A DNA stretch of 58,850 bases. Source: a bacterium. GTDB lineage: Bacteria > Patescibacteriota > Minisyncoccia > Phycocordibacterales > UBA9973. Positions 1 through 58,850 of this stretch are shown here, one piece after another; position 1 is the stretch's first letter; every line of letters starts with the position of its first letter. The translations under genes were made by a program, and so were the position numbers. Below the pieces are notes generated by a model. The model saw only the letters and a program-made list of their open reading frames with translations. It was not told where the DNA came from and did not search any database. The DNA is taken from positions 1 to 58,850 of the forward strand of contig JAYTNB010000050.1 in NCBI GenBank assembly GCA_043748495.1, given 5' to 3'.

Positions 1-699
1 TATAAAAAAATATCCAAAGAACAGAAAGAGAAAAATCCTCTTGCCGAAGTTGTCATAGATGAAAGTGAAATTGAAAAAACGATTCTAGAACTCCGCAAAA
101 TGCGCGCCCAACAAGCACTACCGAAACACGAGCACGAAGATGGTGAGGCAGAGGACCACACTCATGAAGAAATAAAAGAGGAGGACTATCCAGTATTTGA
201 TGATGAATTTGCAAAAAGTTTCGGCAATTTCCAAACAGCCGATGAATTTAAAAATAAAATAAAAGAGAATTTAAAAATAGAAAAAGAAACAGAAGGTAAA
301 GACAAGCTCCGCTTAGCGATTATTGAAGGTATTTTAGAAGGTACAAACGGCGAAATCCCGGAGATACTAATCGAAAGTGAAATAGAAAAGATACTTTATA
401 AACTCGAAGCTGACATCACAAATATGGGCTTCAAATTCGAGGATTATTTAGTTCAAATCAAAAAGACTGTCGATGAATTGAAAAAAGAATGGCGTCCTGA
501 TGCAGAAAAAAGAGCCAAGCTTCAGATAGTCATAAATCAAATCGCTCGCAATGAAAACTTGAAAGTCGACGAAGAACAAGCAAAAAAAGAAACCGAAGCA
601 ATTTTAAAAATGTACAAAGAAGCCGACCCAATACGTGCACGTGCCTATGTCGAAAATATGCTTGAAAACGAAAAAGTTTTTGGTTTTTTAGAAAAATAG
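1..699 (+). CDS. tig: trigger factor, C-terminal portion (5' end outside the window)
   Basis: The frame of the listed ORF (100..699) stays open back to base 1 (YKKISKEQKEKNPLAEVVIDESEIEKTILELRK precedes the first Met), so the gene is cut by the window edge. The Lys/Glu-rich helical C-terminal arm and the position directly upstream of clpP fit the conserved tig-clpP arrangement. Confidence 0.65.
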   Translation, partial: YKKISKEQKEKNPLAEVVIDESEIEKTILELRKMRAQQALPKHEHEDGEAEDHTHEEIKEEDYPVFDDEFAKSFGNFQTADEFKNKIKENLKIEKETEGKDKLRLAIIEGILEGTNGEIPEILIESEIEKILYKLEADITNMGFKFEDYLVQIKKTVDELKKEWRPDAEKRAKLQIVINQIARNENLKVDEEQAKKETEAILKMYKEADPIRARAYVENMLENEKVFGFLEK

Positions 700-852
700 A
701 ATAAAAACTAAAAAGTTTTTTCTGTAGGGGGTTTTGAATCTGTCGAGATAAAAACTTCAGGATTTTTTAAGCTTAAAAAAAATCCGTACCCGAAAAAAAA
801 CAACCTTTAAAGGTTGTTTGAAATTATAATAATAAAATAGTATAATAAATTT

Positions 853-1443
853 ATGTTAATCCCAACAGTTATCGAAAAAACAATGAATGGCGAACGCGCG
901 TATGACATCTACTCACGTTTATTAAATGAACGTATCATCTTTTTAGGTGGACAAATAGACGACCATGTAGCCAACTTGGTTATCGCACAGCTTCTTTACT
1001 TGGATCATACAGATAGCAAGAAAGACATCCAACTATACATCAACTCCCCTGGTGGTTCTGTTACAGCAGGACTTGCGATTCTAGACACGATGAACTTTGT
1101 TAAATGTGACGTCTCGACTATCTGTGTCGGTATCGCAGCCTCTATGGGTGCAGTACTTTTGTCTGGAGGTCAGAAAGGCAAACGTTTCTCTCTACCTAAC
1201 TCTGAAGTTATGATTCACCAAGTTATGGGTGGCGCTGAAGGTCAAGCAAGTGACATCGCTATAAATGCGAAACATATTTTGAGAACAAAAGACACTCTCA
1301 ACAAGATACTTGCTAAAAATACCGGCAAGACTCCAGCTGTACTTGAAAAAGACTCTGATCGTGACTACTACATGACCGCCGACGAAGCCAAAGCATACGG
1401 TTTAATAGACCAAATAGTAAATAAACAAAAAGTAAGTAAATAA
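853..1443 (+). CDS. clpP: ATP-dependent Clp protease proteolytic subunit
   Basis: Full-length ClpP-like sequence: [37 protein letters not shown], catalytic Ser context [11 protein letters not shown] and His context VMIHQ. TATAAT at 841-846 lies exactly 6 nt before the ATG. Confidence 0.97.
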
Positions 1444-1474
1444 AAAATCCCCGAATTTATTTCGGGTTTTTTTA
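1444..1474. terminator. bidirectional rho-independent terminator between clpP and the convergent gene
   Basis: Stem CCCGAA (1450-1455) pairs with TTCGGG (1461-1466). An A-run lies upstream and a T-run (1467-1473) downstream. Confidence 0.75.
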
Positions 1475-2455
1475 TATCTCTCTTATTACATCAAAACCAT
1501 TCATACTTCCAGTTATAGTGAGACCTATAACTTCTTTGGCAATTTTTTGTTTTTTACATTTGGAAGCTATAACATTGAGTGTAGAACCAGAACCGGTAAA
1601 ATCATCTATAACTAGAAGTTTTTTGAAACTATTATTTTGTCCTATCGCATGTAATGTATTTTCTGCATTTCTAATTCTATCATTTACGTCTTTCAGACTT
1701 TTTTGTTGAATCATTATTGGTGTTTTTATTTTCTCTATACTTATTTTTGGTAAATTAGTCTTTACTCTTTTTTCTAATTCTTTCATAAACTGGATAGAAC
1801 GAGGTACTGTTGGTGGCACATAAGCAATAGCATCTGGTTTCATTTTTTCTATAAAGTTTTGGATTTCATTTTCAACAATATCTAAAACCTTTTTCATAAG
1901 CATTTTATTTTGAGTTTGTTTTGCATGAAAAAGCCAAAGAGCGATTTTTGTTTTTCCAAAAATAGGAATACTATACGGGTGTAAATAGTAAAGACGATCT
2001 AGATATTTTTCTTTTATAAAAGTAATATCTAGTTTTTGTGTTGCATCTATAAAACCATCTTTTTTAAAATGATTGTATTCTTTAATAGATTCAGCATACT
2101 CTAGAGATTTTTTACCAACATCGTAATTTCTTTCTTTACACCAGATTTCAAATCCTTTTACTCCAACTATTTCTTTGCCATCTGTAGTAAGTAAAAGGAA
2201 ATTTTCTTCTAAAATATCTTTTACTTTAGAATCCAACAAAGTTGGATAACTAAACTTTTCATTAACTTCATTTGCAAGTACATAGTACACTTTTGGCGCC
2301 TTACCTATCTTGGTCAAAAGACCATCTTCGACAAGCTTTTTAATATGCCTATGTATCATTACACTCCCTATATTTAAGACAGAAGTCAATTCGTGAACTG
2401 AAACAGTCCCCTTTTCTTCTATATATTTAAGTATTTTATCCTTATTACTGTACAT
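1472..2455 (-). CDS. winged-helix HTH protein fused to a phosphoribosyltransferase-like (ComF/GntX-type) domain
   Basis: The N-terminus (ILKYIEEKGTVSVHELTSVLNIGSVMIHRHIKKLVEDGLL) looks like a wHTH. The C-terminus has the PRPP-binding signature LLVIDDFTGSGSTLN. Confidence 0.6.
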   Translation of the reverse strand: MYSNKDKILKYIEEKGTVSVHELTSVLNIGSVMIHRHIKKLVEDGLLTKIGKAPKVYYVLANEVNEKFSYPTLLDSKVKDILEENFLLLTTDGKEIVGVKGFEIWCKERNYDVGKKSLEYAESIKEYNHFKKDGFIDATQKLDITFIKEKYLDRLYYLHPYSIPIFGKTKIALWLFHAKQTQNKMLMKKVLDIVENEIQNFIEKMKPDAIAYVPPTVPRSIQFMKELEKRVKTNLPKISIEKIKTPIMIQQKSLKDVNDRIRNAENTLHAIGQNNSFKKLLVIDDFTGSGSTLNVIASKCKKQKIAKEVIGLTITGSMNGFDVIREI

Positions 2456-2475
2456 AGTATATAGTATACTATGTA

Positions 2476-3549
2476 CTATGTACTATTGCAAGTACTTGTA
2501 CGCGTCCACCACATATGGCACTCATCGGTTGGTAATGTACTCACAATATACCTTAAAGGAGAAACCATGCCAAGAGATTCATGTGGTCTCTTTGTATCAT
2601 ACCAAAGTAACCAATCCATTAAGTCTTTGTTAAAAGTATTAAGATCTTCTTTTAAAGAATATAGATTCCAGTTAACATACTGTTCTTGTATTGTTCTGTT
2701 AAATCTCTCTACGTAGGCATTCATTTTAGGACATCTAGGATAATTATGAAAATGAACAATCTTTTCTTCTTCTAAATATTCTCTAAAGTACTTTTCAAAT
2801 TCAAGTCCATTGTCTGTTTGGATATGAGTAATTTCAAATGGAGCAACATCTCTTAATTTCTTTAAGAAGTCACGACCTACTTCTGATGAGAGATTTTTGT
2901 ATCCATATGCAAAAGCAAAATCACTTTCAACATCAATTGCTGTCATTATGAATCTTCTGACACCATTAATGAATTTAACTACAGTATCAACTTGGACTAG
3001 ATCACCTGATTTCTCTGGATTGTAGTCTTTACGTCTTAATTTCTTACGTTTCTTGACTATCCTCTCTTTCACATTACCTGTACGAGCATACATCGATACT
3101 TTGTTGTAACTAGGTAGTAAATTACGATTCTTTAGATCTTTTAGAATACGACCGATTTTTGATTCTGAATACGATATATTTAAGTCTTCTTTTAGTAAGC
3201 AAGCTAATTTCTTTTTACCAATTTTGTAGTGAAGTTTCCTTTGTTTAATGATGTATTCAATAGCTTCTAAATTAACATCTCTCTTTCTTTTGTTCTTGGG
3301 AGTTGCACTTGTTGCATTAAGACCTTCTAACTTACCATGTGTACTCTTGAGTGCCTTTTGCCAACGAAATAGAGTACGTTCCGATACTTTAAAAGCTTCC
3401 TTTGTTGCACAACTACCATGACGCTCCCAGAATGCTAAAATACGACATCTTTCTTTTGCTTGTTCTGTAATCATATACCGAAACCTTAGCATATTCTCCC
3501 ACATTGTAATGAACCCTTTTGTACCCTTGAAACGATTGAATTGGCGCAT
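2476..3549 (-). CDS. DDE (rve/integrase-core) transposase, IS481-like
   Basis: Single 357-aa ORF with an N-terminal HTH region. Catalytic triad contexts are LVQVDTV, IQTDNGLEF and NAYVERFNRTIQ, and the C-terminus has KRPHESLG. Confidence 0.85.
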   Translation of the reverse strand: MRQFNRFKGTKGFITMWENMLRFRYMITEQAKERCRILAFWERHGSCATKEAFKVSERTLFRWQKALKSTHGKLEGLNATSATPKNKRKRDVNLEAIEYIIKQRKLHYKIGKKKLACLLKEDLNISYSESKIGRILKDLKNRNLLPSYNKVSMYARTGNVKERIVKKRKKLRRKDYNPEKSGDLVQVDTVVKFINGVRRFIMTAIDVESDFAFAYGYKNLSSEVGRDFLKKLRDVAPFEITHIQTDNGLEFEKYFREYLEEEKIVHFHNYPRCPKMNAYVERFNRTIQEQYVNWNLYSLKEDLNTFNKDLMDWLLWYDTKRPHESLGMVSPLRYIVSTLPTDECHMWWTRTSTCNST

Positions 3550-3599
3550 GTTCTTAATTAATTAAGACTGCCATATGTTAGTGAACTTTAACAGTACTT
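2490..3599 (-). mobile_element. IS481-family insertion sequence (boundaries tentative)
   Basis: Imperfect 31-bp terminal inverted repeats: 2490-2520 AAGTACTTGTACGCGTCCACCACATATGGCA versus the reverse complement of 3569-3599, AAGTACTGTTAAAGTTCACTAACATATGGCA. They match at 21/31 positions, with the outer 7 and inner 10 nt identical. The transposase ORF reads through the 2490 end and stops 14 nt outside. No target duplication was recognised. Confidence 0.45.
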
Positions 3600-3654
3600 C
3601 CTCACAAGTGCATCAAAGAGTACAAAGGAAAAAAGACGATGAGGAGAGAGATTT

Positions 3655-3683
3655 GGTCCGCAAGCTTTGAGAGCTTGCGGACC
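3655..3683. other. perfect 12-bp GC-rich hairpin just outside the IS end
   Basis: GGTCCGCAAGCT-ttgag-AGCTTGCGGACC. A second perfect 12-bp hairpin, GAAGAAATATTT-ttc-AAATATTTCTTC, sits at 3727-3753. Neither is followed by a U-run. Confidence 0.6.
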
Positions 3684-3837
3684 GACACCACCTCTTATCC
3701 TATATTGTTTTCTTTGCTGCACGTGTGAAGAAATATTTTTCAAATATTTCTTCGTTCCTATAGACCCTCAAGCCAATGTCGTAACTTGAGAATCTAATAA
3801 GAAAGAAAAGGTTTGAAATCATCGCCCCTTTTCTTTT

Positions 3838-4101
3838 TTAATTTTCGTTTACAATCTGCCATCCCCAATGACCTTTTGGTACGAGCATTTTAATCTCGAT
3901 ACCATCAGGCATAGTGACAAATATTTCTCCATCACCGTTTGGAAGCTCTCTAAACTGTTCTCCGGGAATATCTTCCTTATTAACTCTCTCAAGTTTAGTT
4001 TGTTTTTTCCATTCCTTAACGCCAACTGGGCAAAACGCAAGCCATTTTTTATAGGCTTCCATTGTAAAAGAAATTTTTTCTAAATCGTGAACCTTCCCCA
4101 T
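3838..4101 (-). CDS. hypothetical small protein (87 aa from ATG 4101; the ORF track starts at TTG 4125)
   Basis: Open frame only; no motif recognised. A hairpin GAAAAGG/CCTTTTC (3805-3833) lies downstream on the minus strand. Confidence 0.4.
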   Translation of the reverse strand: MGKVHDLEKISFTMEAYKKWLAFCPVGVKEWKKQTKLERVNKEDIPGEQFRELPNGDGEIFVTMPDGIEIKMLVPKGHWGWQIVNEN

Positions 4102-4130
4102 TTTATATTTTATTTTAATGTACAAATTAA

Positions 4131-4174
4131 TTCTTACTGAGCCTGCTATAAAAATATAGTAACCTCAGCAAGAA
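4131..4174. other. long hairpin at the low-coordinate end of the 0.9-kb ORF-free stretch; possible minus-strand terminator
   Basis: TTCTTACTGAG...CTCAGCAAGAA pairs at 10/11 positions, with an inner stem CTATA/TATAG. On the minus strand it is followed by TTAATTTGT. Confidence 0.4.
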
Positions 4175-5024
4175 TGGCAAAAATTAATTTACCACTCCTG
4201 CCTCTCTCCTTTTTTAATAAAAGGATAAACAATATTCCCTATAGGCTCACAAGCAATGTCAAAAACTTGTGAGTCTAACAAGGATGCTGAAATTAAAAAC
4301 TTCAGCAAAATTGTTCGGAAACCCTAACCCCGAAAAAAATTTGATTCTTCCACAAACTTACTTTCTCTTATAAAGAGATCTTTTTTGATTAAACAAAAAA
4401 GATATACACTAGGTCGCAGAACCTTACCCGTGTAAATTCGACACTTGTCTTGGGGTATCGATCCCTATTCCAGTAGCTTACAAGAGACTCACTCTGCCGA
4501 AATCTCTATTACAGTGACCACCATAACATGCTGTATGTATGCTTAGAATACGTGGTGATATTCACCTCTTTTAGGATAACTTTTGACAGTATGCCTCTAA
4601 TCAAACGGCCTCCTGGCCAGTAAATATTAACACCAGACGAATCATTCCTGGTGCGAACAGTGTAATTTTTTTATGTTGATTTTTACTACAACAGTAAGTG
4701 TGGTTCTATATTATCCGAGCTGTATCTCCTTCGGAATTAAACCTAAGTTTTTTTATTGCCAGTACTTTACACTAAACTGGTTTTTGCTTGTCGTTGCAAA
4801 ACGTCTCAATCACAGAGATGTGACAACTACTTAATACGTTCTATTCCGTATAGTTGTTTGCAGTTTATGTTGGATACTAATAGAAGTATTTTAATGAGTC
4901 ACACCGCCCATCCTCGGCTTTATATACTAAAAGGAGGATCTTTGTTCATGATCTCTAATTTTTAGTTGTTTTTCTTTCGGAAATATTCCAGGGCGTATAA
5001 CATTCTTCCCATTATCAATAATTT

Positions 5025-6377
5025 TTATAGATTATTGATACCGACACCGCCGGTTGCTTTTGCAACTTCGCAAAGAGCATTGTTGGTAGTGTCTACAACA
5101 AAGGCATGCATCTTAGTACCTGCAAAATCTTTTGTTGCTTTTAAGTCAATTTTATCATCACCATCAGTGATAATTACAAGTTCTGGCTTGTAAGTCGCAC
5201 CATCAGCGATGATTTCATTGATTCTTTCCTGAGCTGACCTTGCACAGCCCGAGATGTCCGTGCTTCCGCCCGAATAATTTTTCTCGGTAAAATGCTTGAT
5301 TAACTCTTTCGCTTCAGTTGGCGTACCCGCATGGTACTCAGTTTTTAGCGATGTGTCGAAAAGCCGGACGTACAATTCCGCTTCTCCAGCAATTACTGCC
5401 TTTAAGCGGTTCATCAGAATCCCCCCAGCTTTGAAGATCCTTTTTCCCTCTCCCATAGAGCCAGAGCAGTCTATCATTACATATAGTAACTGCCTTTTTT
5501 CAATGGTTATCACTCGTTCACGGACAGGGATACCTCCGGTAACGGCCAGATAGTCAAAATAACTTTTTGACTGCTGGCGTACTGCCCAATAAGATTTTTC
5601 AATTTTATTGAGCTCTCCCATGTGACGAATAGGTCTTTTACGGATTTCGTCTCCGGCAGGATCCGCTTCCTGCTTTTTCAACTTACGAACTTGCATTTTC
5701 GTAAGTTTATCGAGGTTGCGGCTTATGGAAAGCATGATATCTTTACCATTGAGCATATCCTCGGCAAGGGACATTTTTTGCTGATCGTCATCAGCATTAT
5801 CTTTTCCTGAATCAGAATTCTCGTCAGAATCCGGATCCAAAAGTTCTTTCTCATCTTGAGTAAGGCTTTCCACCTGATCCAAAATTTGATTAACTTTTTT
5901 CCCTGCTTGTTCTGCCTTCTCAGCAAAAATCGGCAAGGATTCTCCACTTCCATCTCCACTACCACCTTCCATATTAGAAAGTAGCTTTAAGCAATTCATC
6001 GCCTGCTCGAGTGGAGTCGAACCAGGCAAACTTCCCACCTCTACAGTCTGCAAAAAATCGCAAACGTTTTGATGGTACTTAACAGCTTTTTCTGTTTCTT
6101 CGGCAAGTTTAGCTGCTTTAGAATTAGTCGAGCCTTTTTTTGTTTGCCAATTTCCACTCCTGTCAGGAGTTGGCCATTTCTCCTCAACATTTTTTTTCAC
6201 CTGTTCTTTATATGCAGATGGCGGCAATATTTTACCACCAGCTGCAATATTTGCGATGTCGGTAGCCAGGTCAGGTGAGAACCTGGACAGGCCGATTTTT
6301 TCTGCCACCTCTCTCATCTCCTCCTTTGACGGAGAAATATAATGCGAGGGTGGTACAGTACGAAATGTTTGTGACAT
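5025..6377 (-). CDS. von Willebrand factor A (vWA) domain protein with acidic linker (CobT/BchD-like architecture)
   Basis: MIDAS-type motif in LLYVMIDCSGSMGEG, then GGSTDI and LVIITDGDD. An acidic low-complexity linker (DPDSDENSDSGKDNADDDQQ) lies N-terminal to the vWA domain. I moved the start to ATG 6377 because AAGGAGG (6387-6393) lies 9 nt upstream; the ORF track starts at 6419. Confidence 0.8.
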   Translation of the reverse strand: MSQTFRTVPPSHYISPSKEEMREVAEKIGLSRFSPDLATDIANIAAGGKILPPSAYKEQVKKNVEEKWPTPDRSGNWQTKKGSTNSKAAKLAEETEKAVKYHQNVCDFLQTVEVGSLPGSTPLEQAMNCLKLLSNMEGGSGDGSGESLPIFAEKAEQAGKKVNQILDQVESLTQDEKELLDPDSDENSDSGKDNADDDQQKMSLAEDMLNGKDIMLSISRNLDKLTKMQVRKLKKQEADPAGDEIRKRPIRHMGELNKIEKSYWAVRQQSKSYFDYLAVTGGIPVRERVITIEKRQLLYVMIDCSGSMGEGKRIFKAGGILMNRLKAVIAGEAELYVRLFDTSLKTEYHAGTPTEAKELIKHFTEKNYSGGSTDISGCARSAQERINEIIADGATYKPELVIITDGDDKIDLKATKDFAGTKMHAFVVDTTNNALCEVAKATGGVGINNL

Positions 6378-6579
6378 ATCGACGACCCTCCTTGGCCGAT
6401 ATTTTAAAACTTTTTGCAATATGCTTGGGTAGTTTTATTTTCCCTATCAAACTTTTACTCTCTCCCTTTGAAAAAGTTAAAAATCTGAATAAGGTTGCCA
6501 AATATTTCTACTTGGCAAAATTATTATGTAACCCATAACCCCTTATTGGAATTTTAAAGAAGATTCCAACTTCTTTGTT

Positions 6580-7653
6580 TTAAACTCTAACAGAATCCAA
6601 AGCACGGGCCTGGCCTGATGTGATCAAGCCAGAAACTGCATCACGCATTTTATTGCGTTTATCAGTCAACCCGTCAGGGACTCGCATTCCTGCGAGTTTA
6701 TCCTGTAAATTACTTAAGCGTTTTACAGCTTGAAGTAATTTTATAGGAGAGGTCTCCTGACTGACCTCACGATTAAGCCCATCAAACTCCTGCTGTGCCA
6801 CTTGCAGGTTTTTTTCCGCTTCAGCGCGTTCCATTGCGCTTTTAAGATCTGCTTCGATTGTCGAAGCTAAACCTTCAAGACCCGGCAGATAGCGGAGATC
6901 TACCAAGTCTTGTTGTCCCACATGATCCGCACCACGCAATTTTGCAGATGTTTGACACACTTGATATGCGTGGACCGCAGTCCTTGGTGAAACAAAGTTA
7001 CCTTCTGCTGTAGCCTTAGCGAGGATTTCCGCCAAAACTGCCTTAAACCCATTCAAGATGGGCCCCCCAAGACGAGGGGCGACTTTTTCAAACAAAGCCT
7101 TGTAAGACTTTGCAGAATAGTCTTTCCATTCCAGATTATACTGAAGTGGAAAACGTTCAATTAAAGCGTGGGCTGCCGGGCCCAATTCACTTATCTCACT
7201 CGGCATCTTATTCGTTAGACAAATTATAACTTCAGTGCGCATTTTAAAACGCTGCGCACCATTCCTCAACTCCCGCGCAGTTAAGGTGTCTTTTAAAGCA
7301 AGTAAAACGCTCGCGGGAGCGTCAAACAATTCTTCGAAAACAGAAACCTTGCTGTTTAGGAAAGAATTTTCGGGAAAGTACTGGAGTACTTTTTCTTCCT
7401 CCAGTTTTTTAAAATCAAGACCCCCAAACAGTCTTGATTCATCCATTCCTTCTCCAAAGAATTGGAAGAAAGTTTCGGACTCCAGTCCGAGGCCATTGAC
7501 GATGGCCTGGATCATTTCGGATTTAGCATGACCGCCAGGCCCAAAAATGATCACATTTTTGTTTCCGCCCATTCCGAGCGAAAGAATTCTACTCACCTCA
7601 TCGGTAAACACGAATCCTTCCTCAAGGATGGACGGGATTTTTGTTACGTCCAT
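6580..7653 (-). CDS. single-module AAA+ ATPase, MoxR/CobS/NorQ-like
   Basis: Walker A-like GPGGHAKS (residues 38-45, non-canonical Ala in place of the second Gly). Walker B-like VSVFEE. The ~350-aa size and the adjacent vWA gene fit MoxR-vWA or CobS-CobT type pairs. Confidence 0.7.
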   Translation of the reverse strand: MDVTKIPSILEEGFVFTDEVSRILSLGMGGNKNVIIFGPGGHAKSEMIQAIVNGLGLESETFFQFFGEGMDESRLFGGLDFKKLEEEKVLQYFPENSFLNSKVSVFEELFDAPASVLLALKDTLTARELRNGAQRFKMRTEVIICLTNKMPSEISELGPAAHALIERFPLQYNLEWKDYSAKSYKALFEKVAPRLGGPILNGFKAVLAEILAKATAEGNFVSPRTAVHAYQVCQTSAKLRGADHVGQQDLVDLRYLPGLEGLASTIEADLKSAMERAEAEKNLQVAQQEFDGLNREVSQETSPIKLLQAVKRLSNLQDKLAGMRVPDGLTDKRNKMRDAVSGLITSGQARALDSVRV

Positions 7654-7853
7654 TTTTCTTAATCCCTTTCTTATGGGGAGTTTAAGATGTGACTTGAGCT
7701 GTTCTCCATTCCGATTATTGAAACTTCGACACTTGCGTCACCCCGCGATCTTATTGGTGCGGATCACCACGAGCGAGAATTAAATTATTCTCGCTCAGTT
7801 TGTTATCCTACTTGTTTATTTGAATTCCCCGTTCAGATCTAGGAATTTTAAAA

Positions 7854-8330
7854 TCACCAAGGGCACCGAGTTGTCTCAGTGCCAGTTATGATTTCTTCTT
7901 TCCCCCACACTAAAGCGTGAGAGTTCCAGAAATCATAACTTTTTTTGGTAGCATTTCTGTCCCAAGGTTCGGGCTCTGCCATGCTACCAACAAAGGCGGT
8001 GATTAAAATAAAAACGTTGGCATCCTCCGCCTTCTTGAGGATGACAACTACGCTTTGACAAGGTTCAGCTTGCCTGTCTTTGACAAACCTCGTCAAGCCA
8101 AAGCGTTTAGGCCTTTTTGCATACACAACTGTATCGCTCGGCCTAGTCGCGACACAAATTGTCTCACCGATGATTCGACCCATATCGATCTCCTCAACGA
8201 TGAAATTTCTCCCTTTTGCTTCTATACTTAGTAAAGCCTCTGGAAGAAGAGAGACTATGCCATTGTGAAGGTGTGAGTTTGGTCTATCTCTCACTTCTTC
8301 ACCAGAAGCAATCCTTAAAATATTTTCCAT
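7854..8330 (-). CDS. hypothetical protein (158 aa), first gene of the AAA+/vWA island
   Basis: Open frame with GC-richer composition like the two downstream genes. No motif recognised. Ends with TGA. Confidence 0.5.
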   Translation of the reverse strand: MENILRIASGEEVRDRPNSHLHNGIVSLLPEALLSIEAKGRNFIVEEIDMGRIIGETICVATRPSDTVVYAKRPKRFGLTRFVKDRQAEPCQSVVVILKKAEDANVFILITAFVGSMAEPEPWDRNATKKSYDFWNSHALVWGKEEIITGTETTRCPW

Positions 8331-8917
8331 ATTTTTTGAATTAAAGTTTTGCTTTCGTGTAACGTCCTACGGCATCTACGTTAATTTATCATTAATAGCC
8401 ACCCGTATAAAACGGGCAGTATTAATGCTAAATTAAAAAAGTTTTCAAATAACTTGTCTTACCATAAATCAGGCCTCTCTCCTATTTATGCTCCATAGAT
8501 ACACTCTCCTATGCTATCTGTGGTTCCTTCGTAAAGACATTTCTAGATACAACAATGGGTTAGGTCGTTATATCCAGTCGATTTCATTACGAAACGTTTG
8601 TGAGGTTGTGGTCTCCTTTATATGTTTTGCGGCATATATTGGATTCCTCTCACGGTGCAAAAAAGAATTTATGTAATGTTTATAGAATACTCTCTCTTCT
8701 TTCCTAACTTACCGGCCTAGGTGCCGTCTTGCATTTATAGAATCAAACACAAGATCAGAGGTAAACATCATTATCATATATCTCCTTTAAAGAACTCTCT
8801 CCTTAACTTCTTGCACATAGTATAGCAGAAATAGCACACTTTGTCAATAAGCTATATACAAAAATGCCGTACGTGCTATAAATTTATTATAAAATAAGGG
8901 TTTATTAGTTATCCACA

Positions 8918-8937
8918 TTGTCACATTTGTGTGACAA
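8918..8937. promoter_or_regulatory. perfect palindrome TTGTCACA-tttg-TGTGACAA upstream of the TrmB-like regulator (candidate operator)
   Basis: 8-bp inverted repeat read directly from the sequence. TACAAT at 8950-8955 lies 6 nt before the ATG at 8962. Confidence 0.45.
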
Positions 8938-8961
8938 AAGTAGATATGCTACAATAAAAGC

Positions 8962-17319: not shown

Positions 17320-18813
17320 ATGGTAGATTCTTCAACCATAGACAACAAAAAAATACCAAACTATGTTACACATGTAACACAAACGCTCAAAAACGGGGGA
17401 TTTGAGGCTTTTCTTGTTGGTGGTTGTGTGAGGGATCTCATATTAAACAAAGAACCAAAAGACTGGGATGTAACAACGAATGCAAAACCAGAAGAAATAA
17501 TCGCCTTATTTACAAAGACTGTGTATGAAAACACCTTTGGTACAGTAGGGGTTTGTGTTGCACGTGAAACAGAAATAGAGTCTTATGACATAGTAGAAGT
17601 AACGCCATACAGAAATGAAACAACATATAGTGATTTTAGGCATCCAGACAATGTTTCTTTTAGCGAAAAAATAGAAGATGATCTAAAAAGAAGAGATTTC
17701 ACAATGAATGCTATCGCTTACGACCATTTAGATGATAAAGGACAAGTTGTTGACCATTATCAAGGACAAAAAGACATAAAGGACAAAGTGATAAAAACAG
17801 TGGGTATTGCTGATGAACGTTTCAATGAGGACGCCCTTCGTATGCTACGTGCTATTCGTTTTGCTTCACAACTTGACTTTATGATTGAAGCTGAAACAAT
17901 GCAATCAATAGTTAGAAATGCTGGATTCTTAGAACATATATCAAAAGAAAGGGTTAGAGACGAATTTATAAAGATAATTGAATCTAAAAATCTAAGCATG
18001 GGGATTGGTATGCTTTCTAAGCTCGGTTTACTAAAATATATAATCCCAGAGTTAGAAGAGGGAATTAAATGTGACCAAGGTGGAGCCCATATTTACGATG
18101 TTTTTGAACACTGTGTTTTAGCATGCCAACACGCTGCAGACAAAGGTTTCAGTACAGAGATACGCATCGCTGCTTTGTTTCATGACATCGGGAAACCGAG
18201 GACACGCAGGCCTGGAGTTAAGAAAGCTTATACATTTTATGGTCATGAAGTTGTCGGAGCAAGAATGTCTCAAAAAATAATGGAAAGACTAAAGTTTTCA
18301 CGTGAAACAACAAACTTGGTTGTAAGTATGGTTCGTAACCATATGTTTTTCTCAGATACAGAACAAATAACACTTTCTGCTGTTAGACGGATAATATCAA
18401 AGGTAGGGAAAGATCATATATGGGAATTAATGGATATTCGCCAATGTGACAGGGTGGGGATGAAAAAAGTAGAAGCCCCTTATAGACTACGTAAATACCA
18501 CGCAATGATAGAAGAATGCCTCCATGACCCGATTTCGGTAGGATCTCTGGCGATAGACGGCAATTACTTGATAAATGTGTTACACATGAAACCAAGTCGT
18601 CGTATGGGGTGGATATTGCATGCTTTGCTTGAAGAAGTTATAGAAAATCCAGAGAAAAACAATATTGAATATCTAAAGGACAAAGTTATTCTATTGGACA
18701 TTCTAAAGGACAAAGATTTAGAAAAGATAGGTGTCGCTGGTATTGAAAAGAAAGATGAATTAGAAAAAGAAGAAGTTGAAAAATTGCACAAAAAACATGG
18801 TGTCAAGAAATAA
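17320..18813 (+). CDS. cca: CCA-adding tRNA nucleotidyltransferase with HD domain
   Basis: GGCVRDLILNKEPKDWDVTT, RRDFTMNA and HD motif FHDIGKP. I moved the start to ATG 17320 because the ORF-track start at 17269 lies inside tRNA-Gly. All tRNAs in the window lack an encoded CCA. Confidence 0.9.
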   Translation: MVDSSTIDNKKIPNYVTHVTQTLKNGGFEAFLVGGCVRDLILNKEPKDWDVTTNAKPEEIIALFTKTVYENTFGTVGVCVARETEIESYDIVEVTPYRNETTYSDFRHPDNVSFSEKIEDDLKRRDFTMNAIAYDHLDDKGQVVDHYQGQKDIKDKVIKTVGIADERFNEDALRMLRAIRFASQLDFMIEAETMQSIVRNAGFLEHISKERVRDEFIKIIESKNLSMGIGMLSKLGLLKYIIPELEEGIKCDQGGAHIYDVFEHCVLACQHAADKGFSTEIRIAALFHDIGKPRTRRPGVKKAYTFYGHEVVGARMSQKIMERLKFSRETTNLVVSMVRNHMFFSDTEQITLSAVRRIISKVGKDHIWELMDIRQCDRVGMKKVEAPYRLRKYHAMIEECLHDPISVGSLAIDGNYLINVLHMKPSRRMGWILHALLEEVIENPEKNNIEYLKDKVILLDILKDKDLEKIGVAGIEKKDELEKEEVEKLHKKHGVKK

Positions 18814-18876
18814 AAAAACACCTAGATCACAGATCTAAGTGTTTAAACATGTGCCAAAATCTAGAAACCAAAATCG

Positions 18877-18956
18877 TCGGAGTACTTGGATTCGAACCAG
18901 AGATCTTGTTTTACGTAAAACGCAAAAACACGTAATACCAGCTATACCATACCCCG
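18877..18956 (-). tRNA. aberrant 80-nt tRNA-like gene, tRNA-Lys(UUU)-like with an elongated anticodon arm
   Basis: Acceptor CGGGGTA/TACTCCG (one G:U), D-arm GTA(T)-AGCTGGTA-(T)TAC, 5-nt variable loop and T-arm TCTGG-TTCGAAT-CCAAG (one C:A mismatch). The anticodon arm is 24 nt (TGTTTTTGC-GTTTTAC-GTAAAACA) instead of 17. Confidence 0.5.
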
Positions 18957-19033
18957 GAATAAAGAGTGAATTTTATTTAAAATAACTTATTTTAAATAAA
19001 AATGCAACATAAAAACAATATTTTTATAGAAGA

Positions 19034-19684
19034 CTACTTAACCGGGACAACTAAACTAACTTCGACAGTTTCGTTGGCGAAAGTTTGATTGATGCCAAAG
19101 TTTTTCATATCGACGGTAAATGTACTTGTGTAGTTTTTATCAGACAAACTGATTGGGAAAGAAATCGCTTTCTTTACACCATGAACTGTCATAGAACCAG
19201 AAGCGAGCTTGCCATCAAACTTTTCTAAAACAAAAGAAGCAGTAGGATATTTTGCTGTATCGAAAAAATCAGCTGTTTTTAAATGACCTGTCAGTTTTTC
19301 TGTATCTGTTGTCATAGAATTCATATCGATAACAACTTCACCTTTTAAGGAACCATTCACAGAAATTAAACTAGAATTGATTTTAGAAAATGAACCAGTG
19401 TGAACCTTGCCCGGACCAAAACCTTTGAAATTTACTTTTACATTGGCATTGTCTATTTGTTGATTCTCAACTTTGTTAATACTCTCGTCTGCTTTCATTT
19501 CAGATCCTGCTACAGCAACAGTTGTACTCGCAGTTGCAGTGTTACCTTCGGTGTTTACTATTTCATCATTTGTAGGATCACTTAAATCTGCTTTTGGTGT
19601 GTCTTTATTTGGTTTAGTTTGTATCGCATAATAAACCAGACCAGCTAAAACTACGAACGCTAAAATACTTAAAATAAGTTTCAT
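19034..19684 (-). CDS. YceI-like (polyisoprenoid-binding) secreted or anchored protein
   Basis: N-terminal signal anchor. YceI-type blocks are GKVHTGSF, VIDMNSMTTD, LTGHLKTADFFD..KYPTASF and MTVHGVKK. Confidence 0.75.
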   Translation of the reverse strand: MKLILSILAFVVLAGLVYYAIQTKPNKDTPKADLSDPTNDEIVNTEGNTATASTTVAVAGSEMKADESINKVENQQIDNANVKVNFKGFGPGKVHTGSFSKINSSLISVNGSLKGEVVIDMNSMTTDTEKLTGHLKTADFFDTAKYPTASFVLEKFDGKLASGSMTVHGVKKAISFPISLSDKNYTSTFTVDMKNFGINQTFANETVEVSLVVPVK

Positions 19685-19748
19685 ATATTATTTTTTTTAA
19701 TTACCTTTAATATTTAGATTATACAATAATAGAAAAATGATGCAATTT

Positions 19749-20540
19749 TTAAAATTCAAGAACGATAGGGCAGTGGTCGGAACCAAAGTAATCACTAATC
19801 ATATAAGATTTTTTAACCTTTTTAATTATACTGTCTTGTACAAAAAAATAATCTATCCTCCAACCAACGTTTCTGTCTCTGGCACGAGTCTTCTGATCCC
19901 AATAAGTATAGGCATCTTTTGTGTCTTTATTTAAAAAACGGAAACTATCTATGAAACCATTTTTGATAACTTTTGTGATCCACGCACGCTCGATAGGGAG
20001 GAAGCCAGTATTCTCTACATTTTCTTTAGGACGAGCTAAATCAATCTCTGTATGAGCTGTGTTTATATCACCGGTAAAAATAACAGCGTACCCGTCTCTC
20101 TTTTTTTTATTTATAAAATTTAAAAATGCATCGTAGAACTTGAGCTTGTATTCAAGCCTATGTGGACCAGAACCACCGTTAGGATAGTAACCGCCTATTA
20201 CGATAACTTTTTGCTTTAAGGCGGTAAAACCTTTGTCGAAATACAAAACTAAAAGCCTACCTTCCTGGTCTAAATCGTATTTACCCATACCGTATTCAAC
20301 CTTGTCGGGTTTGATTTTTGTATAAACACCAACACCACTGTAGCCACGGCGAGCAAGTGAAGGTGAGAGGTAGAAATGATAGTCCTTAAAAGTTAAATAT
20401 TCTTTTGGTATTTGTTCCATCTCTACTTTGGTTTCCTGAAGAAATAAAATGTCCGGATCATATTTTTTAAAAAGGGGATCAAAGTGACCTTGTTTGATAG
20501 TCGCCCGCAAGCCGTTAGTATTCCAAGAAATTATTTTCAT
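19749..20540 (-). CDS. xth: exodeoxyribonuclease III (AP endonuclease)
   Basis: MKIISWNTNGLRA, FLQETK, GDINTAHTEIDL, WRIDYFFV and GSDHCPIVLEF. TGCTATACT followed by 6 nt precedes the ATG. Confidence 0.93.
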   Translation of the reverse strand: MKIISWNTNGLRATIKQGHFDPLFKKYDPDILFLQETKVEMEQIPKEYLTFKDYHFYLSPSLARRGYSGVGVYTKIKPDKVEYGMGKYDLDQEGRLLVLYFDKGFTALKQKVIVIGGYYPNGGSGPHRLEYKLKFYDAFLNFINKKKRDGYAVIFTGDINTAHTEIDLARPKENVENTGFLPIERAWITKVIKNGFIDSFRFLNKDTKDAYTYWDQKTRARDRNVGWRIDYFFVQDSIIKKVKKSYMISDYFGSDHCPIVLEF

Positions 20541-21068
20541 GTTAAAAGTATAGCAATTTTATTTAAAAAAAGAAAAAATTATACCACATATTTTTAGTAT
20601 GTGAAGACTAGACACTATTTCTAAATAGGAATATGATTTATTTAATTAAATTGTTCATTCAATAAAAGTTCTCAAAAAAAACAAATGGTCTTACTAGACT
20701 AGTATACCTAATTTATGGTATAAAAAAAGTGTTTTAAAAGAGACAAAGAAAACAATTTAGTTTTTTTAAAAAAAATTCGAAACCCTTTAAATTGCACCTT
20801 CCTATGGAAAGCAAACCCCGACCTCCGAATTCTTCAAAAATCACTGAAATTAAAACTTTCGTATAAAAGCGATTGAATATATTTCAAAAGTCTTTTTTAA
20901 AAATTTTTCTCAAAAAAAAGGTAATTATTTTTAGATTAAAAAATAAACATTTTCTTTTTAAGAAGACGCCAAAAAGGCAAACAAATAAAGTTTATTTAAT
21001 TTAAAAAAATTAGAGCGAAACAAAGAAACAAAGTAGCTAACGTGTCATATTTTTATATGACACGTTTT

Positions 21069-21989
21069 TTATTTCTTACTGTGGAATTTTTTATGTACAT
21101 CGCGCAGTTGCTTGTCTGTAACGTGGGTATATATCTGAGTGGTAGAGATATTGGCGTGTCCGAGCATCATCTGAACAGAACGGATGTCGGCGCCATTTGA
21201 AAGCAAGTCAGTAGCAAAGCAGTGGCGAATAACGTGTGGAGTAACCTTTTTTGAAATACCAGCTTTGACAGCGCATTGTTTGACAATACGCTCGATTGAC
21301 CGACGAGCAAGTGGTTTGATATCGATATTTTCTTTTTTACCACTATCGAGTTGAACAAAAAGAGCGTCGGACATATCTTTGCGAAGTTTCAAATATTTTT
21401 TTACAGTATAGCGGGCTTCATCGGATATAAATACAACTCTTATCTTGCCACCTTTACCACGGATAGAAAACTCGCCTTGAGTAAAATCGATGTCATTTGT
21501 AAGGGAACACAGTTCTGACACACGGAGTCCTGTCGAAAATAAAAGTTCTAGTATCGCTTTGTCACGCAGTGATTTTATATCTTCACCTTCTGAAGCATTT
21601 AATAGTCGAGTCAGATCACTGTTTGAAATAAGGTCCAGATGACGCTCGGGGACTTTTGCTAGATCTATCTCTTCTGCTGACATGGACTTTATATTTTTCC
21701 GAGTTAGATACTTCAAAAAGACACGCAATGCAATCATATAATAATTCTGAGTTTTTCTGGAGACCGTTTTACCTGTCGCTCTATTGTTGCCCATAGATTG
21801 CCTGTTGAGCCATAGTCGAAAGTCGCGTACTGAGGTACTTGTGATGTCTTCTGGGTTTTGAACTTTCGAAAATTCTAAATAACGCGAAATATAGTGATCA
21901 TAATTCTCAACTGTTTTCAAACTTCGTCCTTTTTCTATTTCTATGTGTTCCAAAAACTCTCTTTTTAGTTGTTCGAGCGGTGTTGTCAT
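21069..21989 (-). CDS. tyrosine site-specific recombinase, XerC/XerD-like
   Basis: N-terminal SAM-like domain. The C-terminal catalytic blocks are GLRVSEL, HVIRHCFATDLL and LGHANISTTQIYTHV. Confidence 0.88.
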   Translation of the reverse strand: MTTPLEQLKREFLEHIEIEKGRSLKTVENYDHYISRYLEFSKVQNPEDITSTSVRDFRLWLNRQSMGNNRATGKTVSRKTQNYYMIALRVFLKYLTRKNIKSMSAEEIDLAKVPERHLDLISNSDLTRLLNASEGEDIKSLRDKAILELLFSTGLRVSELCSLTNDIDFTQGEFSIRGKGGKIRVVFISDEARYTVKKYLKLRKDMSDALFVQLDSGKKENIDIKPLARRSIERIVKQCAVKAGISKKVTPHVIRHCFATDLLSNGADIRSVQMMLGHANISTTQIYTHVTDKQLRDVHKKFHSKK

Positions 21990-22029
21990 GACTATTGCAT
22001 TTTACCTTAAACTGTGATATTATCAAAAT

Positions 22030-22290
22030 ATGTTAACTATAAAGAAAAAATCAAACATTATAAAGAAAAATCAACTTCATGACAAAGACACAGGTAGTCC
22101 TGAAGTCCAAATTGCTATTCTAAGCAAAAAAATCGACGAATTAGCAGATCACCTAAAAGAACACAAGAAAGACAACAGTTCTCGCCGTGGACTTATCAAG
22201 ATGGTTTCTGACAGACGTACTCATTTGAAATATTTAGAAAAGACAGATAAATCTCGTCACGCAGAACAAGTCAAAAAAATAAAAGGCTAA
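22030..22290 (+). CDS. rpsO: 30S ribosomal protein S15
   Basis: GSPEVQIAILSKKIDELADHLKEHKKDNSSRRGLIKMVSDRRTHLKYL. TGATATTAT followed by 6 nt precedes the ATG. Confidence 0.95.
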   Translation: MLTIKKKSNIIKKNQLHDKDTGSPEVQIAILSKKIDELADHLKEHKKDNSSRRGLIKMVSDRRTHLKYLEKTDKSRHAEQVKKIKG

Positions 22291-22294
22291 CATT

Positions 22295-22320
22295 AAAAAC
22301 CTTCGCAAGAGGGTTTTTAA
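22295..22320 (+). terminator. rpsO terminator
   Basis: AAAAACCTTC-gcaa-GAGGGTTTTT. Confidence 0.75.
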
Positions 22321-22341
22321 TTTGCTATAATAGAAACACTA

Positions 22342-22418
22342 TCCTGTTAGAGATAATGGGGGAATAAAATTAATATTAAATAATAAGATGAGAATAGATA
22401 TTTCTTATCTCTAACGGA
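22342..22418 (+). promoter_or_regulatory. 14-bp-stem leader hairpin (GTTAGAGATAA...TTATCTCTAAC) with embedded 8-codon uORF, ending 1 nt before the NYN start codon
   Basis: TCC(T)GTTAGAGATAA (22342-22356) pairs with TTATCTCTAACGGA (22405-22418). The uORF ATG is at 22388 and its TAA at 22412-22414. The promoter TGCTATAAT is at 22323-22331. Confidence 0.55.
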
Positions 22419-22922
22419 ATGATAATAAAACATAAAGAACAGAGAGTAGGAGTTTTTATAGATACTTCGAATTTGTACCACAGCGCTAAAAATTTATACA
22501 AAAGAAAAGTGAACTTTGGAGCAGTTTTAAAAGACGCACTCGCTGGACGCAAACTCGTCCGTGCTATAGCCTATGTTATAACAAGTGAAGGCGGTGAAGA
22601 GAAAAACTTTTTCGACGCACTTACTAAACTTGGTATCGAAACCAAAACAAAAGACTTGCAAGTTTTTGCCGGTGGTGCCAAAAAAGGCGACTGGGATGTA
22701 GGCATAGCTGTCGACATGATAAAGATGGCGTCTAATTTAGACGCAGTTGTGCTAGTGGCCGGGGACGGCGACTTTGTCCCACTAATAGAATACTTACAAA
22801 GTACAACTGGAGCCCAGATAGAAGTAGTGTCTTTTGGTAAAAGCGCCTCTATGAAGCTAAAAGACGCTGCCGACGATTTCCTAGACTTGTCTATAAACTC
22901 AAGGAAATATTTGATGTATTAA
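22419..22922 (+). CDS. NYN (LabA-like) domain protein, predicted RNase
   Basis: VGVFIDTSNLYHSAKN near the N-terminus and VLVAGDGDFVPLIEYLQ later are the acidic NYN/PIN-like signatures. Confidence 0.78.
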   Translation: MIIKHKEQRVGVFIDTSNLYHSAKNLYKRKVNFGAVLKDALAGRKLVRAIAYVITSEGGEEKNFFDALTKLGIETKTKDLQVFAGGAKKGDWDVGIAVDMIKMASNLDAVVLVAGDGDFVPLIEYLQSTTGAQIEVVSFGKSASMKLKDAADDFLDLSINSRKYLMY

Positions 22923-23027
22923 AACTCCTTTAAAAACACCTTATCTAATTAAGGTGTTTTTAGTTGCTTTTTGGTGTAAAAAGCATATAATCCAAATAAA
23001 TAAATTTGAAACTTAAAACTAAATAAT

Positions 23028-23924
23028 ATGAGAAAAATATTATGGCAAGTAGTATCCAGGCATGCTCTTGTCACATGCACTAAAGAAAAAAAGGGTTGCT
23101 TTGTTACAAAACAAATTGCTCCAAAAGCTGTAAATAAAGAAAATGCAAATTGGGTGAATAAAGTTAGTAAAAAATTCAGAGATGGATTAAAAGAACTAAA
23201 TGTCCCACTTGCTGAACCTTATACCTTCTACAAAAAAGGTGGAAACGCTCTACAAAAATCACCCTACATTGGGATTGATTTAGAACAAATCGTTAAAAAA
23301 AGTAGCACACCTCAAATAGGTCTTATCGACATTTTATTAGAATCTATAAAAGATTTACTTTTATTAAAAAATAATCTAATTGGTATTGATGCAAGATTAT
23401 CGAACTTCTGCTTAGGCTCAGATGGAAAAGTTTATTATGTAGACACCTTTCCTCCTTTAATATTTTATAGAAAGGAGTACATAGTGCACTTTCCGAACCC
23501 AACGGATCCAAAGACAATAGAACAAGAGGTGCAGCGTAAGTTTAATTATTTAGGTATACTACGCCGATTACGTTTCAGCATTTTAGAACAAGATGCAGGA
23601 TTAACAGAAGAAAACTTCTTAGATTCTATTTATAGAGTTCTTGGACAAAAAATTGGTGACGAATCGAAAAAATTCTTTGATAGCTTTCTTGATAAAAGAA
23701 AAATAGAGGAAGCAATTGATTTGATAAATTTGGACGATCCAGATAGTATTAGAGAAGTAGCACTACGAATTATGCCAAAAAAAGGAACTGGTCAAACAAT
23801 ATTTTTTCAAGAAATATTTGATTTAAGTTCTAATTTTTGTCCATTAAATATAAGTTCTGATAAAAAACTAGAAAGAATAAAGGAACTTTTTTTATTACAC
23901 TTTAAAGAAGAAGTATTGAGTTAG
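23028..23924 (+). CDS. hypothetical protein, possibly protein-kinase-like fold
   Basis: IGIDARLSNFCLGSDGKVYYVDTFPP resembles a D-x4-N catalytic loop plus a metal-binding Asp. Weak call. Confidence 0.4.
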   Translation: MRKILWQVVSRHALVTCTKEKKGCFVTKQIAPKAVNKENANWVNKVSKKFRDGLKELNVPLAEPYTFYKKGGNALQKSPYIGIDLEQIVKKSSTPQIGLIDILLESIKDLLLLKNNLIGIDARLSNFCLGSDGKVYYVDTFPPLIFYRKEYIVHFPNPTDPKTIEQEVQRKFNYLGILRRLRFSILEQDAGLTEENFLDSIYRVLGQKIGDESKKFFDSFLDKRKIEEAIDLINLDDPDSIREVALRIMPKKGTGQTIFFQEIFDLSSNFCPLNISSDKKLERIKELFLLHFKEEVLS

Positions 23925-23951
23925 GAACAAAGGTAGGAAATCATATGATTC

Positions 23952-24719
23952 CTACCTTTTTATTTTAAGTAGTATTGGATAGTGATCTGAAGCACTGTCG
24001 GTTAAATCATTTTTTATTATTTCAAAATTTGAAATATCATCTATTAGATTGGAAGACAAAAAAGCATAGTCAATTCTTATCTTTTCCGAGTGACTAAGAT
24101 CTTGATTAAAAGGAGTTGGCACGGAAAATTCATAAGGTTTATTTAAAATCTTTAGAGAATCAACAAAATTATTATTTTCTAAGTATTTAATAACATCAAA
24201 ATTTATAACATTAATACCAAACTTTTTAATTTTTCTTAACTGAAAACTATTCAAAAGTGATTTATAATCATCAACATCTGAATAAGACAAAGAATTGAAA
24301 TCTCCAATTATAATAGATTTAGACTTTTTATTAAGATGACAAAAAATCTCTTTTAACTCTAACAATCTTTCTTCTTCAGAAATAGGCGACAGGTGTACAA
24401 AAAAAATATCCAACTCTTTGATTTTTAAACAAACAACAACATGCTTAATATCTTTTTTTATATCCGAAAACGTAACATCTTTTTTAGATATAACAGCAAT
24501 ATTATACTTTGAATTTGCTCTAAAAACCTTGAAAAATGGATAACCAAGTGATAAGAATTTTTTTCTTAATGAAATATCTTCCTCATTCCAATTCACAGCT
24601 TCTAAAATACCACAAATATCTGGATTAGATTCTTTAATAACTTCTAATACTTTATCTATTCTATCGCTAGCCCCATTAAAAATATTAAAACTCATAATTG
24701 ATAATTCATCTGTTTTCAT
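23952..24719 (-). CDS. endonuclease/exonuclease/phosphatase (EEP) family protein
   Basis: N-terminal IMSFNIFNG, then IIGDFNS, and the C-terminal SDHYPILLKIK. Confidence 0.8.
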   Translation of the reverse strand: MKTDELSIMSFNIFNGASDRIDKVLEVIKESNPDICGILEAVNWNEEDISLRKKFLSLGYPFFKVFRANSKYNIAVISKKDVTFSDIKKDIKHVVVCLKIKELDIFFVHLSPISEEERLLELKEIFCHLNKKSKSIIIGDFNSLSYSDVDDYKSLLNSFQLRKIKKFGINVINFDVIKYLENNNFVDSLKILNKPYEFSVPTPFNQDLSHSEKIRIDYAFLSSNLIDDISNFEIIKNDLTDSASDHYPILLKIKR

Positions 24720-24721
24720 AT

Positions 24722-25627
24722 CTAAAATAAATCCTTAACCTCACTAAATAATTCATCGACTTTTTGTTGACTGGTGGCTTCGCCGTACAAGCGGACTATT
24801 GGCTCGGTGTTCGACGGGCGTAAATGGACCCAGGATTTGTCAGCGAAGTCTAGTCGCAAACCGTCGAGCTCGTTTATTTGAGCATCTGAGAAATGACTTT
24901 TAATTTTTTCATAGAGCAACGCTAAGTCCATACCGAGCTCCATTTTATCTTTACGCATAACATAGTGGGGGAGAGTTTCTATTATTTCAGAAATTTTTTG
25001 ATTTCTGGTTGCCATTAAGTCTAGGATAAGGATCATGCTCACAAAGCTATCACGAGCGAAATTTATCTTCGGGTAAATTATTCCGCCACTGCCTTCACCA
25101 CCGATAGTTGCATTGTGTATAACCATACCTTCGACGACATTTGCCTCGCCAACTTTTGTACGAATACATTTCCCACCGTACTTTTCTGCTATATCAGTAT
25201 TCATTTGTGAAGTCGACATATTTACTACAACAGCACTATTTTTGTTTTGTGAACAAACAGCTTCGACACCAAGAGCTAGGGTATACTCTTCAGACAAAAT
25301 ATTACCACTCTCATCTATGACAACGAGACGATCTGCATCGGGATCCTGAGCGAAGCCAATATCGAAAGTTCCACTTTTTACTAAATTTGAAATATCTTTT
25401 AAATTTTCTTTGATTGGTTCTGGTGTGTGTCCGAACTTGCCATTTGGAATATCGTTTAAACCAACATATTTTATATTTAACTTTTCAAATAAATATGGGT
25501 CAACAGCACAAGCAGATGCATTGATCATGTCGACTGCCACGCTAAAATTCATATCACGAATCGCCTCGACATTTACATGTTTTAAAATATCATCGACATA
25601 TTCTTTTATAAAGTTTTTATTTTCCAT
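24722..25627 (-). CDS. glmM: phosphoglucosamine/phosphohexose mutase, domains II-IV (C-terminal piece of a split or frameshifted gene)
   Basis: GFAQDPDADRL (metal-binding loop), GGEGSGG and RPSNTEP. Overlaps the upstream piece by 11 nt. Confidence 0.8.
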   Translation of the reverse strand: MENKNFIKEYVDDILKHVNVEAIRDMNFSVAVDMINASACAVDPYLFEKLNIKYVGLNDIPNGKFGHTPEPIKENLKDISNLVKSGTFDIGFAQDPDADRLVVIDESGNILSEEYTLALGVEAVCSQNKNSAVVVNMSTSQMNTDIAEKYGGKCIRTKVGEANVVEGMVIHNATIGGEGSGGIIYPKINFARDSFVSMILILDLMATRNQKISEIIETLPHYVMRKDKMELGMDLALLYEKIKSHFSDAQINELDGLRLDFADKSWVHLRPSNTEPIVRLYGEATSQQKVDELFSEVKDLF

Positions 25628-26024
25628 AATAATTTTTTATTTTTTCTACTTCTTCTTTTGTTAGGAAAAACGCATCGCGGTTTACAAACTTGAGTCCATT
25701 GTATTCGATAGGGTTGTGACTGGCAGTTACTATAATAGCACCGTCGTATTTATTTTTTCGAACAGAAAACAAAACAGTTGGTGTCGGCAGTATGTCGCCA
25801 TCTATAACATTTACATTTTTATTTTTGAAAAAATCCAATAAAGTATTTTTTATTTCAGGACCACTTTCACGTCCGTCGCGTGCTATCAATATAGTTGGGT
25901 TTTTATTTTCTTCTTGAATCAAACTCAAAAAAGCTCTGGTATAGTTTGTGGCGATTTCTATTGTTAGACTCTCGCCCCAGACACCGCGGAATCCAGAAAT
26001 AGTGAGTTGTGGTTGTTGTGACAT
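25617..26024 (-). CDS. glmM: phosphoglucosamine/phosphohexose mutase, domain I (N-terminal piece)
   Basis: ISGFRGVWG and the active-site loop VTASHNPIEYNGLKF. The ORF stops inside an A-rich tract. Confidence 0.8.
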   Translation of the reverse strand: MSQQPQLTISGFRGVWGESLTIEIATNYTRAFLSLIQEENKNPTILIARDGRESGPEIKNTLLDFFKNKNVNVIDGDILPTPTVLFSVRKNKYDGAIIVTASHNPIEYNGLKFVNRDAFFLTKEEVEKIKNYYGK

Positions 26025-26170
26025 ACATCGATTATAGCACCTTACTTAGCATTTATAAAAAGCTGTATTTATGGTATAAATAGGGTATTAATATTAATTG
26101 CTCGTCTTGAGACAATTAGAATTGAAATCCTATTTTCAAGCCTAGAGTCTACAGAGGAGCAAAAATAAAT

Positions 26171-28288
26171 ATGCAAAAAAAAGAATTTAGTTTCGAAATC
26201 GGAGGTAAAATTGTTCGCGCAATATTTTCAGACTTAGCAGAACAAGCCAATGGTTCTGTGATGCTCGAATGTGAGGGAACAGTGATACTGGCTACAGCGT
26301 GTATATCGTCGAGTAGTAAAAACAACCCAGGATTTTTTAATCTAACTGTCGAGTATCTAGAGAAGTTCTATGCTGCAGGAAAAATCCTCGGCAGTCAGTT
26401 TTCTCGTCGTGAAGGTAGGCCGAGTGACGCGGCTATACTCGCCGCTCGTGTAACAGACCGCACCCTCCGTCCACTTTTTGAACATCATATTAAAAACGCT
26501 CTACAAGTAATCATCACAGTTATAGCTTGTGGTAAAGCTGATCCAAAAACTCTCGGTATCAATGCGGCGAGTTTAGCTTTAGCTGTTTCTGATATCCCGT
26601 GGGCAGGTCCTATTGGTTGTGTACACATAAGTACAACAAAAGAAAATAAGGAACCACAAATAAACAATTACATACCGAGCTCTGACGAAAGTGTCTACGA
26701 ACTGGATTTACTTATTTGTGGAAAAGACAAAACGATAAATATGATCGAGGCGATGGCTTATGAATCTAAAAACGAGGACATGAGTAGTTACTTAGACATG
26801 GCACTCGCTGAAATAGAAAAGTGGGAAGAGTTCCAAAAAAATATTGTTTCACAGATCGGTAAAGAAAAGATGTCATTCCCTAAAATAGAAATCCCAAATG
26901 AAGTAAAAGAATTGTTTAAAGAAAAAATCCAAGATAGTTTAGATGAACATCTGTTCACAAAAGACGGCAAGAAGGTAACCGAACAATTAGAACAAACTTG
27001 GAAAGAATTGTTGAAAGAAAAATATAAAGAAGATGAGGAGATACTAAATGTTGGTTTCGATCATATGCACCATATCCTAGACAATATGTTTCATGAATAT
27101 GCATTAGAAAAAAACATGAGAGCTGATGGCAGATCTTTTGATCAGGTTCGTGGACTGTACGCACAACCAGGTAACATCTCCCCGATGTTGCACGGTTCTG
27201 GGATTTTTTATAGAGGAGAAACACACGTACTGTCGGTACTGACACTCGCTGGTCCTGATGCGATGCACACGATAGACGGAATCGAATCGAGTTACAAAAA
27301 AAGATTTATGCATCATTATAATTTTCCACCTTATTCAAGTGGTGAAACAGGTCGCGTAGGAGGACTAAACAGAAGAGAAATGGGACACGGTTTCCTAGTT
27401 GAAAAAGCATTGACTGCAGTTATGCCAGATAAAATAAATTTCCCTTACACTATTCGTGTCGTATCAGAATCAGTTGCTTCAAACGGTTCGACTTCTCAAG
27501 CCTCTATTTGTGCAACAACAATTGCATTGTTAGATGGTGGTGTACCAATAAAAAATCCAGTTGCAGGTATATCTATCGGATTGATGCTCGATGTAAAAAA
27601 TAAAAATAAATATGTACTCCTAACAGACATCCAAGGACCAGAAGATCACTACGGTGATATGGATTTCAAAATCGGTGGAACTGTAAATGGAATCACAGCT
27701 ATCCAACTAGATGTAAAAGTCGACGGGATTCCTGTAAATATTTTAAAAGATGCGCTCGACAAAGCTTTGTCTGCACGTATACAAATAATAGAAACAATTA
27801 AAACTGCAATTCCAGAGGCGAGAAAAGAAATATCAATTCATGCACCGAAAATAGTTGTCACAAAAATAAATAAAGATCAGATAGGACTCCTAATCGGTCC
27901 AGGTGGAAAAACAATAAATACAATTCGTGAAAAAACTAATACTGAAATAACAATCGAAGAAGACGGAACAGTTTACATAACAGGTCGTGGAACTGGAGCA
28001 GATGAAGCAAAAGCTATCGTAGAAGAAATGACTCACGAATACAAAATAGGTGACGAGAGTAGTGGTCAAGTCGTCAAGATAATGGAGTTCGGTGTTTTCG
28101 TAAAAATAGGAAACAATACAGAAGGACTCGTTCATGTTTCTGAGATGGCACCTTTCCGAATTGAAAAAATCTCTGATTACATAAAAGAAGGTGACATGGT
28201 AAAAGTTAAAATAATAAAAATTGATGAAAAAGGCAGACTAAATTTTTCAATAAAAGCAGTTGATGAAAAGTTCTTTATAAAAAAATAA
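26171..28288 (+). CDS. pnp: polynucleotide phosphorylase
   Basis: Two RNase PH-like halves (RPLFE, GHGFLVEKAL, GPEDHYGDMDFK), a KH domain (IGLLIGPGGKTINTI) and an S1 domain (GVFVKIGNNTEGLVHVSE). An SD sequence GAGGAG lies upstream. Confidence 0.96.
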   Translation: MQKKEFSFEIGGKIVRAIFSDLAEQANGSVMLECEGTVILATACISSSSKNNPGFFNLTVEYLEKFYAAGKILGSQFSRREGRPSDAAILAARVTDRTLRPLFEHHIKNALQVIITVIACGKADPKTLGINAASLALAVSDIPWAGPIGCVHISTTKENKEPQINNYIPSSDESVYELDLLICGKDKTINMIEAMAYESKNEDMSSYLDMALAEIEKWEEFQKNIVSQIGKEKMSFPKIEIPNEVKELFKEKIQDSLDEHLFTKDGKKVTEQLEQTWKELLKEKYKEDEEILNVGFDHMHHILDNMFHEYALEKNMRADGRSFDQVRGLYAQPGNISPMLHGSGIFYRGETHVLSVLTLAGPDAMHTIDGIESSYKKRFMHHYNFPPYSSGETGRVGGLNRREMGHGFLVEKALTAVMPDKINFPYTIRVVSESVASNGSTSQASICATTIALLDGGVPIKNPVAGISIGLMLDVKNKNKYVLLTDIQGPEDHYGDMDFKIGGTVNGITAIQLDVKVDGIPVNILKDALDKALSARIQIIETIKTAIPEARKEISIHAPKIVVTKINKDQIGLLIGPGGKTINTIREKTNTEITIEEDGTVYITGRGTGADEAKAIVEEMTHEYKIGDESSGQVVKIMEFGVFVKIGNNTEGLVHVSEMAPFRIEKISDYIKEGDMVKVKIIKIDEKGRLNFSIKAVDEKFFIKK

Positions 28289-28299
28289 TTAATAAATTT

Positions 28300-29169
28300 A
28301 TGGGAGAAGAAAAAAAAATAAATTACAATGATAACGAAATAAGAACCCTCCATACTTATACATCAGACATGGCGGATGCTATTCGAATCGATGATACTTC
28401 AGTTATAAAAATAGCTCTGGCAGAAAAATCAAAAAGAGAGAAAGAGGAGTTGTATAAAAAAGACGAAGGTACACCATTTGTTAAAACATTGTTGATGATA
28501 GGTGGACTGATTTTAGTAGGGGGATCATTAGTTGGAATATATTTCTTGTACAAGAATAGTCAAAATAAAAATACACCACCTAGTATAATTCTAAAAAATT
28601 ACAGCATCATACCTTTCGATAGTGAAAGTCATATTGATACAACAAAAGTAAAAATAAAAAATGACTTGGCGGAACTCATAAAAAAAGAATTAGAAAAACC
28701 TCAAGCGAATGAATCTGTTAGAAAAATAAATCTTGAAATTAATGTTGAAAATAAAAATATTGCAATAAATAAAGACTCTCTATTTCAACAAATGCAGTTG
28801 AGTGCTCCAGGCAGACTAACTCGATCGATCAAAGAAGACTATATGATCGGTAGCTACAAATCACATCTTTTCTTTTTATTTAAAAGTAATGACACAGAAC
28901 AAAGTTATACCGGGTTACTAGAATGGGAAAAAACTTTTTTATCTGACTTGTATCCATTCTTTAGTATAGAAATAAATGAGGATAATAAATTCCTATTGTC
29001 GAAACCACTAGAAGATACAATCATTGCAAACATAGACACGAGAGTACTAGTAGATCAAACTAAGAAAAGCATCCTCTACTATAGTATCATCGATAAAAAC
29101 AAGATAATCGTAACCGACAATCCTGAAGTAATCAAAGAAGTCATCAATCGTTTACTTATTAAAAAATAA
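28300..29169 (+). CDS. hypothetical single-pass membrane protein
   Basis: TM helix LLMIGGLILVGGSLVGIYFLY. No other motif recognised. Confidence 0.5.
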   Translation: MGEEKKINYNDNEIRTLHTYTSDMADAIRIDDTSVIKIALAEKSKREKEELYKKDEGTPFVKTLLMIGGLILVGGSLVGIYFLYKNSQNKNTPPSIILKNYSIIPFDSESHIDTTKVKIKNDLAELIKKELEKPQANESVRKINLEINVENKNIAINKDSLFQQMQLSAPGRLTRSIKEDYMIGSYKSHLFFLFKSNDTEQSYTGLLEWEKTFLSDLYPFFSIEINEDNKFLLSKPLEDTIIANIDTRVLVDQTKKSILYYSIIDKNKIIVTDNPEVIKEVINRLLIKK

Positions 29170-29184
29170 TGTTAAAATAAATAT

Positions 29185-29532
29185 ATGGACACTACAAAAA
29201 CAAAACTACAAGAAGAAAAGAAATTATTAGAATCTGAAATGGGATCACTCGGAAGAAAAGACTCACAAACAGGTCAGTGGGACACAACCTTACCAGAACA
29301 AACAGAGGAAGCAAAGGAGGAGAATGAACTAGCAGATAGAGCAGAAGAATACCAAGAAAGAGGATCAACTCTCGAGGTCCTAGAACAAAGACTCTTGGAT
29401 GTAAATCGCGCACTTGAATCAATAGAAAATGGAACTTATGGAATTTGTTCTATATGTCAAAACAAAATAGAAGAAGACAGACTAGAAGCCAATCCTGCGG
29501 CAAATACATGTAAAGCATGTATGGAGAAATAA
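29185..29532 (+). CDS. DksA/TraR-family C4 zinc-finger protein
   Basis: Coiled-coil N-terminus and CSICQNKIEEDRLEANPAANTCKAC (CxxC-N17-CxxC). Confidence 0.85.
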   Translation: MDTTKTKLQEEKKLLESEMGSLGRKDSQTGQWDTTLPEQTEEAKEENELADRAEEYQERGSTLEVLEQRLLDVNRALESIENGTYGICSICQNKIEEDRLEANPAANTCKACMEK

Positions 29533-29545
29533 AAGTATTTTTATA

Positions 29546-29576
29546 AACAACACACCTTGACGGGTGTGTTGTTTTA
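29546..29576 (+). terminator. rho-independent terminator
   Basis: AACAACACACC-ttgacg-GGTGTGTTGTT followed by TT. Confidence 0.7.
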
Positions 29577-29619
29577 ATGAAATAATGTAATAAAATTTCC
29601 AACGTTAATCTTTTAAAAA

Positions 29620-30291
29620 ATGAAAAAGGCTAGATTTTTTTTCTTGCTAATTTACTTGGGGCTTTTTTTAAGCTTCGAGAATAAAGAGATACTTTTCGGA
29701 ATAGACATCTCTCACTATCAAGGGGAAATTGATTGGGAAGAAGTTGTTCGAGACAGTAGTATTTCTTTTGTAATTACACGCTCTACTATGGGTGATGACA
29801 GAAAAGACAAACTTTTCAATAAGCACATCAAAGAAATTAGAAAACATGGTTTCATAGTAGGGATATATCACTATTATGATCCAAATGAAAATTCTACTAA
29901 ACAGGCAAATAATTTTATTCAAACAGCGAAGTTATTACCTGGGGATTTGGCACCGATTCTCGACATTGAGAGAATGCCGAGAAACAAAGACAAGAAAAAA
30001 TTTATAGCTGATATCAAGAATTGGCTTTATATTGTAGAGAAAAAATATAAAACAAAACCAATGATTTATACTTATCTGAAGTTCTACAATCATAATTTAA
30101 AAAAAGACTTTGGGAAGGATTATCCTTTATGGATTGCTGTTTATAGTGATTCACTGCAAGCTACAATTTCAGAGGACTGTCATATGATCCAATGTTCTAA
30201 CAAAGAAAAAATAGCTGGAATCAAAAACCATGTTGATGGTAATGAAATCACAGCTCATAAGTTAAAAGAACTATTAATAAAATTAAACTAA
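29620..30291 (+). CDS. glycoside hydrolase family 25 lysozyme (muramidase)
   Basis: Signal peptide, then GIDISHYQGEIDWEEV, FVITRSTMG and GIYHYY. Confidence 0.82.
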   Translation: MKKARFFFLLIYLGLFLSFENKEILFGIDISHYQGEIDWEEVVRDSSISFVITRSTMGDDRKDKLFNKHIKEIRKHGFIVGIYHYYDPNENSTKQANNFIQTAKLLPGDLAPILDIERMPRNKDKKKFIADIKNWLYIVEKKYKTKPMIYTYLKFYNHNLKKDFGKDYPLWIAVYSDSLQATISEDCHMIQCSNKEKIAGIKNHVDGNEITAHKLKELLIKLN

Positions 30292-30363
30292 AGAAATAAA
30301 AAATATCACGAAAACTCGTGATATTTTATTTGTTATTTATTTTTTAAGTTATATAATATATAT

Positions 30364-31938
30364 ATGTCATTTGCACGAGTATACAGTGCTCAAACACATC
30401 TCTTGCGAGGAAAAGTCGTAACAGTCGAAGTCGATATTACGAAAAACACCTTGCACACTTTTACGCTTGTTGGTCTACCGGACAAAGCGGTTGGTGAATC
30501 AAAAGACCGGATGAGCTCAGCGCTCAAAAACTCTGGCTATTTATCTCCTAAAAATCAAAACCAAAAAGTTGTCATATCATTATCTCCAGCAGAATTAAAA
30601 AAAGAAGGTCCTTATTTCGATTTGGCTATAGCGCTCGCTTATTTACTTTCAGCCGATGAAATAGATTTCGACCCTAAGGATCGGATATTTTTAGGAGAAC
30701 TCTCCCTTAATGGTGAGATACAACCGCTCAATGGGATACTACCATTAACTCAAGAAGCTAAGAAGCAAGGATTCAAAGAGATATTTGTCCCTTATAAAAA
30801 TGCAAAAGAGGCAGCTTGTGTTTCGGGTATAACAGTCTATGGTTGCAAAACTTTAAAAGAAGTCATCGAACATATATATAAAATAAAACACGACAAACAA
30901 GGTAATCCTCTCGAGAAAGAAAGACCGAAAATTATCCCAACAGAAGAAACTCAAATCCAAAAGAAAAACAAAAAATATGATATCGATTTCTCAGATATAA
31001 AAGGTCAAGAAGGTGCCAAAAGAGGACTAGAGATCGCTGCTGCTGGTGGACACAATATAGCTCTCTCGGGACCTCCGGGCACAGGTAAGACAATGCTTGC
31101 TCGCGTCTTTTCACATTTATTACCAGAACTAGACAATGAGGATATATTAGAAATAACTGGGATACATTCTGTGGTTGGGATGCTCGAGGAAAGTCTAATA
31201 ACGGAACCGCCATTTCGAGCTCCACATCATACTGCAAGTTATGTTTCGATGATTGGTGGTGGCGCCAATGTAAAACCAGGAGAAGTAACTCTTGCTCATA
31301 AAGGAGTATTGTTTCTAGATGAATTTCCAGAATTTGAAAAGAAAGTTCTAGAAGCTATGCGTCAACCTCTCGAAGATAACATCGTATCTATCTCCAGAGC
31401 GCGAGGGTCAGCTATATTTCCATCGAATTTCATTTTAGTTGCTGCGATGAACCCATGTCCTTGTGGTAATAAAGGCAACAAAGACAAAAAATGTATTTGC
31501 AAACCATACGACTTGGACCGATATAATCGTAAAATATCAGGACCTATTATAGACCGTATAGATATGTGGGTGACTGTTTCAAATGTAGATTACAACAAAC
31601 TATCTGATGAAACAATGAGTGGAGAAGAAACCCAAACCATAAAAGACCGTGTTTCAAGTGCACGTCAAAAACAAAATACTCGATTTAAAAATGCTCCACG
31701 AAAAATAAAAACCAACAGCGACATGAATGCCAAAGATCTAAATATTTACGCTAAACTCGAAGAGAGTGTTGTACAACTTTTAAACACTAGTGCTACTAAA
31801 CTTGCCCTTTCTGCACGGGCATACCACCGAGTTATAAAACTCGCTCGCACGATTGCCGACCTAGAAAACTCTGACAACATAACAGAGAACCACATCCTCG
31901 AAGCTCTCCAATACAGACCACGCATAAACACACAATAA
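30364..31938 (+). CDS. comM: YifB/ComM family Mg-chelatase-like AAA+ protein
   Basis: Lon-protease-like N-domain, Walker A GPPGTGKTMLA, Walker B VLFLDEF and a Cys cluster NPCPCGN. Confidence 0.92.
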   Translation: MSFARVYSAQTHLLRGKVVTVEVDITKNTLHTFTLVGLPDKAVGESKDRMSSALKNSGYLSPKNQNQKVVISLSPAELKKEGPYFDLAIALAYLLSADEIDFDPKDRIFLGELSLNGEIQPLNGILPLTQEAKKQGFKEIFVPYKNAKEAACVSGITVYGCKTLKEVIEHIYKIKHDKQGNPLEKERPKIIPTEETQIQKKNKKYDIDFSDIKGQEGAKRGLEIAAAGGHNIALSGPPGTGKTMLARVFSHLLPELDNEDILEITGIHSVVGMLEESLITEPPFRAPHHTASYVSMIGGGANVKPGEVTLAHKGVLFLDEFPEFEKKVLEAMRQPLEDNIVSISRARGSAIFPSNFILVAAMNPCPCGNKGNKDKKCICKPYDLDRYNRKISGPIIDRIDMWVTVSNVDYNKLSDETMSGEETQTIKDRVSSARQKQNTRFKNAPRKIKTNSDMNAKDLNIYAKLEESVVQLLNTSATKLALSARAYHRVIKLARTIADLENSDNITENHILEALQYRPRINTQ

Positions 31939-31968
31939 AAAAAAGAAACCTAATGGTTTCTTTTTTTA
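31938..31968. terminator. bidirectional terminator
   Basis: AGAAACC-taat-GGTTTCT flanked by an A-run and a T-run. Confidence 0.75.
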
Positions 31969-32232
31969 TGTTTTCTTTTTCTTATTCTTTTTATTTACTT
32001 TAGAAGCTGGTTTAGGTGAATGTGGTGCGGTTTCCAGTGTTATAAGTGGTGGATTGGCGATAACTTTTTTTACAGATTTCTTTTTTGCTACCTTTTTCTT
32101 TGTAGCAGGTTTTTTACTTACTGTTTTTTTTGCAGTTGTTTTAGTTGGTGTTTTTGCCACAGCAGAAACTTCTACTACTGGTGTAATAAATAAAATAAAT
32201 ATTATTAAAATAGAAAAGATTTTTTTAAGCAT
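31966..32232 (-). CDS. small secreted Lys-rich protein
   Basis: Signal peptide MLKKIFSILIIFILFITPVVEVSA followed by KKx-rich low complexity. Confidence 0.45.
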   Translation of the reverse strand: MLKKIFSILIIFILFITPVVEVSAVAKTPTKTTAKKTVSKKPATKKKVAKKKSVKKVIANPPLITLETAPHSPKPASKVNKKNKKKKT

Positions 32233-32233
32233 A

Positions 32234-33328
32234 TTAGTTATTTAAACTACTACTATTGGCACCTTTTGGTAAACTACTGTATGGATTACGTAATGTTCCA
32301 CGGAAGCCGATGTGTACATGCGGACCAGTAGAACGACCGGTTGAACCAACATAACCGATGACATCACCGCGTTTAACCACGTCTCCAGATTCAGAAACAA
32401 CGCGACTCATATGACCCAATATAGCCTGACGTCCATCTTCGAAGTTTATAACTACATACAAACCATAACCACCGTTGTAGCCACTAGGACGAGCGATCAG
32501 CACAGTACCGTCTTGGATAGCGTATATCGGTGTACCTTTTGGCGCTCCGAAATCATAGGCTTGGTCGTCGTGCAATCCTTGGGTTACGACCCCTGTACCT
32601 TTTGGAAACGGCCAGATATAACCACCTTTTATGGTACCGGATTGTTCTCCTTTATCAGAAGAATCATCTTTTTTGTCTATCTTTACTTCATCTGGTGAAT
32701 CATCTTTTTTATCAATTATTTCTTCTTTTTCAGGTTGCTTTTCAGATTGTTTTTCAGGAGCTTCATCTGTTTTATCTAAAGCTTGCTTTTTCTTTTCTGC
32801 TTCAGCTTTCTTTTTTTCTAAAGCAAGCTCTTTAGCTTCTTTTTCTAAAGCTTTCTTCTTGTCTTGTTCTTTAATTTTATTTTCGTCTTTTTTAACACTC
32901 TTTGTTGGTAAAATAACCAGAGTTTGACCAGCTTTTGTTAAATCAGCCTTCTTTATATCAGCATTTGAAGCTAGGATAGCTTTTTCATCAACACCGAACT
33001 TTCGAGCAATAGTCTTTAAAGTATCACCTTCTTTGACCACATAGACATCGATTTTTTCTTCAGATGCGTTTTTTTCTAGATCATATTCCTCACCTAAGGG
33101 TGTCGGCGCCACAGCTAATGCTTCGTCTGACTCTATATCAAAATAAACTTCTTTCGCATTTTTAACATCTGGATTTAAAGAAGGACTTGTTTCTAATAAC
33201 TTCATGTTCTGAGAATTACGAACAGGCTTGTTTGCTTTGTCCAATTCTTCCGCCTTGGCTTCAAATCCTAAAAACAGGTCTTTGAAAGACGAAAAGAATG
33301 AAGCCTGAGCGTAATTTGGCTTGGACAT
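32234..33328 (-). CDS. LysM + M23 (LytM-type) peptidoglycan endopeptidase; the true start is probably upstream of the first ATG
   Basis: LysM block YVVKEGDTLKTIARKFGV. M23 blocks HDDQAYDF, GHMSRV and GSTGRSTGPHVHIGF. See the finding on the missing start codon. Confidence 0.88.
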   Translation of the reverse strand: MSKPNYAQASFFSSFKDLFLGFEAKAEELDKANKPVRNSQNMKLLETSPSLNPDVKNAKEVYFDIESDEALAVAPTPLGEEYDLEKNASEEKIDVYVVKEGDTLKTIARKFGVDEKAILASNADIKKADLTKAGQTLVILPTKSVKKDENKIKEQDKKKALEKEAKELALEKKKAEAEKKKQALDKTDEAPEKQSEKQPEKEEIIDKKDDSPDEVKIDKKDDSSDKGEQSGTIKGGYIWPFPKGTGVVTQGLHDDQAYDFGAPKGTPIYAIQDGTVLIARPSGYNGGYGLYVVINFEDGRQAILGHMSRVVSESGDVVKRGDVIGYVGSTGRSTGPHVHIGFRGTLRNPYSSLPKGANSSSLNN

Positions 33329-33675
33329 TAGAGCGATAATAGCTAATGCACTTAAAACAAGCTTTTTACTAAAAAACTTGTTTAGAGAGGTTATGGACTT
33401 CTTTGCCGATTTTTGACTGTCAAAATCTGACGCAGAATTTTTAATTTTAGGTTTTATAAAGTCTTATTTGGTGACTATTACTTCTACAGTATATAGTCGT
33501 TACGATCGTTGCGGTTTATCTGTCGTATATGTCATGCCTCTGTGTCGGGAATAGGGTGTTTGAATTAAAAAACCCTACATATATAGGGTAACCCATACGC
33601 TAAAATGAGTCAACCAGATACCCCCATCTTTTCCACACCTCCTCATATACCCCTAAACAAAAGGGTCTTTTGCTA

Positions 33676-33705
33676 TTGACAAATAGCATATTATTGTGCT
33701 ATAAT
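33676..33705 (+). promoter_or_regulatory. near-consensus sigma-70-type promoter (TTGACA-18 nt-TATAAT) with a ~85-nt structured leader
   Basis: TTGACA at 33676-33681 and TATAAT at 33700-33705. The leader contains an imperfect long hairpin CTATCGTAA..GGATAAA / TTTATCC.TTACG.GATAG. Confidence 0.6.
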
Positions 33706-33793
33706 ACTACCAATATACAAATCCTATCGTAAATAAGGATAAACCATTTAAAAAAATGCTTTATCCGTTACGGGATAGAGCTCTTTTAAAATT

Positions 33794-35074
33794 ATGAAAA
33801 AAATCTTTTTGGGTGGTCTAGTGATCACCATTGTCTCATTATTGATATCAGTAATCGGCTTGAAAACAGCTGGCTATAATGATATCAAAATCCCTCAGAG
33901 AGTCTGGGTGGATGGTAGTTTTGAACCGTTAGGCATTTTGACTCCACTACAGGTGGAAGGCACAAAAAGCCAAACTAACAGCGATAGCATAGTTGTTACC
34001 CAAAGTTATGTTTGGGGTCAAGGTTTTAAAACAGTAGCCATGCAGTATGGCGAAGCGAAAAAAACAGCCGAGTGGGCTGACTCATTAGCTGAGGGGCTAG
34101 GAGCAAAAAGGAGTTCGATAGACTATTTCTACGGGGAGTCAAGGTTGGCTAAAGCGGCCCACGGGAATGATTTAGAAGAGCTTTTAGCTGGCAAGACTTT
34201 CACTAAAATGGAAGTAGTTGGCTACGCTTCTCCAGAAGCGGGAACTGCTTCATCGCTTTTAAAAGGAGCGGTAGATGCGAAGAATATCGATCTTGCGGAA
34301 GCAAGAGCCAAGATGACAGAAACAATGATCAAAGATTTGTTTTTGATAAATGGTAATGATGTTTCAGGCATCAAAAGCACTACAAAAGGTGAGGAGCTTC
34401 AGTTGCCACTTGCGATGGCGGATGGTCTTGCAACAAAAGCAGGGTTTGAGGCGGTGAAAGCTTCGAACAGATCAGGAAAAGACACTTTGGGCTTCAACGC
34501 TCACAGTGAATTGTCTAAATTGCGTTTTACTTCTGTGAAATTAAATTACACAGATAAAACACAAAAGACAATGGTTGTAACTCAACCATTTTTACTGCCA
34601 CTGCTTTTGTTGTGGTTGTTATGGAATCTTTTAAAAAGGATTCCGAGAATTGGAACTCCGAACCTTAAAACTCCTTCGTTACCACGTTGGAGATGTAGAA
34701 TGCCAAGAATTTCTTGTGGACCTTGGTCATGGCCAAATTGTGGAACTTGGAACTGTAATTTTAATTGGTGTAAATGGCCATCATGTGGTTCATTACCAAA
34801 TTTTAAATGCAGTCCATGTGACTGGTCTTGGTTGTGCTTCCCGTGCTTTAATTGCACGTGCACACCACCGCCACCACAAGAGGATGGGCCATGTTGTTGC
34901 TATCGAAAAATGCGTAATGGCAAAAGACGATGGCGACTATGGGTCTGTGTAGCACGCTTCTTTGGAAGACCATTTGTATTGTGGCTACGGCAACGATGCA
35001 TCTGCTGTCTTTGGAAAGTGCTGCTACTACTAAGTGCAGCACTGAACATCTGGTTCTACATGAACCGATGTTAA
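33794..35074 (+). CDS. membrane protein with an OmpA-like peptidoglycan-binding motif; the C-terminal ~170 codons are doubtful (frame problem)
   Basis: N-terminal TM helix, then VVGYASPEAGT...NIDLAEARAK (OmpA/MotB-type motif) and a hydrophobic segment. A tail of about 128 residues follows with 20 Cys and 13 Trp. See the finding. Confidence 0.5.
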   Translation: MKKIFLGGLVITIVSLLISVIGLKTAGYNDIKIPQRVWVDGSFEPLGILTPLQVEGTKSQTNSDSIVVTQSYVWGQGFKTVAMQYGEAKKTAEWADSLAEGLGAKRSSIDYFYGESRLAKAAHGNDLEELLAGKTFTKMEVVGYASPEAGTASSLLKGAVDAKNIDLAEARAKMTETMIKDLFLINGNDVSGIKSTTKGEELQLPLAMADGLATKAGFEAVKASNRSGKDTLGFNAHSELSKLRFTSVKLNYTDKTQKTMVVTQPFLLPLLLLWLLWNLLKRIPRIGTPNLKTPSLPRWRCRMPRISCGPWSWPNCGTWNCNFNWCKWPSCGSLPNFKCSPCDWSWLCFPCFNCTCTPPPPQEDGPCCCYRKMRNGKRRWRLWVCVARFFGRPFVLWLRQRCICCLWKVLLLLSAALNIWFYMNRC

Positions 35075-35088
35075 TAATATAAAAAGCT

Positions 35089-35118
35089 GAAGGCCTGGCA
35101 AATGTCAGGCCTTTTTTG
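35089..35118 (+). terminator. strong rho-independent terminator
   Basis: AGGCCTG-gcaaatgt-CAGGCCT followed by TTTTTT. Confidence 0.85.
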
Positions 35119-35170
35119 TTGTTGCCTATTTTGTTTTTAGACAATGTATTGTATAATTTAAGTACAAATT

Positions 35171-35752
35171 ATGACAATGAACAATAAAGAAGTAACACCA
35201 AAAGTGTTCAATCCCGAGAATACTGAGGAAACACTAACTTTTAAAAAAAGCTTTGACAGGAAGAGGGTCCTTGAGGAAAAATTATTAAAGATATTGTTTG
35301 ATGACCATTTAGCTAAAATGAAAAACGAAGAACCAAGAAAACTTAAAAGTTACCCTCTTCCAAAGAAAATTGATATTCAAGAAATAATCAATAATGAAGA
35401 AATAAAGGTTACTGAAAATGAAGAACAAAATGCTGATTTTGAAAAACATAAAAAAGAATGGGAAGAAAAAAAGAAACAAAGAATAAACGTTCAAAAAGAA
35501 GTAAAGGAGAGTAGCAATCAAGAAATAAAAGGAGATGGTGCGAAAAAATTAGTCTGGCCACCATTGAGACCAGGATCTGATGAGGAACGAATGGATATTC
35601 ATAGAAAGAAAATTCGTACAGAAACCAAGTTGATAGAAGGTAAAGTATGGACAAAAAATGATGAGAAAACGCTGCAAGAATTAATCGCTGTTATAGAAAG
35701 TACTAAAAAAGAGATTCTAGCATTAGAAAAAGAACTTAAAACATCTAAATAA
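35171..35752 (+). CDS. hypothetical Lys/Glu-rich protein
   Basis: Open frame, first of four co-oriented genes after the terminator and a TGTATAAT promoter (35150-35157). Confidence 0.5.
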   Translation: MTMNNKEVTPKVFNPENTEETLTFKKSFDRKRVLEEKLLKILFDDHLAKMKNEEPRKLKSYPLPKKIDIQEIINNEEIKVTENEEQNADFEKHKKEWEEKKKQRINVQKEVKESSNQEIKGDGAKKLVWPPLRPGSDEERMDIHRKKIRTETKLIEGKVWTKNDEKTLQELIAVIESTKKEILALEKELKTSK

Positions 35753-35760
35753 TACAATAT

Positions 35761-37209
35761 ATGGAAAGAAGAACAACAAAAGAATTAGCTAAACTCAAAA
35801 GAACTCTTTTAGATGCAGAAAAAGAAGCTGACTCATTTCGTGCTAAAAAAAGTAGGATTGAGTCAACAAATAAAAAAATAGAACCAGAAAATTTGGAGCC
35901 TGTTATTTTAGACGAATCAACAGAACCAAAAGGAGAAGATTACATTGATTACTTACAAAGTATGAAAGGAAAGGAAGAAAACCTAAGATTCAGTGAGTGG
36001 ATGGAGTCAAAAAAAGTAAAACCTGTTGTCGTTGAAGATGGAATTATAGATACGGGGCTAACAGGGAACCATCAAAAAATAAAACCTACAACAAGTTTTT
36101 TCGATGATATAGATACTGAGGGTGAAGTAAAAAATCCAACAATAAAAGGCAAAAAACAAAAAGACATAAAAATAGAACCAGAAAATTTGGAGCCTGTTAT
36201 TTTAGACGAATCCGCAGAACCAGAAGTTCCAATTACTGAACCTGATTTTCATCAAGATGTTTTGCCTAATAATGAGGTTAAAGCTGTCTCACAAGAACCG
36301 ACAGAGGTAGAGACAAAGGTTAAAAAAGAATCTGATGAAGAGGAGTCAAGAAAAGAAATGGTGGCTTTGTACAAAGAAGTACTTTTAGCGTATGAAGAAA
36401 ATAAAAAGAGTAAAGAAAGAACTAATGAAAAATTATCTAAATTGAATGAGGAAATAGATAAGCTAGAAAAACAAATTACTAATGATACAACAAAAGAATC
36501 CGTAATAGAAACAGAAAATACGGACACAGGAGCAACAGAAGAAGTTGCTGAAAAAGAAGTTGTAGAAAATATAGAAGAAAAAGATAAAGATTTTTTGAAA
36601 GAAGATAACAAAGAGATTGAAGCGATAAAAGAAAAAACATCAGAAAATAGTATTGCCAAAGAGAGTCTTTTCAAGAGATTTAAAAATGCCATTCTGGGAC
36701 AAAAAAACAACAAGAAAGAGGATTTTAAGAATGAGCACTCAGAGATAGAAAAAGATCATGAAAACAAACCTTTCATATACTATGCTTTTAGTAAAATCAA
36801 CAAAGATAAAAATAAAGCTGTATTTTCTAGATTTATAACAACTTTTGGCAACGACGTTTATCCTGATCTAAGAATATGTGAGTTAGGTGAATTTGATCAT
36901 AAAAAACATTTTTATGATTCAGTTTTTAAATGGAAATTCTTAGTAGTAACAAATAAAGACCCAATGGAAGGTTTCTTTTTTGCAAGTATTTCTGGATTTT
37001 CTATGGTAATAAAAAATGTAAAAGAAGTAACGCAGGATGATGGGATAAACGAAACGTCAGAAAAAATTATATATAAGATAGTTGGACCAGATGGAGAAAT
37101 TGTCCAAGATGACATTCAAGGATATGATAAAGCCAGGGAAATATTTGAAGAAAAAAGAGCTTTAAATAAGATTGATATTGAAAAAGAATTTAATAATTTA
37201 AAAAACTAA
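35761..37209 (+). CDS. hypothetical acidic protein with an internal duplication
   Basis: IEPENLEPVILDES occurs twice. No known motif recognised. Confidence 0.5.
   Translation: MERRTTKELAKLKRTLLDAEKEADSFRAKKSRIESTNKKIEPENLEPVILDESTEPKGEDYIDYLQSMKGKEENLRFSEWMESKKVKPVVVEDGIIDTGLTGNHQKIKPTTSFFDDIDTEGEVKNPTIKGKKQKDIKIEPENLEPVILDESAEPEVPITEPDFHQDVLPNNEVKAVSQEPTEVETKVKKESDEEESRKEMVALYKEVLLAYEENKKSKERTNEKLSKLNEEIDKLEKQITNDTTKESVIETENTDTGATEEVAEKEVVENIEEKDKDFLKEDNKEIEAIKEKTSENSIAKESLFKRFKNAILGQKNNKKEDFKNEHSEIEKDHENKPFIYYAFSKINKDKNKAVFSRFITTFGNDVYPDLRICELGEFDHKKHFYDSVFKWKFLVVTNKDPMEGFFFASISGFSMVIKNVKEVTQDDGINETSEKIIYKIVGPDGEIVQDDIQGYDKAREIFEEKRALNKIDIEKEFNNLKN
35874..36212 (+). repeat. 45-nt perfect direct repeat, two copies 294 nt apart inside the coding region
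   Basis: AAAAATAGAACCAGAAAATTTGGAGCCTGTTATTTTAGACGAATC at 35874-35918 and 36168-36212. Confidence 0.9.
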
Positions 37210-37218
37210 TAAATATTT

Positions 37219-39711
37219 ATGGCTATGATAAAAAAACCAGATATACCGCCAACAATGAACTCAGAGACCTCTGAGGAAACTTTATTGCGATTGCAACAAG
37301 AAAGAGATGGATTTTTAAGAGAAAAAGAGGAGCAAGATATAAAAGATGTAGAGCTTGAACAGAAATTAAAAATTTTAGGAGAGAAGTTAGGTATAAAACC
37401 AGAAACACAAGAAAGTTCAGACACAGAAAATAAAAAAACAGCAGAACAGATACTGGATGAAAGTAAAGAAAGAGCAAAAATAGAAAGTGAGATTAAAGAT
37501 AAATTGGAAGCACAAAAAGCAAAGATAGAGATAAGAAAAAGTTTTTTGAGCCCTGCAAAAAAACTCCTTTTTGAAAAACTTTCAAAAGCAGGAAATTTTA
37601 TTGGAACCAATTGGGATAAACTTAAAGAAACTCAAGGTTTCCAAAAAGGTGCCGCAGGATTATCTGCATATAGCCAGTTTATGAATGGTGGGAAAGAAAT
37701 TTTTAGATTCCAAAACGGAATAGACAAAGATGGGAATCCAACATACTACAGATACACATGGAGAAAACTAGCGCTCAGTAGTGCTATAGCTGGTACCGCT
37801 GTAGCTTTTCTACCTGTAACTGGAGTAGCTGCTGCAAGTGTGTTTGGAACAAAAATAGCACGTGGAATAATCGGGGGAATAGGTGGAGCAAAAGCCATAA
37901 AAGAAATAAACCGTGAAGGACAAGAAAAAATATCTAAACTTGAAATGGAAAAAGGGAATACAAACCTAACAGAAGAACAGCTTGTTTCACTGGAGAAGAA
38001 AATCAGGAGAACTAAACTTGCGACGCAAGCATTTGCAATGACTGCTGGAATTGTAACGGGTTATGCTTTGGCAATACTTGCTGGTGAAATAACTGGACGT
38101 ATTGGTTCTACTAATTTAGAAACACCTGGAATAAAAAATCCGACAGTACCGAATAACGAAACACAATTTACAAATACAGGGCGAACTCTAGGTGGTGGTG
38201 ATCGTGTTTGGGATAAAAACAAAGTAAGTATTTGGGGTCAATTTAAAAACCTTTTTGGTGGACATAATGAGAAACCAGAAGAAGTAATTTTTGATAATGA
38301 TGAGGTAACAACAGAAATAGTAATCGAAAACAAAGGAGGTGCGACTGATAGTACCGAAGTTAATACTCCTAAAGAAAAGATTTTAATTGAAAAAACAGTA
38401 GAAAAAGTGGAAGAGAACAAAGAAGATGCGACTGATAGTACCGAAGTTAACACTCCTGAAAAAGAAGTTGTAAGTGGTGAAACAGAAAAAACAACAATAG
38501 AAAAAGTTGACGATAACAAAGAAAGTGCGTCTGATAGTACAAAAGTTGTTACTCCACAAGAAGAAATAGTAAAGGCAAAAGAAAATATCATTCCTAAAGA
38601 AGCACTAATAGACAGTGAGCACAATGTTGGAGTAACTTATGCTTTCAAAAGTCAACTTGAAGCCAATCATGAGTTAGCCACAAAAATGGGTTATCCATTA
38701 GAAGGAACAGCTTCAGAAAAAGCACTATTTTTGAAACATTTAGGAGAAAAAACAGGTTATATAGGACCTGATGGACAAGTATTAGTAAAAGCAAACGTGG
38801 GTGCTGCATACGAACTAAAAATTGATACCAATGGAAAAATTATGGTTCAAGAATACCAAAACGGTGTTGCGACCGAGATACATCACGAAGGTGATAAATT
38901 AGAAACTGGAAAAGACTTGAACGAATATGAATATAGTAAAGCAACTATTCCTGCAGAAAAATTAGAATACGGTGGAATTGAAAATGAAGGCACAGATTTA
39001 GAAGAGGGTGATGATAAATATAAAATAGATGGACCTCAAAAAAATCTCGACGGAACTTTACTTACAGATGAAGGAGACTATGCAATAGAAGGAGATCAAA
39101 AAGACTTGCCTGATATCGACAAAACAGAAATAGAAAAACCATTTATAATAGACCCCATTTGGGAAAAACCAACTAAACTAGGAGTGGACTACTATCTGCA
39201 TGGAAACGATCATTTAAAAGGACTTGATAAAAATACATTAGATGCTTTGCTAAAACAAGGAATAGTTATAGACAGACAAACAGTTACACCATTAGGAGTA
39301 ATCCACAATTACGAAATGAAGGGTGCTGGAGAAATACTAAAGTTACGAGACGACGCTGAATTGATAAAAGCAAAATTCCACTTGAAAGCAAATGCCTTAA
39401 ATACTGATCCACTAGGAACAGAAACAATGGAAGAATACAAGGAGAGACTGATCAAAAGTATGGATAAAATCGAGAAGGAGCAACAAAATATCAAAATAGA
39501 TCTTTCTCAACAATCAAACGCGATAGATTATGAAAAAGGTAGAAAAGATGGTTTCTATGATGCTGCGTATGCTCAAGCAGAACACCGATATAAAGTTATG
39601 AGAAATGGACAAATAACTAATGGATTCCTTAATCTAATTTTTAGAAACAATCGTTATTATGGTGGGTACAATAGCGGATATTATAATTCAAATGGGGGAT
39701 ATTATCGTTAA
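37219..39711 (+). CDS. large hypothetical membrane protein with Gly/Tyr-rich tail
   Basis: Coiled-coil N-terminus, two or three hydrophobic helices (AIAGTAVAFLPVTGVAAASVFG and AFAMTAGIVTGYALAILAG), three ~90-nt repeats (xxATDSTEVNTP, 38326-38556) and a C-terminal YYGGYNSGYYNSNGGYYR. Confidence 0.55.
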   Translation: MAMIKKPDIPPTMNSETSEETLLRLQQERDGFLREKEEQDIKDVELEQKLKILGEKLGIKPETQESSDTENKKTAEQILDESKERAKIESEIKDKLEAQKAKIEIRKSFLSPAKKLLFEKLSKAGNFIGTNWDKLKETQGFQKGAAGLSAYSQFMNGGKEIFRFQNGIDKDGNPTYYRYTWRKLALSSAIAGTAVAFLPVTGVAAASVFGTKIARGIIGGIGGAKAIKEINREGQEKISKLEMEKGNTNLTEEQLVSLEKKIRRTKLATQAFAMTAGIVTGYALAILAGEITGRIGSTNLETPGIKNPTVPNNETQFTNTGRTLGGGDRVWDKNKVSIWGQFKNLFGGHNEKPEEVIFDNDEVTTEIVIENKGGATDSTEVNTPKEKILIEKTVEKVEENKEDATDSTEVNTPEKEVVSGETEKTTIEKVDDNKESASDSTKVVTPQEEIVKAKENIIPKEALIDSEHNVGVTYAFKSQLEANHELATKMGYPLEGTASEKALFLKHLGEKTGYIGPDGQVLVKANVGAAYELKIDTNGKIMVQEYQNGVATEIHHEGDKLETGKDLNEYEYSKATIPAEKLEYGGIENEGTDLEEGDDKYKIDGPQKNLDGTLLTDEGDYAIEGDQKDLPDIDKTEIEKPFIIDPIWEKPTKLGVDYYLHGNDHLKGLDKNTLDALLKQGIVIDRQTVTPLGVIHNYEMKGAGEILKLRDDAELIKAKFHLKANALNTDPLGTETMEEYKERLIKSMDKIEKEQQNIKIDLSQQSNAIDYEKGRKDGFYDAAYAQAEHRYKVMRNGQITNGFLNLIFRNNRYYGGYNSGYYNSNGGYYR

Positions 39712-39733
39712 ATTATTAATTAATAAATAAATT

Positions 39734-40021
39734 ATGCAAACAAATATACACGAGACTTTAGCAAAAGCGTTAGGGATAGAGAATTTAGAAGCGAGTAAAC
39801 AAGAAGAAATAATAACAAGTACAGGCGCGCTGATATACCAAAGTGTTCTGATGCGTGCACTCGAAGAGATGCCTGATGAACAAGTCGATGAATTCGAAAA
39901 AATAACAGCAACAAATCCGACACCAGAAGTAGTATTTGACTTCTTTCGTTTAAAAATACCGAACTTTGAAGCGATGATCGCCGACGAAGCGCAGAAATTC
40001 ATGTCAGAAATCAAGAAATAG
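39734..40021 (+). CDS. hypothetical small helical protein
   Basis: Open frame only. Confidence 0.45.
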   Translation: MQTNIHETLAKALGIENLEASKQEEIITSTGALIYQSVLMRALEEMPDEQVDEFEKITATNPTPEVVFDFFRLKIPNFEAMIADEAQKFMSEIKK

Positions 40022-40052
40022 ATTTTATTTAAAAAAATGTTAAGATAGATAA

Positions 40053-41966
40053 ATGGATTATCTATCAGAACTAAATGACAAACAAAAAGAGGCCGTTGTT
40101 TATATGCAAGGGCCTCTTTTGATTGTAGCGGGGGCTGGGGCTGGTAAAACAAAGACCCTCACCCATAGAATCCTACATTTGATAAGAAATGGAGTTCGTC
40201 CGAGTGAGATCCTAGCTGTAACTTTTACAAATAAAGCTGCCAAAGAAATGCGGGAGCGTGTTTTGGATTTATTGTCAGACCGTCAATACGATAGCACTCC
40301 GATGGTCTGTACTTTCCATTCATTGGGTGTATACATAATAAGAGAAAACGCACAGAGCATAGGACTAACAAAGCATTTCACGATAGCAGATGAGAGTAAT
40401 GCAATTGGCCATATAAAAGACGCATTAAAGAAATTCGACTTGGATCCAAAAATACACGAACCGAGAAAGATAAAGTCGATCATCTCTCGATCTAAAGGGG
40501 ACTTTATAAGTCGTGAACAATTTTCGCAAAATATAAAATCAGGATTCCAAGAAATAGTTGCGAAAGTATGGAACTATTATGACGATGCACTAAAAAAAGA
40601 AGGGTCTTTGGACTTTGACGATCTTTTAATAAAAAGTGTACAGATATTAGAAAAAAATAAAGACATCAATAAAAAATATCACGATAGATTCAAATACATA
40701 ATGATCGACGAGTACCAAGACACAAACGAGGTTCAGTACACACTAGCTAAACTACTAGTTGGAGAAGAGCAGAATATCTGTGTGGTGGGGGATACAGATC
40801 AGAACATATATTCATGGCGTGGGGCTAATATAAAAAATATGCTCCATTTCGAAAAGGATTATAAAGATGCAAAGATAATAATGCTCGAACAGAATTATCG
40901 TTCGACAAAGACTATTATCGCAGCAGCTAACAGTGTCATCGAGAAGAATATCTTTCGTGTACCGAAAAATCTATTTACAGAGAAAGACGATGGTGACACG
41001 ATAACTATATATAATGCATACGATGAAACAGGGGAAGCGCAATTTATAGCCGAAACTGTTTATAATTTATTAAAAGAAAAAAAAGCTGAACCCACAGAAA
41101 TAGCCGTACTTTACCGTGCTAATTTCCAATCACGCATCCTCGAGGAAGCATTTCTCGGACAACAAGTCCCGTACCAAGTCTTAGGAATAAAATTCTTTGA
41201 GAGAGCCGAGATCAAAAATGTCCTTTCGTATGTTCGTGCTTCTTTAAATAAAGAAAGTCTAGGTGATATAAAAAGAATAATAAATGTACCAGCCCGTGGA
41301 ATAGGCAAAGTAAGTATTACAAAGATATTTTCTGGTATGTTTGACCAGTTACCAAGTAGCATGCAATCAAAAGTAAATATATTTTATGCTTTACTCACAT
41401 CGATAAATGAATACGCCCAAGACCACACTGTCTCAGAAACCCTCAGATATGTAATTGAAAAAAGTGGTATAGAAAATGAATTAAAGAACGGAAGTGCAGA
41501 AGACAATGAGAAATTAGAAAATATAAAAGAATTGGTGAGTTTATCTTTAAAGTACGACCAATACGGGATGGAGGGATTAGATACTCTTTTGTCTGATGCG
41601 TCATTGGCTTCTGACCAAGACAGTTTGATGCATCAAAATGGTGGAGTGCGACTAATGACAGTTCACGCTTCAAAGGGTCTCGAATTCAAATATGTTTTTA
41701 TATCTGGTCTCGAACAAGATTTATTCCCCCATGCTAGAACCAACAGTAAAGACGCAAGTGAAAGCGAAGAAGAACGCAGACTTTTCTATGTAGCACTGAC
41801 TCGCGCTGAGTATAAACTGTATCTGTGTTATGCGAGTATACGAACGATATTTGGTATGAAACAAGTGAACGCGCCAAGTGAATTTCTAAATGACATACCA
41901 GTGCATCTAACTTCGGTTGAAGAGACAAAATATAATAACAAAGAAAAGGTGGTATACTTGTGGTAA
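40053..41966 (+). CDS. pcrA: UvrD/PcrA-type ATP-dependent DNA helicase
   Basis: AGAGAGKTKTL, TFTNKAAKEM, DEYQDTN, GDTDQNIYSWRGA, QNYRST and VHASKGLEF. Confidence 0.95.
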   Translation: MDYLSELNDKQKEAVVYMQGPLLIVAGAGAGKTKTLTHRILHLIRNGVRPSEILAVTFTNKAAKEMRERVLDLLSDRQYDSTPMVCTFHSLGVYIIRENAQSIGLTKHFTIADESNAIGHIKDALKKFDLDPKIHEPRKIKSIISRSKGDFISREQFSQNIKSGFQEIVAKVWNYYDDALKKEGSLDFDDLLIKSVQILEKNKDINKKYHDRFKYIMIDEYQDTNEVQYTLAKLLVGEEQNICVVGDTDQNIYSWRGANIKNMLHFEKDYKDAKIIMLEQNYRSTKTIIAAANSVIEKNIFRVPKNLFTEKDDGDTITIYNAYDETGEAQFIAETVYNLLKEKKAEPTEIAVLYRANFQSRILEEAFLGQQVPYQVLGIKFFERAEIKNVLSYVRASLNKESLGDIKRIINVPARGIGKVSITKIFSGMFDQLPSSMQSKVNIFYALLTSINEYAQDHTVSETLRYVIEKSGIENELKNGSAEDNEKLENIKELVSLSLKYDQYGMEGLDTLLSDASLASDQDSLMHQNGGVRLMTVHASKGLEFKYVFISGLEQDLFPHARTNSKDASESEEERRLFYVALTRAEYKLYLCYASIRTIFGMKQVNAPSEFLNDIPVHLTSVEETKYNNKEKVVYLW

Positions 41967-41967
41967 T

Positions 41968-42909
41968 ATGATTCATAAAGCGAAAAAGTCTTTAGGGCTA
42001 AAAAAGTTTCCAAAACAAAACTTCTCGCCCGAGACTTTTCATAAAGCGAAAAAGTCTTTAGGGCAGAATTTCCTGAAATCACAAGTGGCTCTTCGTGCTC
42101 TTTGTGATGCGGGTTTCATAAAAGACACCGATACTGTTGTCGAAATAGGTCCAGGAAAAGGCGCCTTGACTGCTCACTTATTAAATAAAGCAAAGCAAGT
42201 AATAGCGATAGAAATGGATCATGATTTGATAGAACACTTACAAGAAAAGTTCCAAACAGAGATAAATGAAGGGAAATTGATTTTAATAGAAGGAGACTGT
42301 TTGGACTTTGATCCCCTCCTTATTCAAGGAGGGGTGGCTCTAAGCCGGGGTGGTAATCCTGAATTAATCACCACCTCCCCCTTCGGGTACTCCTCCTCGA
42401 TAAGGAGGAGAGAAAATTCGTACAAATTAATCGCAAATATCCCTTATAATATAACTGGTTTAATATTAAAAAAGTTTCTAGAAGAGGAAGACAATAAGCC
42501 AGAAAATATGGTTCTCGTTGTCCAAAAAGAGGTCGCCGAACGTATAGTCTGTCGTGATAATAAAGAAAGTATTTTGTCGCTTTCAGTAAAGCTTTTTTCT
42601 CAACCTAAATACATAATGAAGATTAGCAAGAAGTTTTTCTCTCCTGCTCCTGCTGTAGACTCAGCAATCATAGCGATGTATGACATAAAAAGTGTCGAGA
42701 AGAACTTCACAGATTTATTTTTCAAAATTATAAAAAAGTCTTTTGCTCACAAAAGAAAAGTTCTAAAAAAGAATTTAGAAAGCGTTTTGCAAAAAGAACA
42801 GATAGAAAGTCTATTCCGAGAATTAAAACTACCACTACAAGTCCGCGCAGAGGACATACCATATGAACAATGGTTAAATATTGTGAAATTTTTGGAAAAA
42901 ATTGTATAA
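41968..42909 (+). CDS. rsmA: 16S rRNA (adenine1518/1519-N6) dimethyltransferase with two unusual in-frame insertions
   Basis: KKSLGQNFL, EIGPGKGALT and NIPYNITG. The start is taken as ATG 41968, directly after the pcrA stop; the ORF track starts at 41917 inside pcrA. Confidence 0.88.
   Translation: MIHKAKKSLGLKKFPKQNFSPETFHKAKKSLGQNFLKSQVALRALCDAGFIKDTDTVVEIGPGKGALTAHLLNKAKQVIAIEMDHDLIEHLQEKFQTEINEGKLILIEGDCLDFDPLLIQGGVALSRGGNPELITTSPFGYSSSIRRRENSYKLIANIPYNITGLILKKFLEEEDNKPENMVLVVQKEVAERIVCRDNKESILSLSVKLFSQPKYIMKISKKFFSPAPAVDSAIIAMYDIKSVEKNFTDLFFKIIKKSFAHKRKVLKKNLESVLQKEQIESLFRELKLPLQVRAEDIPYEQWLNIVKFLEKIV
42313..42410 (+). repeat. GC-rich (~56% GC, hand count) multi-hairpin element inserted in frame in rsmA
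   Basis: CCCCTCCTT-attc-AAGGAGGGG, GGTGGT...ACCACC and CTCCTCCT-cgat-AAGGAGGAG. It sits between the GDxLxFD and NIPYN motifs, where KsgA proteins normally have about 20 residues; here there are 40. Confidence 0.7.
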
Positions 42910-42916
42910 TAAAGCC

Positions 42917-43303
42917 ATGAAAAGAAAATCAGCATACATTGCTTTAGGGATTTTAACAATTTTTACATTTGCATATACAGCTGATGCGATTGGTAAAAGC
43001 TTCGGGGGTAAAATAATTAGAGACAAATCTACTAAAGTGGAAGCACTAGAAAAAGCTGGTTATGTTTGTGTTGTCCCTGGAAAAACCATGACCATCAAAT
43101 GGAAAAATGGTACAACAAAAGAATTCTCTATACCGGCAGGGATCAGGAACGTACCTGGTTATTCTATAAAGGCAAATCAACAAGTACTGGGTCTTTATAC
43201 TCAAGCGAGAACTCCGATTACTTGCACTCTATATTCGATACCCCCAGTAGTAGAAATAGTTAATTTGGACACAATAACTTATTACGGAACATCTTTAAAA
43301 TAA
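42917..43303 (+). CDS. small secreted protein
   Basis: Signal peptide MKRKSAYIALGILTIFTFAYTADA. TATAAT (42905-42910) lies 6 nt before this ATG; the ORF track starts at 42902. Confidence 0.5.
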   Translation: MKRKSAYIALGILTIFTFAYTADAIGKSFGGKIIRDKSTKVEALEKAGYVCVVPGKTMTIKWKNGTTKEFSIPAGIRNVPGYSIKANQQVLGLYTQARTPITCTLYSIPPVVEIVNLDTITYYGTSLK

Positions 43304-44191
43304 ATGCAAAAATATCTCCCTAGTAAAAAATTCCAAATACAAGTCATAGCAATTTTAATTATTATAATTTTATTTGTTTCTTTTCGATTTCTCTTTAACT
43401 TTATAAAAAATAAAATAAAAGAAAGAAGAATAGAAAAGATACAGTCGGCAGTTACGATAAAGGACGTAATAGAAAAAGACACCAACAACAACGGTATTTC
43501 TGATTGGGAGGAGAAACTCTGGGGCAAAGATCCAAATACTAATGGTAAAGAAAACCGTGAATACATACTAGCCAAAAAAGCTGAACTATATAAAAAGAAT
43601 GAGAACACTTTAATAGATAGTAATAGTCTAAACACAGAAGGGTCTGCAAAAAAAGAATCAGAAGATCTTTCTAGGGCATTTTTTGCAACAATAATGGCAT
43701 TACAACAAGCTGGAGAGCTCGACGAAGACTCCATGAATGCAATAGGAAATTCTATTGGTGATAAAGTTATCCCTGATGAAATCCCCGATGTTTATACAAT
43801 ATCAAACATAAAAACAATAGAGTCCAGTAGCGATAACATAAGTGCTTATTATTTAGCATTCAGAGATTTAGCTGTAAAATACAAAGACGCAGATATAGGA
43901 AATGAATTAACATTTGTTGCGCAAGGTCTACAGAACAACGATCCTCAACTAATTGCCATAGTTGGTCAGATAGCTATTTCTTACCAGAATTTCGCAAAAG
44001 ACCTATTAAATATCCCAACCCCAACAACTATATCAAAAAATGCAGTCAACCTAGCAAATAGCTATGCAAAAACAGGACAATCTTTAGAACAGATTTCTAT
44101 GGGATTAGACAATCCAATAAAAGGAATGCAAGGATTATTAAATTATAAAAAAGAGCTAGACATCTTGCTTACAAACTTAAGTAATATTTAG
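43304..44191 (+). CDS. membrane-anchored hypothetical protein with one DxDxDG-type calcium-binding-like motif
   Basis: TM helix IQVIAILIIIILFVSF and the motif KDTNNNGISDWEEKLWGKDP. Confidence 0.5.
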   Translation: MQKYLPSKKFQIQVIAILIIIILFVSFRFLFNFIKNKIKERRIEKIQSAVTIKDVIEKDTNNNGISDWEEKLWGKDPNTNGKENREYILAKKAELYKKNENTLIDSNSLNTEGSAKKESEDLSRAFFATIMALQQAGELDEDSMNAIGNSIGDKVIPDEIPDVYTISNIKTIESSSDNISAYYLAFRDLAVKYKDADIGNELTFVAQGLQNNDPQLIAIVGQIAISYQNFAKDLLNIPTPTTISKNAVNLANSYAKTGQSLEQISMGLDNPIKGMQGLLNYKKELDILLTNLSNI

Positions 44192-44225
44192 GATATTTTT
44201 AAAAAGTGCTATAATAAATAGACAA

Positions 44226-53780: not shown

Positions 53781-54284
53781 ATGCAAAATAACTACGCATT
53801 TATAGATGGACAAAATTTATATTTAGGAACTAAACAAGAAAACTGGGAAATAAATTTCCATAAATTTTTTATATACCTAAAAGAAAATTACAAAATAAAA
53901 CAAGCTTATTATTTCCTAGGTTATATTCAAGAAAAAAACAATGATTTATATAAAGAGATACAAGAAGCAGGGTTTGTAATTCTATTTAAAGATCATAACT
54001 CTTATGCTATAACGAAAAAGAAAGGAAATGTAGATACAGATATTGTTTTTGAAATAATGAAAAATATTGTGGATAATGATGAGATGGAAAATGTTATTAT
54101 TGTTTCTGGTGATGGAGATTATAAAAAAGTTGTAGATTATTTAATAAAAAAGAATAAATTTAAAAAGATATTATTCCCAAACAAAAAATTTGCCTCCTCT
54201 TTGTATAAAAAACTAGGTTCTGAATTCTTTGATTACCTAGAAAATATAAAGACTTATATAGATAGAAATGAAAAAGGCTCCTAG
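53781..54284 (+). CDS. NYN (LabA-like) domain protein
   Basis: YAFIDGQNLY and IIVSGDGDYKKVVDYL. Paralogue type of the gene at 22419-22922. Confidence 0.78.
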   Translation: MQNNYAFIDGQNLYLGTKQENWEINFHKFFIYLKENYKIKQAYYFLGYIQEKNNDLYKEIQEAGFVILFKDHNSYAITKKKGNVDTDIVFEIMKNIVDNDEMENVIIVSGDGDYKKVVDYLIKKNKFKKILFPNKKFASSLYKKLGSEFFDYLENIKTYIDRNEKGS

Positions 54285-54380
54285 GGCACTAACACCTTTC
54301 GGATCCTTCTTCGTATTGATATAAAAATCATATCATATTTTAACAAAAAAAGTCAAATATCTGTTATAATATATTTACAA

Positions 54381-55502
54381 ATGGATACAGAACAATTAAA
54401 AGACAGTATAAGTTTATTTTATGGGAGACTGCCAGCTGATGCGCAGGTTTATTTTGCAGGACAAAGTTGGCTAAAAACAATTGAAAAAATAAATACGGAG
54501 TTTAACCTAAATGAAGACCAAATTAAAACCCTCTCGACTGAAACAACTCTAGTTCTGCTCGGTATAATTAGTGTAAGTGAATTCGAATCTGCGATTCGCA
54601 ATGAGATGAATTTACCAACTAGTTTAAGTGAACAAATAGTTTCTATTATAAGCAGAAACATAATCTCACCTATAAGAAATCAACTAGTTGGCGCTCATGA
54701 ATCAAATCTGAACTTTGAACCGAGTATACAACCTGAAGATAGTCAAAGACTAGATCCACAATTTTCTGCACTACCGATAGAAGTCCAAGAATCAATTGCT
54801 CTTTCTGATTATCAGAAAAAAATATATGCTCTAGGTCAAAAATACAAACTAGCTATCAATCTACTCAGTGGCTTAGAGAGAGTCACTGTTAGTTTAATAA
54901 AAGGTGAAATAAGTCCAGATGATTACGAGCAGTCCGTAGAAAAAGAAACCAATTTACCAGATGATAAAATAAAGGAACTAATCGACGATGTTAACAATGA
55001 TATAATGAAAAACATCCGCATGAGCGTCATCACCAAGCTAGAGGAAGTCGATGTCGTAGATACAAATGACGAAGTCCCACTACCTCCATATGTAAAAAAA
55101 GAAGAAGTTATTTCAAGTTCGAACACAAAAGAAGTTCCAGAAAAAGAGATCTATCACGGTCATGAAATATATGCTGAATCAGGAATTGAAATCATAGATG
55201 AAAATAAAGAAAAAAACATCCTAGATTCTATAAAAAAAGATACCAGTATCCTAAAATCAAGTATAGATATGGGAAACAGGAAATTGGTTAAAAAAGACGA
55301 GGTTGTAATAAAAGCAAATGACCCTAGTGTAGAGATAAAAAACAAAGAAGATTCTTGGAAATACTTTGATCCAACTGATAATGTTATAAACAAAAAGTTA
55401 GGAGGGTCGACTGCATCTACAAACAGTATTTCTGACAGTAATTTAACTAAAACAAACATAGGGGCTCCTGTTGTTCACGATCCTTATAAAGAAGAATTAT
55501 AA
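54381..55502 (+). CDS. hypothetical protein
   Basis: Open frame, helical N-terminal half. TGTTATAAT at 54362-54370. Confidence 0.5.
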   Translation: MDTEQLKDSISLFYGRLPADAQVYFAGQSWLKTIEKINTEFNLNEDQIKTLSTETTLVLLGIISVSEFESAIRNEMNLPTSLSEQIVSIISRNIISPIRNQLVGAHESNLNFEPSIQPEDSQRLDPQFSALPIEVQESIALSDYQKKIYALGQKYKLAINLLSGLERVTVSLIKGEISPDDYEQSVEKETNLPDDKIKELIDDVNNDIMKNIRMSVITKLEEVDVVDTNDEVPLPPYVKKEEVISSSNTKEVPEKEIYHGHEIYAESGIEIIDENKEKNILDSIKKDTSILKSSIDMGNRKLVKKDEVVIKANDPSVEIKNKEDSWKYFDPTDNVINKKLGGSTASTNSISDSNLTKTNIGAPVVHDPYKEEL

Positions 55503-55503
55503 T

Positions 55504-55911
55504 ATGAACTTTAAAGTACCACAATTTATTGATGTAGAGGACAAGCTTTTTGGGCCTTTTACTTTCTCTGAATTCGCTTATCTAGCTGGGGGAGCTGGTT
55601 TAATATTTGTTTTATACAAAGTATTGCCATTTTTTGTAGCTATCCTACTTATCATACCAACTGGTGTCCTTGTTGGGCTTCTGGTTTTCTATAAAATAAA
55701 CAACAAATCATTTATTTTCTATTTACAAGCGGGACTTACTTATTATATGAGTAGTAAATTATACATTTGGAAACAGAGACTAGCCACAAGTGATGATGAA
55801 GTAAAAGTAGACGCTCCTCCAGTATACAGAAAAGGTCTAGAGCCTAGGATGACATCAAACAAGCTCCGTGATTTGTCTTGGAGTCTGGATATACAATCCA
55901 AACAAAAATAA
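55504..55911 (+). CDS. PrgI/VirB3-like small membrane protein
   Basis: MNFKVPQFIDVEDKLFGPFTFSEFAYLAGG followed by two TM helices, the pattern of PrgI-family (VirB3-like) proteins. Located upstream of VirB4. The start is at ATG 55504; the ORF track starts at 55471. Confidence 0.55.
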   Translation: MNFKVPQFIDVEDKLFGPFTFSEFAYLAGGAGLIFVLYKVLPFFVAILLIIPTGVLVGLLVFYKINNKSFIFYLQAGLTYYMSSKLYIWKQRLATSDDEVKVDAPPVYRKGLEPRMTSNKLRDLSWSLDIQSKQK

Positions 55912-55939
55912 TTTTTAAAAAATATGCTATAATTTATTT

Positions 55940-56602
55940 ATGGCTATAAATGCAAAAGCAGCACAAGATTTCGTACCAATCAAAGAAGTTCGCGATGGTG
56001 TCATCGTCCTAAAAGAGGGTGGTATGCGTGCTGTTTTGATTTGCTCTTCTATAAACTTATCGCTCAAATCAAGCGATGAACAGATCGCTATCATTAACTC
56101 TTTTCAATCATTCCTAAATAGTTTAGATTTCTCGACACAAATCGTTATGCAATCACGCAGACTAGACATTCGTCCATACCTCTTAACCTTAGAAAATAGA
56201 CAAAAAGAACAAACCGAACCTCTTTTAAAAATACAAACAAAAGAATACATTGAATTCATCAGATCTTTTACTGAAGAAGTAAATATAATGACCAAAACAT
56301 TTTTTGTTGTTGTACCTTTTAATGGAACAATGCTCGGTAATAAAATTAGTGGCAACGAGGGTGTTCTCGAAAGTTTATTATCTAGCAAGAAAAATAGCAA
56401 TCAAGAAACAAACAAAATGGGAAGTGACCTAGCAGCTTTTGAAGAAAACAGAAGTCAGTTGGATCAAAGAATTGGTGTTATAATTGGTGGATTGGGCCGT
56501 TTGGGTGTCAAATCAAGTCAGTTAAACACAGAAGAAGTTGTCGAACTTTTCTATAAAACATTTAACCCTGGCGACATCAGTCAAGGAATAAAATTACAAT
56601 AA
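55940..56602 (+). CDS. protein resembling the N-terminal (non-ATPase) domain of Gram-positive-type VirB4/TraE proteins
   Basis: QDFVPIKEVRDGVIVLKEGGMRAVLICSSINLSLKSSDEQIAIINSFQSFLNSLDFSTQIV follows the pattern seen at the N-termini of conjugative VirB4-like ATPases. No ATPase motifs. TGCTATAAT followed by 6 nt precedes the ATG. Confidence 0.45.
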   Translation: MAINAKAAQDFVPIKEVRDGVIVLKEGGMRAVLICSSINLSLKSSDEQIAIINSFQSFLNSLDFSTQIVMQSRRLDIRPYLLTLENRQKEQTEPLLKIQTKEYIEFIRSFTEEVNIMTKTFFVVVPFNGTMLGNKISGNEGVLESLLSSKKNSNQETNKMGSDLAAFEENRSQLDQRIGVIIGGLGRLGVKSSQLNTEEVVELFYKTFNPGDISQGIKLQ

Positions 56603-56609
56603 GATGGGT

Positions 56610-56726
56610 CACGTTAGAATACACGATCACATTTTAATCAAAAAATAGAAATATGAAAAATCACAAGAAAAATATTAATAATATAACCAAGCAAAATCAC
56701 AAACTGATCGTGATCTGCTTCTAACG
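56610..56726. mobile_element. 117-nt MITE-like element with 8-bp terminal inverted repeats, bracketed by an 8-bp direct duplication
   Basis: CGTTAGAA (56612-56619) pairs with TTCTAACG (56719-56726). A second inverted repeat is CACGATC (56622-56628) with GATCGTG (56706-56712). AGATGGGT occurs at 56602-56609 and 56727-56734. Confidence 0.55.
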
Positions 56727-56728
56727 AG

Positions 56729-58555
56729 ATGGGTATTTTTTCATCATTATTTGGAGGTAAAAAAGAAGAAAATACAAAAATGAATCCTATCATGCCTGTT
56801 TTACCGCAAGAGATCTACAAAGCGGCCAAGCTTGAACTCCAGGATATCATCGCTCCTTCAGCATTGCAGATAACCCCAAAGTCCCTGAACCTCGGGGATA
56901 AAATCGCTAGAACCTTCTTTGTTATTTCTTATCCACGATATTTGTCAGATAATTGGTTTTCGCCGATTATAAATCTCGACAAAGTTTTTGATGTTTCTAT
57001 TATGATTCATCCTATCGAAACAGCGGAAATACTAAAAAGCTTTCAAAAGAAAGTAGCTGAAGTTCAAAGTCAAATATCGGTTAGAACAGAGAAAGGATTA
57101 GTGCGTGACCCGATTCTCGACACAGCTTATAATGACCTAGAAAATTTACGTGATAATCTAATACAAGCCCAAGAAAAAATGTTTAATGTTGGTTTATATA
57201 TAACAGTTTATGCAGAAAACGAAAACGACTTGTTTAAAATAGAAACAGAAATAAAATCTCTACTTGAATCAAAGTTAATCTACTTGAAACCAGCTCTTTT
57301 CCAACAGAACGAAGGTTTCAAAAGTGTGATACCACTCGGTACAGATATCCTTGGTATCCATCAAAAATTAAATACTGAGCCACTCTCAAGCATCTTTCCT
57401 TTTGTATCTTTTGACTTAACATCAAGTAATGGAATCCTCTATGGGGTTAACCGACATAATTCCAGTCTCATAATATTTGACCGCTTCTCATTTCCAAACT
57501 ACAACTCCATCATATTTGCTACATCCGGTGCTGGTAAGTCTTATGCGACAAAACTTGAAATCATAAGAACTCTTATGTTCGACACTGAAGTTATAGTGAT
57601 AGACCCAGAAAAAGAATACGAATACTTGACTGAAGCTGTTGGTGGGAGGTTTTTTAACATTTCATTGTCTTCTGACCATCATATAAATCCTTTTGATTTA
57701 CCTATACCTGGTGCGGATGAAACAGGAACAGATGTTCTACGCGCAAATACTATCAACCTAGTGGGTCTTTTCCGTATTATGTTGGGAGGACTCACCCCAG
57801 AAGAAGATTCTCTTGTTGATCGTGCTATTACTGAAACATACGCGCTAAAAGACATAACAGCAGAATCGAATTTTGCAAACATCGAACCACCATTACTCTC
57901 AGACTTTGAAATGGTACTCGCTGGTATGGAGGGGAGTGAGTCGGTGTTGTCGAGACTCGCGAAATATACTCATGGATCTTGGTCTTCGTTTTTAAACAGA
58001 CCATCAAATGTAGATATAAACAGGAAATTCGTAGTTTTTTCTGTTCGAGATATGGAAGATGAATTGAAACCAGTTGCGATGTATATCGTTACTCACTATA
58101 TTTGGAATTCAATACGTAAAAATATAAAAAAGAGACTATTGGTTGTCGATGAAGCTTGGTGGATGATGAAATCAGACGACACAGCGTCTTTCCTGTATTC
58201 TATCGCTAAGCGTGGACGTAAATACTATCTTGGGCTTGCAACTATAACTCAAGATGTAGGCGACTTTATGAAGAGTCCTTATGGTGTGCCGATTATAACT
58301 AACTCATCTATTCAGTTGCTTCTGAAACAGTCTCCATCAACAATGGACGTACTCCAAAAAACTTTTAACTTAACTGATGAAGAAAAATATTTGTTATTAG
58401 AAGCAAATACTGGAGAGGGTATATTCTTTACAGGACTAAAACACGTCGCAGTAAAAATAATAGCTTCATACACAGAAGACCAGATTATAACTTCTGATCC
58501 ATCTCAAATACTATCTATTAGAAAATCAAAAGATGAACAAATATCTAAAAACTAG
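56729..58555 (+). CDS. virB4: VirB4/TrbE/TraC-family type IV secretion ATPase
   Basis: Walker A FATSGAGKSYATK and Walker B RLLVVDEAWWMM (DEAW is typical of VirB4). The N-terminal CagE/TrbE-like domain has RTFFVISYPRYL, and TQDVGDF follows. Confidence 0.9.
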   Translation: MGIFSSLFGGKKEENTKMNPIMPVLPQEIYKAAKLELQDIIAPSALQITPKSLNLGDKIARTFFVISYPRYLSDNWFSPIINLDKVFDVSIMIHPIETAEILKSFQKKVAEVQSQISVRTEKGLVRDPILDTAYNDLENLRDNLIQAQEKMFNVGLYITVYAENENDLFKIETEIKSLLESKLIYLKPALFQQNEGFKSVIPLGTDILGIHQKLNTEPLSSIFPFVSFDLTSSNGILYGVNRHNSSLIIFDRFSFPNYNSIIFATSGAGKSYATKLEIIRTLMFDTEVIVIDPEKEYEYLTEAVGGRFFNISLSSDHHINPFDLPIPGADETGTDVLRANTINLVGLFRIMLGGLTPEEDSLVDRAITETYALKDITAESNFANIEPPLLSDFEMVLAGMEGSESVLSRLAKYTHGSWSSFLNRPSNVDINRKFVVFSVRDMEDELKPVAMYIVTHYIWNSIRKNIKKRLLVVDEAWWMMKSDDTASFLYSIAKRGRKYYLGLATITQDVGDFMKSPYGVPIITNSSIQLLLKQSPSTMDVLQKTFNLTDEEKYLLLEANTGEGIFFTGLKHVAVKIIASYTEDQIITSDPSQILSIRKSKDEQISKN

Positions 58556-58575
58556 AATTTTTAGATATTAAAAAG

Positions 58576-58850
58576 CATGAAAAACCAATTTCCAAAAAAA
58601 TACACATTAGTGATACTAAGTCTTTTGTTTTTGTTTTCTTTTGTAAAAGTAAGCGCTGCTCCTGTCTCAATAACAGGGAAAACAGACGAACCACCTAAAT
58701 CTATCGCTTACAAACTATTAGCACCAATAGGGGATATAAAGTGTGTAGATCCTAGTGGACAAAATAAGGATTGTATAAAAGGTACTTTGCAAGATTATTT
58801 CAATACAATAGTTAGGTTAGCTATCGCTTTAGCTGGTGTATTAGCTATCA
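58576..58850 (+). CDS. secreted/membrane protein, 3'-truncated by the window edge (possible VirB2-like pilin; weak)
   Basis: The ATG at 58576 opens a frame that runs to the end of the window: MKNQFPKKYTLVILSLLFLFSFVKVSAAP... ending in a hydrophobic stretch LAIALAGVLAI. Not in the ORF track because no stop is reached. Confidence 0.45.

Follow-up and report, generated by a model that had tools for sequence, protein, structure and literature searches.

MoxR-vWA pairs, in which a MoxR-type AAA+ ATPase is coupled with a vWA protein, have been reported from jumbo phages and an archaeal virus (PMC7824862), and the vWA-MoxR NTP-dependent conflict systems are defined by their diversifying effectors (PMC7159879). 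A single-module AAA+ ATPase followed by a protein whose acidic linker leads to a vWA domain at the C terminus is also the layout of metal-insertion or chelatase-type pairs, such as CobS/CobT, BchI/BchD, NorQ/NorD and CoxD/CoxE. Here we describe a pair with this layout within a 58,850-nt stretch of DNA (the window). Region 4744-8961, together with its TrmB-like neighbour, is the local copy of a cassette conserved across the ultrasmall Patescibacteria (Candidate Phyla Radiation, CPR).

Layout of the cassette and its ATPase-vWA pair

An earlier note on this DNA had described a GC-richer island with four minus-strand ORFs, about 40% of it non-coding, and these observations stand. The four ORFs are present at the positions it gave, GC content in 1-kb windows is 0.42-0.44 over 5001-8500 versus ~0.34 elsewhere, and the gaps (238, 899, 202, 200 and 631 nt) sum to ~2.2 of 5.4 kb. 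Among the 40 ORFs of at least 150 aa, the three cassette genes (p158, ATPase and vWA) rank first to third for both GC and GC3, though their lead is only about +2 sd. Separately, the ORF at 33794-35074 equals the cassette genes in GC, and ClpP has a GC of up to 0.41. The rise in GC is not particular to this stretch, given that cassette GC exceeds that of the flanks in 23 of 25 related loci.

The insertion sequence said to lie next door is represented by an adjoining DDE transposase gene (2476..3549, minus strand; rve_3 at 4e-14, plus HTH_32), which is a lineage-specific insertion adjoining the cassette; in related locus L003 the vWA spacer runs up to the ComF-like gene with no transposase in between. 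The 95-aa ORF (3838..4125, minus strand), which had been put forward as a partner of the pair, gave no match in Pfam, PHROG, PADLOC or NCBIfam, and its one homologue in 154 loci (L016, 45% identity) lies 3 kb from the vWA gene, so that the partnership is not upheld. Like the transposase, this ORF falls outside the system, and so do the two perfect 12-bp hairpins (3655-3683, I12; 3727-3753, I10), which are real as described.

The ATPase (6580..7653, minus strand) is a single AAA+ module with a helical C-terminal extension, and its assignment is borne out by matches to PF20030 bpMoxR (8.6e-17; 61 bits, cut-off 27) and AAA_5 (33 bits, cut-off 22). It keeps the Walker A, EE Walker B position, TN sensor 1, ERF and SPR sensor 2 motifs. 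The Walker A sequence GPGGHAKS, taken for an oddity in the earlier note, is instead the most frequent form, occurring in 43 of the 120 closest relatives. Searches returned 850 ATPase relatives; among the best 120, full-length sequences share 54-89% identity and labels include Paceibacterota, Moran-, Kaiser-, Uhr-, Nomura- and Saccharibacteria, and CPR2. Among solved structures RavA comes closest, but at an E value of 9e-6 only. The vWA protein (5025..6377, minus strand) begins with a helical N-terminal region, continues with an acidic linker and ends in a vWA domain whose MIDAS site is complete (D303-x-S305-x-S307, T373 and D405). An AlphaFold2 model (pLDDT 85, with the acidic linker at low confidence) places the last 170 residues among vWA folds, with a looser match to NorD, and the vWA assignment also holds on the MIDAS residues, which, like the catalytic AAA+ motifs, are invariant across relatives. 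Relatives of this protein contain PF13519 and PF05762 VWA_CoxE.

The shared layout, the VWA_CoxE domain in relatives, the NorD fold match and a weak match to the cobaltochelatase model TIGR02442 could indicate a chelatase-type pair that supplies a client enzyme with a metal or cofactor, with the leader RNAs described below as sensors of the same metal or cofactor. Riboswitches for metals and cofactors exist, which would suit such a role. However, scores fall far under the cut-offs (21 versus 779 bits for cobaltochelatase, 26 versus 681 for RavA), no genes for cobalamin, chlorophyll, nitric-oxide reductase or CO dehydrogenase occur nearby, and the RNAs match no known metal or cofactor riboswitch model. 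To our knowledge, Patescibacteria are also without most such metal and cofactor pathways, and we consider this explanation decidedly improbable.

The third protein and the locus across Patescibacteria

The 158-aa gene upstream of the ATPase gene (p158; 7854..8330, minus strand) had been regarded as an orphan, but it encodes a conserved, Arg/His-rich protein with 1274 representative relatives at E up to 1e-3 and 180 close relatives among Patescibacteria-type sequences, and matches phrog_23674 (7.7e-23) and 20 phage records. Structure prediction, as the note had advised, yielded a confident AlphaFold2 model (pLDDT 94) that resembles no known fold, with no Foldseek match in the PDB or BFVD (best E 0.07-0.09). 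R16, H20, H22, D66, R73, R76, R81, R86, E121 and D124 are among its invariant residues. Of 56 loci, 41 have the gene upstream of the ATPase and 4 downstream of it, while 11 have no p158. Homologues in jumbo phages share 34-43% identity and phage copies are surrounded by tRNA genes. Two fusion proteins join p158 to, respectively, a two-HxT/S (2H-phosphoesterase-like) domain and a P-loop with a Csx3-like domain, both domain matches falling slightly below Pfam cut-offs.

These viral relatives raise the possibility of a phage-derived assembly chaperone, a prophage module, domesticated or resident, like those proposed to aid virion or tail assembly, with MoxR-vWA pairs reported from viruses, relatives of the pair on viral contigs and p158 in a PHROG family. 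We regard this as highly improbable: neither the flanks within the window nor the related loci examined contain structural, terminase or integrase genes, the locus on the chromosome is conserved, and among 59 viral loci only one has p158 next to the ATPase-vWA pair.

The order p158-ATPase-vWA recurs beside a TrmB-like gene in dozens of metagenomic and genomic loci (ATPase identity 44-91%), with ClpP or ComF-like genes close by in the nearest relatives; most of the compared sequences are metagenome contigs, whose binning is uncertain. This conservation of order is accompanied by very strong purifying selection on the proteins, and the ATPase is more conserved than the adjoining ClpP (82% versus 68% in L004). 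Of 27 loci for which at least 3.5 kb upstream of the cassette was available, 22 have a minus-oriented TrmB homologue there and 14 a homologue of the 636-aa GNAT protein, a frequent neighbour of TrmB. The local copy of the latter (9722..11632, minus strand; C-terminal Acetyltransf_1 domain at 5e-6) has host-like composition (GC3 0.23). Because the cassette usually adjoins the same divergent TrmB-like regulator, it is not an acquisition specific to this stretch, and the recent arrival inferred in the earlier note is not supported by the comparison with relatives, which have it at the same locus. Some lateral exchange may nevertheless have taken place, as composition is unlike that of the host in every lineage compared and identities are mosaic: the ATPase is 88-91% identical to those of L003 and L009, whose TrmB proteins are 35% identical, whereas L055, with the best leader match and a TrmB identity of 55%, has an ATPase of only 55% identity. 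The GC3 excess is family-wide, and a plain housekeeping operon does not account for this excess and the mosaic identities.

The same observations could be read as a mobile module for conflict or defence, in which an ATPase-vWA cassette that spreads laterally and is akin to vWA-MoxR conflict systems or phage ATPase-vWA pairs arrived recently beside an insertion sequence. Cassette GC and GC3 above the flanks in nearly all lineages, the mosaic identities, an ATPase matching a Pfam family named after ternary systems, ATPase-vWA relatives (25-60% identity) on 59 IMG/VR contigs, the phage homologues of p158 and the neighbouring transposase all agree with such mobility. Against it, dozens of lineages share the locus and its neighbours, and a uniform architecture of unusually conserved proteins is the opposite of diversifying effectors. 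Relatives occur without the transposase, viral loci without motif B (see below), and neither an integrase nor att-like repeats nor a tRNA boundary was observed. Membership of the three-component conflict systems mentioned in the earlier note is likewise unsupported, as neither a VMAP, iSTAND or beta-propeller partner nor an effector domain is present, the vWA protein has no variable effector domain, and a PADLOC search gave no match. A mobile module is therefore improbable.

Conserved RNA elements and the divergent regulator

The TrmB-family winged-helix regulator (8962..9741, plus strand; Pfam TrmB at 2e-12) is divergent from the operon. Between the two lies an operator-like palindrome, TGTCA-N8-TGACA, as read from the sequence (8919..8936), 26-43 nt 5' of the TrmB start codon, and a predicted sigma-70-type promoter (8819..8847, minus strand), comprising TTGACA, a 17-nt spacer and the extended -10 element TG-n-TATACT, that scores 11 of 12 matches and is the top site of the region. 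Both predicted elements are conserved: the palindrome half-sites are discernible in all 10 full-length leader alignments, some with one or two substitutions, and the -35 TTGACA is unchanged in the 10. The TrmB-like protein is a likely candidate repressor of the operon and of its own gene.

Judging by the promoter position, the ~340-nt Leader A (8470..8812, minus strand), a conserved non-coding transcript or 5' UTR, would start near 8812. It has GGAGAGAG boxes at each end and a tentative pseudoknot near 8726-8700. Iterated nhmmer found 32 matches in ~30 loci with ATPase identity down to 43%; minus-strand ORFs of 40 aa or more are absent from the leader, which has no Rfam match at E up to 5. Its 19-bp hairpin (8526..8596, minus strand) has three segments, two conserved internal loops (CGG and GAA) and the loop CUAACC. 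In a MAFFT alignment of 25 distinct sequences, made without fitting to the structure, 94.1% of cells are paired versus 39-54% with partners slid, compensatory cells number 105 versus 10-28 in slid controls, and 15 of the 19 pairs show double changes. A model of the hairpin (R2) gave 30 matches, 29 on the operon strand, which is also favoured by the excess of G-U pairs (37) over A-C (12).

Motif B (7676..7797, minus strand) is a 122-nt structured RNA immediately 5' of the ATPase gene. The perfect 10-bp stem at 7771-7796 to which the earlier note had drawn attention is real, but is not an isolated feature, being the first helix (P0) of this motif; it is followed by an H-type pseudoknot (7768-7766 with 7758-7756, and 7763-7759 with 7746-7742) and three more helices. 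Model R1 found motif B in 57 of 88 sequences searched, at most once in each and always directly upstream of the ATPase on its strand, but in none of 59 viral loci; loci with p158 downstream are without it. The unfitted MAFFT alignment is 79.4% paired versus 36-45% when slid, with a covariation score of 0.427 versus 0.12-0.145, and the model-fitted alignment is 85% paired versus 41-47%, with double changes in 24 of 28 pairs. The conserved GCUCAA precedes the ribosome-binding site of the ATPase gene by a median of 10 nt. In the subclade of this stretch, two helices deviate from the consensus, variable hairpins separate the motif from the start codon, and the local copy scores 63 bits, the fifth-lowest among the matches. 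The motif B region has no credible match in Rfam release 15. On this covariation, the Leader-A hairpin and motif B are real RNA structures of the operon strand, and the conserved base-paired elements of the spacers are absent from Rfam release 15. The earlier proposal that the pair works with the small proteins and/or with spacer RNAs thus stands in part: the pair does have a conserved third gene in p158 but not in the 95-aa ORF, and structures backed by covariation occur in two spacers.

Further elements are more restricted in their distribution. Spacer C (6378..6579, minus strand), between the ATPase and vWA genes, contains a terminator- or attenuator-like hairpin (6518-6495) followed by a U-rich tract, a GGAGAGAG box (6465-6458) and a strong vWA ribosome-binding site, AAGGAGGG. 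Its conservation is limited to the closest subclade (L003, L004, L009 and L016), with hairpin covariation among 5 sequences, and the ATPase-vWA distance is 10-40 nt in most other loci. Downstream of the vWA gene, a stretch at 4744..5013 (minus strand; repeat families D17 and I16) matches L016, L003, L009 and L004 (nhmmer E 4e-36 to 5e-7), with L023 added on iteration, and contains an imperfect second copy of the palindrome (4826-4810). A second non-coding element (4381..4501, minus strand), ~520-640 nt past the vWA stop, is matched in L030, L031, L041, L044 and L049 at the equivalent position, ~400 nt past their vWA genes. It has UUCGACACUUG in common with motif B and is undetected by model R1; it shows two compensatory helix changes, with only two sequence types available, and a folding z-score of +1.05.

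These RNAs might be stable partners or substrates of the cassette proteins, beyond cis-regulation, as in a ribonucleoprotein machine in which the leader or motif B is bound as RNA by p158 and the vWA protein, with the MoxR ATPase remodelling that particle, or other RNAs or ribosomal particles. The nearest parallels are Ro60 (TROVE and vWA) with Y RNA, and Midasin (AAA and MIDAS) on pre-ribosomes. Several distinct conserved RNA elements surround the genes (leader, motif B and the post-vWA elements), and the GGAGAGAG boxes (113 on the operon strand versus 38), mostly with no ORF behind them, recall multi-site protein-sponge RNAs. The invariant Arg/His-rich surface of p158, the tRNA islands that host its phage homologues and its fusions with 2H-like and Csx3-like domains also point in this direction, and the extreme protein conservation suggests a core cellular client. 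However, Pfam finds no TROVE domain, Rfam offers no Y-RNA, tRNA-like or other match, the fusion matches are sub-threshold, and motif B sits exactly at the ribosome-binding site, where cis-regulation is the simpler account. We consider this explanation possible but rather unlikely.

Proposed workings of the cassette

The likeliest explanation, which we favour with moderate confidence, is that the cassette encodes a MoxR-vWA remodelling machine under the control of TrmB and RNA, with p158 as a new third subunit. The parts of the cassette are ordered as the divergent TrmB-like gene, operator-like palindrome, strong predicted sigma-70 promoter, leader RNA, p158, motif B, ATPase and vWA/MIDAS protein. 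The TrmB-like protein would shut the promoter down via the palindrome, while the leader and motif B may act in cis, binding a small ligand or the operon's own protein and thereby tuning the amounts of p158 and of the ATPase-vWA pair. Of the lineage-specific platforms between motif B and the start codon, some would be small terminator-like hairpins and others would enclose the ribosome-binding site. Alternatively, the leader and motif B might each be an independent small RNA and not a cis element. An ATPase hexamer and the vWA protein would form the remodelling pair, with the MIDAS site gripping the client and p158 serving as a specific adaptor or client-binding subunit. Leads to that client, such as the phage tRNA context of p158 and its fusions, hint weakly at an RNA or a ribonucleoprotein.

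A conserved locus with a distinctive base composition

The genes for p158 (7854-8330), a MoxR-type AAA+ ATPase (6580-7653) and a vWA protein (5025-6377), all on the minus strand, form a MoxR-vWA operon that is found across the Patescibacteria; its partner protein has no known fold, and it carries RNA motifs that are absent from Rfam. When the proteins of the window were mapped onto each of 154 related loci, the order p158, ATPase, vWA was repeated in dozens of Patescibacteria-type contigs with ATPase identities of 44 to 91%, and an identical ATPase was present on an 84-kb ENA metagenome scaffold. The window contig is itself low in GC and of Patescibacteria type. p158 was encoded directly upstream in 41 of the 56 loci with enough upstream sequence (downstream in 4), and among the 27 loci in which the flank spans 3.5 kb or more, a divergent TrmB-like gene (8962-9741, plus strand, in the window) lay upstream in 22, with a large GNAT-domain protein (636 aa; 9722-11632, minus strand) encoded beyond it in 14. 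The closest relatives also carry a ClpP, trigger factor or ComF-like gene near the cassette, conservation of the ATPase exceeds that of the neighbouring ClpP, and the genomic position of the cassette is stable across the related loci. In the window, the GNAT-domain and TrmB-like genes are convergent and overlap by 20 nt (9722-9741), and the GNAT domain of the 636-aa protein weakly resembles RimI.

All contigs on which the cassette itself was seen are of Patescibacteria type, while more distant relatives of the ATPase-vWA pair occur on viral contigs. All evidence is comparative and drawn from metagenomes, in which some contigs bear implausible taxonomic labels. For example, two cassette contigs (L010 and L014) carry the bin labels Gammaproteobacteria and Methanosarcinales; the flanks of both look patescibacterial, and they are therefore probably mis-binned. 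The metagenome scan, which used an alignment as query, was far richer than a scan of a genome collection with a single protein as query (7 loci).

An earlier note on this DNA, made from the sequence alone, had described the ORFs, the gap lengths and a non-coding share of about 40% as they are found here, and had read the region as a recently acquired island that would be ordinary if relatives carried it at the same locus. Relatives do carry the block at the same locus, and recent acquisition is not borne out: rather than being absent from that position, as expected of an island, the cassette adjoins the same TrmB, GNAT, ClpP or ComF-like genes, and no terminal repeats marking island boundaries were found around it. 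Identities between loci are nevertheless mosaic, with the window ATPase 88-91% identical to those of two related loci (L003 and L009) whose TrmB proteins are only 35% identical, and a third locus (L055) combining the best leader match and, at 55%, the highest TrmB identity of these loci with an ATPase identity of just 55%. The mobile ORF beside the block, for which the earlier note had named an IS481-type element, is a DDE transposase (2476-3549; rve_3 and HTH_32). It is a private insertion, because the closest relative (L003) lacks it at this position and has the ComF-like gene directly after the spacer; a search for terminal inverted repeats of the transposase gave none that were convincing. 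The perfect 12-bp hairpins reported at 3655-3683 and 3727-3753 are real, and both lie inside a self-complementary stretch of about 158 nt (3587-3753) between the transposase and a 95-aa ORF. This stretch was conserved in no other locus; it may represent the end of an insertion sequence or a group of terminators.

The raised GC content that had also been observed was confirmed, at 0.42-0.44 over 5001-8500 compared with about 0.34 in the rest of the window (1-kb windows), and in this deviation from host composition the cassette does resemble an island. When the 40 window ORFs that encode 150 aa or more are ordered by GC or by GC3, the p158, ATPase and vWA genes take ranks 1-3 in both cases, with an excess of about 2 standard deviations; an unrelated ORF (33794-35074) and ClpP approach the cassette in GC. 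The cassette was above its flanks in GC in 23 of 25 related loci (mean difference 11 points), and the excess is therefore a property of the family. It sits chiefly at third codon positions, where cassette genes exceed adjacent genes in every lineage examined, by up to 0.4, in the window and in the related loci L003-L068; for example, the GC3 of the ATPase and TrmB genes is 0.82 versus 0.39 in L029 and 0.79 versus 0.40 in L068, and that of the ATPase and ClpP genes is 0.53 versus 0.29 in L004. In the lineages examined, no host was found with a cassette as AT-rich as its own flanks, so a simple GC-rich donor does not fit. The GC3 of the cassette relative to adjacent genes is a clear compositional puzzle; it may stem from repeated homologous exchange accompanied by GC-biased conversion, or from selection acting on the transcript. 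Three loci (L096, L035 and L080), on one IMG/VR "viral" contig and 56-85-kb metagenome contigs, encode an ATPase-vWA pair that is 60% identical, without p158 or motif B, the RNA element 5' of the ATPase gene, and are the sole case of cassette GC equal to flank GC.

The ATPase, the vWA protein and p158

The ATPase matches PF20030 (61.3 bits, cut-off 27) and PF07728 AAA_5 (32.6 bits, cut-off 22) and retains the full set of MoxR-clade catalytic motifs, namely Walker A, an acidic Walker B, the sensor 1 Asn, the xRF arginine motif and the SPR sensor 2. Its catalytic residues G38, P39, G41, H42, K44 and S45 are invariant in a 25-sequence alignment, as are E107, E108, T147, N148, E166, R167, F168, S222, P223 and R224. 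The P-loop GPGGHAKS, which the earlier note had singled out as odd, is in fact the commonest form, occurring in 43 of the 120 closest relatives versus 34 with GPAGHGKS and 28 with GPGGHGKS, and the residue ahead of the Walker A lysine is A or G throughout the family. Similarly, the MIDAS residues D303, S305, S307, T373 and D405 of the vWA protein are invariant in 33 sequences, and in the structure model its C-terminal domain takes a vWA fold (Foldseek probability 1.0). Relatives of this protein are uniform, at 430-480 aa and 46-87% identity with the vWA domain C-terminal; the window protein falls under the Pfam VWA_2 cut-off (19.9 versus 27), and no fold match was found for its helical N-terminal half. 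Together, the Pfam matches, the invariant catalytic and MIDAS residues and the vWA fold uphold the AAA+ and vWA assignments made earlier.

The pair belongs to the MoxR and vWA superfamilies and would work like the MoxR-vWA chaperones. As in RavA-ViaA, NorQ-NorD, CbbQ-CbbO and CoxD-CoxE, a single-module MoxR-clade AAA+ protein with intact catalytic motifs is joined by a partner with a C-terminal vWA domain and complete MIDAS, and the two genes lie side by side in the same orientation; the solved structure nearest to the ATPase is that of RavA, and NorD is among the vWA fold matches. In contrast to these pairs, the cassette has a third gene of no known fold, conserved structured RNAs and a TrmB-type regulator, and no client enzyme is encoded near it. 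Both proteins are only distantly related to the characterised pairs (RavA E 9e-6, with NCBIfam scores far under cut-offs).

A MoxR ATPase and a vWA protein within a set of three genes, together with the ATPase match to PF20030, also recall the vWA-MoxR ternary conflict systems, from which that Pfam family takes its name and which have VMAP, iSTAND, FtsH or a beta-propeller as third component, variable effectors and a diversifying architecture (Kaur, Burroughs, Iyer and Aravind 2020, PMC7159879). In the cassette, however, p158 takes the place of these third components, the vWA protein has no variable effector domains and the proteins are highly conserved rather than diversifying. No PADLOC-DB 2.0 defence model matched the four proteins searched at E up to 0.01, and we consider it very doubtful that the cassette is a mobile conflict module. 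A chelatase-like role of the ATPase and vWA protein is less probable still, as it fails the CobS/CobT and BchI/BchD tests on both score and pathway context. There was no equivalog-level family match (TIGR02442, 21 bits versus a cut-off of 779; RavA, 26 bits versus 681), and neither chelatase nor RavA-ViaA pathway genes were found in the window flanks or the related loci examined.

The description of p158 as an orphan did not survive wider searches, in which it matched phrog_23674 at 7.7e-23 and had 180 close relatives and 1274 representative relatives. Its model is of high confidence (pLDDT 94), with no structural neighbour in PDB or BFVD, and the protein had no Pfam, NCBIfam or PADLOC match. 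Arginines, two histidines and three acidic residues make up most of its invariant positions. Homologues include proteins annotated as hypothetical in Rak2-like jumbo phages and in two Pseudomonas phages, and those in Pseudomonas phage Milchi (L155; 4941-5396) and Pectobacterium phage CBB (L156; 4944-5417) lie within tRNA-gene regions, the former adjoining an RNase H-like gene and the latter an ATP-grasp gene and an AAA gene. Kinship between this phage CBB AAA protein and the cassette ATPase was ruled out (E 0.11). Among p158 relatives there are also two rare domain fusions (P0396 and P0376), one of which has a 2H-phosphoesterase-like segment with two HxT/S motifs, a motif pair typical of 2H phosphoesterases, and the other a P-loop and Csx3-like segment, each just under the Pfam cut-off. 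The phage homologues in tRNA islands and these sub-threshold fusions are weak leads that point to RNA.

Viral relatives of the pair and phage homologues of p158 could also suggest a phage-derived role, and an assembly-chaperone function has been proposed for phage MoxR-vWA pairs (PMC7824862). The viral relatives differ from the cassette in that motif B was found in 0 of 59 viral loci and p158 was adjacent in 1 of 59, and we rate such a role, too, below a mobile conflict module.

The earlier note had further supposed that the ATPase-vWA pair works with two small proteins, with RNAs from the spacers, or with both. With respect to a third protein and spacer RNAs this was a good guess, given the conserved p158 and the structured RNAs. 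It did not hold for the 95-aa ORF (3838-4125), which has a single homologue in 154 loci, away from the cassette.

Conserved RNA structures in the spacers

Iterated nhmmer searches with each spacer showed that nucleotide conservation reaches loci whose proteins are only about 50% identical. Between the TrmB-like gene and p158, a palindrome (TGTCA-N8-TGACA; 8936-8919) lies 26-43 nt from the start of the TrmB-like gene. Next comes the region's best-matching promoter (TTGACA-17-TGnTATACT; 8847-8819), the -35 box of which was invariant in 10 of 10 full-length alignments. From the promoter to about 8470 extends a conserved non-coding leader (leader A; 8470-8812, minus strand) without a minus-strand ORF of at least 40 aa, containing a 71-nt, 19-bp hairpin (8596-8526). 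This hairpin covaries in a plain MAFFT alignment of 25 distinct sequences, with 94.1% of cells paired versus 39-54% with partners slid, and 105 compensatory cells versus 10-28 slid; the observed values were reached in 0 of 500 shuffles. Its covariance model (R2) gave matches in about 27 loci, all on the operon strand save one weak match, and the excess of G-U cells (37) over A-C cells (12) agrees with a hairpin on that strand. A leader pseudoknot is tentatively placed near 8726-8700, where a hand count in the nhmmer alignment gave pairing in only 5-8 of 9 sequences at each position.

Directly 5' of the ATPase gene, the 10-bp hairpin noted earlier at 7771-7796 is real, and is the first helix of the 122-nt motif B (7797-7676, minus strand). 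Motif B holds a classical H-type pseudoknot, with GGU/ACC interleaved with UCCGC/GCGGG and an A-rich third loop, followed by three further helices. In a MAFFT alignment of 38 sequences, 79.4% of cells were paired versus 36-45% slid and the covariation score was 0.427 versus 0.12-0.145 slid, and the values for both motif B and the leader hairpin were above all 500 shuffles and all slid controls. A larger alignment, which was fitted to the model and is biased towards its own structure, had 85% of cells paired and double changes in 24 of 28 pairs. The covariance model of motif B (R1) gave 57 matches in 88 sequences, with a maximum of one each and all on the same strand directly 5' of the ATPase gene, including 13 loci that were unused in model building. 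The RBS lies a median of 10 nt past the conserved GCUCAA of motif B. The window's motif B is a divergent member of the family, and its subclade has a small extra hairpin between motif B and the start codon that is terminator-like in some loci and encloses the RBS in others. Motif B and the leader hairpin are RNA structures on the operon strand, and motif B combines compensatory structure with a fixed position by the RBS, as structured cis-regulatory RNAs do. It resembles the preQ1, SAM-II and ribosomal-protein leaders as a compact 5'-UTR element with an H-type pseudoknot, an A-rich third loop, covarying helices, a 3' end by the RBS and a lineage-variable downstream platform, but differs from them in having no Rfam match and in preceding a remodelling ATPase rather than a metabolic or transport gene.

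Conservation in the remaining spacers was more restricted. The ATPase-vWA spacer has a covarying hairpin followed by a U-rich tract, kept only in the closest subclade, and after the vWA gene a block at 4744-5013 is conserved in the close subclade. An imperfect second TGTCA-N8-TGACA palindrome lies within this block (4810-4826) and may be a second operator. A further element (4381-4501) has counterparts at the corresponding site in a distant subclade, in five loci with just two sequence types, and its folding energy (z +1.05) was no better than that of shuffles. The 899-nt post-vWA spacer was considered as a leader A paralogue and as the site of a second motif B, and both were rejected, as the leader profile matched nothing there and model R1 gave one copy in the window.

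The GGAGAGAG octamer occurs 6 times in the window versus about 0.93 expected, and five copies are in spacers of the cassette region, at 3643-3650 (plus strand) and, on the minus strand, at 4202-4209, 6458-6465, 8475-8482 and 8795-8802. In related loci, 113 copies were on the operon strand versus 38 on the opposite strand, most of them in the leader region, where up to five or more are found. The last box is the RBS of p158 in some loci; a general role of the boxes as RBSs of small genes was rejected, since most are without a start codon or precede unconserved ORFs of 2-20 codons. A leader with several short purine-rich boxes, mostly without an ORF behind them, recalls multi-site regulators of the CsrB/RsmZ kind. 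CsrA binds a GGA motif, from which the GGAGAGAG box differs, and no CsrA-like gene is linked to the cassette.

At gathering thresholds, Rfam 15 detected only tRNAs in the window, and at E up to 5 it gave only two chance-level matches in 3400-9100 and none for the spacer elements. An 81-nt tRNA-Ala(TGC) called by ARAGORN (18876-18956, minus strand) is missing from the Rfam tRNA model output and may be either an atypical tRNA or a spurious prediction.

A MIDAS/vWA protein encoded beside conserved structured non-coding RNA also resembles Ro60/Rsr with Y RNA, and the combination of a MoxR/dynein-clade ATPase with a MIDAS domain is the logic of Midasin/Rea1 in ribosome biogenesis. No TROVE domain was found in the vWA protein, and no Y_RNA or tRNA-like RNA matched in 3400-9100 at E up to 5. 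This resemblance may serve as a lead and not as a classification, and we regard a true ribonucleoprotein machine as unlikely.

A MoxR-vWA operon under probable cis-regulation

The analysis shows a conserved cassette behind a conserved promoter and palindrome, an RNA structure that abuts the RBS of the ATPase gene, and intact catalytic and MIDAS sites. With moderate confidence, we read the cassette as a cis-regulated MoxR-vWA chaperone. The TrmB-like protein would control the promoter, while the leader and motif B would act in cis, as riboswitches or as sites for one of the operon's proteins, and would adjust the output of p158 and of the ATPase-vWA pair. The three proteins would together form a MoxR-vWA remodelling machine, with p158 as its specific adaptor.

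A more far-reaching proposal, which we find quite improbable, is a Patescibacteria-wide ribonucleoprotein system in which p158 and the vWA protein would bind the box-bearing (GGAGAGAG) leader, motif B and the elements further downstream, and the ATPase would remodel these RNAs in the service of RNA quality control or ribosome-particle maturation in bacteria of reduced genome size. If this were true, the GC3 excess across the family would stem from selection acting on the transcript as such, or from repeated gene conversion within a module open to exchange.

A search of the full-text literature found no description of the cassette or its RNAs, which is not proof of absence. The observations of the earlier note were largely accurate, and its interpretation was sound in part, for the third protein and the spacer RNAs, and mistaken as to the orphan gene, the odd P-loop and the recent island. 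The annotation of the region is corrected accordingly: it is not a defence island, and its spacers are not junk.

Patescibacteria are thought to account for a large part of the diversity of bacteria, and for most of the conserved genes specific to this lineage no role has been assigned. The cassette is a strongly conserved example, with a dedicated partner protein that has no recognisable fold and at least two structured RNA elements that lie outside all Rfam families. These RNAs are candidates for ligand or protein binding, and p158 is a candidate for structure determination.

What the first reader, a model, noticed from the sequence alone, without database searches (positions are those of the whole stretch)
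4126..5024. 0.9-kb ORF-free, non-AT-rich stretch downstream of the vWA gene: candidate large structured RNA or decayed/recoded gene
In a genome where spacers are short and AT-rich, this 899-nt stretch has no ORF of 60 codons or more on the minus (operon) strand. It still has about 48% GC in the line I counted (4441-4500). It holds many local hairpins: 4131-4174 (10/11 bp plus an inner 5-bp stem), 4246-4273 (CTCACAAG/CTTGTGAG), 4607-4618 (GGCC-tcct-GGCC) and 4631-4653 (CACCAG/CTGGTG). The hairpin at the low-coordinate end is followed by a T-rich tract on the minus strand. That would fit a discrete minus-strand transcript running from the vWA stop to about 4130. The two plus-strand ORFs in the track (4756-4965 and 4966-5193) have no SD sequence and odd composition, and one overlaps the vWA gene. 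I could not match the sequence to RNase P, tmRNA, SRP RNA or a group II intron domain V by eye.
Basis: seen in the sequence. Interest (0 to 1): 0.65.

Follow-up and report, generated by a model that had tools for sequence, protein, structure and literature searches.

The report
Structured RNA with ribosome-stalling mini-gene
The 0.9-kb "empty" stretch after the vWA gene of this ultra-small (Patescibacteria) bacterium is a conserved, folded RNA that is in no RNA-family database and starts with a tiny translated gene carrying a known ribosome-stalling motif, so it looks like an undescribed RNA-based control or sensing device.

Summary
Window 4126-5024 is the longest ORF-free stretch in the window, and its GC matches coding DNA. 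It is not a decayed or recoded gene, because all six frames carry all three stop types and tblastx finds no protein remnant. Rfam 15 has no match.

Relatives from Patescibacteria show what it is. Directly after the vWA gene of a conserved MoxR-vWA cluster, on the same strand, lies a conserved non-coding module. A short form is about 340 nt. A long form, present in the window and three relatives, is about 750-900 nt and equals the short form plus an inserted domain of about 430-500 nt.

Base-pair covariation is strong: 18 of 21 pairs in a 103-nt core found across several CPR lineages, and 18 of 32 in the 5' domain. A coding control gives 5 of 43.

Near the 5' end sits a translated mini-ORF (4949-4920, MNKDPPFSI). 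Its relatives read M-x(0-4)-R-[D/G/A/S]-P-P-stop. They use all six Arg codons and match RAPP-like ribosome-arrest motifs (16 of 56 loci under strict criteria against 0.27 expected).

Most likely a ribosome parked on the mini-ORF is coupled to the fold and fate of the large RNA. This mechanism is inferred, not shown.

The parts
5025..6374 (-). vWA-domain protein gene (NorD/CoxE-like: helical N-terminal part plus C-terminal vWA). It is the upstream neighbour, and every related RNA follows it.
   Evidence: Pfam VWA_2. 289 homologues, nearly all from Patescibacteria. The AF2 model has pLDDT 85, and Foldseek hits are vWA domains and NorD only, with no TROVE/Ro60-like domain.
4950..5016 (-). Conserved 5' leader. 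It holds GGGAAGAAUGUUAUAC (4995-5010), the GCCC 5' strand of the long-range closing helix (4991-4994), the hairpin UGGAA-UAU-UUCCG (4978-4990) and the GAAAGAAAAACAA tract.
   Evidence: Nearly invariant in 11 relatives. The hairpin covaries (GGAA/UUCC, AUCA/UGAU, GGCA/UGCU). GCCC pairs with GGGG/GGGU in both the short and the long forms.
4920..4949 (-). Mini-ORF AUG AAC AAA GAU CCU CCU UUU AGU AUA UAA (MNKDPPFSI). The Pro-Pro codons lie at 4932-4937. It is a RAPP-like arrest-type mini-gene, with K in place of R and a weak SD in this window.
   Evidence: It is one of only two such mini-ORFs in the whole window on both strands. Homologous SD-preceded mini-ORFs occur after vWA in 27 other loci, using all six Arg codons, all Pro codons and all three stops. 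Under strict criteria they occur in 16 of 56 loci against 0.27 expected.
4748..4919 (-). Rest of the 5' domain shared with the short forms. It holds helix 4823-4857 (ACAACU...AGUUGU with an inner hairpin), hairpin CCAG...CUGG (4759-4780) and the conserved CAAUAAAAAAA / UAAUACAAA tract (4748-4758).
   Evidence: On the MAFFT alignment A11 of 11 sequences, 92.6% of cells are paired. 18 of 32 pairs change on both sides, 0 of 500 shuffles reach this, and slid controls give 33-46%.
4336..4747 (-). Inserted domain found only in the long forms (window, L060, L061, L094). It includes hairpins 4631-4653 and 4607-4618, the core, and hairpins 4378-4403 and 4365-4377.
   Evidence: Homology to L060, L061 and L094 runs across the whole gap. 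RNAalifold on 4 sequences gives 165 pairs, 50 of them with compensatory changes. Short forms lack this domain, but their 3' tails are homologous.
4404..4506 (-). 103-nt core: three helices joined by near-invariant single strands (UCGGCG-AGUGA, AUAGGGA, CCCGAGACAAG, GUAAGGUU-CGCGAC).
   Evidence: Covariance models R1 and R2 find it only downstream of vWA on the same strand, in L060, L061, L036, L030 (Levyibacteriota) and L007 (Paceibacterota), and weakly in L009 (CPR2). 96% of cells are paired, 18 of 21 pairs change on both sides, and slid controls give 31-52%.
4322..4334 (-). UUCGGGGUUAGGG: the 3' strand of the closing helix, which pairs with GCCC at 4991-4994.
   Evidence: RNAalifold on the long forms. 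The single-sequence MFE closes the same ends. It is homologous to AAGGGGUUA of the short forms.
4273..4307 (-). Terminal hairpin UGCUGAAGU-UUUUA-AUUUCAGCA (4285-4307) plus the conserved tail UCCUUGUUAGAC (consensus YCCUUAUUSA). It is terminator-like and is a possible 3' end of the core RNA.
   Evidence: The terminator-like scan hit this site. The sequence of the hairpin varies while its position and the tail are conserved in short and long forms.
4131..4272 (-). Distal part. It holds hairpin 4246-4273 (kept with G-U pairs in L060), CUAUAGGGAAUA (4233-4244), hairpin 4206-4226 and the window-specific hairpin 4131-4174 followed by a U-rich tract. It is either the true 3' end or the promoter and leader of the next gene.
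   Evidence: Partly aligned with L060 and L061. A sigma-70-like TTGCCA-16-TATATT lies at 4180-4153.
3838..4101 (-). 87-aa ORF (p95) directly downstream on the same strand. It is a recurrent member of the same gene cluster in other Patescibacteria.
   Evidence: tblastn finds homologues after the vWA gap in L045 and L039, before p158 in L027, and elsewhere in L054. It has no Pfam or NCBIfam match.

Best explanation
The gap is the conserved non-coding tail of a Patescibacteria-specific MoxR-vWA gene cluster. It is read on the minus strand, most probably as a continuation of the vWA transcript.

It has two coupled parts.
1. A Shine-Dalgarno-preceded mini-ORF of 5-10 codons sits about 75 nt after the vWA stop. 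It ends in [R/K]-[D/G/A/S]-Pro-Pro, which is the RAPP-like motif that blocks peptide-bond formation in the ribosome.
2. A large multi-helix RNA (about 340 nt in short forms, about 750-900 nt here) surrounds and follows the mini-ORF. A long-range helix (GCCC with GGGG) closes it, and it carries a 103-nt core conserved across CPR lineages.

Proposed working: a ribosome that starts on the mini-ORF parks at Pro-Pro. The parked ribosome and the RNA fold influence each other. The ribosome opens or protects the 5' part of the fold, and the fold gates access to the SD. Together they set the stability, processing or termination of the structured RNA and the read-through into the downstream cluster genes (p95 here, p158 in other lineages). 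Expression would thereby be tied to the state of translation.

Shown: conservation, strand, base-pair covariation, amino-acid-level selection on the mini-ORF, synteny with vWA, and absence from Rfam.

Inferred: co-transcription, actual stalling, the coupling between ribosome and fold, and the regulatory output.
For: Synteny and conservation:
- nhmmer and blastn find the element only directly after vWA, on the same strand, in every close relative.
- The core is found by covariance model in distant CPR lineages at the same place.

Structure:
- The core has 96% of cells paired and 18 of 21 pairs with double changes.
- The 5' domain, on a structure-blind MAFFT alignment, has 92.6% paired and 18 of 32 double changes, against 33-46% in slid controls.
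- A coding control from the same taxa gives 5 of 43.
- Many G-U pairs would be A-C mismatches on the other strand.

Mini-ORF:
- An SD (AAAGGAGG) lies 5-9 nt before the start codon.
- The peptides are MDRGPP, MIRDPPY, MTRAPP, MKNRDPP, MRYIRAPP, MIRGPPQKR and similar.
- Arg is coded by AGA, AGG, CGA, CGC, CGG and CGU, and all three stop codons occur.
- The motif is about 60-fold enriched over background.

Motif function from the literature:
- RAPP and RGPP give the strongest arrest, RDPP and RSPP are permissive, and EF-P does not relieve the arrest.
- The motifs are enriched near the C-termini of small ORFs that regulate downstream genes (PMC12992588).
- A minimal RxPP suffices for arrest (PMC10951233).

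Downstream genes: in several loci a cluster gene follows on the same strand. This is p158 in L018, L019 and L028, and p95 in the window, L039 and L045. L028 has a second MRDPP... mini-ORF just before p158.
Against: - The window's own mini-ORF has Lys instead of Arg and only a weak SD (uagag), so stalling may be weak here.
- Peptides of 5-9 residues are shorter than any arrest peptide tested so far.
- In L051/L052 the next gene is on the opposite strand. In close relatives the downstream genes differ. The element therefore cannot simply be the leader of one fixed gene.
- The size and the invariant single-stranded blocks go beyond what an attenuator needs and suggest an additional partner or activity.
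- There are no expression data. No promoter was found between vWA and the RNA, but the scan only covers sigma-70 consensus.
- Thermodynamic z-scores do not discriminate: RNA -3.6, antisense -3.2, vWA coding -5.0.
- Only 4 long-form sequences were available.
Confidence: 0.55

Rival explanations
1. It is a free-standing, trans-acting large non-coding RNA, processed from the operon or transcribed on its own. It would work as part of a ribonucleoprotein with the cluster proteins (MoxR ATPase, vWA protein, p158) or with the ribosome. The mini-ORF would be a secondary feature, either a dual-function RNA or a ribosome-docking site.
For: - The size, the multi-domain fold closed by its two ends, and the near-invariant unpaired blocks conserved across CPR lineages resemble OLE, GOLLD or ROOL-type RNAs more than attenuators.
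- The element persists where no same-strand gene follows (L051/L052).
- It is strictly linked to vWA.
- The operon has further RNA elements of its own.
Against: - No RNA-binding domain was detectable in the vWA protein or in p158.
- No promoter was found.
- The domains come and go between close relatives: short against long forms, and core without the 5' domain in L009.
- The mini-ORF is the most widely conserved part.
Confidence: 0.27
2. It is a passive long 3' UTR or terminator region. Its hairpins merely protect the operon mRNA from 3' exonucleases and insulate it from neighbours, with no specific sensing function. The mini-ORF would be a leftover of translational coupling.
For: - Its position is at the operon end.
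- There are terminator-like hairpins at 4285-4307 and 4131-4174.
- Structures are equally stable in the neighbouring coding RNA.
Against: - A passive spacer would not keep invariant unpaired nucleotides and three covarying helices across CPR lineages.
- It would not keep amino-acid-level selection for R-x-P-P through all six Arg codons.
- Typical spacers in this window are short and about 30% GC.
Confidence: 0.1
3. It is a decayed or recoded protein gene (pseudogene, alternative genetic code), or real small protein genes on the plus strand (4756-4965, 4966-5193).
For: The stretch is gene-sized with coding-like GC. tblastx to L001 gives short matches.
Against: - TAA, TAG and TGA all interrupt every frame every 20-50 codons.
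- The tblastx matches occur in several frames on both strands, as expected from nucleotide conservation.
- Relatives are equally ORF-free.
- Indels between relatives are not multiples of three.
- Substitutions are compensatory in helices rather than of codon-third-position type (against 116).
Confidence: 0.03
4. It is a remnant or cargo of a mobile element, for example related to the IS481-like integrase gene at 2476-3549.
For: An rve_3/HTH_32 transposase gene lies 600 nt further downstream. Downstream gene content varies between relatives.
Against: - The element is always anchored to the vWA stop, in loci that have no transposase.
- There is a single copy in the window.
- The core pattern has no match in viral contigs.
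- No repeat-like distribution was seen.
Confidence: 0.02

Closest known systems
RAPP-like ribosome arrest peptides (ApdA, ApdP, ApcA, SecM; RAPP/RGPP/RAGP cores)
   Same: - The core motif is the same, R-[A/G/D/S]-P-P at or next to the C-terminus of a small SD-preceded ORF.
- The motif is otherwise avoided in proteomes.
- In several loci it lies upstream of a same-strand gene of the same cluster (PMC12992588, PMC10951233, PMC7897499).
   Different: - These ORFs are only 5-10 codons, so there is no N-terminal sensor or secretion signal and no pulling force for release.
- They are not linked to Sec/YidC genes.
- They lie after, not before, the conserved MoxR-vWA pair.
- They are embedded in 0.3-1.5 kb of conserved structured RNA.
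- The window's copy has K instead of R.
Large ornate bacterial non-coding RNAs (OLE, GOLLD, ROOL, raiA)
   Same: - The size range is 0.3-0.9 kb.
- There are many covarying helices with invariant unpaired blocks.
- The taxonomic range is narrow.
- The gene neighbourhood is fixed, as for OLE with its oap genes.
- The function is unknown.
   Different: - There is no sequence or structure match to any Rfam 15 model, even at E up to 10.
- It contains a translated mini-ORF.
- It is modular, with whole domains present or absent between close relatives.
- It is found in Patescibacteria.
Leader-peptide attenuators and arrest-controlled leaders (tnaC-tnaAB, ermCL-ermC, secM-secA, ABCF resistance-gene leaders)
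   Same: The logic is the same: a ribosome paused on a tiny ORF remodels adjacent RNA structure. A hairpin plus U-rich tail sits at the end, and the SD-like GGAGG can pair with the Pro-Pro codons CCNCC.
   Different: - It is ten times larger than usual leaders.
- It lies at the 3' end of an operon.
- The downstream gene is not constant and is sometimes absent.
- The conserved core is far from the mini-ORF.
tmRNA and dual-function RNAs (RNAIII/hld, SgrS/SgrT)
   Same: It is a structured RNA whose 5' and 3' parts pair and which encloses a very short reading frame.
   Different: ARAGORN finds no tmRNA here. The mini-ORF has its own SD and start codon, and there is no tRNA-like domain.
Ro60 (vWA-containing) with Y RNA; MoxR-vWA chaperone pairs (NorQ/NorD, RavA/ViaA, CbbQ/CbbO)
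   Same: A vWA protein gene sits next to a non-coding RNA gene (Ro60/Y RNA). The MoxR AAA+ and vWA pair has NorD-like architecture.
   Different: There is no TROVE domain in the vWA protein. No known MoxR-vWA pair has an associated RNA.

Membership tests
RAPP-like arrest peptides | Core motif Arg-[Ala/Gly, partly Asp/Ser]-Pro-Pro (or RAGP/RAPG) | tested here: inconclusive
   The feature is met in relatives: RGPP in L009, L018, L020, L024, L034, L057 and L030; RDPP in L001, L014, L019, L033, L035, L040 and L093; RAPP in L025 and L037; RSPP in L022. The window itself has KDPP. Whether Lys can replace Arg was not found in the papers read.
RAPP-like arrest peptides | Motif lies at or near the C-terminus of a small translated ORF | tested here: met
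   The stop follows 0-3 codons after Pro-Pro in most loci. An SD lies 5-9 nt before the start. Synonymous codon variation is seen at Arg, Asp, Gly and Pro.
RAPP-like arrest peptides | Ribosome actually stalls with Pro-tRNA in the A site | not testable with these tools
   This needs toeprinting or PURE translation.
RAPP-like arrest peptides | Monitoring-substrate design: an N-terminal signal or transmembrane segment so that the regulated machinery releases the arrest by pulling | tested here: not met
   The peptides are 5-10 residues and cannot leave the exit tunnel.
RAPP-like arrest peptides | Regulates a downstream same-strand gene | tested here: inconclusive
   A cluster gene follows in some loci: p95 in the window, L039 and L045, and p158 in L018, L019 and L028. 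In L051 the next gene is on the opposite strand, and downstream genes vary in close relatives.
Known RNA families of Rfam 15 (RNase P, tmRNA, SRP, 6S, group I/II introns, OLE, GOLLD, ROOL, raiA, HEARO, riboswitches) | Score at or above the family's gathering threshold with its covariance model | tested here: not met
   Only four tRNAs reach threshold in the window. In 3700-5400 at E up to 10 there are only chance miRNA and snoRNA matches of 18 bits or less.
tmRNA | tRNA-like domain plus tag reading frame | tested here: not met
   ARAGORN reports no tmRNA in the window.
Structured functional RNA (generic) | Base pairs kept through compensatory changes beyond what controls give | tested here: met
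   against slid controls and against the coding control. R-scape statistics were not available.
Ro60/Y-RNA-type ribonucleoprotein | TROVE (HEAT-ring) RNA-binding domain fused to the vWA domain | tested here: not met
   A profile search of PDB sequences and Foldseek of a pLDDT-85 model hit only vWA domains and NorD.
MoxR-vWA-beta-propeller ternary conflict systems (Kaur et al. 2020) | bpMoxR-type ATPase next to a vWA protein | tested here: met
   PF20030 bpMoxR with E = 8.6e-17 on 6580-7653. The vWA gene is adjacent.
MoxR-vWA-beta-propeller ternary conflict systems (Kaur et al. 2020) | Third component with beta-propeller or effector domains | tested here: not met
   The neighbours are GNAT, TrmB, p158 and p95. 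No propeller or effector domain was found. p158 has no known fold match.
Pseudogene / recoded gene | Protein-level similarity, or a frame that opens on reassigning one stop codon | tested here: not met

The most novel reading that the evidence does not exclude
The RNA and its RxPP mini-ORF may be the built-in monitoring substrate of a Patescibacteria-specific ribosome-directed machine.

In this reading, a ribosome arrested on the mini-ORF is held on a large RNA scaffold. It is the sensor for, or the client of, the MoxR AAA+ ATPase, the vWA protein and the novel-fold protein p158. These would remodel or rescue ribosomes stalled at EF-P-resistant sequences.

This would be analogous to midasin/Rea1 (AAA plus MIDAS) acting on eukaryotic ribosomal particles. 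The RNA would then be a new class of ribosome-docking large RNA.
Probability: 0.1. Interest if true: 0.92.

Novelty: new variant of a known kind. Interest (0 to 1): 0.76.

Why it matters
Patescibacteria make up a large share of bacterial diversity, yet almost nothing is known about how they regulate genes.

- This locus gives a directly testable, conserved RNA device in them. It is a large covarying RNA fold absent from Rfam, physically joined to what would be the shortest natural members of the RAPP-type ribosome-arrest family.
- Gene callers do not annotate 5-10-codon ORFs, and published surveys of annotated small proteins would miss them.
- If stalling is confirmed, the minimal natural length of an arrest peptide shrinks to about five residues. 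It would also show that arrest can be coupled to a kilobase-scale RNA structure rather than to a simple hairpin.
- It attaches a first functional handle (translation state) to a MoxR-vWA-p158 cluster of unknown function that is conserved across the radiation.
- The RNA is also a candidate for the current cryo-EM work on ornate RNAs.

Tried and rejected
- **Rfam:** searches at gathering threshold (whole window) and at E up to 10 (3700-5400 and 7600-9000) found no relevant family.
- **Alternative genetic codes:** every frame has TAA, TAG and TGA.
- **Pseudogene:** tblastx against 48 related loci gave only nucleotide-level echoes with L001.
- **tmRNA and tRNA:** none in the gap.
- **Ro60/TROVE idea for the vWA protein:** rejected by PDB profile search, AF2 and Foldseek.
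- **p158 as a clue to function:** the model is confident, but there is no PDB fold match and no Pfam or NCBIfam family.
- **Metagenome scan with the 5' motif:** it returned only duplicates of loci already held plus chance matches.
- **Thermodynamic z-scores as evidence of structure:** rejected as non-discriminating, because the antisense strand and the vWA coding region score as well or better (one search timed out).
- **Separate promoter for the RNA:** none was found between vWA and the RNA with the sigma-70 scan.
- **Literature:** searches for any description of such an RNA or of arrest peptides in Patescibacteria or MoxR-vWA operons found nothing.
- **One fixed downstream gene:** rejected, because the downstream genes differ.
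Full report
**1. The observation.**
The window comes from a Patescibacterium (CPR). The vWA protein's nearest named relative is a Candidatus Nomurabacteria MAG, and nearly all 289 homologues are from Patescibacteria.

On the minus strand the gene order is:
- GNAT (9722-11632)
- TrmB on the opposite strand (8962-9741)
- a 158-aa protein, p158 (7854-8330)
- a bpMoxR-type AAA+ ATPase (6580-7653)
- a vWA protein (5025-6374)
- the gap
- an 87-aa ORF, p95 (3838-4101)
- an IS481-like integrase gene

The gap 4126-5024 has no minus-strand ORF of 60 codons or more. It is the longest ORF-free stretch in the window. Its GC is 35.4%, equal to coding DNA and above the other non-coding DNA at 30.2%. The segment 4441-4500 is 48% GC.

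**2. What it is not.**
- Rfam 15 has no family matching the gap, at gathering thresholds or at E up to 10.
- ARAGORN finds no tmRNA.
- All three stop codons interrupt all six frames, so no reassignment opens a frame.
- tblastx against related loci gives only short matches in several frames on both strands with the closest relative. That is the signature of nucleotide conservation, not protein conservation.
- The equivalent stretches of relatives are equally ORF-free.

**3. Conservation and synteny.**
I fetched 48 loci encoding relatives of the vWA protein from species-representative genomes, plus 14 contigs of closer relatives. Many have gaps of 400-1500 nt after vWA.

Nucleotide searches show two forms.
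- The first 270-340 nt after the vWA stop is conserved in all close relatives. In L054 it is 80% identical although the protein is only 75% identical.
- Three relatives (L060, L061, L094) share homology with the window across almost the whole 0.9 kb. This includes a block of about 110 nt that is about 90% identical.

The 3' tails of the short and long forms are homologous. Both have the closing strand AAGGGGUUA / CGGGGUUAGGG, a variable hairpin and the conserved tail YCCUUAUUSA. The tail starts at RNA position 258-296 in short forms and 690-792 in long forms. The long form is therefore the short form with a domain of about 430-500 nt inserted.

**4. Evidence that it is a structured RNA on the minus strand.**
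I built a covariance model of the 103-nt core (window 4404-4506). Among 646 kb of fetched loci it finds hits only downstream of vWA on the same strand. These are L060, L061, L036, L030 (Levyibacteriota) and L007 (Paceibacterota), with a weak hit in L009 (CPR2).
- In this core, 96% of cells are paired and 18 of 21 pairs change on both sides.
- No shuffle out of 500 reaches this, and slid controls pair at 31-52%.
- Caveat: that alignment was fitted to the model.

The 5' domain was therefore tested on a plain MAFFT alignment of 11 sequences.
- 92.6% of cells are paired and 18 of 32 pairs change on both sides.
- 0 of 500 shuffles reach this, and slid controls give 33-46%.
- The last 270 nt of the vWA coding region was used as a control, with the same taxa and procedure. 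It gives only 5 of 43 pairs with double changes.

RNAalifold on the four long forms predicts 165 pairs, 50 with compensatory changes. It includes a helix that closes the molecule, GCCC at 4991-4994 with GGGG/U near 4328-4331. The single-sequence MFE closes the same ends.

Frequent G-U pairs would be A-C mismatches on the plus strand, which assigns the RNA to the operon strand.

The fourth (4131-4174) is specific to the window.

Thermodynamic z-scores are not evidence here. The RNA scores -3.6, its antisense -3.2, and a piece of the vWA coding region -5.0 (also 114).

**5. The mini-ORF.**
Inside the conserved 5' domain, 76 nt after the vWA stop, lies AUG AAC AAA GAU CCU CCU UUU AGU AUA UAA (4949-4920, MNKDPPFSI). 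At the same place, relatives have SD-preceded mini-ORFs.
- Close relatives: MNKDPPF, MNKDPPL, MNRGPPF, MRDPPFN.
- Distant loci: MDRGPP (L009, twice), MIRDPPY, MFVRGPPGS, MKNRDPP (L033, L035), MTRAPP, MRYIRAPP, MIRGPPQKR, MPTRSPPVV, MRDPP, MIRGP and others.
- L030 begins MVITVRGPP... (sequence).

The Arg is encoded by all six Arg codons, Asp by GAU and GAC, Gly by GGU, GGC and GGA, and Pro by all four codons. All three stop codons occur. A strong SD (AAAGGAGG) sits 5-9 nt before the start. That is selection on the peptide, so the mini-ORF is translated.

Under strict criteria (SD, 4-20 codons, [RK][DGAS]PP) it occurs within 450 nt after vWA in 16 of 56 loci. The background rate in the same loci predicts 0.27. 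The whole 58.85-kb window has only two such mini-ORFs on both strands.

The motif is that of RAPP-like ribosome arrest peptides.
- RAPP and RGPP give the most robust arrest, and RDPP and RSPP are partially permissive.
- EF-P does not relieve the arrest.
- The motifs are the most avoided tetrapeptides in bacterial proteomes.
- Where they occur, they sit near the C-termini of small ORFs upstream of regulated genes (PMC12992588).
- A minimal RxPP is reported to suffice for arrest (PMC10951233).

The window's own copy has Lys for Arg and a weak SD, so it may be an attenuated version.

**6. Context.**
The cluster GNAT, TrmB, p158, MoxR and vWA is conserved across Patescibacteria. p158 lies either before MoxR or after the vWA gap, and p95 recurs too.
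- The vWA protein models confidently (pLDDT 85) but resembles only vWA domains and NorD, with no TROVE or other RNA-binding domain.
- p158 models at pLDDT 94 with no PDB match.
- Downstream genes differ between close relatives, and in L051 the next gene is on the other strand.
- No sigma-70-like promoter lies between vWA and the RNA.
- Terminator-like hairpins lie at 4285-4307 (conserved position) and 4131-4174. A promoter-like site at 4180-4153 could serve p95.

**7. Mechanism.**
Shown: a conserved, covarying RNA fold on the operon strand, a translated arrest-type mini-ORF embedded in its 5' part, fixed linkage to the vWA gene, and modular gain and loss of domains.

Inferred:
- The RNA is co-transcribed with vWA.
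- A ribosome translating the mini-ORF parks at Pro-Pro.
- The parked ribosome and the fold are mutually dependent. SD-like GGAGG can pair with the CCNCC Pro codons, and the mini-ORF lies inside the closing helix.
- Together they decide the stability, processing or termination of the RNA and the read-through into p95 or p158.

I put about 0.85 on [quoted passage not shown]. I put about 0.55 on the ribosome-coupled cis-acting reading as a whole.

The main rival (0.27) is a free-standing ribonucleoprotein RNA in which the mini-ORF is a docking site. The invariant unpaired blocks of the core argue that some partner binds it in either case.

**8. Comparison with what is known, and novelty.**
Closest known are the RAPP-type arrest peptides and arrest-controlled leaders on one side, and large ornate RNAs (OLE, GOLLD, ROOL, raiA) on the other. 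The element fails membership in every Rfam family.

It meets the motif and position criteria of RAPP-like peptides in its relatives. It does not meet the monitoring-substrate design, because the peptides are too short to be pulled.

Searches of the held literature found no description of such an RNA, nor of arrest peptides linked to MoxR-vWA or to Patescibacteria. Mini-ORFs of 5-10 codons are not annotated, so published surveys of annotated small proteins would not have seen them.

I rate it a new variant of a known kind, with interest 0.76.

Noticed in passing
window 7685-7776 (minus strand), spacer between p158 and MoxR: A second conserved RNA element: a nearly invariant motif of about 90 nt (CUCGUGGUGAUCCGCACCAAYAAGAUAGCGGGGUGGCGCAAGUGUCGAAG...GAGAACAGCUCAAGYCACA). 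It has a covarying hairpin and is followed by a variable hairpin. That hairpin is either terminator-like (L060, L061, L051) or encloses the MoxR SD (L054, L057, L049), which is a riboswitch-like layout. nhmmer finds the motif upstream of MoxR in 13 further distant Patescibacteria loci. It has no Rfam match.
   Followed up: partly
window 8331-8961: A 631-nt ORF-free region lies between the divergent TrmB and p158 genes. Relatives have equivalent gaps of 760-1050 nt. Nucleotide conservation to L006, L051, L054 and L060 is patchy, which suggests a long leader or another RNA.
   Followed up: partly
window 7854-8330 (minus strand): p158 is 55-70% identical across distant CPR lineages, which is more conserved than MoxR or vWA. 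It has invariant His, Cys and Trp residues and a C-terminal CPW. It has no Pfam or NCBIfam family, a confident AF2 model (pLDDT 94) and no PDB fold match, so it may have a novel fold and is of unknown function.
   Followed up: partly
L028 8060-8160; L009 7340-8100: L028 has a second arrest-type mini-ORF (MRDPPRFTL...) about 130 nt upstream of p158, in addition to MNKSPPWL after vWA. L009 (CPR2) carries two tandem copies of the mini-ORF (MDRGPP / MDRGPPEIEA) plus the following RNA unit.
   Followed up: no
window 5628-5927 (vWA coding region) and the same region in 10 other loci: The vWA coding RNA folds much more stably than shuffles. The z-score is -5.0 with 200 shuffles in the window, and the mean is about -6 in other loci with 12 shuffles each. 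This is unexplained, and it is the reason z-scores were not used as evidence.
   Followed up: no
window 18876-18956 (minus strand): ARAGORN calls an 81-nt tRNA-Ala(UGC) that the Rfam tRNA model did not report at gathering threshold. It may be an unusually long or interrupted tRNA.
   Followed up: no
window 15588-16368: This is the second-longest ORF-free stretch (781 nt). It holds tRNA-Pro at 16254-16325, and the rest is unassigned.
   Followed up: no
window 1472-3549 and 3838-4101: Between the cluster and clpP/tig lie an IS481-like integrase gene (rve_3 + HTH_32, 2476-3549) and an HTH-PRTase-like gene (1472-2455, shared with L050). The content of this segment differs between close relatives. 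p95 (3838-4101) recurs in the cluster in L027, L039, L045 and L054.
   Followed up: partly

Follow-up and report, generated by a model that had tools for sequence, protein, structure and literature searches.

The in-frame colonisation of essential genes by palindromic DNA has been seen as a peculiarity of Rickettsia, and its occurrence elsewhere was merely conjectured in a 2024 review (PMC10969869). The Rickettsia palindromic elements (RPEs) are repeats of ~100-150 bp located in frame in unrelated housekeeping genes (Ogata et al. 2000, 2002, reviewed in PMC10969869). A second class of palindromes, the BoxC/PIT/TMECO repeats, has a published intrastrand-triplex architecture, for which the TMECO consensus reads CCCTCNCCC N3-6 GGGNGAGGG N3 GGGNGAGGG (Holder et al. 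2015, PMC4666352). Twenty-three TMECO copies, always intergenic, are present in E. coli MG1655, and the motif, found in more than 260 genomes and enriched in Enterobacteria and Cyanobacteria, is associated with variable loci and rearrangement hot spots, with no link to mobile elements (PMC4666352). Two further systems, REP/REPIN-RAYT (REPtron) and the MITE with its parent IS, combine solo short hairpin repeats with an inverted pair of them bracketing one small enzyme gene, which encodes a tyrosine (HUH) or DDE transposase. To our knowledge, the origin and spread of the BoxC/PIT/TMECO repeats have stayed unexplained since the 1990s, and we know of no transposase either for RPEs or for the element family described here.

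The element analyzed here resides in the rsmA gene of a patescibacterial genome (assembly G000), in a window of 58,850 nt, that is, the whole stretch of DNA that was analyzed. Its family resembles the RPEs in being a palindromic repeat placed in frame in unrelated protein genes, where it encodes a conserved peptide in fold-compatible loops, and in that about half of its copies are intragenic. The likeness is one of behaviour and no identity of family is claimed. RPEs belong to Alphaproteobacteria, whereas the element belongs to Patescibacteria and is GC-rich in an AT-rich genome, and it is further set off from RPEs by a triplex-type mirror layout, a cross-phylum range and a candidate DUF559 partner. 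In the reading that we consider probable, a mobile family of nested palindromes with triplex-type halves has left one of its non-autonomous, MITE-like members in rsmA, where the host would tolerate it as a translated loop.

Composition and parts of the element in rsmA

The locus comprises the following features.

41968-42909, + strand: host ORF rsmA (16S rRNA A1518/A1519 dimethyltransferase; Pfam RrnaAD, E 8e-59)
42312-42413, + strand: whole palindromic element, 102 nt = 34 codons, in-frame reading (D)PLLIQGGVALSRGGNPELITTSPFGYSSSIRRR(E)
42313-42334, + strand: HP1, pyrimidine block CCCCTCCTT, loop ATTC, purine block AAGGAGGGG
42336-42346, + strand: HPa, mini-hairpin GGCT-CTA-AGCC, between HP1 and the third block
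42347-42377, + strand: HP2, central hairpin GGGGTGGTAAT / ATCACCACCTC, with an AT-rich loop and two G/T-rich arms
42378-42388, + strand: HPb, mini-hairpin CCC-TTCG-GGG
42390-42410, + strand: HP3, CTCCTCCT, loop CGAT, AAGGAGGAG

The ORF at 41968-42909 is the only long one there and contains the element in frame. The limits of the element were set by alignment to a 93% identical copy in the uvrC gene of the sister genome G008, and a covariance model (R1), built from 16 copies of the family, matches 42312-42410 with 82.4 bits. The parts follow the order HP1, an optional HPa, HP2, HPb and HP3. HPa is absent from some copies of the family, which have a 3-nt spacer in its place, and across copies HPb presents a variable loop (TTCG, TACG, TGCG) on a covarying stem (CCC/GGG, GCCC/GGGC). 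A Shine-Dalgarno-like AAGGAGG is contained in the purine block of HP1, and a second one in HP3.

The GC content of the 100 nt starting at 42313 is 0.56, compared with a genome mean of 0.34, at the 99.9th percentile of such 100-nt intervals in the 596-kb assembly. The sequence agrees with the preliminary description, which had reported a hairpin-built segment of ~56% GC at 42313-42410. Folded as single-stranded RNA, the element is far more stable than its dinucleotide shuffles (+ strand, z = -4.4; - strand, z = -5.3), and none of 200 shuffles was equally stable. Searches against Rfam gave no real match for the window copy, just mir-627-like noise at E 0.3, and no match for 18 cross-phylum loci. 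Readings of the segment as a plain compositional island or as a tRNA-like, riboswitch or CRISPR repeat sequence were all rejected. The absence of a second copy, which had been noticed for the window, was confirmed by four methods (blastn-short with word size 7, nhmmer, regular expressions and the covariance model) and extends to the rest of the 596-kb, 62-contig, 74%-complete assembly.

Repeat family, copy polymorphism and triplex-type layout

In the related genomes the element is a repeat, and some of its copies lie within genes. Model R1 detects 85 distinct loci in 22 of the 93 species genomes of the genus, and BLAST with a 111-nt query finds element matches in 24 of 41 relatives. The latter search retrieved an identical rsmA insertion in G008, whose RsmA is 98% identical to the one studied here, together with the 93% identical copy inside G008 uvrC and partial or diverged copies in G024, G020, G012, G005 and G011. 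The outcome in which the element would be unique and devoid of repeats, contemplated in the preliminary description, did not occur, as the uvrC copy and at least 120 stretches with the core pattern of the family (see below) attest. In size, ends and copy number the family behaves as a MITE: it measures 80-105 nt, has inverted ends TTCCCCTC...GAGGAGAA and is present in 1-16 copies in each of the related genomes that carry it, with one here. Longer versions with the same ends carry DUF559, at most a candidate for the enzyme that moves the element.

Comparison of G008 with G000 showed that copies are present in one genome and missing from the other. Besides the identical rsmA copy, G008 has three further copies without a counterpart at the orthologous positions of G000, where the flanks compared are 93-97% identical. 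In uvrC a 109-nt copy of G008 is found opposite 31 unrelated nucleotides of G000 at C57:12661-12691 (+78 nt, a multiple of three), and in tsaD a 103-nt copy is found opposite 22 unrelated nucleotides at C34:4634-4655 (+81 nt, likewise a multiple of three). The third is a 555-nt version bearing DUF559, with nothing at the matching position G000:C36:4750. Copies within one genome may be nearly or fully alike. G050 has two 91-nt copies of 100% identity with unrelated flanks, one in a phosphoglucosamine-mutase-like (glmM-like) gene and the other in tgt, and the identity between copies reaches 93% in G008 and 96-97% for pairs in G072 and G057. Read together, the presence/absence pattern and the near-identical pairs point to recent movement. 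A convincing target-site duplication was found neither in the filled/empty pairs nor in the two identical G050 copies. Since the empty sites, moreover, hold short unrelated sequences, the copies seem to have replaced a short segment instead of being cleanly inserted. The replaced segments measure 22-31 nt and the flanks of the element are A/T-rich (TTTA...TAAA).

In each half of the element a pyrimidine block pairs with a purine block to form a hairpin, and the purine arm is then mirrored by a third block made of G and T. The mirror rule, according to which the third block is the purine arm backwards with A answered by A or T, is followed perfectly in 77 of 94 halves across the genus, compared with 33 for a non-mirrored control, which is a weak one because G-rich runs are nearly symmetric. 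In the rsmA element the rule is kept at nine of nine positions in the left half (AAGGAGGGG to GGGGTGGTA) and at nine of nine in the right half, on the other strand (GAGGAGGAG to GAGGTGGTG). Each arm of HP2 tracks its own neighbouring hairpin (GAGGGG to GGGGTG and GAGGAG to GAGGTG), and this behaviour of the arms accounts for the conserved G.T mismatch inside HP2. It suggests that in HP2 the mirror constraint outranks Watson-Crick pairing.

As judged from its block layout, the element has the published intrastrand-triplex architecture of BoxC/PIT/TMECO. Both share the succession pyrimidine - loop - purine - spacer - mirrored G/T block, the palindromic double units, the richness in G/C and the multiplicity of copies; both are common in Enterobacteria and Cyanobacteria, and both are associated with variable loci. 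The strict TMECO consensus is not fitted by the G000 blocks CCCCTCCTT / AAGGAGGGG / GGGGTGGTA, and the second spacer has 12 nt and a hairpin of its own in the G000 element, in contrast to 3 nt in TMECO. That consensus is approached more closely by other types in the genus (CCTCTCC../GGGTGAGG) and by those copies whose spacer is 3 nt long. A further difference is that the E. coli motif is reported as always intergenic and unlinked to mobile genes, whereas the family described here occurs in frame in long ORFs (27 of 61 loci), essential genes among them, and shares its ends with DUF559 cassettes.

Association with DUF559 genes

The HP2 loop of the 555-nt version in G008 contains a 116-codon ORF, with HP1-HPa-GGGGTGGTGAT on one side and ATCACCACCCC-HPb-HP3 on the other. 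The ORF matches PF04480 (DUF559) with 7.5e-35, PDB 3hrl with 6e-18 and the homing endonuclease I-Bth0305I (3r3p) with 0.008. As in REPtrons and in MITEs with their parent IS, solo hairpin repeats are scattered and the same repeats, inverted, enclose one small enzyme gene. The bracketed gene is of the PD-(D/E)xK Vsr-like DUF559 type, in contrast to the transposases of REPtrons and IS, and a RAYT (IS200/IS605-type tyrosine transposase) is not present between the repeats. We know of no transposition chemistry for the PD-(D/E)xK Vsr-like fold acting alone, and of no nuclease activity or cut site for these DUF559 proteins. I-Bth0305I, an EDxHD/Vsr-like homing endonuclease (3r3p; PMC3424549, PMC9403480), is a relative of the ORF in the long version, and the family has a homing-like trait in that the same sites in rsmA, tsaD, mnmA and uvrB are occupied in scattered species. 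Unlike I-Bth0305I, the family has no intron or intein context, its rsmA copy has no ORF, and many of its sites have unrelated flanks.

The same ends accompany DUF559 well beyond the genus. A cross-phylum scan among species genomes, with a degenerate core pattern equivalent to 25 bases, yielded at least 120 stretches with the same architecture throughout; among the matches listed are Cyanobacteria, Bacteroidota, Acidobacteriota, Alpha-, Beta- and Gammaproteobacteria, Armatimonadota, Firmicutes, Actinobacteria and Patescibacteria. In Flavobacterium, Dysgonamonadaceae, a betaproteobacterium and several members of the CPR, a DUF559 ORF is enclosed by these ends or adjoins them. The DUF559 gene of E. 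coli K-12, ycjD, has its end within a CCCTCTCCC..GAGGGGG hairpin, and a TMECO motif of textbook form, CCCTCGCCCCTCTGGGGAGAGGGTTAGGGTGAGGGG, is located ~160 nt downstream of it, before fabI. Within the genus, hairpin modules that are GC-rich and of matching type flank about 16 of the 20 strong DUF559 genes, the flanks being judged by eye, and in G024 and G053 the LeuRS reading frame includes an entire DUF559 domain together with its ends. The literature searched contained no paper linking DUF559 to palindromic repeats. An independent survey lists DUF559 genes as 14-fold enriched among predicted inversion targets bracketed by inverted repeats (PMC9881135), an enrichment that fits the inverted-repeat flanks described here.

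The physical and genomic association of DUF559 with the element is thus a direct observation, and what the gene does there admits several readings. We put forward only tentatively that the DUF559 nuclease plays some part in the mobility of the element; the gene may equally well be a homing gene that targets palindromes, or a passenger. The main competing account, a serious candidate although short of probable, is that palindromes and DUF559 gene are selfish entities independent of each other. The former would spread by another route, such as recombination or repair by the host where DNA can form hairpins or triplexes, or an unidentified transposase, and DUF559 would be a homing-type gene that targets the palindrome, at the central loop or at the junction of two units, and rides on it. 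Such an account agrees with the solo state of most copies, with the two arrangements of ORF and ends, the ORF lying in some cases in the loop of HP2 and in others between HP3 and HP1, with the relationship of DUF559 to the homing endonuclease I-Bth0305I (3r3p, E 0.008; PMC3424549) and with the E. coli TMECO sites, which are rearrangement hot spots without linked mobile genes (PMC4666352). The cassette and its ends are nevertheless present or absent as one unit in G008 versus G000, and very different DUF559 genes in several phyla bear ends of the matching palindrome type. The distribution within the genus speaks to both sides: strong DUF559 genes and the element co-occur in 14 of the 17 DUF559 genomes, 8 genomes have the element without strong DUF559, and 68 of 93 have neither. 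The co-occurrence is strong, but these counts overstate the association because the genomes are related and not independent.

For the rsmA copy itself we return to the reading as a non-autonomous, MITE-like member of the family. No DUF559 gene is found in the 74%-complete assembly, and as this assembly has no other copy of the element either, the rsmA copy is probably a stranded passenger. In its widest form, which we regard as possible but doubtful, the proposal is that triplex palindromes of the BoxC/PIT/TMECO type are the non-autonomous partners of DUF559 nucleases, within a cross-phylum, nuclease-driven class that would recognise folded hairpin or triplex ends. In CPR bacteria the members of this class would survive as translated loops or whole nuclease domains in RsmA, TsaD, UvrB/C, PolA and LeuRS.

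Reading frame, host loops and significance of the insert

The bias towards an open frame is directly observed. Sixty-one loci were examined, of which 30 have ORFs of at least 50 codons abutting both sides on one strand, and in 27 of these 30 the element is in frame and stop-free. Elements are typically open in just 1-2 of the three frames, so that the chance of this outcome with random frames is ~3e-10. The host genes include those for UvrC, UvrB, PolA, TsaD, MnmA, MurB, Tgt, FtsK, two GlmM-like mutases, RsmA and LeuRS. An in-frame invasion of coding genes by a palindromic repeat, similar to that of RPEs, had been suggested for rsmA in the preliminary description, and the frame counts together with the repeat family in the genus support the suggestion; the literature searched contained no report of RPE-like in-frame elements in CPR. 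In one orientation the element encodes peptides like SPLLVEEGVGGGDLKELPPRPxGTPPQKGGE, or PLLIQGGVALSRGGNPELITTSPFGYSSSIRRR in the present case, and in the opposite orientation the peptide SPLEEYPQGEVDE..STPSLRATPQEGN. A single uvrB site is occupied in one orientation in G011 and G072 and in the other in G081. Two orientations yielding two different peptides imply that the conserved unit is the DNA palindrome and not a protein motif.

Selection in very compact genomes would retain only those copies that keep the frame and lack stops, and for this reason about half of the copies would be found in frame in housekeeping genes. Among the matches listed in the cross-phylum pattern scan, long open frames span 7 of 14 CPR copies versus 3 of 41 cyanobacterial ones, a difference in keeping with how little room CPR genomes leave between genes. 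In tsaD, mnmA and uvrB, too, loops are occupied in several species, and such recurrent sites could reflect strong filtering for permissive loops, homing, or both.

The comparison with other RsmA proteins confirmed that the segment is an insertion, and that it adds residues to a loop while keeping the frame, as had been claimed. The stretch from EGD to NIT has 56 residues here and 30 in 75 of the 120 closest homologues, drawn from a collection of 5.8 billion proteins, a net gain of 26 residues in an uninterrupted ORF; in 98 of the 120 it has 28-30. Source names carried by RsmA homologues include Candidatus Nomurabacteria and Paceibacterota, which identifies the genome as one of the Patescibacteria (CPR). 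The B. subtilis KsgA structures 7v2l and 6ifs align on either side of the insert with 25 fewer residues between. Most of the orthologues in 40 relatives lack any insert; their alignments break into two parts, with query residues 118-150 left out in between, and they have ~10 residues where the RsmA studied here has 36. A metagenome scan for RsmA relatives gave two loci, both without the insert. The 41-residue insert region, searched against the 5.8 billion proteins under the constraints of a word index and a length filter, returned the query alone. A homologous segment in RsmA of unrelated lineages, the finding that had been named as contrary to an insertion, did not appear, the peptide PLLIQGGVALSRGGNPELITTSPFGYSSSIRRR being found, among the RsmA proteins compared, only in this genome and its sister G008. 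The site of entry would be the loop that joins the GDxLxFD strand to the NIPY strand, where before the split of G000 and G008 the element would have replaced ~7-10 loop codons by its 34.

In an AlphaFold2 model built with 70 homologues (mean pLDDT 85.7) the methyltransferase core is mostly at 90 or more, and residues 126-146 fall below 50, between the helix 116-121 and the strand 153-157 that leads into NIPY. The proposed structure prediction hence places the insert in a low-confidence loop between helix and strand, probably a disordered surface loop that the enzyme tolerates. The insert would be transcribed and translated together with rsmA as a flexible surface loop. Its translation is argued by the preservation of the frame, and we infer that its presence is neutral. 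The tryptic peptides expected from a translated insert are GGNPELITTSPFGYSSSIR and one ending in ...PLLIQGGVALSR.

Could the insert instead have been selected as a functional addition to RsmA, such as a new point of contact with the ribosome of CPR bacteria, with a GC content and palindromy that merely follow from a peptide rich in Gly, Pro, Arg and Ser? The conservation of the insertion between G000 and G008 would agree with this, as would the presence of inserts in the same loop in 13 of the 120 closest homologues. Those inserts, however, comprise at least three unrelated peptide types, and in G024 and G012 the loop holds another palindrome type in another phase. In a tree of RsmA with the loop masked, a single-gene tree of weak resolution and without strong support, the insert-bearing sequences are scattered, G012 being sister to G011 and G024 to G019, neither of which has an insert. 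Furthermore, the same DNA is found in intergenic positions as well as within unrelated genes, where it occurs in either orientation and codes for different peptides. The constraints that maintain mirror and hairpins bear on the DNA and are not reflected in the peptide, and the pLDDT of the insert is below 50. We therefore judge a functional extension to be improbable.

Still more improbable is the removal of the element after transcription or translation, in the manner of an intron or intein, leaving the mature enzyme without it. The strong RNA folding of the element would be indirectly in keeping with removal, and CPR bacteria are known to carry insertions in rRNA genes. Against it, the preservation of frame and the lack of stops in 27 of 30 intragenic copies would be unnecessary if the element were removed, and the element has no ORF of its own. 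Against an intron or intein as such stand the absence of any Rfam intron or other family match and the size of 34 codons, too few for an intein. An artefact of assembly or binning, by a chimeric join or foreign GC-rich reads, might be thought of for a compositional outlier in a metagenome-assembled genome and is practically negligible, since the frame is preserved and G008, an independent assembly, carries an insertion that is identical down to its junctions, which rules out a chimera.

The reading of the rsmA segment as a copy of a mobile palindrome family places the in-frame colonisation of essential genes by palindromes in Patescibacteria, where it is polymorphic between near-identical genomes. 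It also joins three subjects that have been treated separately: the BoxC/PIT/TMECO repeats, the widespread orphan nuclease family DUF559 and the odd loop insertions of high GC content known from CPR proteins. For annotation the lesson is that loops of ~30 residues in such proteins, if GC-rich and of low confidence, probably derive from repeats and should be masked in alignments and phylogenies. If the link to the nuclease is true, it would provide a testable mechanism for a repeat class of hundreds of genomes, including that of E. coli, as well as a novel strategy by which selfish DNA occupies an essential gene.

The 5' end of rsmA and the RsmA loop

The 5' end of rsmA contains a perfect 27-nt direct repeat, TTCATAAAGCGAAAAAGTCTTTAGGGC, located at positions 41972-41998 and 42038-42064 of the window, the two copies lying 66 nt apart and doubling the KKSLGQNFL entry motif of the protein. 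Residues 1-30 of RsmA have a pLDDT of about 50 in the structure model. Among the homologues, P0024, P0118, P0026, P0014 and P0045 present a different type of insert in the same loop, between GDxLxFD and NIPY, which reads ..F(F/C)SGPRxREDE(G/E)PDHSxxLK.. and is probably another family of GC-rich palindromes. In G024, another genome of the genus, an additional copy of the element is placed immediately 5' of the rsmA frame (contig C2; stretch L004, 1367-1462), and the loop of that rsmA itself holds a palindrome copy of a different type.

DUF559 within LeuRS and beside other flanks

A whole DUF559 domain lies in frame within LeuRS of G024 (C1:294435-297731, minus strand; L234), bracketed by CCCTTCCC..GGGAAGGG hairpins in an ORF of at least 866 residues, and a second mini-element, NPSPTLPKGKGVEFKVLPSGEDLGGV, is found farther along. 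The same arrangement, LeuRS with an in-frame DUF559, occurs in G053:C9, in a frame of 1098 codons. The DUF559 genes of G047:C30 (L265), G069:C4 (L250), G071:C9 (L251) and G070:C5 (L252) are without upstream hairpins and are followed downstream by CCCCCTGATAAGGGGGATTTAGGGGGTTT, in which a pyrimidine block is again combined with a purine block and a G/T block of mirror type.

In the ycjD-fabI interval of E. coli K-12 (NC_000913.3, 1351040-1351410; L267), the TMECO/BoxC motif is preceded by GGAGACGGTGCTGGAGAATATTC..., a second, diverged copy of the final ~45 nt of ycjD, which may be what is left of a further cassette end.

Composite copies and a possible variable region in the sister genomes

Two composite copies of the element are present in the sister genome G008 (C46:3000-6500; L040), with 80 nt extra (TTACATGAGCAGTACACCTTTCG...) between the central hairpin, HP2, and HPb; a composite with this insert was also found in G005:C106. 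The orthologous intergenic sites of G000, the genome of the window (C3:8808-8980 and 9867-9993), are occupied by unrelated sequence, partly hairpin-forming. A segment of ~3.15 kb in G000 (C36:5343-8492), missing from G008:C44, adjoins the site at which G008 carries the 555-nt DUF559 element, and may represent a variable region beside the repeat.

Follow-up and report, generated by a model that had tools for sequence, protein, structure and literature searches.

Among bacterial MITEs, the Correia/CREE elements of Neisseria, the pneumococcal RUP and the enterobacterial ERIC are well known. Free-standing GIY-YIG homing endonucleases, including the Seg proteins of phage T4 and I-TevI-like enzymes, are about 200-250 amino acids (aa) long and carry a DNA-binding domain. 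IS200/IS605 elements, with REP/RAYT, rely on transposases of the HUH Y1 type and do not duplicate their target. More recently, Chenal et al. 2025 (PMC11893778) described Ssn nucleases with NTS/SRM hairpin repeats; the authors remarked that the NTS-ssnA-NTS layout resembles an insertion sequence and cited IS200/IS605 with REP/RAYT as an analogy. Neither target duplication nor start-codon placement is reported for Ssn/SRM in that paper, which makes no mention of Patescibacteria or start codons.

We analyzed an insert in a 58,850-nt stretch of DNA from a member of the Patescibacteriota (hereafter, the window). With a probability that we put at about 85%, it is a miniature, non-autonomous and now decayed member of a family of mobile elements that occurs commonly, though unevenly, in this order of bacteria with ultrasmall genomes. 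No description of such a family was found in the searchable literature, and a family of tiny start-codon-targeting mobile elements is apparently undescribed so far.

The insert at the virB4 junction

The insert separates the two parts of a split VirB4-like gene (Table 1). The 220-aa ORF matches the NF045971 profile (CD1110-family VirB4) over positions 2-114, and also TrsD; the 608-aa ORF scores 374.5 bits against NF045971 (cut-off 325) over positions 182-732 of 752. The N-terminal part was a separate ORF in 30 of the 30 congeners examined.

Table 1. Positions of the features discussed, numbered from the first letter of the window.
Feature	Position	Strand	Basis or remark
76-nt copy, assigned to the element family	22343-22418	+	directly 5' of the ATG (22419) of an NYN-domain gene
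50-nt hairpin, family-like ends CCAGCTTAGAAAC ... GTTTCTAACGGG	53431-53480	+	between the stop of a 904-aa gene and the GIY-YIG gene
84-aa GIY-YIG gene	53503-53757	+	Pfam PF01541; element ends decayed
220-aa ORF, N-terminal part of split VirB4-like ATPase	55940-56602	+	stop TAA 56600-56602
Left direct repeat ATGGGT	56604-56609	+	remnant of the original virB4 start and second codon
119-nt element, non-autonomous and decayed, family subgroup D	56610-56728	+	alignment with homologous inserts of G031, G034, G064, G024, G005, G008; family census
Inner inverted repeat, left arm CACGATCA	56622-56629	+	pairs with 56705-56712; intact relatives have GTCGCGATCGC / GCGATCGCGAC
23-codon ORF	56653-56724	+	start 4 nt past the TAG of the 14-codon ORF
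Inner inverted repeat, right arm TGATCGTG	56705-56712	+	pairs with 56622-56629
Right direct repeat ATGGGT	56729-56734	+	start codon in use and second codon of the VirB4 ATPase ORF
608-aa ORF, VirB4-like ATPase of the conjugal-transfer type (C-terminal part of split gene)	56729-58555	+	NF045971; Pfam TraG P-loop

An initial annotation, made from the letters of the window, had proposed that a 117-nt non-autonomous transposon landed on the stop-ATG junction and produced an 8-bp target duplication. The sequence features it listed are all present: the octamer AGATGGGT at 56602-56609 and 56727-56734, the inverted repeats, the 23-codon ORF, and the upstream TAA. The core of the terminal inverted repeat is perfect at 8/8 positions (CGTTAGAA at 56612-56619, TTCTAACG at 56719-56726), and the second inverted pair extends to 8 nt. 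The left copy of the duplication opens a 14-codon ORF (56604-56648, stop TAG), as had been noticed, and the TAA of the 23-codon ORF lies within the right terminal repeat, 4 nt 5' of the virB4 ATG. These are the sole ORFs of the window copy, which has no transposase gene.

Comparison with relatives revised two of the earlier measurements. The left boundary stood, but homology to intact relatives moves the right boundary from 56726 to 56728, giving an element body of 119 nt (56609-56729 with the outermost T...A pair included). In G005, a near-conspecific, the junction reads TAAT-ATGGGT, with T at the position equivalent to 56603; therefore the true direct repeat is the 6-nt ATGGGT, and the duplication holds at this shorter length. 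The extra AG of the right octamer belongs to the worn element end, which reads GAG where the family has GGG. The 12-nt ends of the window copy, CACGTTAGAATA (56610-56621) and GCTTCTAACGAG (56717-56728), match the family consensus (CCCGTTAGAAGT and ACTTCTAACGGG) at 9/12 and 10/12 positions, and intact relatives have perfect repeats of 12-14 nt. Wear in the window copy comprises CCC/GGG changed to CAC/GAG and a frameshift. Because the ends are worn and the ssDNA fold is no better than that of shuffled sequences (z = -1.16), the window copy is probably immobile now.

Taken alone, these features would not exceed chance, because two further exact direct repeats of 8-9 nt lie within the same 500 nt around the insert, the fold is unexceptional, and a BLAST search of the insert against its own genome returned no second copy; their significance comes from comparison with relatives. 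The same three observations would fit an octamer and inverted repeats that are chance matches in an AT-rich spacer. Homologous inserts with the same ends are, however, present in other species, both at the virB4 site and at dozens of other sites, and we consider coincidence extremely improbable.

A motif search of the source genome recovered three more copies or relics, all diverged (at 22343-22418 and 53431-53480 of the window, and at C27:2954-3050); reliance on BLAST alone would thus have led to the wrong dismissal of the finding. The 76-nt copy contains an 8-codon ORF ending in ISYL-TAA, a C-terminus identical to that of the GIY-YIG protein, and its ortholog in G005 (L109) has perfect CCCG...CGGG ends and the repeat ATGAT. 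The hairpin at 53431-53480 folds as DNA with -10.7 kcal/mol (z = -4.85). Short self-contained hairpins of the family motif thus exist in the window and also in G011 (C3, 45 nt). The product of the neighboring gene shares 76% identity with the nuclease encoded by the full-length elements described below, and the other GIY-YIG paralogues of the source genome (37-50% identity) are without family ends.

The same junction in related genomes

We compared the virB4 junction across the genus. In 23 of 30 same-genus loci the site is empty, with the ATG at -4 to 9 nt from the stop and no insert. These tight empty junctions, together with same-ended inserts in relatives, bear out the proposal of a non-autonomous transposon on the stop-ATG junction and answer the empty-site comparison suggested with it. 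The window insert is common to three near-conspecifics, the source genome included (G000/G005/G008). A homologous insert of 115-120 nt occupies the same spot in G031, G034, and G064, each with its own ATGNN(T) flanking repeat; the left and right repeats read ATGGGT / ATGGGT in G000/G005/G008, ATGAAT / ATGAAT in G031, ATGAGT / ATGAGT in G034, and ATGGGT / ATGGGA in G064. At this site G025 and G015 have a longer element of 276 nt, which shares the ends and contains an 84-aa GIY-YIG gene. Metagenome contigs of the species (95-99% identity) all hold the insert, with no empty allele and no joints among them. The window insert is fixed in its species, in all sampled strains. In a search for empty sites of two subgroup-D copies (in G005 and G008), the corresponding regions proved to be missing from the sister assemblies.

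On the tree, the carriers are interleaved with empty-site species, and at least four changes are needed. A single ancient insertion at the junction, followed by vertical descent and several precise losses without repeated hits at a hot spot, would agree with the finding that all miniature carriers fall within one 13-species clade (support 87). The miniature elements at the virB4 site also all belong to subgroup D, a minority type elsewhere, which leaves room for one old insertion with later losses or re-insertions. However, codon 2 of the left relic equals the working codon 2 within each lineage and differs between lineages (GGT, AAT, AGT); vertical descent would therefore need parallel identical changes in both copies. 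In addition, G034 is nested among three empty-site species in a well-supported clade, and G025 and G015 have a different, full-length element in another clade. We regard a single ancient insertion as unlikely.

The element landed on the start codon of the C-terminal split-VirB4 ORF and duplicated ATGGG(T), with the right copy serving as the virB4 start. At this junction the downstream ORF would depend on coupling to the upstream one, and ribosomes may pass through the insert by termination and re-initiation, in the order TAA-G-ATG (14 codons) TAG-AAAT-ATG (23 codons) TAA-CGAG-ATG virB4. In 4/4 lineages with the insert at the virB4 site, an unbroken ORF or a two-ORF relay connects the relic ATG with a TAA placed 4 nt upstream of the working ATG, and just 1% of interior shuffles of the window copy keep such a path. 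Because all four lineages keep it, it is plausible that translational coupling has been retained across the insert at this site. Across the family, the relay is not enriched (7/32 observed vs 3.7 expected). Differences among homologues of the 23-codon ORF are distributed over the codon positions as 71/84/86; there is no codon-position signature and therefore no coding constraint on this ORF. The insert parts two otherwise tightly coupled halves of a split VirB4 ATPase, which makes the locus a natural test case for re-initiation relays.

Fixation in the species, the path unbroken in all carrier lineages, and the low shuffle rate could also be explained if the insert were mainly a host regulatory leader of virB4 (a hairpin with a uORF attenuator) conserved for that role. 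The insert is nevertheless missing from the 23 congeners with an empty site, which have the same split virB4, and the same element precedes many unrelated genes. The fold is weak, codon positions show no constraint, and Rfam has no match for the window copy or for its intact relatives. A leader as the main function of the insert is thus improbable, and regulation would at most be a secondary exaptation of a mobile element.

Two other readings of the insert were rejected. The ends resemble integron attC core sites (GTTAGAG / CTCTAAC vs GTTRRRY / RYYYAAC), but the ORF is not followed by an attC structure, and the layout is a different one. Programmed translational bypass of the T4 gene 60 type, with a hop between the two GGT codons, does not fit a landing site that has its own ATG; moreover, the first stop comes 14 codons past the left ATG.

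The element family and its nuclease

We searched 41 congeners for the end motif CCCGTTAGAR (CCCGTTAGARNT) and obtained 221 matches, compared to 17 control matches, with 0-35 per genome. Most are +/- pairs about 105 nt apart, which bound elements of about 116-119 nt. Across about 200 genomes of the order, this terminus is likewise abundant, with a patchy distribution. Further copies, which the initial annotation had recommended looking for, are thus present in congeners (up to 35 termini per genome) and, in diverged form, in the source genome. The terminal inverted repeats of the family read T-CCCGTTAGA(R)... / ...TCTAACGGG-A, and the element end may also be written T-CCCGTTAGAGAT....

The start codon of an ORF open for at least 66 codons adjoins 38 of 40 sampled copies, compared to about 22% under a motif-plus-tolerance null (p = 5e-23). 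The orientation is the same throughout, with the right end directly against the host start codon. Of 51 sites, 35 show a direct repeat of 4-6 nt that opens with the start codon. The base to the left of the element is complementary to the first base of the start codon at 51/51 sites (T/A at 49, C/G at 2); at L095 the left relic reads ATGAA and the start in use GTGAA. Five of the six insertions in G015 are empty in its sister species G025, and these five filled/empty pairs show the target duplication directly (for example, ATGGAT in G025 and ATGGAT[el]ATGGAT in G015, or ATGACA and ATGA-T[el]ATGACA, where el is the element). Such presence and absence between sister species would indicate recent mobility. 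The window insert itself has the following properties of a MITE: it is shorter than 300 nt and without a transposase gene, it has terminal inverted repeats, a target duplication with a corresponding empty site, and dispersed copies. These data provide worked evidence for a very small mobile-element family in ultrasmall-genome bacteria. The start-codon placement exceeds what a 5-nt target and selection alone would give, and points to an unrecognized mode of finding translation or transcription starts.

Full-length members are about 276-278 nt long, and their single gene encodes an 84-aa UPF0213/Slx1-like GIY-YIG nuclease. Partners of 276 nt with the same ends were found in G025, G015, G011, G034, and G031. 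The initial annotation had advised looking for an autonomous partner transposase with matching ends; a partner with such ends exists, twice at the virB4 site, but it encodes this nuclease instead of a classical transposase. The protein matches PF01541 with 53.8 bits over profile positions 2-71 of 78, consists of the nuclease domain only, and has UPF0213 BH0048 (1ZG2, E = 1.8e-9) as its closest solved structure. No other gene was ever found within the repeats, and no DDE, HUH, serine, or tyrosine transposase was found there.

Two familiar classifications of the full-length elements were discarded. A free-standing GIY-YIG homing endonuclease does not agree with 26 bits against TIGR01453 (cut-off 56), a length of 84 aa, and copies before dozens of unrelated genes. 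A classical insertion sequence does not agree with a GIY-YIG gene as the only gene inside the repeats.

The TAA stop of the nuclease gene falls within the right repeat, 4 nt upstream of the host ATG, and the miniature elements keep the last 18-19 nt of the nuclease ORF. A close GIY-YIG copy is present in 7 of 13 genomes with at least four termini and in 1 of the 24 others (p = 0.0011). The nuclease may therefore be the mover of the elements: the enzyme of full-length copies would supply cutting in trans, through a staggered cut at A|TGNN, and the last base of the element would become the first base of the working start codon. Tentatively, and with somewhat less than even odds, we propose a mechanistically new class of prokaryotic DNA transposon (about 276-278 bp) whose sole enzyme is an 84-aa single-domain GIY-YIG protein. 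Transposons of this class would target start codons and restore them with a terminal base of their own, and repeated insertions at the virB4 junction would have been kept as a translated coupling relay.

The mobilizing enzyme is unproven, because six genomes with at least four termini are without a close GIY-YIG copy; one of them, G032, has 11 termini and no GIY-YIG match at E <= 1e-15. GIY-YIG nucleases are hydrolytic enzymes not known to catalyze strand transfer, and no transposase is known among them. For Ssn, Chenal et al. note merely an IS-like architecture (PMC11893778). These points would be expected if the elements are moved by another enzyme or by host recombination or repair, and carry the GIY-YIG gene as a passenger or as an independent selfish nuclease. 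Such a passenger agrees less well, however, with a nuclease ORF built into the element, the end of which miniature copies retain, with the absence of any other gene inside the repeats, and with a close nuclease that tracks copy number; we judge it possible but rather doubtful. If the nuclease does move the elements, GIY-YIG would be added to the known chemistries of transposases, and the element would rank with the smallest known that are autonomous.

Comparison with known systems

Like GIY-YIG homing endonucleases, the family has a nuclease gene that acts as selfish DNA inserted next to genes of the host or between them. Homing endonucleases, in contrast, have one cognate site and no terminal repeats, target duplication, or miniature derivatives. 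IS200/IS605 elements with REP/RAYT are similar in their very small size, hairpin-forming ends, and gene-less derivatives across the genome; the elements described here differ in having a target duplication and no HUH protein.

The Ssn/SRM systems also combine a small single-domain GIY-YIG protein (about 100 aa; here 84 aa) with a gene bracketed by a repeat that is dispersed genome-wide. However, SRMs are self-contained hairpins of 20-50 nt (PMC11893778), whereas the two ends of the present elements pair across the gene; short self-contained hairpins with the family motif do occur in the window and in G011. Ssn belongs to the cd10448 clade and the family nuclease is nearest to UPF0213 BH0048 by solved structure, a comparison that suggests different clades for the two proteins.

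MITEs resemble the elements in size (about 100-150 nt), in having terminal inverted repeats and duplicating a short target, and in occurring as many patchily distributed copies; they, too, lack a gene and share their termini with a longer element that carries one. In this family, unlike in MITEs, an 84-aa GIY-YIG nuclease is all that the longer partner encodes, and neither a DDE nor any other classical transposase is present in it; nearly all insertions are on start codons, in one orientation; and the host start codon shares its first base with the outermost base pair of the element.

The virB4 junction in the window and its relatives

The ORF downstream of the insert encodes a VirB4-like ATPase: it scores 374.5 bits with NF045971, the CD1110-family profile (cut-off 325), and a Pfam search also contributed to the identification. 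It covers only profile positions 182-732, and the upstream ORF matches positions 2-114, and also TrsD; VirB4 is thus split in two. The split occurs in all 30 congeners examined and was therefore not caused by the insert.

The twice-occurring octamer, both inverted pairs (the terminal one perfect) and the 23-codon ORF described in the initial annotation are all present, and its observation is confirmed. The target duplication stands, but its length of 8 nt does not: the related genome G005 reads TAAT-ATGGGT, so the true repeat is the 6-nt ATGGGT, and the extra AG is worn element end. In isolation the features are weak, since two further exact 8-9-nt direct repeats lie within the same 500 nt, the insert folded as ssDNA is no better than shuffles (z = -1.16), BLAST found no second copy in its own genome (596 kb, 74% complete), and Rfam gave no match. 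The interpretation as a mobile insertion is supported by comparison with relatives, once the boundaries are corrected.

Sixty related genomes were searched with the upstream protein, and the junction was read in 30 same-genus loci. Genome sizes of 0.4-1.3 Mb suggest that these are ultrasmall bacteria of the CPR type. The empty sites that had been proposed as a check exist in 23 of these, which read stop, -4 to 9 nt, then ATG(GGA/AGT/TCA...)ATATTTTCATCA. The window's insert is common to G008 and G005 (98-99% protein identity). A homologous 115-120-nt insert, with ends CCCGTTAGAAGT... and ...ACTTCTAACGGG, lies at exactly the same point in G031 (flanked by ATGAAT/ATGAAT), G034 (ATGAGT/ATGAGT) and G064 (ATGGGT/ATGGGA). 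The longer partner with the same ends, also sought, is a 276-nt element (CCCGTTAGAGAT...ATCTCTAACGGG) that G025 and G015 carry at this junction; its sole ORF encodes an 84-aa GIY-YIG protein and ends in a TAA inside the right repeat, 4 nt short of the virB4 ATG. To the left of it, both genomes read ACTGGT, an ATG-to-ACT change.

In a tree from both VirB4 ORFs, insert carriers are interleaved with empty-site species, requiring at least four gains or losses, and G034 sits inside a well-supported clade among three empty-site species. In each lineage the relic (the duplicated start codon left of the element) matches that lineage's own codon 2 (GGT, AAT, AGT). This match favors a hot spot hit by at least three independent insertions over a single inherited insert.

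Motif search of the window's own genome, a check that the initial annotation had proposed, recovered further copies, all of them diverged (see table). The copy on contig C27 has orthologues in G005:C5 and G008:C23. In the copy before the NYN gene, a small ORF ends ISYL-TAA, as does the element nuclease; the copy sits between the TGCTATAAT box and the NYN gene ATG. Its orthologue in G005 retains ATGAT as relic start, and the ATG-to-ACT change shared with the G025/G015 virB4 element is an unexplained coincidence. The hairpin and GIY-YIG gene, an arrangement also found in G008, may represent a full-length copy that is old or has been domesticated.

Coordinates of the insert, its host genes and related elements (window positions unless a contig is named)
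Feature	Location	Details
Upstream ORF	55940-56602	220 aa; stop TAA 56600-56602
Octamer copies	56602-56609, 56727-56734	AGATGGGT
Direct repeats	56604-56609, 56729-56734	ATGGGT
Insert	56610-56728	119 nt
Terminal inverted pair	56612-56619, 56719-56726	CGTTAGAA, TTCTAACG
Second inverted pair	56622-56629, 56705-56712	CACGATCA, TGATCGTG
23-codon ORF	56653-56724	
Downstream ORF (virB4)	56729-58555	608 aa
98-nt copy	C27:2954-3050	adjoins ATG of minus-strand gene; perfect CCCGTTAGAAGT ends; repeat ATGA
Box before NYN gene	22323-22331	TGCTATAAT
Relic start	22338-22342	ACT-AT
76-nt copy	22343-22418	directly before NYN gene ATG (22419)
50-nt hairpin	53431-53480	family-type ends; z = -4.85; beside GIY-YIG gene
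GIY-YIG gene	53503-53757	84 aa; 76% identical to element nuclease; own element ends decayed
Paired full-length elements (L069)	G011:C3:21275-21994	450 nt apart
GTG-start site (L095)	G024:C2:124295-124392	relic ATGAA; working start GTGAA

Start-codon placement across the family

In 41 congeners, CCCGTTAGARNT gave 221 matches against 17 with a reversed control, with 0 to 35 in each genome. Plus/minus pairs spaced by about 105 nt account for most of them, implying element lengths of about 116-119 nt. In a wider set of about 200 genomes from the order, TCCCGTTAGAR is likewise abundant but very patchy, even inside genera (49 vs 2, 42 vs 0, 30 vs 0).

We fetched 40 terminus pairs, selected by motif alone. 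Of these, 38 adjoin an ORF open across all 66 available codons, all in one orientation relative to that gene; a rough null from this genome, comparing how often ATG[AG][AGT] occurs at called starts and between genes, would place about 22% at starts (binomial p = 5e-23). When full-length copies were included, 51 sites were compiled, 35 of which have a 4-6-nt direct repeat starting with the start codon. The base immediately left of the element is T at the 49 sites with an ATG start and C at the two with GTG. It complements the first start base, so the outermost pair is the element's own; as read from these sites, the element's last base doubles as the opening base of the working start codon (the host start right of the element). 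The site L095, with C to the left, fits this model, and the element seems to have turned an ATG host start into GTG when it inserted there.

A TAnAAT hexamer ends 6-8 nt before the relic ATG in about a third of the roughly 51 sites (for example L089, L041, L069, L109 and window 22326-22331). This spacing is the geometry of leaderless mRNAs, and it raises the idea that the target might be marked by the open promoter complex or, in leaderless genes, by the 5' end. Each miniature subgroup has a subterminal hairpin in its right half whose loop repeats TCTAA (e.g. L074, L084, L072): GGAAGTC-TAA-GGACTTCC, CCCATC-TAA-TGAGGG and GATAATC-TAA-AGATTATC. Such hairpins might be what the nuclease recognizes.

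Recent mobility and the GIY-YIG nuclease

Between the sister species G015 and G025, five of six G015 insertions are empty in G025. Filled and empty pairs (ATGGAT to ATGGAT[118 nt]ATGGAT; ATGACA to ATGA-T[118 nt]ATGACA; ATGGAA to ATGG-T[116 nt]ATGGAA) let the duplication be seen directly, and the T left of the element does not come from the target.

Full-length copies precede different genes in G031, G034 and G019, in G039 from another family of the order, and in G011, which has three, two of them spaced by 450 nt. The paired G011 elements occupy the start codons of consecutive genes, the second bounded by a 9-nt repeat, GGGATGGAT. At L046 (G039:C6), a miniature and a full-length copy stand in tandem before one host ATG with only ATTAAT between them.

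The nuclease is a bare GIY-YIG domain (PF01541). Its nearest structure is UPF0213 BH0048 (1ZG2, E = 1.8e-9), similarity to Slx1 is only faint, and the group-I-intron endonuclease model scores 26 bits, below its threshold of 56. The last 18-19 nt of its ORF are common to the miniatures of one subgroup. A close nuclease copy is present in 7 of 13 genomes with at least four termini, as against 1 of 24 others (p = 0.0011); six genomes have several termini and no close copy. That the nuclease moves the elements is our inference; GIY-YIG enzymes are not known to act as transposases.

The window copy and known systems

The window copy belongs to subgroup D, a minority type at other sites, with the inner repeat GTCGCGATCGC. 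At its two ends, 9/12 and 10/12 positions agree with the consensus. Its fold is weak (intact relatives, z = -4.5 and -3.7), and the insert is present throughout the metagenome contigs that match the species at 95-99% identity, among which no joints were found. On these sequence grounds, we regard the copy as old and fixed, and probably immobile.

In G034 and G064, a single 38-codon ORF runs from the relic ATG across the whole element to the right-repeat TAA. Frameshifts arose independently in the window copy and in that of G031, and in both a second start restores the path, in G031 through a TAATG overlap; the window path reads TAA-G-ATG, 14 codons, TAG-AAAT-ATG, 23 codons, TAA-CGAG-ATG virB4. 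When the interior of the window copy is shuffled, such a path arises in only 1% of cases. Family-wide, there is no relay enrichment (7/32 observed vs 3.7 expected), and the insert ORF has no codon-position bias (differences 71/84/86); as a protein, then, the peptide is not conserved. The translated path may be kept at the virB4 site, where the downstream ORF lacks its own promoter and ribosome-binding site and depends on coupling; the evidence for this is only suggestive, as the four carriers are all of one subgroup.

The family has the form of a MITE: its members are small and numerous, have inverted ends and a target duplication, and share those ends with a longer partner. It departs from MITEs in that the partner gene encodes a GIY-YIG nuclease and no recognized transposase, placement is specific to start codons and to orientation, and the host start codon takes up the element's terminal base. 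Full-text literature searches returned no published description of the family. The nearest published system found is the Ssn nuclease family, small GIY-YIG genes bracketed by dispersed NTS/SRM hairpin repeats, whose IS-like layout the authors remarked on (PMC11893778). That paper reports neither target duplications nor start-codon placement, and Patescibacteria do not figure in it.
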